From Phyllosticta citribraziliensis (taxonomy: Eukaryota): 51,280 nucleotides of DNA. The DNA lies in assembly GCF_038025025.1 (NCBI RefSeq), contig NW_027117345.1, positions 2,046,001 to 2,097,280 on the forward strand, read 5' to 3'. The notes beneath the pieces are model-generated. The model did not search any database and was not told the origin of the DNA. It saw only the letters and a list, made by a program, of their open reading frames with translations. Within the stretch, counting starts at the first letter, position 1. Every line of letters starts with the position of its first letter. Of the stretch, positions 1-51,280 are shown one piece after another. The position numbers were made by a program, and so were the translations under genes.

Positions 1-1286
1 GAAATGATTTGTGATGCTGGTATCAATGGTCCACGCGGCGCGCAGCGGCTCACGGCAACGCATGCAAGGGAGTGGAAAGGAAATTTCGGTACATGCTCCG
101 CGTGAGCACGGCTTATCGCCATGTACGTTGGGGATTGCGAATATGTAGTGCAGCAATTCGGTTGCTTTTTGGCATGACGTGCTAGCTGTCGAAGCTTGCG
201 CATCCATAGTCCTTGCGAGCCTTACCGACTCGTGACTAGCGGACGGCTGCAGCGCTGACTCTGTTGGCCATGTTTGAAACTTTGCATGAGTGGCCGAAAG
301 TGGCTGATCTTTGAGGGTTGCATCGTCTCTGGGATGAAGAAGCCAGCGCCCGGAGACCGAGGTTGTGAACAAGAAGTGGTGGTTATCGCCGGGCACTGTC
401 CATGCTGATGCTGATACCCTGACACCCTTGAGCTGTTGTGCCGCACGCCGACAGCACCAACAACGCAATCTCCCTTCTTTTCGGGGGGCCCAAATTCGCT
501 TGACCTGCTCTTAGTGTTGTGGTCCAGGCTTGGTGAAAAAGTCGCGTCTGACAAGAGGTAGACCGGCGGGTGCTACGCCGCATCCATGTTGCTTGAAACT
601 TACGCAATCGCTCGACTTAGTACCTCGAACTTTCATTTTTTTGGCCTTCATCTTCTTTCTGTAGTACAGGCTGACTTTCTCGACAGTTGTAGTTTGAGAA
701 GCGTTTGGTTCCTAAAACGTACGCCGACCGTCGTGCTAGGAAAGACAGACATCAGCAATGACAGCGGTCGGAGAGCAAAAGCAGAAGCAAAAGAGCATTG
801 CATCGTCACAAAATGAAGATATCGAATACTGCCGCGCGGTGTAACAAGCCAGGACAAGAGCTGCGGCGCACAAGCGTCTTGAAGAGCGCGGGCCTGATCA
901 GGCGCAGGGGCGAAATCAGGGGTAGGGGAAGGAAATGGAAAAGCAGAAAGCTGATGTCAGGCTGGATCGAGATGTCATTGAAGATCGAGAAGCAGGAGAC
1001 GCAAAAGTTGGAATCGTGTGGCGCCATCAAACGGGTCCAACGTAGGTGAGCGGCGGGATGATGTCACCATGAGTACATGCCAAACTGAGGTGAGAGCAAA
1101 CCAACAACAACCTCTTACATCATTGCGCCTGCCTCCTGCTCACGCGGGGTACAAGAGAGCCGCAATCCTTCTCTGCTACAGCCTCCGTCATTCATCACAC
1201 CAACTCTCTCATCACACGACCTCCAACCAATCCATCTTCTCCAACAACACCAACTCTTTTCCGACCTCCAAAACTCCAACTCCAAC

Positions 1287-1958
1287 ATGTCTGTCACCAG
1301 GGACGAGAACGCAATCAAGGGTGTCTCCAACCAGCCCGGCGAGTTTCACGCGCGCGTCCCTCCTTCGGAACCTCTCGAGACTGGCGGCGTAAGTACCTCT
1401 GCTTCCCCCCTCTCACGCTGACCCCTTATCCCCTCGCCACTTTTGAAAATCAACCAAAGCTTACACCCCACCCAGCACAAGCCCGGTGTCCTAGCTTCAG
1501 AGGCCGACCGCGCACCTGAATTCCACGCAGAAGCATACCCACCGGGCTCGGCACCCACATCGAAGACGCACCAGCCCAACCCTGACCCCACCGACACGGC
1601 AACGGGCCCAGCACATGCCTCCGCCGCCGACACCATCCCCGGATCCACCAGCGCCTCTGTGCACACTGGACTGGGCCACCCCGGCTCAGGCCAGACGAGC
1701 GCTGAACTCCACCACGACGGCCAGGCGCACCGTGACCACCAGCGCGGCGGCCTGGCTGGCCTGGCACAGGGCGGCCTCGTCGGCAACAAGGGAGAGACAG
1801 TGAGCGGGAAGGTCCCCGGCTTCGAGAGCCAGAGAGGATTGGACAAGGAGCTCGGCGACGGAGCTGCGAGCGTAGGAAACAGGGGCAACGTTGGCGGTCC
1901 GGCTGCGGAGGAGAGAATTCCGGTGTCGAGCGAGCAGCTGGCTTCTGAGAGACAGTAG
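1287..1958 (+). CDS. Conserved fungal hypothetical protein, Gly/Pro/His-rich and hydrophilic; 2 exons (1287-1388, 1476-1958)
   Basis: ATG 1287 reads MSVTRDENAIKGVSNQPGEFHARVPPSEPLETGG; a GTAAGT...CAG intron (1389-1475, phase 0) joins it to HKPGVLASEADRAPEFHAEAYPPG... in ORF 1443-1958. The repeated EFHA motif matches a Pezizomycotina family of unknown function (recalled). Confidence 0.85.
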
Positions 1959-2636
1959 AACGGATGAGGCTTGAAGGGTAGTGGAAGGGAATGTCAGGAA
2001 TTGGCGACTCGCCTACGAGACATGAATGCATGAATTTAGTCTGCCGACTTCTTCAACTGTTTGGCCCCTCTGCTATTCATGCTACACCCACGCAAAAAAT
2101 CAGTTCGTGAGCCATTTCAACGAGAAATCCTCCAAGTAAATGTTGCGCTCCATAATCATCATGGCATCCATAACGCCACACGCAAATGTTCCCAAAATTC
2201 CACGAAACGTATTGAAGTCAGAATAATGAGCAAGCCATCTCGTCAACGAGAAGGCTCCGTCCTCAGGGGTTGTGCCGACTTCTCGGCTCGGCTCGAATCG
2301 AGACAATGCAACCATCATTCCGTCCCTCCATGTGTCTCGTTTCAATACTTGGTTCGGCGGGGGCGTATTCTCTTCCAGCGGCGTAGCGACTTGGTCAACC
2401 TAGGCGCACGCAAAAGCAGACGCGTCAGCCAGTGCGGTGAGATGGTTGGCGGATAAAAAGGCGAAGTAGAGGCGACAAGCAGTGAGCGAGTGAGCTGTCG
2501 AAAACGTCGTGCAAGATGAACAGAACAGCCAACACCGCCGCAGCCGCCGCTGCGAGCAAACAAGCCAGATCAATCCAACAAGCAGGTTGCAACCAATCAA
2601 CAAAACAAGGCGTTAACAGCAACAACAACGACGCAA

Positions 2637-3615
2637 TCAATACCTCGAAGGCGCCATATTCCGCAGCGGCTGGACCGAGACGTGCGTCTCCTTCCGCGTG
2701 CCAGCGCCGAGCTCCTCGTCTTTGGCAGCGGCAGCCACGTCGGTGGTCGCGGTGCTGTTCTCCGTGTCGGAGCGCGAGTTGGGGCCCAGATGCATATTCA
2801 TTTCGACGACGGAGCTGGTCTCCTGCCACTGCTGCTTGCGGTTCTTGTGCGCGTGCCACTTGTCGACGACCCAGCCGAGCACCGCGCCCACCAGCATGAT
2901 GGCTTGCAGCAGGAAGACGACGAGGGACGTGTAGTGGGCGAATTTCTGCTCCGGCATCAGCGTTTGCTATAATTTGTGCGAGTCCTAGATCGAGGAATCA
3001 TGCGTACCGACTCCGCGCACAGAGTTCCAAACTGGTGGTTACTGACGCCGCTCGGCACGGCCGCGTTGACGTTCAGTGGCCGCTGGTTCCGAAGCTTGCA
3101 CGTCCACGTCTGAATCGTCTCGGTCCGCGGACTGGCGTAGTTGAGGACGTGTACGTAAACGACGATGGAGAGGGTGACCGAGGCCGACGGCAACGTGAGG
3201 AGAATGCTTAGAAAAGCAAAGTGCGTGGGTCTTTTGGGGAGATTGAACTGCACATGCGAGCAAGGCCCCAATTGAGGCGCAGCCGGTTAGCTTCTCCAAT
3301 TGCTTGTTTCGGACCGCGGTGGTGGTGAGACTGCAGAGTGTCGCAGCTGGTGCGCTTTTGGCTTACCTTGGGTACGAAGCATAAGATGATGAAGGCGAGC
3401 GTCGTCACGGTTGAGAAGGCGGCCGACCCGATCAGCGAGTTTGTTCCCCGTACGTTGAAGTGCTCGCTCCATAGTGGGAGCCAATATGGATTAGTGCCGG
3501 ATTGCCCGCGGTAGGTTTGGAGCGTGTGGCCCGCCGTGCCCATGATGGCGACGCTGAGGCAAAAGACGAGTGCTGCAAGGCACACTTGTGCCATCTGAAC
3601 CCCCGAGAGCTTCAT
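2637..3615 (-). CDS. Four-TM fungal membrane protein (MARVEL-like); 3 exons (3615-3367, 3247-3008, 2945-2637)
   Basis: Two phase-0 GT-AG introns (3366-3248, 3007-2946) join three ORF pieces into MKLSGVQMAQVCLAALVFCLSVAIMG...ETIQTWTC...LCAESKFAHYTSLVVFLLQ..., with four hydrophobic segments and a Cys pair in the second loop. Confidence 0.8.
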
Positions 3616-4550
3616 TTTGTCCAAATCTTGGAAGAAAAAATGAAGTGGTGAAAATGTACGGTATGTTTGAAAAACTTGACTCAAAGGTAGAATAGAATTG
3701 AAATGGCACAGGATCAACAGCGCCTGGAATTCGACAAAAAGAGAGGCGATTGGGGAGCGAATGCTCAGCACAGCGATGGTATCCGTCAATCGTCGCTGGG
3801 GCTTTCTGTCGTTTATACGGCAGACATTCACTTCGATTGTCCCCCGCTCAGACACCAGCGGCTAACAGAGCGCGGGATGCGCCACAGCACCTGCACGTCT
3901 GGATTTTTGACAGGGCTCCAAACAAAAAAGACCGCATCGAGAAACTCAGAATAGATTATGTCACTTTTCCGGCGGTCGATTCGGGTCGAAAATGGCGCCA
4001 AATTGCTGGAGTCGCCGACAAGCCTTGTGCTGAGCGCCAAACGGTCCTCTGCTCGTCGAATCAAGCTTCAAGGACGCGGGATGACAGCATTCGCGAGCTG
4101 CAGGGGCTCTTTGTGAAACGAATGCGAGCAATTGTATCCAAGGGACTGTGGTCTCCTGCGTTGCTATTCGAAGACCGCAATCCTGACCAGGCGCTTGCAG
4201 GAAACTGGTCCGAGGCTCTGATTGGTGGGTTGCTCGCAATGGGCGGGCGCTTATCCAGCATGTGTGCGACCCATGCGGTCTCGAGCAGTTCAAGCACCAC
4301 AAGGCGGATGATCGCTTGGAATATCCGAGGGAGCGGTCGACTGACTGGAGTAAGAGGAATAGGGCTGATGGCTCAAGAGGGTGGGATGTGGGCCAAACAT
4401 ACCTCGAACCAACAACTGAAAACCCTGTGATTTGAAGTAAACTGTGTCAAGCATTTTCGTCTCTTTGCCGACCACTGGTCATCAAAACACTGACGGTTTA
4501 CACTTTGAGACCGACGACAAAATGTCAAAGGAATACATTCGCAGCGCGAT

Positions 4551-5396
4551 CTAGAGCTGGCCAGTCAGACTTCCACCAAACGACCATTTACTTCGTCCAG
4601 CGGAGGCTTTGTTCTTTCCCTTGTGCAAAGGATGCTCCTTCTCCCATCGCTCGTCTTCTTTGAATGCTTCGATGGCAGCATCCAAGTTGTAGTCGTGTTG
4701 TTTGAGGTAAAGCAGAGCAATGTCATAACTGGAAGGACTGTCAGCGATTTCGAGTGCGGGGAGCAAGTTGACCTACTCTGAAACTTTACACGCTACCATC
4801 CATCGCCGTACTTTGGCCTTTCGGGCTTCTTCCTCTTCGCCCTCGACCGGACGTGGGCTCAGACTGACACCTCCTTTGTAGTATTCTCCTGGTATCAAAA
4901 CAGTGCGTCGCCCGACGAGCAAATGGTCGGCAAATACGTTGTTTGTTTTCCTCAGCGCATTCACCGGCACACCATATGCCAGGGAAAGGGACGCGACGGT
5001 GTCGTTTTCTGGGTCTACAAAGTGTAGGACATCAGGGGCGTGCTCGCCGGACTTGGTCTGCGGCACATCAATGGAATCACTTGGAGAGTATGGCGGAGGT
5101 CTTTCGTTCAACTCGACGGGAGCCAGAGTCGCGTGAGAAGGCCGAGGCGACGCAGGTGGCGAGTACGCTGGCGGATCTCGGAGACCTTGAGGAAGAGAAG
5201 ACGGCAACGACGATACTTGACAGAAAGGACAGTAGGTAGCAAAGCGCGGGTTGTCGGTCATGCAGCGCGCACAGATGGCGCGTCCGCAACAGTCAAGCCG
5301 GCGTTCATGCTGGGCTGGTTTCTCCGTCTTCTCGTCGTAAGTAGGCGGGATGGTGGAGAGGAGGGACGCGCAGGTGCAGCAAGCTTCCGAAGACAT
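4551..5396 (-). CDS. Intracellular LysM-domain protein with N-terminal Cys-rich RING-like region and C-terminal UBA-like helix bundle; 2 exons (5396-4777, 4728-4551)
   Basis: CCTC...CCGRAICARC...CPFC; LysM-like HFVDPENDTVASLSLAYGVPVNALRKTNNV...VLIP; a 48-nt intron 4776-4729 joins to YDIALLYLKQHDYNLDAAIEAFKEDERWE. No signal peptide. Confidence 0.85.
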
Positions 5397-5967
5397 TTCG
5401 AAGATGATGCGCGTGGAATAGAGCAAAGGCTGCTGTGATCCAAGGTGTTGGAGATGGATCAGGGTGATGTCGTTATCGACGCGTTAAATGAGCTGGACCC
5501 TCGCCCGAGGACCAAGTAGTTGACATCACTAGCTGCGGTAGGATGGGCAGGATGAGGTTGTGGCCGGTAGTCGGGCGTGGCTTGAGGACGATGCTCGATG
5601 CAACAGGACATTTTCCGACAGGTTTGTCGGGCTTGAGGATATTGAAAAGCTTTGAAGGTGGTCTCTTATAGTCTCGTTGTATTTTCCCCTGGTTCGAGCT
5701 TTCAAAGACGAGAGCGAAGTCGTGAAATGTGAGAGGTGTTGAGGATGGTCCGGCCACGTCTTCTCCAGATGGACAACCCAATGCGGAGCAGCCCAGCGCG
5801 GCAGTCGGGAGGTGCGTTATCTTGACCACCTTATCTTAGCGCCAACGCTCGGGCCTCGCTAAGCGAGCGCACCGCGAAAACGAATTCGCGAGGCCGCAAA
5901 CTTCAACATCGCGACGCCGACAACCACGACCAGCACGCTTCGACAACCCCATCCCGTCCTCCTCGAG

Positions 5968-6170
5968 GTATGTCTGATTTCGAAATGGGAGTGCCCTTCA
6001 GGTAGCCTGGAGGAAGCAATCATTGCCGGCCGGGCTGGAAATGCCTAGGCGCGCGCCTTGACACGCTTCCCCCTTCGCGACACGAGCTGAAGAACCCTTT
6101 TGGTCTCGTTACCTGGGGGCACTCTTTGCGCTCTAGGGCTACTGAAGGCTAATGTTTTCTCCGCTTGCAG
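5968..6170 (+). other. 5'-UTR intron of rps22 containing a branched RNA structure
   Basis: GTATGT donor at 5968, GCTAAT branch site, TGCAG acceptor ending 6170; 5987-6006 is complementary to 6108-6127. Confidence 0.8.
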
Positions 6171-6219
6171 ATACCTCAGTTAGCCAAGAGCCACTCGAGA
6201 ATCTCTAGCAACCGTCAAA

Positions 6220-6794
6220 ATGGTCAAGACTAGCGTGCTCAACGACGCCCTCAACGCCATCAACAATGCCGAGAAGGCCGGCAAGCGCCAGGTCCTGATC
6301 AGGCCCTCGTCCAAGGTCATTGTCAAGTTCCTCCAGGTCATGCAGAAGCACGGTATGTTCGAACTTTTTTCTTACAATCGGGCTGATAACTAGCCACTGG
6401 TTGAGACTGCCCCACAACCAATGGCCTTTAAGTGTCCGAAAGATTGAATCTGCGAAGATCTTACACGTTCTCTGATTCTCCGTGATGTTCAACGTTTAAT
6501 CTTTCGCAACAATTCGCTAACAACTCGTTCGCAGGCTACATCGGCGAGTTCGAGGAGGTCGACGACCACCGCAACGGCAAGATCGTCGTCCAGCTCAACG
6601 GCCGCCTCAACAAGACCGGTGTCATCAGCCCCCGCTACAACGTCCAGCTCCGCGACCTCGAGAAGTGGGTTGTCAAGCTCCTTCCCTCGCGTCAATTCGG
6701 CTGCATCGTCCTCACCACCTCTGCCGGCATCATGGACCACGAGGAGGCCAGGAGAAAGCACGTCGCTGGCAAGATCCTCGGTTTCTTCTACTAG
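6220..6794 (+). CDS. rps22: 40S ribosomal protein S22 (uS8/S15a); coding exons 6220-6352 and 6535-6794
   Basis: [71 protein letters not shown]...GKILGFFY*. Confidence 0.98.
6378..6514 (+). ncRNA. snR44: Box H/ACA snoRNA, snR44 homologue, in the rps22 coding-region intron
   Basis: Two hairpins with pseudouridylation pockets: TCGGGC-TGATAACTA...TTTAAGT-GTCCGA and GCGAAGA-TCTTACAC...GTTTAA-TCTTTCGC. ACA at 6509-6511. Pockets are complementary to 18S CAUUAAA-UC-AGUUAUC and 25S UUAAA-UA-UGUAAGA as recalled. Yeast snR44 lies in the RPS22B intron. The H box is non-canonical. Confidence 0.88.
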
Positions 6795-7229
6795 AATGTT
6801 GGCTAGCTGTAGGAGGACTGGGAAAAAGGACATCGAGGGGGTCAAAAAAAGGCATATCAATCGGTGAACGCGTGCCAGTTTTGCATCAAGCGCACCGAAT
6901 TCTGAAATTAGAAATGCAACCCACTTTACGACCGAAGATCAGGCCGTACACCATTAATTTCAAGTTCCCGTGAATTCTCTGATCAAGTGACGTCAAGCCT
7001 TAAACAGCTGGCCTAAAACCCGTAGTCTCTCAGTCATCAGGAGTTGGTCAAGCATCTGGCTATACGAGATTTGTTCTTTCGAATTTCACTGGTCAAGCCC
7101 CAAGTCCAAACGTGGTGTTGAACCGAGGCAGTGTTTCATTCTCTCCTCGTGCTTTAGCCGGATCATCACCGTCACCCCGCCCAGACAGATCAACGCTCAA
7201 CACCAAGACAAACCCCCGACACTTTCAAG

Positions 7230-8861
7230 ATGGTCCTGGAAACCATTTACGTTGTGCGCCACGGAGTAAGTTGCCCAGCACATTTAATCATGCTTCAGCC
7301 CTATAGAATCAGCGGATCGACAGGGCCCTAGTCCCCGCATCCAACCCATGGCAAGGGACTCGCGATGCCTGCGACCTGCGAGTCTAATTGCAGGGCCTTG
7401 CGACAACACAAGACAGCATGTGCTAACTTGGTGCCGCAATGTCTAGTTCCGCATGAACTGGGTGGTGAACCCAAACACCGGCGAATACAAATCCAACATT
7501 ACCACGACCCCGACCGGCATCCCTTCAGACCCGGCACTAGCAAGCTATGGCGAACAGCAGGCAGCGCAACTGGCCGAGAAGCTGCTGTCGCTAGACCCTC
7601 CCGTCGACGCCGTCTACTCTAGTCCCTTCTACCGCTGCCTGCAGACGCTGAAGCCCACGGCCGAGAAATTGTTTGGGGAGGGAGGTAGACTGGCTGGTCA
7701 GAGCATCAAGGTGGAGAATGGACTTGGGTATGTGGACACCCTCTCCTACCCAGAGCCCAGCGCGCGAATGCTCCAAAACCGCACACAGTGCAGCGCGCGA
7801 ATGCTTCAGAATCGGACGCAGCACAACGCATGGATGCTCCAGGACCGGACGCAGCAGAGCGCGAGAATGCTCCAGGCCTGGACGCAGCACAGCGTGCGAA
7901 TGCTTCATAACCGGACGCAGCACAGCGCGCGAATGCTCCAGGACTGGACACAGCACATCGCGTGGATGCCCCAGGACCGGACGCCATGAATGCTCCTGCG
8001 CTGGATGCATTGCTACGCAGCGTATGAGTGCTCCTAAACTGGACGCAGTGCAGCGCGTGAATGCTCCTGAACGGGATAATGCGCTATGCGCGAATGCTCC
8101 ACCATCGTATAGAGCGCAGCGTGCGAATGCTCCAGAGGCGCACAAAACCATGAATATACAATACAGAGGCTAACAAGTACGCCGGTACAGCGAATTCTAC
8201 GGCCTTGCCCGCTTCGACCACCCCTCACCCGCGCCGCTCGCAGTGCTGTCAACGCATTTCCCCACCCTACTGGATGAGGACTACAACCCGCTGCTCGTGC
8301 CGTCAACCAACGGCGAGTCGATCCCAGACCTCCACGACCGCATCGCATACACGCTGCACCGCGTCATCGAGCAGCTGGATGCTGACCCGCGCGGACCACG
8401 CACGCTGCTCATCTGCACGCATGCCGCCAGCATGATCGCCATTGGCCGCACACTGACGGGCCGCATGCCGCCTGACGAGGGCGAGGAAGACTTCAAGTGC
8501 TTCACCTGCTCGCTGAGCCGCTTCGACCGCCGTGGCACCGCCGGCCAGGTCGACGTCGAGAGGTGGGACGTCAGCAAGCCGCACGACATTCCCCGCGTGC
8601 CTTGGAGAGATGGCCGCGGCGTGGGTGGCGGCTGGGACTGCAAGATCAACGGCGACTGCAGCTTCTTGAGCGGCGGCGAGGAGCGAGGCTGGTGAGTTTG
8701 ATATACTGCCCTTATGCGAGAGTCAAGTTTGCTGACGGCGTCATAGGAAATTCTCCGGCGATGAGGCCTTCTTGACGGATCCCAATGCGTTCAACGACAA
8801 GATCAACACGGGAGAGCCGATCCCATCCACCAGCTCCGCAGCAGACGCGTCCAAGCTGTGA
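7230..8861 (+). CDS. Histidine phosphatase / phosphoglycerate-mutase-family protein (Tfc7/tau55 N-domain-like) ending in SKL; 4 exons (7230-7265, 7447-7727, 8191-8691, 8747-8861)
   Basis: MVLETIYVVRHG|FRMNW...YSSPFYRCLQT...ENGLG|EFYGLARFDHPSP...LLICTHAASMIAIGR...GGEERGW|KFSGDEAF...DASKL*. RHG and distal His catalytic motifs; all introns GT-AG with branch sites. Confidence 0.9.
7758..8142 (+). repeat. Intronic 33-bp minisatellite, about 12 degenerate copies
   Basis: Units start at 7758, 7791, 7824, 7857, 7890, 7923, 7956, ~7985 (shortened), 8018, 8051, 8084 and 8117; consensus about CAGCGCGCGAATGCTCCAGGACCGGACGCAGCA. Confidence 0.95.
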
Positions 8862-9327
8862 GTGGAGGGTTGTCTCGAGGCAACAGGAGTCGGCGTTGAC
8901 AATGGGCTTGTGTTCACTTTTCCGGCACGCAGAGATACCTCGGAGGTTGAGAGAAAGCAGAGCATAGACAGGAATGGGAAATAGACTCGTCTTCGTTTCG
9001 AAAGTACATAAGTTTGAGGTGGATCCGCAGGTGCTTTACGAGGCAGCAGCTGCAAATGCACTTTTCTACTTTGCCTCATCTCTCCCCGGCTTGCCATGTC
9101 GTGGCTTTGGGCAGCTTCTTGTCACGACTGGCGCAGGATCGCAGAGTCCAATTGGTCGAATCGATTTTTTTTAGCAACGTGATATCGTAGACCTCGAGTG
9201 AGGTGAAAAAAGCGCATGTGTTGCCCATGCATCCATCCGACCTCAAAAGACTCTCGAAACACCGACACTAGGTCCCGTAAACCCCATTTTGTCCGTTTCA
9301 TTTCCCGAACCACCCCACTACGTCCGT

Positions 9328-10169
9328 TTAAGCAGTAATGGCCTGGCGGACGCGGAGACCACGCTGCCTGGAGTTGAGGCGAGCCTCCTCACGGTGGGCA
9401 ACCTGGGGGGACTTCTGGACAACCTCCTCGCCCTCGGTGAGGATCAGCTCGATGTGGCAAGGGTTGGACATGTAGGGGTTGATCTGAATGCTTGTTAGTC
9501 CCATGGCTTGGTTTACCCCGGATTTGCCAAACATACGCGACCGTGCGCACGGTAAGTGCGCCTCCTCTGCTTAGGGGCCTGGTTGACCTGGATGTGCTTG
9601 ACGATGAGGTTGCTGGTGTCGAGGCCCTTGGTGTCGGCGTTGGCCTCAGCGTTCTTGAGAAGGCCGAGAAGGAACTCGGCGGACTTGACGGGCCAGCGGG
9701 CCTTGGAGACGCCGAACTGCTTGCCTGTGGTTGCGCCGTCTCAGTAATTGTCCTTGTCTTGAAGGTGTTGCATTTCCGTTTCCCACGGCCCAATGCAAAA
9801 ATTCCCATTCTGCGACGGACACGACTCACCCTGAGCGCAGCGGCCAGTGCTGCCAGCGTACCTCCTCATGGGGACGGCCTCAACCTTCTCGGTGACATTC
9901 TCGAGGTACTTGGTGGCACGGTCGAGCTTCCAGCCGTTGATGGCCTGGGCGGTTTCCCGGGTGTTCTTGAAGGAGACGCGGAGGTAGGAACCACGAGCGC
10001 GAGCGCTCTTTGCGGAGTCGATGTGGGTGGCAGCGTAGCGGACCTAGAAATGGAGAGCCTGCGTCAGCCCTCGTGCGCTGGATTGCGTCGTCGCCCAGAG
10101 GCTCGTGGGGGAGCAAAAAATTGCGAGCTCTGAAGCCGCAGCGATTCGCGGGCCGGGGATGCTCACCAT
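9328..10169 (-). CDS. rpl17: 60S ribosomal protein L17 (uL22); 4 exons (10169-10167, 10043-9830, 9724-9537, 9483-9328)
   Basis: [41 protein letters not shown]...[25 protein letters not shown]...[27 protein letters not shown]. Confidence 0.98.
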
Positions 10170-10457
10170 CGTGGCGGTCGGGTGTCGATAGGTCCTGTGG
10201 GATTGACGGGGTGGTTGGTCGTCTCGCTGAGCAGAGGCGAGGAGGGTCGTCGGTGTTGCGATTTTTGCCCGGCGGACCGTGGGCGCTAGGGCCAAGACTC
10301 GCTTAGGCTAGCACGGCGGGCAGGAGCTGCGGCTCCGTCAAGAACTTTTTCCATAGCCAAGCTTCGGCCATTGCGAACTCCCCAACATCGATTGCCGCCC
10401 GCTCGCTCTCGTCCTTGAGCCTTTTCGACGCGAGACTCACCCTTTTAAATCCAACAA

Positions 10458-11671
10458 ATGGCTTTTACCCCCAGAGGTGGACGCGGTGCCCCCCGCGGCG
10501 GTGGAGGTGCCCGTGGAGGGCGCGGCGCTCCGCGTGGTGGAGGCGGTCGCGGCGGTGGTAGAGGTACGATTCTCTTTTTTATTCTGCTCTCCTTTTCCTA
10601 AACTGCGCATCCACCATGATCGTTTCCCCTCTTGAACGAAATTTTTAGGTCCCATCACTGACTATTTGCAGGCGGCTTTGGCGGTGGACGTGGTGCTCCT
10701 CGCGGCGGTGGCCGTGGCGCTCCCAGAGGCGGCGGACGCGGTGGACGTGGAGGCGGCGCTCCTGGTGCCAGAGGTGCGTTCATCCTATGTCTACAGTGTG
10801 AGAGATGGTGCTAATCATCTACTAGGTGGTGCCAGGGTCATTGTCGAGCCCCACAGGCACCAAGGTGTCTTTGTCGGACGCGGAAAGGAAGACTTGCTCT
10901 TGACCAAGAACTTGACTCCCGGCGAGAGCGTCTACGGCGAGAAGCGCATCCAAATCCCCAATGCTGGCGCTGAGAACGCTACCGGTGCCAACGGCGAGTC
11001 GAGCAACACCGAGTACAGAGTGTGGAACCCGTTCAGGTCAAAGTTGGCGGCCGGTATCCTCGGTGGAATGGCTGGTAAGAAGAGAACAACCCGAGGTCTG
11101 CGAAATTGTGAAACTAATGGTGACAGATATCTACATGAAGCCTGGTAGCAAGGTGCTTTACCTTGGTGCTGCCTCCGGAACCAGTGTTTCGCACGTTGCT
11201 GACATTGTCGGCCCTACTGGTGAGTAATTCTGCCATGTACGCATACATCCATGATATTGACCTCGAGTAGGTACCGTCTACGCTGTCGAGTTCTCCCACC
11301 GTTCTGGACGTGACCTGGTCAACATGGCCACTCACCGCACCAACGTCATTCCCATCGTCGAGGACGCCCGTCACCCGCTCAAGTACCGTATGCTTGTCTC
11401 CATGGTCGACGCCATCTTCGCCGACGTTGCCCAGCCTGACCAGGCCCGTATCGTCGGTTTGAACGCCCACTTGTTCCTCAAGCAGGGTGGTGGTGTCATG
11501 GTCTCGATCAAGGCCAACTGTATCGACAGCACAGCACCTGCGGAGCAGGTCTTTGCCCGCGAGGTCCAGAAGCTTCGCGAGGAGCGCATCAAGCCCAAGG
11601 AGCAGCTCACCCTTGAGCCCTTTGAGAGAGATCACGCCATGGTCAGCGCCGTTTACCAGCGTCACGGTTGA
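10458..11671 (+). CDS. nop1: Fibrillarin, rRNA 2'-O-methyltransferase; 5 exons (introns 10564-10671, 10774-10825, 11075-11126, 11220-11270)
   Basis: N-terminal RGG/GAR domain, then [48 protein letters not shown] and [13 protein letters not shown]. Confidence 0.98.
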
Positions 11672-12667
11672 TTGCGGTGATGGTGGATTTATCTTCTTGG
11701 GTATGGGATTTCTTTCAAAAGGGCTAATCAGCATGACGCATTGAAAAGTGTCGTACTCGGAGGCTGCGGTTTCCTGGCCATGGGGCATTGTTTTTTCACC
11801 AGGGTGTAAAGTTGGCTCTAGGAGTTCAGGGCGTTAGAGTGGTGAATGAGCTACGTGGCTGTATCAAATCTCAAGCCAAATTTCCTCTGCCAGCGCGTGG
11901 TGTTTCTGTCTCGTCCTTGCTCTCGTCCAGATCATGTCCAAGTGCTTTTGCTCCGTTGAGTCACTGTCATTTTTTAGGCTAATCAAGCTAACCAAGGTTA
12001 GGTGACACGCCCTTCGCTCGTCTCATGAACCAGTCCGAAGGTCTGCCGTTAAAAGTCGATCAAAGTGCCACATTCATCCGAGATTTTGCTAGTTCCCGAC
12101 CCAGCAACCAGCAAAAGACCATTTCATCCATCAGCCAGTCCTAGAATCGCAGTTTGATTCATGTCCCGTCCTCCATCCACGCTGTTGAAAAAAAGAGAAG
12201 GCAAAAGAGCAAGGAAAGAAGCCCGATATGAGGCCAAAGCAACCGGCTCAAACCGCTGCGTAGAAAGAGAATTGACCCTTCGCCGTTCTGAAATGGGGTA
12301 TCGTTTGGACCACGAACGACATTGGACCGAGCAAGAAAAGCAGTAGCTGAATCGACCGACTGGAAAGAGAAAGAGGTTGTTTTTATCCGAGGGTGCAAGA
12401 CTCATGTCGTGGGTATGGGTGTGGGTTGCAGAGTGGCCGTTTCTCGGATTCGTGAGTCGCCTCCGTCTAAAAAGCTGATGATGTGTTTGGAGGCAGAGGG
12501 CGTTCCCCAGCGGTCTGGAGATTCCGACGGCTACAGTTTTAGACCTTGGTCACTGAGAGCGCAGGTGGATCAGCTTCTGCGCCGAGGTAGTGTCATGGGG
12601 GACCAACTTACACGTACTCCTTCTGAAGACCGTCTTCCCAGTACCGCTTGACGCAACGTCGAGTGCC

Positions 12668-13443
12668 TCACGATCTGCCCTTGCCCTTGCGCAAGCCCCA
12701 TGTCGACTCAACCTCCGCGAGAGACGGACACTCGTCAAGAGAATCCACAGTGGGGCTGCTCGTGGTACTCCTCCTGGAGTCGCGAACCAGCACCTTCTTT
12801 GCGCCGTGGGCCTTGATCTTCACGTTGCCAGCAGGACGAGCGCGGACAGGCGCCTTCTTCTGCTGTCGTCCCCGCGGCTCCAGGCTTCTGAGCTTTGCCT
12901 CCAAGGTCTTGGGCGCCCACAGCTGCGGCCACTCTCTGTGGGCAGCTTCTTCGGCTTCGAACCATTCGATCGGCGGGCGCGTGTCCGGGACCGACCAGCC
13001 CGTCGGCGGCTTCCAGCCAGCAGGGCGAGGCTTGTCGGAAACCCAGTGCTGTGACAAGGTATCAGTATCTGTCGCTGCTGCGCCTGTCAAGGGAGGGGGT
13101 TCGGATTGAGCGCGCGACGACTTACGAAGAAATCGGCGGCGAGACAGCTGTCCTCGTTGTGGCCCTCGTACGGCTCCCACGTCGGCGCGTCCTGGCAGTC
13201 CCACTGGAAGAGCAGGAGAGTCTTGGAGCCAGGCTTGTTCCACGAATCCAGACAGAACTTCGCATGCCACATCTGATCGTCGCCGTCTTCAAACTCGTAG
13301 TCGCGGCAGACGGCGCTCTTCTTTGCCGGCTTCTTCGCCGTTTGAGCCGTCGCCGTCTTCGTCTTCTGCTGCACCGAAGCAGCCGGCGTCTCCGTTCTCT
13401 TTGCTCGCTTCTGCAAGGCACGGATGTTCTTGGTGCGCGCCAT
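12668..13443 (-). CDS. 232-aa protein with a histone-H3-like N-terminus (MARTK) and a divergent chromodomain; 2 exons (13443-13126, 13048-12668)
   Basis: A GTAAGT...ACTGAT...CAG intron (13125-13049, phase 0) joins two ORFs. QMWHAKFCLDSW...LLLFQW...PTWEPYE...LAADFF|HWVSDKPRP aligns by eye to the chromo consensus (Y/W.VE.ILD...YLVKW...TWEPE...L..F). Confidence 0.7.
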
Positions 13444-15472
13444 GATGGCTCTCACGAAGCGGGGACTGTGGTTGGGATGGTGTTTTTGGAGGGTTGGGCA
13501 GATGTGGAAGGACGCGTGAAGAGCTGGATTCTGTTGGCATGTCATATGCCGGTCCATTCTGCGATCTGCGTGTGACGGTCCGCCGTCGTGAAAAACGGAT
13601 ATCGCGTGAAGCCTTCTGCTCGGCGTGGGGAGTCGCGCAATGTGCGGCCGGAATTGGCTAGTAACGGCTTGAATAGTCTCAACTCTCCTGCATTAAAGGC
13701 GGAGGTAGGCATTCTTCCCAAAGGCCATGCGGAGATGGACTGGGCAATAGTTAAGAATTCACGCGTTGTAAGTACTCTGCAGAGATGCGCAAACGGTAAA
13801 CAATGGACAATCGTGGCGGATGGGCGGGAGGATAGCGTTTGGGGAGAAACATTTTACCGCAACTTATGCTTAAATGTCTTCCTTTGCTTCTATCATCTGT
13901 GGATGATCCGTCAAAGACATTTCAGCCCCTTAGTGTCGGTGTGGAGCTCAAGACCAGTTCTCGTTTGTTGTCCCTTGTTGATATGTACTGCGGAACCATG
14001 TCTCTCGCTTAGCTATCAAGGGATTGAAATATCGTCTCAACTCTCAAGCAATCGGTGTCTCTATGCATTCTTGTCCGGATCTTTTAAACCCGTCGAGCTA
14101 ATGCAAACATGTTTGTGTCTTCTGCCGACACGGGCACACATGCATGGAGAAGATGAGAATCGAATGCCCACCCTCTTGCGTTATCTCCGCCGCTCCGCAC
14201 CTCACGAGCCTCTCCTAGGTACCTGGTCAACTCTGGGGTTCCGAGCTGCAGCGACCAGCATCTGGCAGCCACTAGCACGCGAACACGGCTGAGGAGACCA
14301 CGAAGTCGAACCTTCGCCCTCTGCATATGGCTATTTCGGATGGAGGGGCATCCCGCTCGTTCAGGACATTTTGCGTCTACGCATGCATATCGGATGCGGG
14401 CCGTCAGCCAGCGTTGTCCAGGTGGAGCACAATTTGTCTCCTCGGAGGCTCAAGTAATCGCATGAACGAGGACAATTGGTCAATCTCCAAATTCGATTCT
14501 AACGATTTGGGGAAGGTTCGCCGGCAGGGCATTGTTGGTGGACTCCATCAGTCAACGAATGTATTTCACCACGGCGGCATCAACGACATTGCTCTCCACG
14601 TCGGTTCTAGAAGTGATCCAGTGCGTCCAGCCCCCAACGATTCGACGCTTGACAGCTCAGTAGTCAACGAGAAAATGTCCCAGCAGCGAATCCCTGCCGC
14701 GTCGGCCTGCTCGATGCGGACCCTGGATGGTCAAGGGTCTGCCAGCATGCAAAAGCCGACGACCACGACACTCTGCGTCCAGGATAGCGACTCACGATTG
14801 CAAGCGGTGTGGACCAAATTGGGCGACTTCAAAGAGCCCAACCGTCTGCCTAGTGGACAATCAAGTGGCAACAGCAAGAGAGGATCAATGGCAGCGCTGC
14901 CCTCTTAGCGAGGGTCATAATCATAACATCGTTTGTCTGCAAGCAACAAGGCAAGCTACCGAAAAAGCCCGGGGCGCCATGACTACTGCAAAACGAGCGA
15001 AGAGAGGCAAAGACAAGCAGAGGTACCCACCCAACAAGCGACATGTACTCTTCGACAGTCGTGGTCGATCAAGCTCCAGTCATGAGTGCGCCCGCCATGC
15101 AAGCGAACGAACAACAGGCGAATAGCAAACGAATGCATCCAGCAAAGTCACAACCCGACCCTGAGCACCGCCAGAAAAAGAAACAATTATGGAAACCGGC
15201 CCAATCGCGCAAAGTCGTGTCGTCGTAAAGCAAAGCGGGTGCGGGACCTGTACGGACGAGGGTTGTCCGCCCTCGTCCCGCGTAGCCATTCGATGGCTCG
15301 ACATCATGATCAAAACTTTTCCCCAGGCGTGGCCCTGCATATCCTCTCGCCGGAGGCTGCAAGCCGCCAGATTCGTGGCTCGACTGGTGACGGGGGCGGG
15401 CGACTCAGTTCGCCACGAGATACAGCTGTTTGCTGCAGAGCCCGCGTTCCAGATTGCAGACCAGCCTCCCCT

Positions 15473-16036
15473 CTAGTCCCACCACATGGTACGTTGGACT
15501 CTTCCGTGCTCCTGTAAAACGGAGAGCACGCCGGCGCTCGTCACTTCGAGGCCGTAGATTCTTTGAAGTGGCTCGGCAATCATCGTCCAGTCCATTCGTT
15601 GCTCGTCGAACAGCTGGAGCACAATCTTTTCCAGCACCGTTCGTGGCTCCGGTACGAACGGGACGGGCGGAGGGATGCTGTCAAGGTGTCCGAGGCGTTG
15701 GAGTCGGCGCCGTTTGGATGCGGCGAGGTCTGGAGTGAAGTTGGGAACTGAAGAGGTGGAGGAGCCGCACGTTGACGGTGCCGGGCTAGAGGGAACGACG
15801 TGATCGTAAGGGGTTTCCGGAGGGAGGGGTGCCGTCGGCACTGGCACAATGTCCCGGTCCATTTGGTTGTCGATGCTGCCGTTGGCTGCGGCAGTGGGTG
15901 TGGTGGATGATAGCTGCGATTGTGCGGACGACGGCCTCAAAAGCCGTGACACAGCGTCCAGCACGGGGGAGAGCGGCCGAAAGATTTGGGAGCGCGACTT
16001 GCGTGCGCCAAGTCTCCTTGGATGCAATGGAGGCAT
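15473..16036 (-). CDS. Hypothetical protein; Pro/Ser-rich N-terminus, KRRR basic patch, compact helical (HTH-like) C-terminus
   Basis: Single ORF from ATG 16036; C-terminal RTVLEKIVLQLFDEQRMDWTMIAEPLQRIYGLEVTSAGVLSVLQEHGRV looks like a folded domain. The start is uncertain. Confidence 0.65.
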   Translation of the reverse strand: MPPLHPRRLGARKSRSQIFRPLSPVLDAVSRLLRPSSAQSQLSSTTPTAAANGSIDNQMDRDIVPVPTAPLPPETPYDHVVPSSPAPSTCGSSTSSVPNFTPDLAASKRRRLQRLGHLDSIPPPVPFVPEPRTVLEKIVLQLFDEQRMDWTMIAEPLQRIYGLEVTSAGVLSVLQEHGRVQRTMWWD

Positions 16037-16810
16037 GCCGCTCGAGTGCAATGATTACATGTATGAAGTGAAAAGAAGCTGGAGTGGTACGAGGAGAGCC
16101 TGTCTGGAGATGCAAAGCAGAGCCCAACGGGCAGCTGCACACTTACTTATTGTCACTGCATCCTGTGGCTCAGGCGATGGACATACCGAAACAGACGATG
16201 CACAGGTGAGCCAGCAAACAGCAGACCCGGCGCATGCAGCCATGAAATTTTGCGAGAGGGGCGTAAGACGGTCAAACACTATGGCAAACCAATCACTACA
16301 GTCGCGGTATCGGGGAGCGGTAAGCCTGCAGCTTTGAGGGAATGCTGTTGGGGAGCAAAGTCGTTGTCGCCGCCTCTGAAGATGCAGACTGCACTGTATA
16401 TTGACGCCGGACCAGGGTGTGACGTGGTGCAGCAATGTCCAGAGGCCAAGCGCTCCGGGCCACTTCTGCGGCCTCTGGAAGCCGAGCCGCGATTCTGATT
16501 GAAAAAGAGATGGCCTGCAGGACTCGGTGAACCCAACATCGATGGAAACGATCGCTTGAAACCTGGAGAATAGCAAAGCGGATGCGCACGGATGGGTAAC
16601 TTTGCGAAATGTGATTTTTTGAGAGATTCTGCACGTCGTGCATGGTACATTTCCAGCCGACTTTAGACGACCGACCAACTCTCATTTTTGCTCGTCGTAG
16701 GAACATTGCAGACCCGACAAAACCGTTGTAGCCATGCTCCGTAAAGCCATAGCAGATGCCCACCAGAAACCCACGCACTCGCCCAAAACCCCGAGAGCTC
16801 CAGCACACCA

Positions 16811-17400
16811 CTAACCCTTCTTCTTGGAGACACCGACGGTGCGGCCCCTGCGGCCGGTCGTCTTGGTGTGCTGTCCGCGGACGCGCAGGCCCCAGTAGTG
16901 ACGGAGACCACGGTGGGAGCGGATCTTCTTCAAGCGCTCGAGGTCCTCACGGAGCTTGCTGTCGACGCCGTTTGCGAGAACCTGGCCATCCTTGCCATCG
17001 ACAATGTCGCGTTGCCTGTTGAGGAACCACGTGGGAATCTTGTACTGGGTAGGGTTCTGGAGGATGGTGACGATACGCTCGAGCTCTTCGGTGGTGAGCT
17101 CACCGGCACTGTGTTGTGGCCGTTAGTCCTTTCCGCTCGCGTCGAACCGGTCGCTTCGTGTGTGTATTTACCGCTTGTTGAGGTCGACATCGGCCTTCTT
17201 GCAGACCAAATTGGAGTAACGGCGACCGACACCCTTGATCTTGGTCAAGGCGTACATGATCTTCTGCTTGCCATCAACGTTGGTGTTGAGCAGACGCAGG
17301 ATGTACTGGAAGTTGCTCTTCTCTCCGGAGACGAGCGCTGTGTCGAACCGTCAGCGAGAGGCCATGGCATTGCAGTAGAGGCGCCGCGATACGTACACAT
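16811..17400 (-). CDS. rps18: 40S ribosomal protein S18 (uS13); 3 exons (17400-17397, 17337-17172, 17108-16811)
   Basis: [65 protein letters not shown]...[14 protein letters not shown]. Confidence 0.98.
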
Positions 17401-18312
17401 GGTGGGCGACTTGTCGTGGGGTCGTTCGTCCGATGGAGCTGTCGTCGTTGTCGCGGCCGCGAGGTGTGTAAGTCGGAGGGCTTTTTGGCAGTGTGGGTGC
17501 CGCTAGCTTTTCCGAGGTTCCGCCTAGCCGCTAACCCGACTAAACCGCTTTGGGTCGCGCCGGGAGCCGCAACACCTTGGAGAGCCTCCCCGTTTCTCGT
17601 CGACACGTAGAATTGCACGCTTGACTACGCATTTTGACCTCAATAGACACCAGCTCCGAGTCAGGTTGCAGTGCTTTCACTCGTGCAAGTGGCTCTTTGT
17701 CCCCGTCGCTGGCACTTTGTCTAAACGGACCATTTTCTTGGCATTCCCTTGATAGTCGCTGGCGACCAGCAATTCCACCACCACTGCAAACAAAGTGTTG
17801 TCGCCAAGTCGTTTAATTGCTGTCTAGTCATCCCAATGCTGCCGTGCTGAACATCTTCTGTCATATCAACAATTCTGCTTTAGAAGTTGCAGATTTCAAG
17901 CTTCAGACTGCGTTTGGATTTGGGCATAAGCAACGGAGCACTACAACGCCATAAAGACCTCTGCGGTTCCAAGACAAGTTGCCATAATGAAGACGGCAAG
18001 TCTTTCATAGCTGAGCGTGGAAACGTTCGCGGAGCGGCTATGCTGGTTGGCCGCTGAGTCACGTGCACGGACGTCGACTGCTGCGGCCGCCGGGACGGCG
18101 CGCGCAAGACACCTGTTCATTTGGTGCATTGAAAGCGCAACTCCCACAATACCCTGCCCCTCCGCGACAAACGATGCCAGCTGCTGAGGCAACCGTCTTT
18201 TGAGCCCTTACAGCAATCCCCAGGTCCGCCGGCACTCCATCTGCTCCAGACATCCCAGGTCCGAGCATTTCAGAAAGTTCGCGGCGTCCCGTAGGGACAT
18301 TCACGGTCCACC

Positions 18313-20636
18313 ATGTCTACCGACTACACGTACGACGAGCAGGTACGAAGCTACTGCGCGCCAAATCTGGCACTGGATAGATGATAACCGGGGCTCTAGG
18401 GACAATTCTTTCCCTACTTCGTCACCACAATCACTGGCTTGGTCACCATTCCAATCACCATTTCGCTTCTCACCCGCGGCAAAGAGCTTGAGAACACAGC
18501 ACCAAGAATAAAGTCGGAATACGCGCCACAGAACTCGGACCTCATCGACGCTCAGCGGAGGAAGCTATGGAGAAAAGAGCGCAGGCTTGGGAGAATCATC
18601 CTCGCCGTCGCCGGTTGGACCGTCATGGCGTGGATGGTTTACCTCATGGTCGTCACTGCACGGACTGTGCCCAAGATTTGGGATCCTTATGAGGTCCTTG
18701 GCGTGTCGCGAGTAGGTTTGCGCAGAGACCGACAGACGGATGGATACTGACATTCGCAGTCCGCCAACGAGAAGCAAATCAAATCCCACTACCGCAGACT
18801 GTCCCTCACGCTGCACCCCGACAAGATCCAACCGGACCCCGAAAAGAACATTACCATGGAAACGATCAATGACCACTGGGTCGAGGTCACAAAGGCCTTC
18901 AAGACGCTTACGGACGAGGAAGTTCGCAACAACTACTTGCAGTACGGCCACCCCGACGGTAAACAGAGTTTCAGCATCGGTATCGCCCTGCCAAAGTGGA
19001 TCGTCACTGAAGGAAACGGAAAGTTCGTCTTGCTCGCCTACGGTCTGGTCCTGGGAGTTGTGCTCCCCTACTTGGTCGGCAAGTGGTGGTATGGAACTCA
19101 GCGTGTCACCAAAGAAAAGGTCCTTGTTTCGAGCGCCGGCAAGATCTTCAAGGAGTACAAGCCGGAGATGACCCCCGGTAGTGTTTTGCACGCCGTGAGC
19201 ACTGGTACCGAGTTTGAAGAAGTGCTCAAAGGCAACAAAGCGGAGTCGGGTCTATCCAAAATCGAATCCAGCATCTTCAAGGAGGGCGAGCTCTCGCCAC
19301 TGGCCGGGGGACTATCTGTCAAAGATCGCGAGCAATTGGAGAACCTCGAAGAAGGAGCGCGGAGAAAAGCGCTGGCTCTCCTGTGGGCGTACCTTGGACG
19401 GGTAGATCTGGGTGACGCCACACTCAACGCAGGTATGTCTTTGTTGAGACCTCCGTTTCTCCCAAGGCGAGTTGCTGACAGACTACAGAAAAATACGAGG
19501 CCGCTCCCATTGCTTTGGAGTTGAACGAATCCTTCCTTGCCACCGCGCTTGCGTATGGCAATATCGTTGCCATCCTGGCGTCTTACCGCACATCGCAATG
19601 CTTGATTCAAGCAGTGGCGCCCAGCTCATCACCGCTGCTTCAACTCCCTCACTTCACCCCTTCTGTTGTTCGCTCGATTGAGGGATCCAGCGCAAGGGCG
19701 CATATGTCTGTACAAGAGTTCATGGGCCTCGCATCGCAAGAGAGGCGCAAGCGTGCAATTGGCTCTGGTCTCCTCAATGACAGTCAATTGACTGCCGCCG
19801 AGAAGGTGGCGACGCAACTTCCATTCCTGCGCGTAGACAAGGCTTTTTTCAAGGTTGTTGGAGAAAAGTTCATCACTCCCGGTAGTCTGGTTCAATTCGT
19901 CGTCAAGGCTCGCCTCATTCCTCCCGGCTTCCAAAACGTACCCGAAATCACCGAGAAAGATCTTGCCGACTCTGATCCCAAAGAGGGCGACCTGGACGCT
20001 CTTCATGGCCGCAAGAAGGGTGTCGAGGCCGAGGAGGCGAAGAAGGCCGAACTTGCTGGCCAACCTCCTCTCGCACACGCTCCCTACTTGGCTCGCGACC
20101 ACTCCCCCCGATGGCACGTCTTCCTCGGCGACAACAGGCAGGGCAAGATTGTCGTCCCGCCTTTCACCTTCACCAAGTTCGACAAGCCGCTTTTCGACGA
20201 GGCAGGAAACCCGACTTACAACGTGCAAACGCTTAAGATGCAATTTGGCGCCCCGCCGCAGGCTGGCCAGTACAGATTCACAATGTACATGGTGTGCGAC
20301 AGCTACGTTGGCATGGACACCAAGATGGACGTGACGTTGAGCGTGGACGAGGCTTCCAAGGCCGCGGAGATTGAGGAAGAGGAAGAGATTAGCGAGCCAG
20401 AAGAGGGTAAGTCGCCATCCTCACCACACCGTCCGACTACAAAAACAGCAGTAGCAGCTTTGGCTAACACCATTCCAGATTCGCTGGCAGGCCAGATGAA
20501 CGCGCTCAAGGGCGGCGAGACCAAGAAGCGCAAGTCGGCGGCCGCCGACGTCGACGACTCGGACGAGAGCGAGACGGACGAGGACGAAACGGATGACAGC
20601 GAGACGGACACGGAGACGGACACGGACGAGGAGTAG
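18313..20636 (+). CDS. sec63: ER translocon J-domain protein Sec63; 5 exons (introns 18343-18399, 18712-18759, 19433-19488, 20407-20478)
   Basis: MSTDYTYDEQ|GQFFPYF; three TM segments; J domain WDPYEVLGV...LHPDK...YLQYGHPDGKQSFSIGIALP; Brl/Sec63 domain; acidic tail DTDTDEE. Confidence 0.97.
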
Positions 20637-21626
20637 ATTGACTTGCCATGTTCCCGTCGCCCACAGTGTTGTTGATGATTCTCCGCTTTTCGTCGTCGGC
20701 CCCCTCCCCCCCTTTTTGTTGCGATTTTCATCATGGGCAGGGCAAAAGAAAGAGGGGACTCCACGTAGGTACCACCTCTTCTTCTTGTACGAATGTAAGG
20801 ATTGAAGGCAAAGCATTATCAGGCGTTCTTTGGGAAGAAACTAGGCGGGGAGGGTGCGTGCGGTACAGAAGAGCCGCTTCTTGTTATTTTTCGTCGTCTT
20901 CAATGGTTTTGTGTTTGCCATACGTGGTTGGTTGTGGGGTCGTCTCTGTATCATCCATAGTCTGCAGTCGAGAGCCCCCCTGTTTGTTACTCCTTGTCGG
21001 CTTTTCTAGTTCCTTTTCCTCTTCGTTTTTGATGCTCCTTCTTCTGCTTCGTGCAGCAGTGTGGGAGCGAATTTGCCCAGATGATGAGCGAGCGCGGTGG
21101 TTCGTGGTGGGTAAGTATCTGATCTCAATGGCAATCGTATACCTTGTCTGTGCAATCCTTTTTCTTGTGCTCGGCGCCATCTACCGGGTGGGTGGTATAA
21201 TTTCGACGTCGCGTGATGTCGCTGCCATTGTGCTAAATCACGTTCGCAACAGCCAACAATCCAGTCGACTTAGTCACTTCACATCAGCACTGACGCCAGC
21301 GATCAGAAGTCTTGCAGAATACTTTTCGTTTGTGATCAATGGCGCCTCTCGCATCTGGAAAACCCGAAAAAGGTTGTGAAATCACTCTCCGCCCAGTGGC
21401 ACTGATTCTCGCTGTCATAGATACCACGACAAACGCAAGCCCCAAATTTTGCAGCCCAGCTAGCTGATCATCAAAGCATGAACTGTCTTCCTTGCAAAGC
21501 CCGACTTCTGACATAGTAAAGGCTCGATTCTTCCAAAATATGTAAGAGCCCAATTTTTCCCTTTCTTCCGAAATCACATGCCTCTAGCGTCTGGAGACCT
21601 TTTCCCCCGCGAGCAAGATGAACAGC

Positions 21627-23047
21627 TTATTGCTTGAGGAGCTGTGTCAGCTCCGCAGCAACGGCGTCGCCGACCTCGCTGGTGGAGTTGGAGCCGCCAA
21701 TGTCGGCGGTGCGGATGTTGTTGTCAATGACGTTCTTCACGGCCACGTCGACGGCCTTGGCCAGCTCGGGCAGGCACAGCGAGTACTTGAGCATCATGCT
21801 GATGGAGAGGATGGAGGCAATGGGGTTGACAATGCCCTTGCCGGAGATGTCGGGAGCGGAGCCTATTTCAAATTAGTTGCAAATAAGGACGGGACGATTG
21901 GTGAGTAGATGTACCGTGGATGGGCTCGTAGATGCCGTTGACCTTGGTCTTGCCGTCAGGAATGGCGCCAACACTGGCACTGGGCAGGAGACCCAGGCTG
22001 CCGGGGATGACGCTGGCCTCGTCGGAGATGATGTCGCCAAAGAGGTTGCTGGTGACGATGACGCCGTTGAGGGCCCTGGGGTTCTTGACCATCAACATGG
22101 CGGCCGAGTCGATGAGGTGGTGGCCAAACTTGAGCTGCGGGAACTCCTTCTCCATGACCTCGGTGAAGACCTTTCTCCACAGGCGGCTGGTGGCCAGGAC
22201 GTTGGCCTTGTCCAGACTCCAGACCGGAGCCGGCGGGTCCTCCTGCAGCGCCAGCGTCGCGGCTAACCGCGTGACGCGCTCAATCTCGGGGCGCGAGTAG
22301 GGCTCCGTGTCCATGGCAAACCCGCTGCCGTCGTCCTCCTTGCGCTCTCCAAAGTAGATGCCGCCCGTCAGCTCGCGGATGATGTTGAAGTTGGTGCCGG
22401 CAGCGACGGATTCCTTGAGGGGCGAGATTTTGACGAGGGATTCGGACGCGAAGAAGCAGGGACGCAGGTTTCCAAACGTTCCCATTTCCTTGCGGAGCTT
22501 GAGGATGCCCTGTTCCGGGCGGACCTTGCCTGTGCCCCATTTCTGCACGCTTGATCAGCCCACCTGTGCTATTCGAGAGATCGTGGGGAACTCACGGGTC
22601 CACCGATGGCTCCAAGGAAGACGGCGTCGGCGGATTTGGCGGCGGCGAGAGCTTCGTCGGTAAGGGGGCTGCCGGTGGCATCAATTGAGGCCTGGCATTG
22701 TGTTAGCCAGAGTGAACGCAAGTGGGAGGTTTAGTTTCTTCTTTCTTACACCTCCAAGCAGCTGATTGTCGAAGTTGAATTGGATTTCTGGCTTCGCCTT
22801 TTGAATGGTTTGGAGGATCTAGTCGAATGAGCAGGAGCTTCGGATATACCATGGGGAGCTCAATGGTACCTTGAGAGCCTCGGTAGTGACCTATGGAGCT
22901 GCAATTAGCATTTGTAAATAAGATGCGGGGCGCGAAGAGCTCACTTCGGGACCGCAGTGGTCACCTGTGGACAAAATCAGTAGGTGGCCCTTGGAACTTC
23001 AGCGAGGACAACTCACCGGCAAAGACGACAATGTTGAAGGAAGGCAT
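21627..23047 (-). CDS. leu2: 3-isopropylmalate dehydrogenase; 7 exons (23047-23017, 22964-22945, 22890-22870, 22818-22750, 22691-22596, 22542-21915, 21862-21627)
   Basis: [24 protein letters not shown]|...[24 protein letters not shown]...[13 protein letters not shown]...[25 protein letters not shown]...[19 protein letters not shown]. Confidence 0.97.
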
Positions 23048-23130
23048 GTTGGCGATACGTGGTGTTACAGAGGTCGGCGTCTGTGGTTCGAAATATTATG
23101 ACAAGAACGAGGTGGGGAGAGAGGGACGCG

Positions 23131-23140
23131 CCGATGTCGG
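23131..23140. promoter_or_regulatory. Leu3/LeuB binding site (CCG-N4-CGG) upstream of leu2
   Basis: CCGATGTCGG lies 84 bp upstream of the leu2 ATG and matches the established Leu3 everted repeat; a one-mismatch site GCGGTCTCGG lies at 23162-23171. Confidence 0.75.
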
Positions 23141-24617
23141 CCGCTGCTACGAGCGGAGCTCGCGGTCTCGGCGTTGCGGGGTTCACCATCTCAATCCACC
23201 TACATGTTCTTTGCCTTTTCTCTCCAACCTTCTCCCAAACGTCGGCATTCTGTTTCGCTGTGCCTGTCCACTGACAATGAAGGCATTGGTCGTTCAACCT
23301 CCGAACAACGATGACGTCGACCGCTCGTTTACGTTCGCTACCTAGACGTCCCTCCCATCCTTCCAAGCCATGGCCGAATTCCACACCAGACATGGACCCA
23401 ATTGTGACCCTCATAGAACCGAAATCTGCCAAAATCCACAGCCATGTCGCTTGGTCGCAGGGCTAGCTACAAATAGTCGTCGCTGAGGTCAGACCGACCT
23501 TTTTGGCCCCAACCCGCCGCTGTGCACCGCCTTTGTCGACCATCGCTTCCACCAAGCCATACCGAGGCTCCTCTCCTCTGGCGGTCACAATCTCTTTCGC
23601 ATGAGGAACATTGTATGCGCTTCTGAGGTCAGCAATCAAAGCCCTGAAGTTGGTTTCTGGCGAGTGCCGACGTCAAAGACTCGTCGATTCACGCGCGCCA
23701 TGATGCAATTGCTTCTAAAGAAAGTAGCCATTTCAGCCCCCATTTCTGGATGTGCGTCGACTCTCGACTTTCCAAGCACTCAATGTACAGCGGGGACTTT
23801 TGTTCAAGTTGGAGCGAAAAGAGCTTTAGCGCGCAACCAACACGATCGAGCCTTTGAGATCTACAAGTCTGTTGGGGTCTCACACTCAAATTTAGCTCTT
23901 GCATTCGAGGCGCCCGGTCTTTCGTCGTCAGTCTAACGTGTTTGTCGTCCAGGCACACGGCCGAGCGGCGCGGCCCTCGTGGATGACGGCCTCGAAGCCG
24001 CTCTCGTGAGCGGAATGGGGTTGTGGCGTCCCGTCAGCTGCGGGGGATCGGAAGCCTCTGACATTCCGTCGTACCGTACGCGACCAAGGCCGACAATCTT
24101 TTTGCTGTTGTTGATGCGCTAATCATTGGTCACTCCTTTGCAGCCTAACAGCTGCTTGGAAAAACTCAATCCGGCAAAACCGACTTGTGTCAAGAAACCA
24201 TGGATTACATGAGTTCGCTATGCAGGCAACCATAAATCAGGGTCTTCTCACCGCATATGCCGTGGCGGTGCGCGTTTCTGAGGCTCTTGTTTTGGCAGTG
24301 CCACACCTGGATGGCACTCAGCCCCGGACCGGAGCGGGTTGCAAGGCAGCCTTGGAGAGAGCCTCACTGACCGTGGGGGCAGTCGACGCTTTGATTATTT
24401 ATACATTTATCCAGCGTCATAGTTCTTTTGCGCGTGCCTTCTCCGCCAACATGTCCAAACTTTACGTCTTTGTCTTTTCCCTCCTCTCGCAGCTGTCTTA
24501 TTTGCTCTTTGCAGGCACGAAAAAGTCACGACCTTGATTTCTGCTGACCTTTTCACTCATCTGCCTCTGCAAGACACTTTCCTTTTTCTTTTCCATTATT
24601 AAGATTCTAAACCAAGG

Positions 24618-26603
24618 ATGGATCACACAGGTCAAAACCAAACTCTCCCAGAGTCTAGTATCCGAGGGCCAAACATGCCGCCACACCAAAACCAATTATC
24701 AATCGCCAATTTGCCCTCCGGGACATGGGACGTCAATTTTTGCGGAAGTTGCCCCCGTTGTCATCAATGGCACAATCGGATGCTCCTGAGATTGTCTCGA
24801 CTACCTGGCGTCTGGAGCGGAATACGGTGCCAGAGTTGCTCGTTCAAATGGTTCAACATCACCGGGGACTCCCAACACATAACGCTCATTTCTCATTATA
24901 TGGTCAAGCTTGGTCCCGCAAATGTCCTGTCACAACGAACAGTATCTGGAGACCGAGGAGAGGGCCTTGGAATGGATTCAATTCTGGACCAATGGCACTC
25001 GATTAGTGCGATGGATGGCCCGGTGCTTGCCAGCACTGGTCCGCTAAGAGCTCTACAAGATCACACTATTGATCTTGCGCCTGGTCGCCAATCAGTCATT
25101 CCCGGAGCTCTGGAGATCGGCCCACCTGCCAGAAAAGCTTCAAATGCTTTGGACCTGGATGGAGCCACTGAAAATACCAGCCGACAAACTTCACGCGGTC
25201 AAGTCGTTACTCTGCGGAGTCGAAAAGACAGCGACATTCATTCAGAGTCGAAACGATTTCCACGCCAGCCAAGGGATCCAAAGGGGGCAAGGCAATCAAA
25301 AGGAGCGAGCAAAATGAAGACGAAGATCCGCAAAGCCATCACCTTGTTGCGAGGGCAAGGAAATTTGAGACGAGACCACACTACGCAAAAATCCACATCT
25401 GAGTCTCTCGCAATATCAAGTCAAGATCAAACCGCAACTGCCGTTCTCCGGAATGGACCCAAGGTTGAGCGAGCCAAGATTCGAAAGCCTGCTCCTACAG
25501 CCATCTCGCGATCAGCCACCATTCAGCACACTCGCTGCAAAAGTGCGCCGGAAGAGCCACAGCATAGATTTGAAGACGAAGCATTCCAGCCACTATTCCC
25601 GAGGAGTAGTCCAATCAGCCCAGCATGCCAGAACATCTTCCCCCAGGACTTTTCCGAGCTGAGGCGACCCCGATCTTTGGTCGCAAGGCCTCTCCTGTGT
25701 GCCTGTGACCCCGACTGTCATTGCAAACGTCCAAGCAGCTCTCTCGTTGCAGAACGCGCACTGACGGATCGCGCCTCGATCTACGGCCTCGACCTCGCCC
25801 AGGCAGAAGCCCACACGAGGCCTTCTCGACGCTCACACGAGCTTGCGTTCATCGGCACCGGCTTTGGCGGCGACTCCACCACCAGCATCCAGAGTAGCAT
25901 CCTGCCACCCCAAGACTGCGGTCCAAGCAGCAGCAGCCGCCGTCAGCGGCCGACGTCGCTCCACTTTGGCAGCGGCGGCGGCGGCGCCCTGGCGTACGAG
26001 AGCCAGGCAACGACCGCATACGCGCAGTCCGAAGGCGCCACGGCGAGCGACATCAGCGTGCCCACGCCCCGCACGTCTTGCTTCCAGCAGCAGCAGCGTG
26101 ATCTCTTCTTGCTCGCGCCGCCGGCCAACAACTCGCCGCGCCCGCGCGTGCCGTCACCAAGCTCCGTAGCCAGGAGCTCGCCGTCCATCCGCATCCCTCA
26201 CCAGCACCACCAACCCCAACCCCAACCCAACGATCGCGCCAGCGACTCAGCACCTCCCAGTCACAACCGCAGCTTCTTCGACCACCCCGCTACCGACAGC
26301 GTCGGCGGGCGCGCGGCCTCCGTCTCGCCTATCCAAGAAGTCTTTGACGCATCGCACAGCGGGCCTGTTTCCAGTCTATCCACCGAAGACGACGAGGACG
26401 AGGATGTCTACCACGAAGTCCCCAGCCCCACGGAGCCCCGCGTCTCTCACGACAACGGAAACGACGGCCAGGGCCGCCAAAGCCTCGGTCGTGGCCGCTT
26501 CGATGAGTATTGGCGGCAGCGGCGGCACGAGTCGCCGTCGCTCGAGCAGCAACAGCGTGGAAGCCGGAGTCCGGGTCCGTTGAGCGTGCAGCCCGTCACT
26601 TGA
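24618..26603 (+). CDS. Hypothetical 661-aa protein; N-terminal zinc-ribbon-like motif, internal Cys cluster, long disordered Ser/Pro/Arg region
   Basis: Uninterrupted 1986-nt ORF; CPRCHQWH...CQSCSFKW and CACDPDCHC. Confidence 0.75.
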   Translation: MDHTGQNQTLPESSIRGPNMPPHQNQLSIANLPSGTWDVNFCGSCPRCHQWHNRMLLRLSRLPGVWSGIRCQSCSFKWFNITGDSQHITLISHYMVKLGPANVLSQRTVSGDRGEGLGMDSILDQWHSISAMDGPVLASTGPLRALQDHTIDLAPGRQSVIPGALEIGPPARKASNALDLDGATENTSRQTSRGQVVTLRSRKDSDIHSESKRFPRQPRDPKGARQSKGASKMKTKIRKAITLLRGQGNLRRDHTTQKSTSESLAISSQDQTATAVLRNGPKVERAKIRKPAPTAISRSATIQHTRCKSAPEEPQHRFEDEAFQPLFPRSSPISPACQNIFPQDFSELRRPRSLVARPLLCACDPDCHCKRPSSSLVAERALTDRASIYGLDLAQAEAHTRPSRRSHELAFIGTGFGGDSTTSIQSSILPPQDCGPSSSSRRQRPTSLHFGSGGGGALAYESQATTAYAQSEGATASDISVPTPRTSCFQQQQRDLFLLAPPANNSPRPRVPSPSSVARSSPSIRIPHQHHQPQPQPNDRASDSAPPSHNRSFFDHPATDSVGGRAASVSPIQEVFDASHSGPVSSLSTEDDEDEDVYHEVPSPTEPRVSHDNGNDGQGRQSLGRGRFDEYWRQRRHESPSLEQQQRGSRSPGPLSVQPVT

Positions 26604-27102
26604 CTTTGCGACTCTTGTGTGCGTAGGAGCTGGCTTGATCGGCCTGTTGGTTTGATTGTGTTGTCTTTTCTTCGCTTCTTGTTGACTGTTGCTAAAATGT
26701 TTGATATTTGTGCCTGCATGTCCGTATTCCAGCCATTCTGCTTATGTTTCCATTTTTGTTCGCACGATCGATAGAGGAGGAGGACGTAGACGGGAGGATG
26801 CAAAGGTCGACATACGGAATGGCTGGCTCTGAACAGTGATGGGAGGAGAAACCAGCATTGAATCGAGCCGGCAGCAAGCAGACGGCGGCGCAGGGGGGTT
26901 TTGTCTAAATTCATCCATCTCATCTTTGCTCTTCTATCCGTCTTCGCTTCCTCCTCCTGTTCTTCTTCTCTAGCTGCTCGTTTTCCTCTTGATACCCCCC
27001 GCCAGCCAGCCACTCTCGCTCTATTTAGTTTTACATTAGCTACTCACACTGCTACTCTATTCTGCTGTTCTGTTCTGGTCTCTTCTCAATGACTGTACTG
27101 CA

Positions 27103-27630
27103 CTGCTGCTGCTGCTGCTGCTGCTACTGCTACCGCTGCTTCTGTCGGCTTTGTCCTGCCAACAGCGCAGCGCCCGTCGACATGTCAGCGGCAGTTGTCT
27201 GTATTTTATCGAGGTGGGTCGGCGTGGTAGTAGTATGTATCTAGATCTGTTGATGTGGCGGCATAGACATTTACGTAGGCGGCGCAGGACAATCAAAATA
27301 GCCGTCTGTCGTCTCTGCCTGTCTGTCTGCCTGTATAACGCCCTCATCAGGCCACATGGATAATGTAGGTAGGCTACACACATAACTAGGTTCGGTAAAG
27401 CCAGGCTACCAGTCGCCAAGGCCTTCTCTCGTTCATGCATGCGCGCATGCCTGACTGCCTATACACAATGCGCTGCCTGCCTATCTGCCTGCCTGTTTGT
27501 CTGTTTGTCTACAACAATCCAATCCATGCGATCTGATACATAGGTAGTAGGGTGTGTAGGTAGGTACTCTACGGTACGCCACAGCAGCAGAGCTCCCGGT
27601 CATCCCATCCCATCCCATCCCATCCCATCC
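27103..27630. repeat. Microsatellite-rich intergenic/UTR region: (CTG)n 27103-27125, (CTGC/CTGT)n, (CATCC)6 27601-27630
   Basis: Read directly from the sequence. Confidence 0.9.
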
Positions 27631-27927
27631 CGTCTCTGGCTGGCTGCCTGGCAAACACACACGCACACAGCATGGCATCCAACGATCAACCAACGACTTT
27701 CGTGATCCAACAACAGCGACAACCAACGACAACCAACAGACGCTATGCGAAACTGCCAACCAAATGCTCATCCAACCACTCATTCACATCCAGCCCACCC
27801 ACCCACACTCACTCGCTCCCACGCATGCATGCATTTCGTCTAGATGACCCACCCATCCACCCACTTCGCTCTCGCCATCGCCTGTCCAAACCAATCCAAA
27901 CACGACCCCATCACCAAACCCACCTCA

Positions 27928-30900
27928 CTACGACACCGCCGCAGCGCCCCCGCCGCCAGCACCCGCAGCCGCAGTCGACGACAACGGCGACGCCGTCGCA
28001 AACACAGGCGCCTTGACCAGGACATTGCGGCCCCAGATGCGCACGCCGAGGCCGACAGCCATACGCACGCGCGGCGGCTGCTGCTGCGACGGCGGCGCTT
28101 GCTGCTGTTGGTCGTCTTTGGCCGACGAGCCACCACCACCAGGCGGCAGGCTGACTTGGCTACTGCCGCCGGGCGGCGGCGGCGGGGGCGCTGCCTTTTT
28201 GCTGCTGCCGCCCATCAGGCCGCGGAGCATGCCGCCGCCGCTGCTGCGCTGCTTTTGCTGTTGCTGCTCCGGCGGCGGTTGTGCGTGCTGCGTCGACGAC
28301 GACGGAGAGCTTTGCGCGCCGTTGCCTCCGCTGCCGCCGGGTGTTTGCGGCGGCGCTTCTGCGTTGCTGTTGGCGTGGTCGCTCGGGTCCGCGTCTGTTT
28401 CCGATGACGGCGCGCCTTCGATGCCTGAAGTTGGGCTGTCGGCGTGTTGGAGGACGCCTTCGGCAACCGGCGCCGTCAGCGCTGGGACCGCGCCCCCGGT
28501 TTCCACGCGCATAAACTCGTTCATGATGCCGTGGCCGGGAGGAAAGTATTCAATGCAAAGGTCGCGTGACTCGAGCGGCAGATGTAACAGGATGCTAACA
28601 GACAGCTCGACAATCATGGGAATGCTGCTCTTCAAGTCTGGTTGTGCCGATGGCTCCATGCACTTTTCGAGATGGTGGAGCATGGCTTCGTTGAGCATCT
28701 CGATGAAGCTCTCGCGGTTTTCGGTGGCCTGGGGACTGCGAAGCTGCTCCGAGAGGCCTTCGAGGGTAGCAAGACGCCAGCTGACGATCTTGGACGTCAA
28801 GCTCTCCTCCTCCTCTTGGTTCAGTGTGAGTGGGGCAAAGCGGCGGAGATTCAATTGAATTGATTTGAGTTGCGCGGAAAAGATCTGGTCAAGATCGGGG
28901 TGGAAATACTTGTTGAAGATTTCGTCGACCAACCATGCACTGATAAAGGCACGACCAACAGCCGTCATTTCTTGCTTACCAGTCGTACAGGCCTCACGGT
29001 TTACAGCCGTCTGAAGCCATTGCGGGATTGCGTTCCACTCTTTGCGGATGTTGAAGGCGAGCTGAGAGATGAGTCCCTCCAGGCGGTTGAAGCGCGCGCT
29101 GTACTCTCCGTCATCGAGGGAAGAGCGCGATTGGGAAATTCGCTGGCTAGCCAAGGTATTCTGCAGCTGATGCACTTGGTTTTGTTGCTCAAAGAAGTAG
29201 CGCTTGACCTTTTGGTACTTTTCGCCTGTCAAATGTAAATCAAAGTGGACATGACCACTCCATCTCGTCCCCATGACTTACGCAGAATGTCGTGATCTTT
29301 GAGAATGTTGCGCAGCTCGTCTTCACTCATATCGGAAAATGCGCGCGAAGGAGATGGCGTGCTTCTGCCCAAATCCGAGTCTGGTCCGTTGCCTTGTCTG
29401 GCGGCGCTCCGGGTTGGTTGGCCTTGTGATGCTGCTGGGACAACATCAGCGCCAAATGTCTGGACGCCCGACGTTGGCTGCTTACCCTGTTGGTCCGGTC
29501 AACTTTTGCCAATCGTGAAATTGATGTTCTTTGACTTACTTCAGATCTGCGATTATGTTGCGCCGCGGGAGCCATGGCGGAAGGGGGCGCGCGGTCTTGA
29601 CTAGGAGTGATGGGTACAGTGGAAAGGTCCTGAGGGCGATTTGATGCAACAGGAGGAGCAGGATGCGAGCTGGATTGTTGTTGTGGAGCAACCTGGAGTT
29701 GCGCTGGGGGCTGCTGTTGTTTGTGCGATTGTTGCGGCACTGGCACGCGAGCTATTTGAGGACGGTAAATGTCCGACTGTGGAGTGCTAGTCTGCTGTTG
29801 TGGAGCGGCAGGTTTTGGCTGCGGTATAAATTGCAGATCCTGTTCCTGCTGCTGGCGTGAACCGGGCCGAGCCTCGTTGTCCTGTGGCTGCTGCTGCTGC
29901 TGCTGCTGCTGCTGGAGTTGTTGAAAGACGTAAAAGTCGTCTGGACGTGAGAATGATGGTGAGTTGGGTTGTGGAGGGTAGCTGCCAGTCGACTGCGGAT
30001 GGATTTGAGGAGGTAGTTGATTGTGCTGCGTTTGTACCTGAGGGGGATGCGCGTACTTTTGGTACGGAGGTGGCTGTGGGTGCGCGCTGAAGCCACTTAT
30101 ACTGGGCTGCAGAGGGTGGGGGCTGAATTGGTATTCGCCTGCGCTGCCACTCCGGTAGCTCTGATCGGTGCTGACCCTTGGAACTGAGGGACGACGATAG
30201 TGGTCGGCGGCTTGCGAGGGACCAACTGTCGGAGGGGCAAAGTGTTGGTCCTTTGCGGGAGGTTGTGGTGCAATGTCGGGTTGGAGCTGGAGAAAAGGGT
30301 CAAGTTGCGAATAAGGGTCCTCGTTGGCCTCGAGGGGAGCGGAGAGATGGTGAGAATTGTGCCTCGACGTCAGCCAGGGCTTGTGTTCTGGCAGAGGCTT
30401 GGAGGAGCCGACTTCTTTCTTCCTGACCGAGACTCGTCTCCCCAAGGCTAGATTGGGGGACTTGTCGACGCTTTCCTTGGACGAGTGACCCAGACCAAGC
30501 CTGCTGCGGAGCGAGCGCTTCTCCTCCTTTGGTTGTCCTTGGCTCAGCAGATGGGCTGGAGGCGTGGTGTTGTAGGTAGCATAGAGGTTGTCTGGCGGGG
30601 GAGGATGAGGCACGGCGGGGCTCGAGACGGCGTTGGAGGGGCGGCGATGGAGCGAGGAGGAGGAGAATTTGGCGGGGGCCTGGTGGTTCGACGGGTGTGA
30701 GGAGGGGTGAGACTGGTGATCGTCTTGTGCAGCGTAGCGGTCGAGGTGGTCTTGGACAGGGCCGCAGGGTAAGCTTCCAGCAGCAGCGGCGGCGGCGGCG
30801 GCGGCGGGACGGGGGTGCATTGTTTGACGGCTTGGCTGCAGTTCGGGGATGAAAGAAACGGGGACTCACCAGAAGAAGTGGAGGCGATCGAGGCCTGCGA

Positions 30901-30936
30901 CTTGTTCAAGAACGAGGGCCTGAGGTTGGATGGCAT
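27928..30936 (-). CDS. Conserved fungal protein with a long Gln/Pro-rich N-terminus and a coiled-coil/helical C-terminal domain; function unknown
   Basis: Clear introns 29539-29487 and 29281-29226 give ...ELRNILKDHDILREKYQKVKRYFFE...SRSSLDDGEYSARFNRLEGLISQLAFNIRKEW...RMAVGLGVRIWGRNVLVKAPVF. First exon 30936-30870 and intron 30869-30751 (AAG acceptor) are tentative. Confidence 0.85.
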
Positions 30937-31245
30937 GGCCGTCGCGTCGCGGCTTGGAGTTGACTTGCTGCTGGAGCTGGAGCTGGAGCCGGACAGAGCC
31001 AAACCGAAGGCTGCCTGCGGGGCTCCAAAGGGATCAGCAGCAGGGCTCCCACGGACCGAACAACAACGCTGAGGAGTGCGCGTCAGACAGTAGACGCCTG
31101 AGGTGTTTAATCACGGAGAAACAAGACGGTGCGATGGATGGCGGTCGCCATGGCCATGGCGCGAGACGAGTCGAGTCGAGTCGGTGCGCTGGCTGGCCGT
31201 GGCAGTGCTGAGTCTGACCTCTGACCTCTGCTGGAGGAGAAAAGG

Positions 31246-31250
<5 letters not shown>

Positions 31251-31283
<33 letters not shown>

Positions 31284-31600
31284 CTCTACAACCACGTCGA
31301 CAGCTCGTTCGGAGCGTCGCGAGCACCAGGGCAGACACGCACAGCACTGCCTGACAGCGCGGGCCGGTTGGACGTGTTTATACACGTCAGGCCTGGTCCT
31401 TGCTACTTTAGCCTCTCTCTATTTTTACCTCCCCTCCCCTCTGCTCCCCATTGCAGGCAAGCATCACAGGCCAAGCCGCGTCCTCCCGCCCTCTGTCCAA
31501 ACTCTGTTGCTCTCTCGTCAACGCTACAACGCAACTGACTGACTGACGGACGGACTGACTGACTGACTTTTGCTCGGCACGTAGCAGCAGCAGCAAGGCA

Positions 31601-31632
<32 letters not shown>
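31251..31632. repeat. Microsatellite cluster: (TC)15 31251-31280, (ACTG/ACGG)n ~31534-31568, (GTC)10 31601-31632
   Basis: Read directly from the sequence. Confidence 0.95.
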
Positions 31633-32201
31633 GCATCGCCGAATCCACTCACACCCTCCCCCGTTCAGCTCGTCTTGGTGACCGGTGAGAGAGACATGAA
31701 ATGGTCGACGTCTGAGAGACAGCTACGTCGGTTGCAGCACCACCTCGCACCCCAGCCTCATGGCCAAAAGTCAGAGTCGCACAGTCGTCCCGAAGAGCGA
31801 GCCCTTGCACCGCTTGGGACCTCGGCCCGTCGATTCTGTCCATTCTGGGGAGAAGTGTACTGACCGGGACCTTGGGGGAGGGCTTGTCGTCTGGGTCAAT
31901 GTCCCAACCTGGACGCTGGAGGCACGCACAGCCATCCATCCCATCCATGGACAAGGCCGACAGTCTATTCCTCGTGCTCCCACGCCTGTCCACACCCGCG
32001 GCGTGCCATCCGTCGTGACCGGGTTCTTCTTTCCTCATCGCACTCTTCCTTTGTAACGTCCCATCTGCTGGAAAAAGATATATAAAGTGCTTGCATGCTC
32101 CCGCAATCCATTCTCTTTCACCACCCCGCTCCGACAGTACAGTACCTGCATACACTGACATCATCATAATCATCATAATCATATCTCAACCTTTACTCAA
32201 A

Positions 32202-32851
32202 ATGCTCTTCTCTGCCCTCATCCTGACCACCTCTGCCGCACTTGCTGCCGCACAGCTGGACCCCAAGGAAGTCTGCAAGACAGCCGGAGCTTGCCTGAGA
32301 ATCAAGGAATTCTATGCCATTGAGCCCGCCGATCAAAAGTCGGCCGACCACACGGCCATCGAGTTCAACATTGTCAACGACAATCCGCAGTTCGGCGCAA
32401 GTGCCGAGTGCGAAGCGGATTGGCCGTACGGCACGCAAGGGTGGCCGCAGCAAAGTGTAAGAATCCCCCCCATGGCCGGCAATATCGACCGACGTTCCAT
32501 GGTAACACAAAGAATGTAGAAAACCTGCAGCGTCGACGCCTTTTCCTTTTACGTCAACGGCTTCTCCGACATTGACCAGGACTTTGTCATCGAGGCAAAG
32601 CATGGCTACCGGGACCCATCGTGAGTGCTTCCACGTCTGTCGCGTGCTGCTATCTGGTGCTAACCCGACCGACCAGGGTTGCTGGACCGCCAACGCCCGG
32701 CAGAGCTCCCCAGGATTTTGTCACCAACTTTGCCAGAGGCAACGTGAGCAAGGAAACGGTCGAATGCGAGACGTTTGGCGTGAGCTACAAGTTCTGCCAC
32801 CTCAAGGAAGACGCAGAAATCCTGCTCCCGATATACGCCAGAACGGCCTAA
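32202..32851 (+). CDS. Small secreted Cys-rich protein, 176 aa, Alt a 1 (AA1)-like; 3 exons (32202-32456, 32520-32620, 32677-32851)
   Basis: Signal peptide MLFSALILTTSAALAAA; six Cys; IEFNIVNDN...AECEADW...KTCSVDAFSFYV pattern typical of AA1-like proteins; GT-AG introns in compatible phases. Confidence 0.85.
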
Positions 32852-34075
32852 GACGGCATGGCATCCTCACGAGGCAGCCCTGAGTCACGACTGCAGTGAG
32901 CCACAACGACCGGACGACAAAGACGGCTGCCTTGTTGAACCCAGTGACAACACAGCACTGGGGGGCCTGATTACGAAACTCACGACAAAAAAAGACGAAC
33001 GACGAAGACGCGGTTACGAGAGGAGGGCAAAGTTTAATGTATAGTAGTGGACGGCGGAAGAGGGCTCTGTTGGACAGTCCGTAATGTCTCATTCGCACGG
33101 CGAGAGGAGCCGGTGCCCAACACACGTCCCCAGGCAGGCGAGCGGACGGGAGAAAGTTGATACCCCGCATGTCGCTATGGTAGCAGCAGAGGAGCAGTTT
33201 CCAGGTCCATGTGCAGGCCGTGCAAGTGGCTACCGGGAAGGGTTACCTAGTGTTTTGGAGCCGGGCGGCCTGAGGCCGATGGATCGGCGCCGATTCGAAT
33301 AGAGTTGCCGTGGCAGCCGCGGGAAGAAGACGGTTATTGAAACTCTTTTTGTTTTTAAACTTCACGAGAAGACAAGGTCTCGGGTGCCGTCTAAAAATGT
33401 TCGTCTTTGTGGGTCGTGGTCAGACAGGGCAGGCAGAGTCATGGCCAGGCTGTCCAGGTGGATGTCAAGGGCAAATGAGCCCGCTCAACTGCCTACATGT
33501 AGCAATCCGTATGGTAGGGAAGAATGACGCAGGACGAGCCATGGGATGGGGTGTGATGGGCCAGGATGGCTCGACCCGAGCCGCTACCGTACGCGATGCA
33601 CCATGCGGCGGCGGGGGTATCCCAGCTGGTGTGGCTGGTGAAGCTGCGCCACCTCAGCCACTCCTGGAATGATCGGCAACTGGGTTCTCCAAGTAGAGGG
33701 AAGTGGAATTCATCGAATCTTCTCCCTCCGACTGGTCCCCCCTCGACTCGCCCATCACCTCTCGTCGGGCCTCGTCTCGCCATGTCTCCTCGGTCAGCCT
33801 CGCTCGGCGAATCATGCCATCCCCAATGTTGGTCACCAACGACCACTTCAATTCGCCTCCGACCCCTGTGACTCACGGCTCACGTGAAGTCCCATTCAGT
33901 CACATCATCACCACTCACCACTCACTCACCACTTTTGCCATCGCCGGTCTCGGACCCTTCATCCGAACACTTGGGGCATATATAGAAAGTCATGGATACA
34001 TCTGAACCATCAACACCCCCTTAGCCGCCACTCTTACCTCTCCGTCAGGCTCCTACCTCCAAAGCTTCATCAATC

Positions 34076-34420
34076 ATGGGCCAGCGCCACAACCGCCGCC
34101 GCACGAGGAGTCGACCTCGCAACAGGATGCCCTTTCAAAACAACATGTGCTTCCCTCAATTCGACCAGGCCATATCGACTCCTCCCGCGTTTTCCCCGCA
34201 CGCCTTCTGGTCTTCTCGCCCTTCCTATCCTTATACTACGTCATGGTCCACCTCGGCTACACTCCAAAAACACCATGTCCATCCGAGACCCCTAGACTGC
34301 CTCGAGACGCAGACCCTCCGCATCTTCGGCGGCGAGGCCGGGGACGGGCAGATCCTCTGCGCACCCATGCTCAAGGTCGTCATGGACCTGTTCAACGACA
34401 TCGATTACGTCGACCCCTGA
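34076..34420 (+). CDS. Small hypothetical protein, 114 aa, with Arg-rich N-terminus
   Basis: MGQRHNRRRTRSRPRNR...LRIFGGEAGDGQILCAPMLKVVMDLFNDIDYVDP*; good ATG context (CAATCATGG) and coding-like codon use. Confidence 0.7.
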   Translation: MGQRHNRRRTRSRPRNRMPFQNNMCFPQFDQAISTPPAFSPHAFWSSRPSYPYTTSWSTSATLQKHHVHPRPLDCLETQTLRIFGGEAGDGQILCAPMLKVVMDLFNDIDYVDP

Positions 34421-34788
34421 GCTGAGCTGCACCCAGCTCTGCGCGATGGACCTCCTGACCTGAACCGACTTGCTGAGAGACCCGTCTCCGCAGTGGCTTT
34501 TTTGGTGGCGGAACCTTTATGCTATCCACGATAAGCGCATTTACGCCTCACGAACAACCTTCATTCGGCGTCGCCCCCACTCAAGCGTCGCTCTGGCGCC
34601 CGGCACCAATCAGCGCCCCTCGAACAAGGCAATATTTACTGCACGAACTGCGGTCCTTTTCACACGTCAGGAAATTCGACCAATACGCCAATAGACTAAT
34701 CCTTGTCAGCCTGACAGGCCCGGTATCACAAACCTCGCCTCAGGCGCAGGCATAAGCCGAGCTGTCAATACATGCAAAGCGAACATGC

Positions 34789-36712
34789 ATGGCGTTATAT
34801 ATTTATCTTTTGGCCCAATTGGCATTATTCAAAAGAGCATCCCCTGGCGCGAGTCTCTTTGCTTCTCAAAATTTGCCATTTCAAATCTTGTTTCCCTGGG
34901 ACGTCATGTTTTTTGCCGTCAAAGCCATTATTTTCTACTGGGTACGCTTTATCCCCGAGCTTTCGACCTTTCTCCAGATCTGACCATTCGCTTAGCTCGT
35001 TTACCGCATTTGGCGAGTCTTTTACAACTTCTTCCTCCACCCCCTCCGCGCTTATCCCGGTCCCGTCTTGTACCGGGCAACATGTCTGCCTCGTTTCTAC
35101 GATGTCATGAGCGGTCGTTCTGCTCCTCGCATGACGGAGCTGCACGAAAAATACGGCACTGTAAGCTCGGTCTCTTCCGGGTTCTAGCAAAAGCTCACAA
35201 AGCAAGGTGGTGCGGTACTCGCCAGATGAGCTGAGCTTCATCGAGGGCGATGCATGGAAAACAATCTACGTCAACGGCAACAACAAGGCCCCGTTTGCCA
35301 AAGAGCCGGCGCACTATCCTCTTCCGCCAGACATGCCCGCCGGCCTTCTCCAAGACCTCGACGACGCAAGCCACCGCCGACAACGCCAAGTGTTTTCATC
35401 CGCCTTTTCGGAGCGAGCGCTGAAGGACCAGGAACCGCTGCTGCGGACTCATGTTGAGCGTCTGATGGCGAGGCTGACGGAGCTGTCCAACCAAGACGTC
35501 GACATTACCGATTACCTCAACTTTGTCGCCTTCGACATCATGGGCGATCTGGCCATGGGGGCGTCGCTGGGTCTGCTCGTCGACCGCGACTCCAAGTTCG
35601 CGCCGTGGGTGCGCACCGCCGTCGGCTCCATCAAGCTGCTCATCATCCGCTCGGCACTCGGATTCTACGCCCCGCTGCTGGCCAAGGTGCTGCTGAGCAT
35701 CCTAGCCAAGCCGCTGAAAAAGAAACGCGAGGAGCACGGCAAGCACACCATGGCCCAGGTTACCAAGCGACTGTCGACCAAAACGGACCGGCCAGACTTT
35801 TGGACGCTCGTGCTCGACGGCAAGAAGCAGGGGGCTGACGGCGGACCGCCGCTCAGCTTGGGCGAGATGCACGCCAACGCCAGCCTCTTCATGATTGGCG
35901 GCACCGAGACGACGGCGACGCTGCTCAGCGGCGCGCTGTACCTGCTGCTGGCCAACCCGGGGTGCCTGCGGCGCCTGACGGACGAGGTGCGCGGCGCGTT
36001 TGCGTCGCCCGACGACATCTCGCTCGAGGCGCTGCCGCGCTGTCTCTATCTCAACGCCGTGCTCGAGGAGTCGCTCCGCGTGTATCCGCCGGTTGCTGAG
36101 GGCTTGCATCGCGTGGCGCCTGCGGGCGGCGCGGTGGTGTGCGGGCACTTTGTGCCGGAGGGGGTAAGTCGACTGCCTGCCTGCCTGCCTGCCTGATCTC
36201 CTTCCTTCCTTCGTCATCATCATCATCAGCCCCCTCCCCCTCCCCTCAATCCACTCAACGAGCCAACCCAACCCAACCAACCACCCACCCTCCTCTAACA
36301 TCCCCCCTAGACAGTCGTCCAAATCCCACACTACGCCGCCTACCACTCATCCCTCAACTTCTCCTCCCCGCACTCCTTCCGCCCCGACCGCTGGCTCCCC
36401 GCCGCCGCCACCGACCCGGCGTCGCCCTTCTTCGCCGACAAGCGCCGCGCGCTGCAGCCGTTTGGCGTCGGCCCGCGCAACTGTATCGGCCGCAACCTCG
36501 CCTACCACGAGATGCGCCTCGTGCTGGCGCGCCTGCTGTGGGGGTTTGATGTCGTGTTTGCTGAGAGGATGGGCATGGGGATGTTGGGGGGCCAGGGGGG
36601 TGAGGTGGGTGGAGAGGGGGAAGGCGAGGGGGATTGGATGGGGCGCCAGAAGGCGTGGGCTGTTTGGGAGAAGCCGCCGTTGTGGTTGCATTTTGTGCCT
36701 GTTGTGAGGTGA
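34789..36712 (+). CDS. Cytochrome P450, CYP65/Tri11-like clan; 4 exons (34789-34941, 34996-35160, 35207-36163, 36311-36712)
   Basis: YNFFLHPLRAYPGP, LHEKYGT|VVRYSPDELSF, I-helix IGGTETT, K-helix EESLR, FRPDRW and heme motif FGVGPRNCIG. The exact start is uncertain. Confidence 0.93.
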
Positions 36713-36997
36713 GTGGAGGGGTGAGGGAGGGGGAGGCTGGTGGGACATGTCTGTCTGTCTATATATCTGTCTATACACATGTATATCGAGAGAGACGCCG
36801 TCAGGCTGTCGTGTTGGATAAGCCATGCATGCAATTATTCTTGTCGTCGAGTCGGGTCGTATACCTACCTCCATCGTCCGTCAAGCTTCGGCGAACAACC
36901 CACATACATATGTATAGTACGTGTCGACAGCTGCCTGCCTCCGCATCTCCATCTCGTAGCACATATACACTCGTCAAACCTGTGCATTTCCCCTCTG

Positions 36998-37024
36998 CCC
37001 CCCCCCCCCCCCCCCCCCCCCCCC
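36998..37024. repeat. Poly(C) run, 27 nt
   Basis: Read directly; lies between the converging 3' ends of the P450 and spt20 genes. Confidence 0.95.
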
Positions 37025-37592
37025 TTATCAATCAATCAGACACAAACACATCACAGTCCACAAAGCCACCACGTCTCTCAGAATATGACGTGTTGATTGA
37101 ATAGATCGCAACCCTTGCCCTTGCCCTTGCCATCGCCCTTTTGTGCGCCCTGCCTAGCCCACCCTGACCCTACACCCAGACCCCAGACCCCAGACCCTAG
37201 AGACTGACCTGACTCCAAGCCCAAGCCCGAGCACCATTTTATCAAGCAGAGCAAAGCAAAAGAATAAGAGAGAATAAGGGAGATAAGAAAACGTCAACCC
37301 CGACCAGCCAACCGACCAATAACCAGTAATTTCTCGTGATGGAATGGGTAAGGTAAGGTAAGGTACGTAGCGTACGTACGTACGTACGTACGAACGAACG
37401 TACAGCGGCAAGGAAGAGAGGAAGAAGAAAGGGGGAAAAGGGGCAACGACGTAGAAAAAGGTAGCGGGGAGAGAGAGAGAGCCAAAAAGAAAATGACGAC
37501 GTCCAAACGACGCCGGCCCAGCAAGAGAGCAAGAGAGCAACAACGACAGCAAAGATCCAATCAGCTCGCCGACCTACTGCTCACTCACCCAC

Positions 37593-37702
37593 TCAGCCCA
37601 TCCCGTTGCCCGGCTGCCCCGGCCTCCCCATGCCGCCCTGCCACATACCGCCCATGCCGCCCATCTGGCCCATCATCTGCTGCTGCGGGTGGCCCTGCTG
37701 GC

Positions 37703-37737
<35 letters not shown>

Positions 37738-40651
37738 TGCTGATTGCGCTGCGCCAACATCTGCTGCTGCCGGATGAGGCGCGCCATGTACTGCTGCTGA
37801 GCCTGCTGCTGGTCAGGGGTGGTAGCACCGCCGGGGACGCCGTTGGGAGGGCCACCGCCAGGGCCTTGACCGGCGCCGCCGCCGCCGCCGTTTTGCGCTT
37901 GCTGCTGCGCTTGTTGCTGGTGCGCGACGGCCTGCGCGGCTTGCTGCTGCTGGAACTGCATCCGCCGCATGAGCTCGAGCTGCTGAGCCATGTTCATGTT
38001 GCTGTTCATGCCCGCCGCCGTGTTGCCCTGCGGCCCGCCCTGGCCGGCGGCCGCGGCGGCGCCCGACGTCGCCATGCCGTTCATGTTCATGCCGCCCATG
38101 TTCATCTGGCCCATGTTGCCCATGGCGCCCATGTTCATGCCCGGGCCAGCGCCGCCGCCGTTGGGTTGGTTCATGTTGTGCTGCTGTCCCTGATTCTGTT
38201 GCGCCTGCTGCTGCTGGATCTGGCTCAAGACCATCTGCCAGGCCCGCATGATGCCCTGGTTGCCACCCTGCTGTATCAACTGCTGGATTTGCGGAGGGAC
38301 GTTGGGGGCGCCGCCGAAATGCTGGACCATCTTCATAATGATCCGCTCCCGTTGTTGCTTTGCGCGGAGCTCCTGCTGCTGTGGTGTCATCTGCATGGCG
38401 GGGTTGGCCATCATCGGATTTGTTTGGTTTGGAGGCCGTTGCTGGACGCCGTTGGGTGTGGCACCTGCGACCTGGCTCATTTGGTTGCGCATTTGTTGTT
38501 GTAGCTGGATGTTGTACGATGTCGGCGCCGAGTTCTGTCCTCCATGATTCTGCGCTTGCGCCATTTGGTTCTGCGCCTGCATCTGAGCCATGTGTTGTTG
38601 ACGCAATATTTGCAGCTGCTCGTGCGTCACGTTTTGGGGTGATCCGCCGTTGCCCATCGCATTTTGCTGCTGCATGCGTCGCATCTGCTGGAGCCTGGCG
38701 AATTGCTCGTGCGTCATCCCGTTGGGCAATTGCGGAGTGCCGTTCATCATCACTGGCGTACCCTGCATGCCCATGGGGCTGCCGTGTTGATTTACTCGGC
38801 CGGGCTGAGGCGTCATGTGGCGTGTGACGGGAACTGCTTGGCCCATTTGTGGCGTGCCTTGGACCATTTGTGGTGTTCCGTGAGCGCTGCCTGGGTGTTG
38901 GCTGCTTTGCTGGCGCGACATTTGACGAGCCATGTGTTGAGCGCCAGCGGAGTGAGGAAGGGCCGAAGGCGGACGTGGCGGACTGCCAGCTTGACTCGAA
39001 GATGTTGGAGCCATTGGTACGCCTCCCATGGCATGAGTCGCGACAGCATTGGCATTGATGACCGGCGACGCCTGCATCGGAGTCTGATGCCGGACCATGG
39101 GAGAGTTTTGCGGAGGTTGTGACAGTTGCATCGGGTGTTGTTGGGATCCCATCATGTTGCCGGAAGCCTGTGCGGCCGCAGCTTGAGCACGGCGGACTTG
39201 CTCTTGCTGCTGCAAAGCGTGCTGACGTTGCTGTTCCTGTTGTTGGGCCATGAGCCGGTGCTGCTCGGCTTGCTGTTGGTGTTGATTAGCGGCTTCCCTC
39301 TCCCTCTGGCGCGCCTCAACGGCCTGCTGCTGCTCTCTCTTGAGCTGGGCTTGTCGGGCTTCCTCCTCCTTTTTGAGCCTTTCGGCTTCCTCGTGTTGGA
39401 TCTTGATGTTTTCAAGCGTTTTGAATCGCGAGAAGCGTGGCTCAAAGGTGGCTGCTCCACCACGGAGGCCTTCGCCATCGCCATTCATCTGGCCAGACCC
39501 TGTAGCCGGTGCCGAGCTATCGCCAAACAGCATGAAATTCTGGTCGGCGTTGAATTGCGCCTCGTCCGCGGCCAGTTCTGCTGTCGTGCGCTTGCGAGTC
39601 TTGGGTGCCGGCGGAGGATTCGTGTTAATGGGATGAGTGGTTGCTTCGATGAGGTTCACAGTCTCTGCCAAGCTGTGGGAAGGTTCGAGGTAGAGCGCGG
39701 GTGCGGTGGAGTTGATGACCTCGGCCTCAAAGGCGTGGATATTCGATTCATCGAGTATCATTCTTTGTCGCTTGGCGGGTCGTCCCAAGGAAGGCGTCGG
39801 CGGTACAGACGTTATCGGGGTAGGTGGATGTGCGGACATGGGAGTTTGAGCCGTCCTCGCCTGTTGCCTCCGACTGTTCAGGTCGGGCATTGGGGTAGTG
39901 GCCAGGAGCTCAATCTCTAAGTGGCGCGAGAGTTGAGTGGGAAACAGAACCTTGACTGATATTTGTGGGCTTTTGGGGCCAGCCTTTGCAATATCCTGCG
40001 AGGCTTCTTTCTTTTCTTTGCATGGTTGGCTTCCCGAGGAACTTGGTCGCTTTTCGATCTTGGTTGAGTTGGCTGTTGGAGGAGAAGGATAAGGGACAAA
40101 TGGAGAGGGGGTGAGGTGGTCATTCCAGTTGTGGATCGAGCCGGGTATCGTGTTGTCCTTCTTCTGGTTGGCAATCTGTGCGCCTGTTGGAGGCTTGACG
40201 TCGGCGACACGGTGATTGACAATCTGTACTATCAAGCAACCATCGTAGAATTGCACCCCAGCCTTGAGCATCTCCTCGAGCATGAAGTGGGGCACAGTAC
40301 CGTCCCGTAGATGTTGAATCAGCGCCTTCATGGGCGAGTTGTAGGGAAAATTGCCGTCTTGATGTTCGAAGCGAAAGTGGTGTTGGTGGAGATGGATGAT
40401 GAGCGACGGTGAGTTGCCCCTGAACTTCTTCAGAATGTATTCCTCGGTGATGACTGGTCACGGTGAGTTGAAGCCGGGGAAATGTGAACGGGCAACATAC
40501 CGTATGGCTTCTCCATCACCTTGTCGGCAGTAACGGCACTGTCGGCCTCGTTATGTGCGATCCTAGTGCTGCTCCGAAGCTGCGACGGGCGTTGAGACTC
40601 GCGGCGCTGGCGAAGGGCCTGCGAAGGACGGATGGGAGCTGCGGTCGACAT
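37593..40651 (-). CDS. spt20: SAGA complex subunit Spt20; 2 exons (40651-40501, 40453-37593)
   Basis: KPY|VITEEYILKKFRGNSPSLIIHLHQHHFRFEHQDGNFPYNSPMK...VPHFMLEEM...FYDGCLIVQIVNHR (Spt20 domain), RKRTTAELAADEA, FEPRFSRFKTLENIK, and a long Q/M/G-rich tail. Confidence 0.92.
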
Positions 40652-41646
40652 GGTGGCGACTGTGGAGAGGCAGTGGTTTCGCGCGACGTGGTCGCGATGG
40701 TTGTTTAGGTTGCGATGGCGCTCACATGACACGCGTGCGGCGGTCGGTCGGTCAATCGGAGTTCGAGGGACGTTGGGAGAGGTTTTGAGGGTACGCGATC
40801 ACGGCAAAGGAAGTCTTGAAGTCGATGAGGGCGAAAGAATGCGATGAACGGGGATGGTGTTGGTGAGAGGCGACATCAGGATCACCGCGAGGAGGTGCAT
40901 GCGCGGTAGGCCAGGCTGGGCAACGCGGAGGCGGCAACGGGCCCGCTCCGGCCTTGGCCGAACCGAACCAAAGTGAAGTGGAGCTGACCGCCCAGTCGGA
41001 ACTTGCAACTTCACATCCAAACGCATGTATTCTTCACAACCCACACTCTATTCAAATCCACCTCAGATTATAACAACATAATGATTAAGGAATTATATAA
41101 AATTAACTATTTAGCCACCTATTCTTACCTTTAGTTAAGTATTAATATACTTAATAAGGTATCTTCTAAGAAACTACTACTCTTTATCCCTCCTAATAGG
41201 CTAACCCTCTATTCTAGACTAAAAACCTAGTCCTAAATACTAGCTAACTCTACCTATATACCTTCTCCCTCTATAGCTAATAGTCTCTAGCTCTAAATTA
41301 AATAAGCTATAGTTAATAAGATTAAATACCTTAAAAAGGGTTAGGAACTTTTCTACCCTTTTCTTTCTATCTTAGACTAGTACTATAAGGCTTAGCCCCT
41401 TATCCTAACTAAGGGGCTTACTAATAATAATAAGAGGGTCCTCTAGGCTCTTTTTAATAATCTTTCTACTATTACCTACTACTACTATATAGTATATACT
41501 TAATATAAAGACCTAGGTAAATATATACCTATTATATCTAGCTCTACTACTTCTAGTAGTATAGGTAACTATACCCCTCCCTTAAGTATAAACTCTATAG
41601 CTAAGATTAGAGGTAATATATATACCTAGGCTATTAAGTATAGTAC

Positions 41647-42069
41647 TATCATAATAGGCGTATACGCGCCTATACAAGTACCAGGGCCAGTATAGATAAA
41701 CCTAGCATTATATAGTTATAAGAAGTACAAGCCTCACCTTAGGTAGTAGCCTACTATAGCTTAGGCTAAAACCTATAGGCTAGTACTAGCTACTATAGCC
41801 TAGTACTAGCCACTATAGCCCTAGGTAGATACTATATAATAGCCTATTAATACCTTACCTTTATAACTTACCTAATAATAACTAAGGACCCTTATATAAA
41901 GGATAAGAGGTAGAATAGTATAAAGAAAGGACTAGGAAATATATAGGTAATAAGTATCTTTTATATTTTATTCTTTTAACTTATTAGATTTAATTAAGAT
42001 ATATATATATTCTTTAGTAGTTTACCTTTAACCCTTACCTATATAATAAGAAATCTATAAGTTATAATA
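41647..42069 (+). repeat. 5' LTR
   Basis: Direct repeat of 49432-49854; the differences I checked are all C/T or G/A transitions; TG...CA termini are RIP-converted to TA...TA. Confidence 0.95.
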
Positions 42070-43649
42070 GATATAAAAGATTATTCTAAGTTTTAGCTCT
42101 ATCCTACTTCTTTACCTATAAAGGTATTATAATATTTAACCTAAGTAATATTATATATAGCTATAGTCTTATATAAGACTACTTATTACTTTTCCCTAGT
42201 AAACCTAAGTTATCTTTATTAGGTATATTAGTATTATCTAAGGACTAAGGAGTATTAAGTATATATTAACTATAGAAGTCTTTAGTTAAGGCTATAGGGT
42301 AGTATATAAATATCTAGGAGGTATCCTATCTATAACCTGCTTAAGGGATATTCTAAGTAGAAGACTATAAAGATAGTATAGCTAAGAATAAAGCTAATAT
42401 ATCTAGTACTACTAAAGGTATTAGTACTAGTTAATTAACTTAATAAGATTTATATAAAGGGACTAAAGATTTATATAATACTAGATACTTATTAAATAAT
42501 AATAAGAGGGGACCTACCCCTATTCTCTTATATAATTTCTACTTAGTCCTAGTAGTAGAGGTAAAAGAATATACCTAAGACCTAGGGTTAACTTATATAG
42601 TTTAAGCTCTAGTTATAGAGGTATTTATAAAGGTACTATACTTAGATATTAATTAATTTAAATCTAAGATTATATCCTTAAATAAGTCTTAAGTATAGTA
42701 GCAACTAAACTATATATAAAGGTAGAACTAGGCTCTTAAGTAAATACTCTTAAACTATACTAATAGACTTAAGGAAGTTCTAAGGGAAGGATATATTAGG
42801 CCCTCTTTATTAGCTTAGTACCTAAGACCTATTATTCTTAAACCTCCTCCTAACTATATAGGGGAAACTACTACTAAAACCTCTACTTTATCTTTAAATA
42901 GTAAAAAATACTATAATAGTAAGGTTCCTAATCCTCCTCTTCTTACTAATAGAGAAGACCCCTTATATAAATACTAGACCCTCCTTATATAAAATAAAAT
43001 TAAATAAAACTATAATTACTTTACTAAAGATATAGTAGAGGAGACTAAATAAAATATTATAGGTTATATTATTTCCTATATTAGTAGAGAAGTCTTATAT
43101 TATCTAACTCCTTTCCTTACTTCTTATATAAAGGCTAATAAAGTTACTCTAAATAAGGATATCTTTAAATTCCTAGATAACCTCCTCTAGAGCCTATATA
43201 AATATAAGGATATAAAGAAGTAGTTATACTCTCTTATATACTATATTCCTATAGACCTTTAGAAGTTTTAATTAAACTTTATATAATTAGCCTTAGATAT
43301 AGATCTTTCCTAAGAATAGTAAAAAGAGGACTTTTATAATATAATAGATCCTCTCCTTTAAACCTATATAGTTACTATAGAGTAAGATAAGGATATTAAC
43401 TTTTATAAGTACCTTTAATAAGCCTACCCTATTACTTAAAGTCTTAGTAACTACTATTCTAATTATAGAAAACTAATACTTATATTGTATAAGGAATAAG
43501 TAAAGAAGAGATAATAAGAAAGAGTAAAGATAACTACCTTAGGTAGTATAAGTACTTTATCTTCTAGTTATACTTAGGTATAATCTATATCTAGGGCTCC
43601 CTTATATAATATAACCTGTAAAGGTAAAGTAGAAGTCTATATAGAGATT

Positions 43650-46600
43650 AGACTGTATAATTACTATGGCTAGTTTAGCTATTTATAGAGATAATACCTA
43701 TAACTAGAGATAAAGGTAATAGAGTTAGTTAAAGAAGAAAGTACTAAAGATGTCTATATAAATAAAGGAGATTAGTCTTTATTAGAAAATAATAAGACCT
43801 AGGTAAAGTCTCTAGCTATAGGTCTAAACTTAGAGTAATATATATTAAGGGTTCTTATATAAATCTTAGTTACTTTATTAGAGGTGTACCCTTTACTGTA
43901 TGAACCTTAATTATATCTAATAGCTATACCTTAGAAATTTATGCCCTAGCTAATACTAGTACTAGTAGTATAAGTTTTATTTACCCTAAGCTACTACTAA
44001 CTCTCTAGTCTATAGGTGCTGTAAAAAAGAGAATAATAGGTAAAGGGCTTAATATTACTAGGTTTAACTAATATATAAATAAGAAAGTTAATTTTTACTT
44101 TTATCTTTAACTCTATTTCTAAGATTAAATGGTTTCTACTTATGCTTTTATTTATAATATTAGCCATAATAATATGATTCTTAGGTAATAGTTTTTTAAC
44201 TAGTATAATATCCTTCTAGACTATAAATAATATAAACTAGTCTAGAGATAGCTACTAGTTAACCAGTCTTTTTAGTATCTTTTATAACTACTAAAAATCT
44301 CTATATAAAGTAAAGAACTATAGAAAGAATACTAAGTAGATATAGACTATAGAGATAAAAAATTTAATAAACGCCTTCTTCCCTCTATATAGGTTATTAA
44401 GGGAATTAAATTCTAAACTTAAGATATATTTAAGCTTTCTATTTATAAAATATAAGTTGTACTAATAGAGATCTATACTATTAACCTTATATAAGTCTAA
44501 GTAGCTATTAAAGATAAGGAAACTAAGGAATTACTAGCTTCTAAGCTACTAGCTACTTATAAGGAATTTTAAGATATATTTTCTAAAATAGAGTCTAATA
44601 AGCTACCACCCTATTATATAGGAGTTAATTATAAAATATCTCTTATATATAATAGTCTACTAGAGCTTCTACCTAGTCCTCTTTATAGAATATCTCTAGA
44701 GCAGCTTAAGGCTATAAAAGAGTATATTATTAAGAACCTTTAGAAAGGCTTTATTACTAAGAGCTTTACTACCTATACTTCTCCTATTCTTATAGTAAAA
44801 AAGCCTAGTAGGGGATAGAGATTTTATATAGACTACTAATAGCTTAATAAATAAACTACTAAGGATTTATACCCCCTCCCTCTTATTATAGAGTTACTTT
44901 AGCGCATTAGAAGGGGTAAGATTTATACTAAGCTTAATATTTAATAAGCTTTCTACTATATTTATCTTACTAAGGATTCTAAAGATAAAACTACTTTCTA
45001 TATAAGATATAGGTTATTTAAATACTATATCTTACCTTTTAGATTAAGTAATAGACTAGTAGCCTTTTAATATTTTATTAACTAGGTTCTCTTTAAGTAT
45101 TTAGATAATTTTATTATAGCTTTTATAGATAATATACTTATTATCTCTAAAGACCCTATAGAGTATAAGGAATAAGTAAAAAAAGTACTAGTAAGACTAT
45201 AAAAAGTAGGACTATAGGTAGATTTAAAGAAGAGTAAGTTTTTAGTTACTTATATAAAGTTCCTTAGATATATTATTTCTATAGAAGGTATTTAGATAGA
45301 CCTAGATAAAGTAGAACCTATATAAAACTAGCTAATACTAAAAACCCTTAAAGCTCTTTAATCCTTCCTAGGTTTCTATAATTTCTACTAATAATTTCTC
45401 CCTAACTATAGATAAATTAGCTGACTATTAGAGAAACTATACTCTAAGGTAAAATAGTAATAACTAGGACCCCTAGAAGAAGAGGTAATTTAGTAACTTA
45501 AGAAGCTAATATATAGTAATATACTCCTAGCTAATTATAACCCTACTCTTAATACTTATATAGAGACTAATATAAGTAATAGAGTTACTATAGGTGTTTT
45601 AATATAGCTCTAATAACCTTTATATAATTAGAAACTAGTAGCCTTCTACTCTAAGGTAATGGCTGATATAGAACTTTATTATAGAATTTTAGATAAAGAA
45701 CTACTAGCTATTAAGAATAGACTAGAAGAATAGAGACTAATACTTATTAGCCTTAAAAAACCTTTTCTTATAATTATAGACTATTAGGTATTAGAGTACT
45801 ACTCTACTAAATAATAACTTAATTAATAATAAGCTAGATAGTCTAAGTTTTTTATAGAATTCTATATATAATTCTCCTATTAACTAGGAAAGGAAAATAT
45901 TATTATTAATTACTTTACTTAAAAATAAGAAGATCTAAAGACTTAGAAAGAAAAAGTAAAGGCTATATAAGAGATATACCTTATCCTATTAGAGACTATT
46001 ATCCCTCTTTCTATTTTAGAATAAGAACTTCCTCCTCTAGTATTATTTTTAGATAAACTTCTCTATATAAACTAAGAAGATTCTAAATTAGAATTCTAGA
46101 GATAGAAAGCCCTCTTAAAAGACCTTAAATAAAGAAATAGTTAGGAACTAAAGGATGGTCTTTTACTATAATATAGTACCCTCTTTATACTAGATTATAA
46201 TAACCTTTGCGCGAGAATACTTAATACTTTATATACTACCTATATAACTACCTATCCTAGTATTATAAAGATGTAAAAACTCCTTAAGTAATATTACTAC
46301 TAGTTAGCCATGAATTATATGATTAATATTTATAGGTGAGGATACTATATTTACTACTAAATAAAAGAGTTTTATAATAAAGACCTAGGCCTTTTATAAC
46401 CCCTAGAGATTCCTACTTAACCCTGGTAATACCTAGCTATAGATTTTAAAGAGATACCTAAAGACTAAAAAGGCTATAATATAATCCTAGTTATTATAGA
46501 CTAGTTAAGTTAAAGAACCTTTAGCTTACCTTATATAAAGAAGATTAATATTAAAGGAGTCTCTAGGCTCTTTTATAAATATATCTACTATATTTATAGA

Positions 46601-47625
46601 AACCCTAAGTTTATCCTATTTAACTAAGGCCCTTAGTTTATCTTAGCATTTATAAATAAACTATATAAGCTAACTAGTATAGAGTAGTATTTTAACTCAT
46701 CCTACTACTCTTAGACTAATAGTATTATAGAGATTATTAATTAGTATCTTATATAAAGATTAAGACCTTTTATTAATTACTTTTAGAATAATTAGTCTAA
46801 TCTTCTACTATTAATAGACCTTATATAAGTAATACTTCCCTATAAAGCTACTAGACTTTTACCCTTTAAGATTAAGTTAGGATATTCCCCTTAAATATAC
46901 TATAACTAGTAATAATAAACTAAGACCCCCTAGTAACTAGAAAAGATAGCTTATATAGTAGTATAAATGCTATAAAAAAGAAGATAAGAAGCTTTTAAAT
47001 TTATAAAGAAACTTATTCTTAAATCCTAAGAGTATATATACTAATAAGCTAATAAATACTATTATATACTAGACTTTATAGTTAGAGATTATATCTATAT
47101 TAAGAAAATAGGATGGTCTACTAATTAGCTAAACCTTAAATTAGACTTCCCTAATACTAGACCTTTTAAGATTATAGGAATAGAAGGATCCTCCTATATC
47201 CTTAATCTTCCCTTATATATAAAGATAGTTAACCTTTTCTATACTAATAGGCTATATAAGGCTAAACTAGAATAGCTTCCTAGTTAGGAATATACTAAAC
47301 TAGAACCTAAGATTATTTAAGATAAGCCTAAGTAGGAAGTAGACTATATTTAAGCTAGTTAAGTCTTATATAGGAAGCTTTAATATTAAGTTAAATAGAC
47401 TAGATATAACTAAGATAACTAGTAGTATAATATAAGTTCTTTTAGTAGTATACTATAGAAAATTAAAGAATTCTACTTATTATACCCTACTATAGTAGGA
47501 CTACTAAAAAATCTAGAAAAATAGAAGACTGCCTTCCTCTAAGAAGAACTATAGATTAAAATAGAAAGTAATAATAAAATAAGTTACTTAGGCCTATAGT
47601 AAATATTATAAAGATATAGAAAGTA
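43650..47625 (+). pseudogene. RIP-mutated gag (3' end) and pol
   Basis: De-RIP readings: C-x2-C-x4-H knuckle ~43655; protease ALADTGA 43943; RT PFGLSNGPAAFQ 45035 and F(V/I)DDILI 45122; RNase H ETDAS 45563 and DKELLAI 45692; integrase PWQHLAMDF 46421 and DRGPQF ~46620; chromodomain EWEVD...KLQYQVEW...EFH...GPP ~47320-47510. The gag start was not resolved. Confidence 0.9.
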
Positions 47626-49000
47626 GACTAATTAATTTACTATCTACCCTTATATAAATACTATTAACCTTAACTTCTACTCTCTAGTCTCTTCTTTTTA
47701 CTACTTATCCCCTACTTCCCTCTTCTTTACTTTCTACCCTTTACTTCCTTCCTTTTCCCTTCTTCTTATTATAACTATTATTATATAAGATAGTCTCCTC
47801 TAGATCCTCTAGCTTATTAGGTAGGATATTCTACTTAGCTAAAGCCTAATTAGTTTAATCCTCTACCCTAGCTTAGTAGTGTAAGTTCTAGAACTCCTCT
47901 ATATAAATTTTATCTTTATACCTCTTATAATAAGTAGGTAGCTTAGCACCCTTTAAGTTACTAATAGTATAGTCTAAGTTACCTATACCCTAAAGGCAGT
48001 TAGTATAGCAGCCCTATAAGAAACTAGGTAGGTAGTAATAACTAATAAATATATAAGTATTAGTATTATTATAATACTTAGTATAGCTAATAGGGTTATT
48101 AATTCTAGTATACTAGATAAGAAAAGTATTATATAAGCTAGCTTAAGTTTTAACTAATAAGTAGTTAAATTACTAAGTAGAAACTATAATATATAAGTAA
48201 GGTATACTATTACCTAAGGCTAAGATATACTTAGCGCGCTCTTATACTTTAGAACTACTAAGGTATACCTATATAGTTAGTTAGATAAGAATCCCTTATA
48301 TTAGTAAGATAAACTTACTTATATAATACTCTCTATATTCTTATAAGGGATATAAAGCATTAACTTAAAGTCCTACTTAATAGGTACCTTATTAGAGCTA
48401 ACCAGTAATACTATAACGCAAATCTTACTATTACTGCTATTATATAAAGTAGTAGGTAGTAAGTACTTAGCTACTAGAACCTAATAAGCTATAGGATTAT
48501 AATAATAGTATATATAAATAGGCTCTTTACCTTCTTCCTCTAAAATAGGCTGCGTAATAGTGAACTAGTAGTAATGTAGCATAATAGGCTAGTTAGTAGC
48601 AGGCTATATAGCTATAGATGATAAACCTTATAAATAACTAATAATACTAATTAAGTAGAACCTAATACTATAGTATACTATAGGTAAAGTAATAAGCCTA
48701 TAGCTAGTTCCTGGCTAAATAAGTAAAGCCTAGCCTAACTAAGTCTTTATATAAGTATCCTCCTCTATAATTATATTAGTTAGCAAGACGGGATAATAAA
48801 GTAGTAAAACCTAGATATATATACTACTTAATAGCCTGGATAATAATTAGTAATAGTCTAAGAGATAGAATTAAAGTTTACTTACCTTAGGACTCTATAT
48901 AATAGTCCTTATAGATACTACTAGCTAAAATAGCTCTCTAAGTAAGTAGTAACTATAATAGATTATAAATAATACTATATAATAATAACTTAATACTATA
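47620..49000 (-). pseudogene. RIP-mutated antisense accessory ORF with DUF3716-like six-Cys domain; candidate intron 48885-48836; boundaries approximate
   Basis: Minus-strand frame 48148-47969 de-RIPs to RASxxNAFLIQxTG...C-x2-C-x8-F-x2-C-x2-LPGF-x2-GCCANCLW-x6-C; the same frame gives KKKGKGRK at 47767. Confidence 0.7.
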
Positions 49001-49431
49001 ACTCTTATATAATAGTAATAAGTCCTAATAGACCAGACCATAATAAGTAGTAGATATATTAAGTATATAGTAGCTAGGAATATCTACTTTACTATTAGTA
49101 GGGTATAAATTATTTAAATTATTAGAACCTTTATATATAATAGTTAGTTTACTAGATTATAGCTAAATTAGACCAGGGTAATAATATACTTTAATAGGGA
49201 GCTTTAGATATAGCTAAATAAGATAGTAACCTTCTATAGGTCATATAGTAAAAGAGATAGTAATAGAAAAAGAGATAGTATAGTAGTAGCCCTAGACTAA
49301 TAATTATACTTTATAACTATACAGAATACTTAAATTACTAAATCACTACTATTATACATTATAAGTCTACACCTATATAAGTACCTATAGCTACTAATTC
49401 CTATAATTTCAGCTTCTCTTTAGGGGGGGCA

Positions 49432-49854
49432 TATTATAATAGGTATATACATGCCTATATAAGTACTAGGGCCAGTATAGATAAACCTAGCATTATATAG
49501 TTATAAGAAGTATAAGCCTTACCTTAGGTAGTAGCCTATCATAGCTCAGGCTAAAACCCACAGGCTAGTACTAGCTACTACAGCCTAGTACCAGCTACTA
49601 TAGCCCTAGGCAGATACTATATAATAGCCCATTAACACCTCACCTTTATAACTTACCTAATAATAACTAAGGACCCTTATATAAAGGATAAGAGGTAGAA
49701 TAGTATAAAGGAAGGACTAGGAAATATATAGGTAGTAAGTATCTTTTATATTTTATTCTTTTAACTTATTAGATTTAATTAAGATATATATATATTCTCT
49801 AGTAGTTTACCTTTAGCCCTTACCTATATAATGAGAAATCTATAAGTTATAATA
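49432..49854 (+). repeat. 3' LTR
   Basis: Follows the polypurine tract; same length as the 5' LTR; followed by the AGTAC duplication. Confidence 0.95.
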
Positions 49855-51280
49855 AGTACTAACTAGATAACCCCTACTAAAACTTAGGGATAATAGGCTC
49901 CTTAAATATTAAAATTAGCCCTTCTATACTAGCCTAATAATTACCTCTTTATCTATCTTAGTATAGACTACCCCTAATATAGGGTAGACTTCTATACTAT
50001 TATACTCTAGCTCTATAGCCTTCTAGGTACTAATAGTAAGCTAGTTAAGGAAGTAAACCCTATTAAGATAGGTTTTACTCTTACCCCTTCTACCTCTACT
50101 AATATACTAGTAGTAGCCTTTAAGGCTATTAAACTAGAGTTAAGGGATTATCTTAAGTACTATAAGATTAAGTAGGTCTTTTTATAGCTAGCCTTTTAGC
50201 TACTATATATTCCTAAGTATTATATAGGCTTAGATACTAATAACTACCCTATACTAAAGGAAGTCCTTCTTTAGGATATTATTAATACTATCTATAATAC
50301 TATAGGTATTTTACTAATAAATATTACTATATCTATAACAATCTAACTAGATATTTATAGTACTAATTTAGGTATAAGAGTTATCCTATTACTTAGGCTA
50401 TCTATATAGCTAAAGTACCTATCCCCTATAACTACTAAGCTTACTAAGCTTACCCTTAATATCTAATAGCTATACTAGATCCCTATAGGATCTACTACTA
50501 TAGGTAGTAGCTAAAGTAGTTTATAAGTAACCTTACCTATATCTACTATCTATTCTTAATCTATACTCCTAAATCTATAGACCTAATCTATATAGTAATA
50601 AAAGGAAAGGAAAAAATAGGGGAAGGCTTTACTTATTATTATTATCTATTACTATCTACTCTAAAGTCTTATTCTATTTACCCCTATTATCTAAGTAGTA
50701 GATAGCCTTAATATCCTACTTTACCCTAACCTTAGCTATAGCCTTATTATCCTAGGATTACTTACTACTTAAGTACTTAGATTCTAACTAATTAGTAATA
50801 TTAATTACTCTATTACCCTTAGTTTATCTATAGACCTTATATACTATATTATAAATAGCCTTATATATAGTACTATCCTTATTCTAGGTAATATTATTAG
50901 TATTAGACTTATCTTCCTTATTAAATAGGTTAGTTAGGGCTAATATCTTATCCTTAAGGTTAATAACCTCCTTATTATCTATTATACTAAGGTAACTAGT
51001 AATCCTATATTACTTAAGACTTAGCTTATTAGGGTCTAGCTTAGTTCTTATAATCTACTTCTTCTTAGGCTTAATTATAATTATAGGGTTCTTAGGATCC
51101 TTAGTCTTAGGATCCTTATTATTAGGACCCTTATTACTAATAGTTTTTAAGCTATACTAGGGTTTACTATCTATACTAGATCTAGGTATACTAGTAAATA
51201 TACCCTAGTATTATAGTATTAGTATTATAATACTAGATTTACTAGATATTAGGGTAGATAGGGAGCTAGGATAAAAGTAT

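Follow-up and report, generated by a model that had tools for sequence, protein, structure and literature searches.

Antisense open reading frames (ORFs) located between pol and the 3′ long terminal repeat (LTR) have been described in maize Grande (gene23), rice RIRE2, Silene Retand, and Phaseolus PvRetro13 (excerpts of PMC7264820; see also PMC11963269), and the proteins encoded by these plant aORF-3R genes are nuclear in some cases. Among fungi, the chromovirus Boty (BcGypsy1) of Botrytis cinerea and Sclerotinia sclerotiorum carries an antisense gene, brtn, a report attributed to Zhao et al. 2011 (Virology 417:248) as cited in passages of PMC7264820, PMC8365987, and PMC4227169. Extra ORFs of LTR elements are drawn in Figure S1 of PMC8365987, and PMC7264820 discusses gene transduction and nested insertion as origins for such ORFs. 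In view of these antisense extra ORFs, brtn of Boty included (excerpts of PMC7264820 and PMC8365987), the statement in the initial annotation of the locus described here that canonical gypsy elements encode only gag-pol is too strong. Direct term searches of the literature found nothing on antisense ORFs of fungal LTR retrotransposons, and a term search of Muszewska 2011 returned no mention of antisense ORFs.

A second group of systems concerns the protein family DUF3716 (PF12511). REP9, an IS3EU class II transposon of Zymoseptoria tritici, contains two DUF3716 genes (excerpt of PMC8232023). The Fusarium DUF3716 protein PSC58 has been called an orthologue of Neurospora NCU05718 (excerpt of PMC10776026), which binds double-stranded TTAGGG repeats directly (excerpt of PMC4650311). 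In these sources, this DNA binding is the only experimental indication of the activity of a DUF3716 protein, and the DNA-binding domain of NCU05718 is unmapped. Our literature searches found no link between DUF3716/PF12511 and LTR elements. VANC of the Arabidopsis VANDAL elements is an accessory protein of a plant DNA transposon with demonstrated anti-silencing activity.

The locus considered here is a Ty3/gypsy chromovirus in a window of 51,280 nucleotides from Phyllosticta citribraziliensis (the window being the whole stretch of DNA analyzed). Like Boty, it is a fungal chromodomain Ty3/gypsy element, and its candidate extra gene lies in antisense orientation in the interval from pol to the 3′ LTR. 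Unlike brtn, which is known from intact, transcribed copies, the Phyllosticta element is a mutated relic only, and its host belongs to the Dothideomycetes, whereas the hosts of Boty are Leotiomycetes. The plant aORF-3R elements share with it the position and orientation of the ORF and a long spacer from pol to the 3′ LTR, but they belong to plant, mostly non-chromovirus lineages, and no sequence relation to them is claimed. REP9 is likewise a mobile element of a Dothideomycete carrying DUF3716 genes as passengers or accessories; it differs in being a DNA transposon rather than an LTR retrotransposon, and its DUF3716 genes were assigned on intact proteins. NCU05718 differs in being a host gene and not transposon-borne. 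VANC resembles the candidate antisense protein in that the latter would also be a transposon-encoded accessory protein, but VANC belongs to a plant DNA transposon, and nothing in the Phyllosticta element bears on silencing.

A RIP-saturated chromovirus and the spacer after pol

Positions 41647 to 49854 of the window form a single complete Ty3/gypsy chromovirus insertion, saturated with repeat-induced point mutation (RIP) (Table 1). It has a pair of LTRs (93% identical over the first 300 nt), a target site duplication (TSD), a polypurine tract (PPT), reverse transcriptase (RT), RNase H, and integrase in that order, and a C-terminal chromodomain. Pfam matches to RVT_1 and RNase H were found solely in the pol frame, the five other frames giving no match, and there was also no Pfam match in the sequence 3′ of the 3′ LTR. 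BLASTP aligned 407 residues of pol, 24% of them identical, with a natural Tf2-type pol (a protein with rve, PF00665, and Chromo, PF00385; E = 2e-23). The alignment spans the integrase core and the chromodomain up to the last residues of the Tf2-type protein, and because it runs to that C terminus, the end of pol can be placed at about 47576 to 47620. With the G-run at 49423 to 49429, this agrees with the initial annotation in leaving some 1.8 kb between the end of pol and the PPT. The presence of an unusually long spacer between pol and the PPT, in a chromodomain-bearing Ty3/gypsy element ruined by RIP, is thus supported.

Table 1. Features of the chromovirus insertion and of the candidate antisense frame (window coordinates)
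Feature	Position	Strand	Basis or comment
TSD AGTAC, 5′ side	41642..41646	.	Abuts 5′ LTR; identical 5 bases past 3′ LTR
5′ LTR, 423 bp	41647..42069	+	Alignment with 49432-49854
gag-like coding signal, frame other than that of pol	42550..43750 (about)	+	Frame +1 top score, pol-trained codon model
pol, codon starts 41948+3k	43750..47600	+	Pfam, BLASTP; frame +0 top score throughout (codon model)
RT within pol	44795-45271	+	Pfam RVT_1 5.2e-13
RNase H within pol	45476-45859	+	Pfam RT_RNaseH_2 5.6e-10, RT_RNaseH 3e-9
Integrase core and chromodomain within pol	46400-47575	+	BLASTP to natural Tf2-type pol
Spacer of about 1.8 kb, pol end to PPT	47620..49420	.	Positions of pol end and G-run
Best coding-like segment of antisense frame	47663..47974	-	Codon model; holds KKKGKGRK (47767-47744) and purine-rich tract
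Candidate Cys-rich motif, 39 codons	47969..48085	-	2 real Cys (48010, 47998) plus 5 TAT, possible former Cys
Polypurine tract region, G-run 49423-49429 (seven G)	49421..49431	+	Directly 5′ of 3′ LTR
3′ LTR, 423 bp	49432..49854	+	Alignment with 5′ LTR
TSD AGTAC, 3′ side	49855..49859	.	Directly after 3′ LTR

For the Spt20 gene flanking the element, identity is 98% with the gene of Phyllosticta citrichinensis, 85% with that of P. citriasiana, and 72% with that of P. capitalensis, which identifies the host as a Phyllosticta. Near position 41000 the composition of the window shifts abruptly, the GC content falling from 51-62% to 24-31%. Just upstream of 41001 the TpA/ApT ratio is 0.33-0.37 and the (CA+TG)/(AC+GT) ratio is 1.18-1.59; from 41001 on, the same indices are 1.70-1.93 and 0.00-0.26. 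These dinucleotide indices are the signature of saturating RIP, with an excess of TpA and a depletion of CpA/TpG that are limited to repeated DNA. Stop codons make up about 10% of the codons in every frame of the element. The chromovirus copy is dead, killed by RIP, and nothing in the copy at 41647-49854 is functional.

Other copies of the element were recovered as contigs of public sequencing runs from other organisms (referred to here as X1, X5, X8, and X10). Divided into 30 bins, the stretch was covered in 30 bins by contigs of X1, in 29 by X5, in 26 by X8, and in 13 by X10, the uncovered bins of X10 being uninformative, and contigs of X5, X8, and X10 bridge the junction between the end of pol and the spacer near 47620. 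Just two joints were seen, both within one X5 contig, where 94 and 103 bases are skipped; none connects sequence across the entire spacer. Differences between copies are mainly transitions (155 of 166 places in X1). Since the spacer is covered, its junction bridged, and transitions predominate, it belongs to a RIP-affected family of multiple copies and does not represent a private insertion. A search for nested-element ends gave no convincing terminal inverted or direct repeats bounding the spacer segment, and comparison of the spacer with the rest of the window, including its other degraded repeats, gave no similarity. None of the public sequencing runs contains half of the words of the window, and no RNA run is among those listed. 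IUPAC patterns allowing both RIP states, one made from the motif described below and another from the LTR, found no copy in metagenome or prokaryote genome contigs.

The antisense frame and its candidate cysteine-rich motif

The candidate frame is read from the minus strand with codon starts at 49429-3k, and the candidate antisense ORF (48130-47660) lies, like an aORF-3R, between the end of pol and the PPT on the strand opposite to pol. Its plain translation from 48130 is NTFLI*YTRINNPISYTKYYNNTNTYIFISYYYLPSFL*GCYTNCL*GIGNLDY, with NKKKGKGRK* further on. The minus-strand codons quoted in the initial annotation, from AAT ACT TTT CTT ATC TAG TAT ACT AGA through GGC TGC TAT ACT AAC TGC CTT TAG to GAC TAT, are present letter for letter, except that the AAT codon starts at 48130 and not at 48133, and the two unmutated TGC codons at 48010 and 47998 and the KKKGKGRK stretch from 47767 in the same frame are where they were said to be. 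The frame is closed in this copy, where 11 of its 171 codons are stops. That count falls in the lower 3.5% of wrong-frame windows; the median per 170 codons, however, is 18 stops for the true frame of pol and 19 for wrong frames, and stop density is therefore useless as a test of frame.

The proposed six-Cys domain is present as the spacing [C/Y]-x2-[C/Y]-x11-[C/Y]-x10-[C/Y]-x2-C-x8-[C/Y] (48085-47969, minus strand), but with only two real Cys codons, and it may have arisen by chance (see the shuffles below). The five other “Cys” positions are TAT codons, four of them within the six-Cys spacing and the fifth being the second Cys of the “CC” pair. Across the 20,556 codon positions of the six frames of 41001-51280, this exact [C/Y] spacing is found a single time, with its two real Cys residues in C-Y-T-N-C. 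It had been proposed that reverting only RIP transitions restores the Cys residues. This does not hold, the choice among ancestors being free: a TAT codon can derive from CAT, from CGC, or from a true Tyr codon, and Cys is one of several possible reversions. At a loose end in X5 (two contigs, at 48056) the sequence is CGCGCG, compared with TATATA at 48050-48055 of the window, and the Tyr codon at 48055 was therefore formerly Arg, not Cys, in the light of that copy. Among the 40 variant places listed, of 257 in all, none falls in the putative Cys codons, and a T-to-C variant at 48127 restores GCT, as reversal of RIP predicts.

Tyr accounts for 9.0-11.0% of codons in all six frames of the element DNA. 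When the 10.3 kb was shuffled 200 times with its dinucleotides preserved, 173 of the shuffles contained a loosened six-[C/Y] pattern, and 44 contained this loosened pattern with a real Cys in one or more anchor positions. The exact [C/Y] spacing arose in only 1 of the 200, but this spacing was defined post hoc from the observation itself. The survival of the two TGC codons also needs no selection, since both lie in a GpCpA context on the plus strand and CpA escapes mutation more often there (5.7% after G compared with 1.6-2.6% after other bases, a difference of about 2- to 3.5-fold). Overall, the six-[C/Y] pattern does not clearly exceed chance.

A codon-usage model, trained to tell the reading frame of the mutated pol from the five wrong ones, was cross-validated in both directions and each time identified the correct frame for 9 of the 10 held-out windows. 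In windows across 47500-48399 the model prefers the same antisense frame as the initial annotation. This frame scores 6.3 and 9.4 bits in the windows within 47500-48099; four of the five other frames are negative in the first of these, the exception being +2 at 5.2, and all five are negative in the second. From 48100 to 49400 none of the six frames is positive. The maximal segment of the antisense frame (47974-47663) reaches 12.1 bits, compared with null 95th percentiles of 10.4 (wrong frames within pol) and 11.3 (shuffles) and null maxima of 14.5 and 17.1, and a plus-strand frame nearby reaches 11.0 bits. The source of the score is the purine-rich tail and not the Cys motif. The antisense coding signal is thus weak and borderline, lying within the null range.

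Homology searches with this frame returned no relatives. Pfam searches at E values up to 10 gave no family, either with the plain antisense reading or with TAG and TAT codons masked as X, and Zn_clus had no match on the antisense reading. A phmmer search of 1.84 billion representative proteins with a 603-aa antisense reading gave nothing at E up to 0.001, and a word-indexed search with a 203-aa reading gave 22 word-sharing candidates, none at E up to 10, both queries being RIP-mutated. These blanks are almost weightless, because Pfam also misses the integrase and chromodomain that BLASTP reveals: the rve, Chromo, and gag models gave no match at E up to 10 on the readings of this very copy. The PF12511 model (59 positions, cut-off 22 bits) would not be expected to fire here, because its information sits in Cys columns that are Tyr in this sequence. 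Profile searches are blind in RIP-saturated DNA, and hits or blanks on a single saturated copy are untrustworthy, since even the integrase of the element is missed. As a protein query, the mutated pol found four distant proteins and no close intact relative, and a search of viral contigs with the natural Tf2-type pol gave no relative. The 145 open frames of at least 110 codons in the flanking 41 kb included no DUF3716 gene, and 14 control genomes contained no PF12511 member.

Competing explanations for the spacer

The reading we favor, at a probability of about 0.4, is that the spacer holds the relic of a real antisense Cys-rich ORF of the aORF-3R type. In its favor are the anatomy of the element and its RIP indices, the occurrence of the spacer in runs from three further organisms, the choice of this very frame by the codon model, the single occurrence of the exact [C/Y] spacing, the variant that restores GCT, and the precedents of Boty, the plant families, and REP9. 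Against it are the lack of any homologue, the borderline coding signal and its origin in the tail, the 44 of 200 shuffles with a loosened motif, the sequence context that accounts for the surviving TGC codons, the uninformative stop density, and the TAT that derives from CGC in another copy. A competitor of almost the same probability takes the spacer as a long, non-coding 3′ untranslated region in which a polypyrimidine/purine tract lies beside pol, and the six-Cys pattern as a forking-path artefact. The abundance of Tyr in every frame (9.0-11.0%), with free choice of which TAT to call Cys, the ease with which shuffles produce the loose pattern (173 of 200, or 44 of 200 with a real Cys), a coding score within the null range, the absence of any positive frame in 48100-49400, and the lack of homologues by Pfam, phmmer, and word-indexed search all fit this explanation. 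Fungal LTR elements are usually compact, however, so 1.8 kb of pure spacer would be unusual; the motif lies in the preferred frame of the codon model and in the spacer rather than elsewhere; and the exact spacing appears in just 1 of 200 shuffles, though judged post hoc.

If the motif does reflect a former Cys-rich domain, the family to which it belonged can be read in more than one way, and the additional Tyr positions permit alternative Cys assignments, such as the Zn2Cys6-like cluster C-x2-C-x6-C-x15-C-x2-C-x8-C. The loop of a Zn2Cys6 cluster is usually 5-12 residues long; the 15-residue loop required here exceeds that range, and with no match to Zn_clus we regard membership in another Cys-rich family of this kind as very improbable. 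The Cys-rich piece might instead be foreign, having come from part of a host DUF3716 gene or from some other transposon, such as one like IS3EU/REP9, that was captured by or nested in an ancestor of the element and was carried as a passenger rather than as a working gene. There are precedents, in that DUF3716 genes ride on a Zymoseptoria DNA transposon (excerpt of PMC8232023) and gene transduction and nested insertion have been discussed as sources of extra ORFs (excerpt of PMC7264820), and the 1.3 kb upstream of the piece has no coding signal. Against this, the segment lacks bounding terminal inverted or direct repeats, no contig skips it, and it has no similarity to the other degraded repeats of the window, so that we consider a foreign origin improbable, if less so than the Zn2Cys6-like assignment.

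The proposed antisense gene and DUF3716

If the spacer does hold the relic of an antisense Cys-rich ORF, an ORF of the aORF-3R type would once have followed pol, and its 3′ half would correspond to about 48130-47660. The product may have been a small protein in which a Cys-rich, probably metal-binding domain (48085-47969) preceded a basic/acidic tail, and the 1.3 kb left toward the 3′ LTR would have supplied the promoter for a transcript converging on pol. By analogy with the DUF3716 relatives NCU05718 and the REP9 genes, the likeliest job of such a product would be nucleic acid binding in the service of the element. The motif has been likened to the Cys pattern of DUF3716, which we take to have this spacing. 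Membership of the candidate in DUF3716, suggested by this resemblance, is less likely than the existence of an antisense Cys-rich ORF as such, and the central claim of the initial annotation, that an antisense DUF3716 gene once existed here, is plausible, though not proven. The nuclear, Zn-binding, and anti-silencing role, like that of VANC, that had been proposed for the protein is pure speculation.

The broader proposal is that DUF3716 may be, at least in part, a transposon-borne accessory DNA-binding protein, and that one lineage of Dothideomycete chromoviruses had an antisense gene for it after pol and before the 3′ LTR, as a fungal counterpart of aORF-3R. We hold this to be unlikely, though it deserves more weight than a foreign origin of the Cys-rich piece. 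Two of its components are already known, namely, an antisense extra ORF in a fungal chromovirus (brtn of Boty) and DUF3716 genes on a transposon (REP9), and the Boty brtn precedent removes most of the surprise. If true, the proposal would nevertheless supply a domain identity for an antisense retrotransposon gene, which the plant examples lack, and would connect the uncharacterized DUF3716 family with mobile elements of two transposon classes. DUF3716 would then become testable as a nucleic acid-binding accessory factor, and the REP9 genes, the telomere-repeat binder of Neurospora, and LTR elements would be linked in a way that suggests a role for the family in the targeting of integration or in the control of the element's own transcription.

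Genomic setting of the element

The GC-rich part of the window (7447-40457) carries ordinary fungal genes, among them a gene for Spt20 with 98% identity to Phyllosticta citrichinensis.

Genes of the GC-rich flank, with positions in the window
Gene	Position	Strand
Histidine phosphatase	7447-8692	
Fibrillarin	10636-11668	
DnaJ-domain gene	18751-19521	
Isocitrate/isopropylmalate dehydrogenase	21871-22554	minus
Cytochrome P450	35165-36709	
Spt20	37596-40457	minus

Within 40000-41650 there is a sharp compositional break at about position 41000, where GC content falls from about 57% to 24-31% and dinucleotide ratios that had been normal give way to RIP indices. About 650 bp of RIP-type DNA precedes the 5' LTR, and the chromovirus therefore lies within an older degraded repeat block. 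RIP-type DNA also continues beyond the 3' LTR (49855-51280), and here a codon-usage model trained on the mutated pol of the element scored the minus strand of 50650-51249 at about 20 bits and the plus strand of 49900-50349 at about 10 bits. These scores suggest that another degraded element lies there; a Pfam search of all six frames of 49855-51280 gave no match. Both LTRs contain a 20-bp tandem repeat of 2.3-2.4 copies (41773-41820 and 49560-49605).

Sequence context and targets of RIP

Across the element (41647-49854), a CpA preceded by G has survived 2-3.5 times more often than one preceded by any other base. Among copies of the same element family, found in contigs of public sequencing runs from other organisms, CGC varies with TAT at 48417-48419 and CGCGCG with TATATA at 48050-48055. 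CpG sites have therefore been mutated in addition to CpA.

Reading frames and profile searches in mutated DNA

According to the pol-trained codon model, a gag-like signal (42550-43900) and pol lie in different plus-strand frames, with the switch at about 43750-43900, representing either a programmed frameshift or an indel. The third plus-strand frame reads VYRCCKKE, a possible zinc-knuckle remnant with two genuine Cys codons (44017 and 44020). Directly past the end of pol, a tract at 47680-47770 is purine-rich on the minus strand and pyrimidine-rich on the plus strand. This tract gives rise to the KKKGKGRK reading and drives the codon score of the antisense candidate, the minus-strand frame between pol and the 3' LTR, and it could equally well be non-coding low-complexity sequence.

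In 45860-47620 of this copy, Pfam detected neither integrase nor chromodomain at E values up to 10, whereas BLASTP against a natural pol recovered both (E 2e-23), and alignment to that pol made RIP-type changes visible, such as AYHPETDG to SYYS*TNS. The contrast between the Pfam miss and the BLASTP match is a useful warning about profile searches of RIP-saturated DNA.
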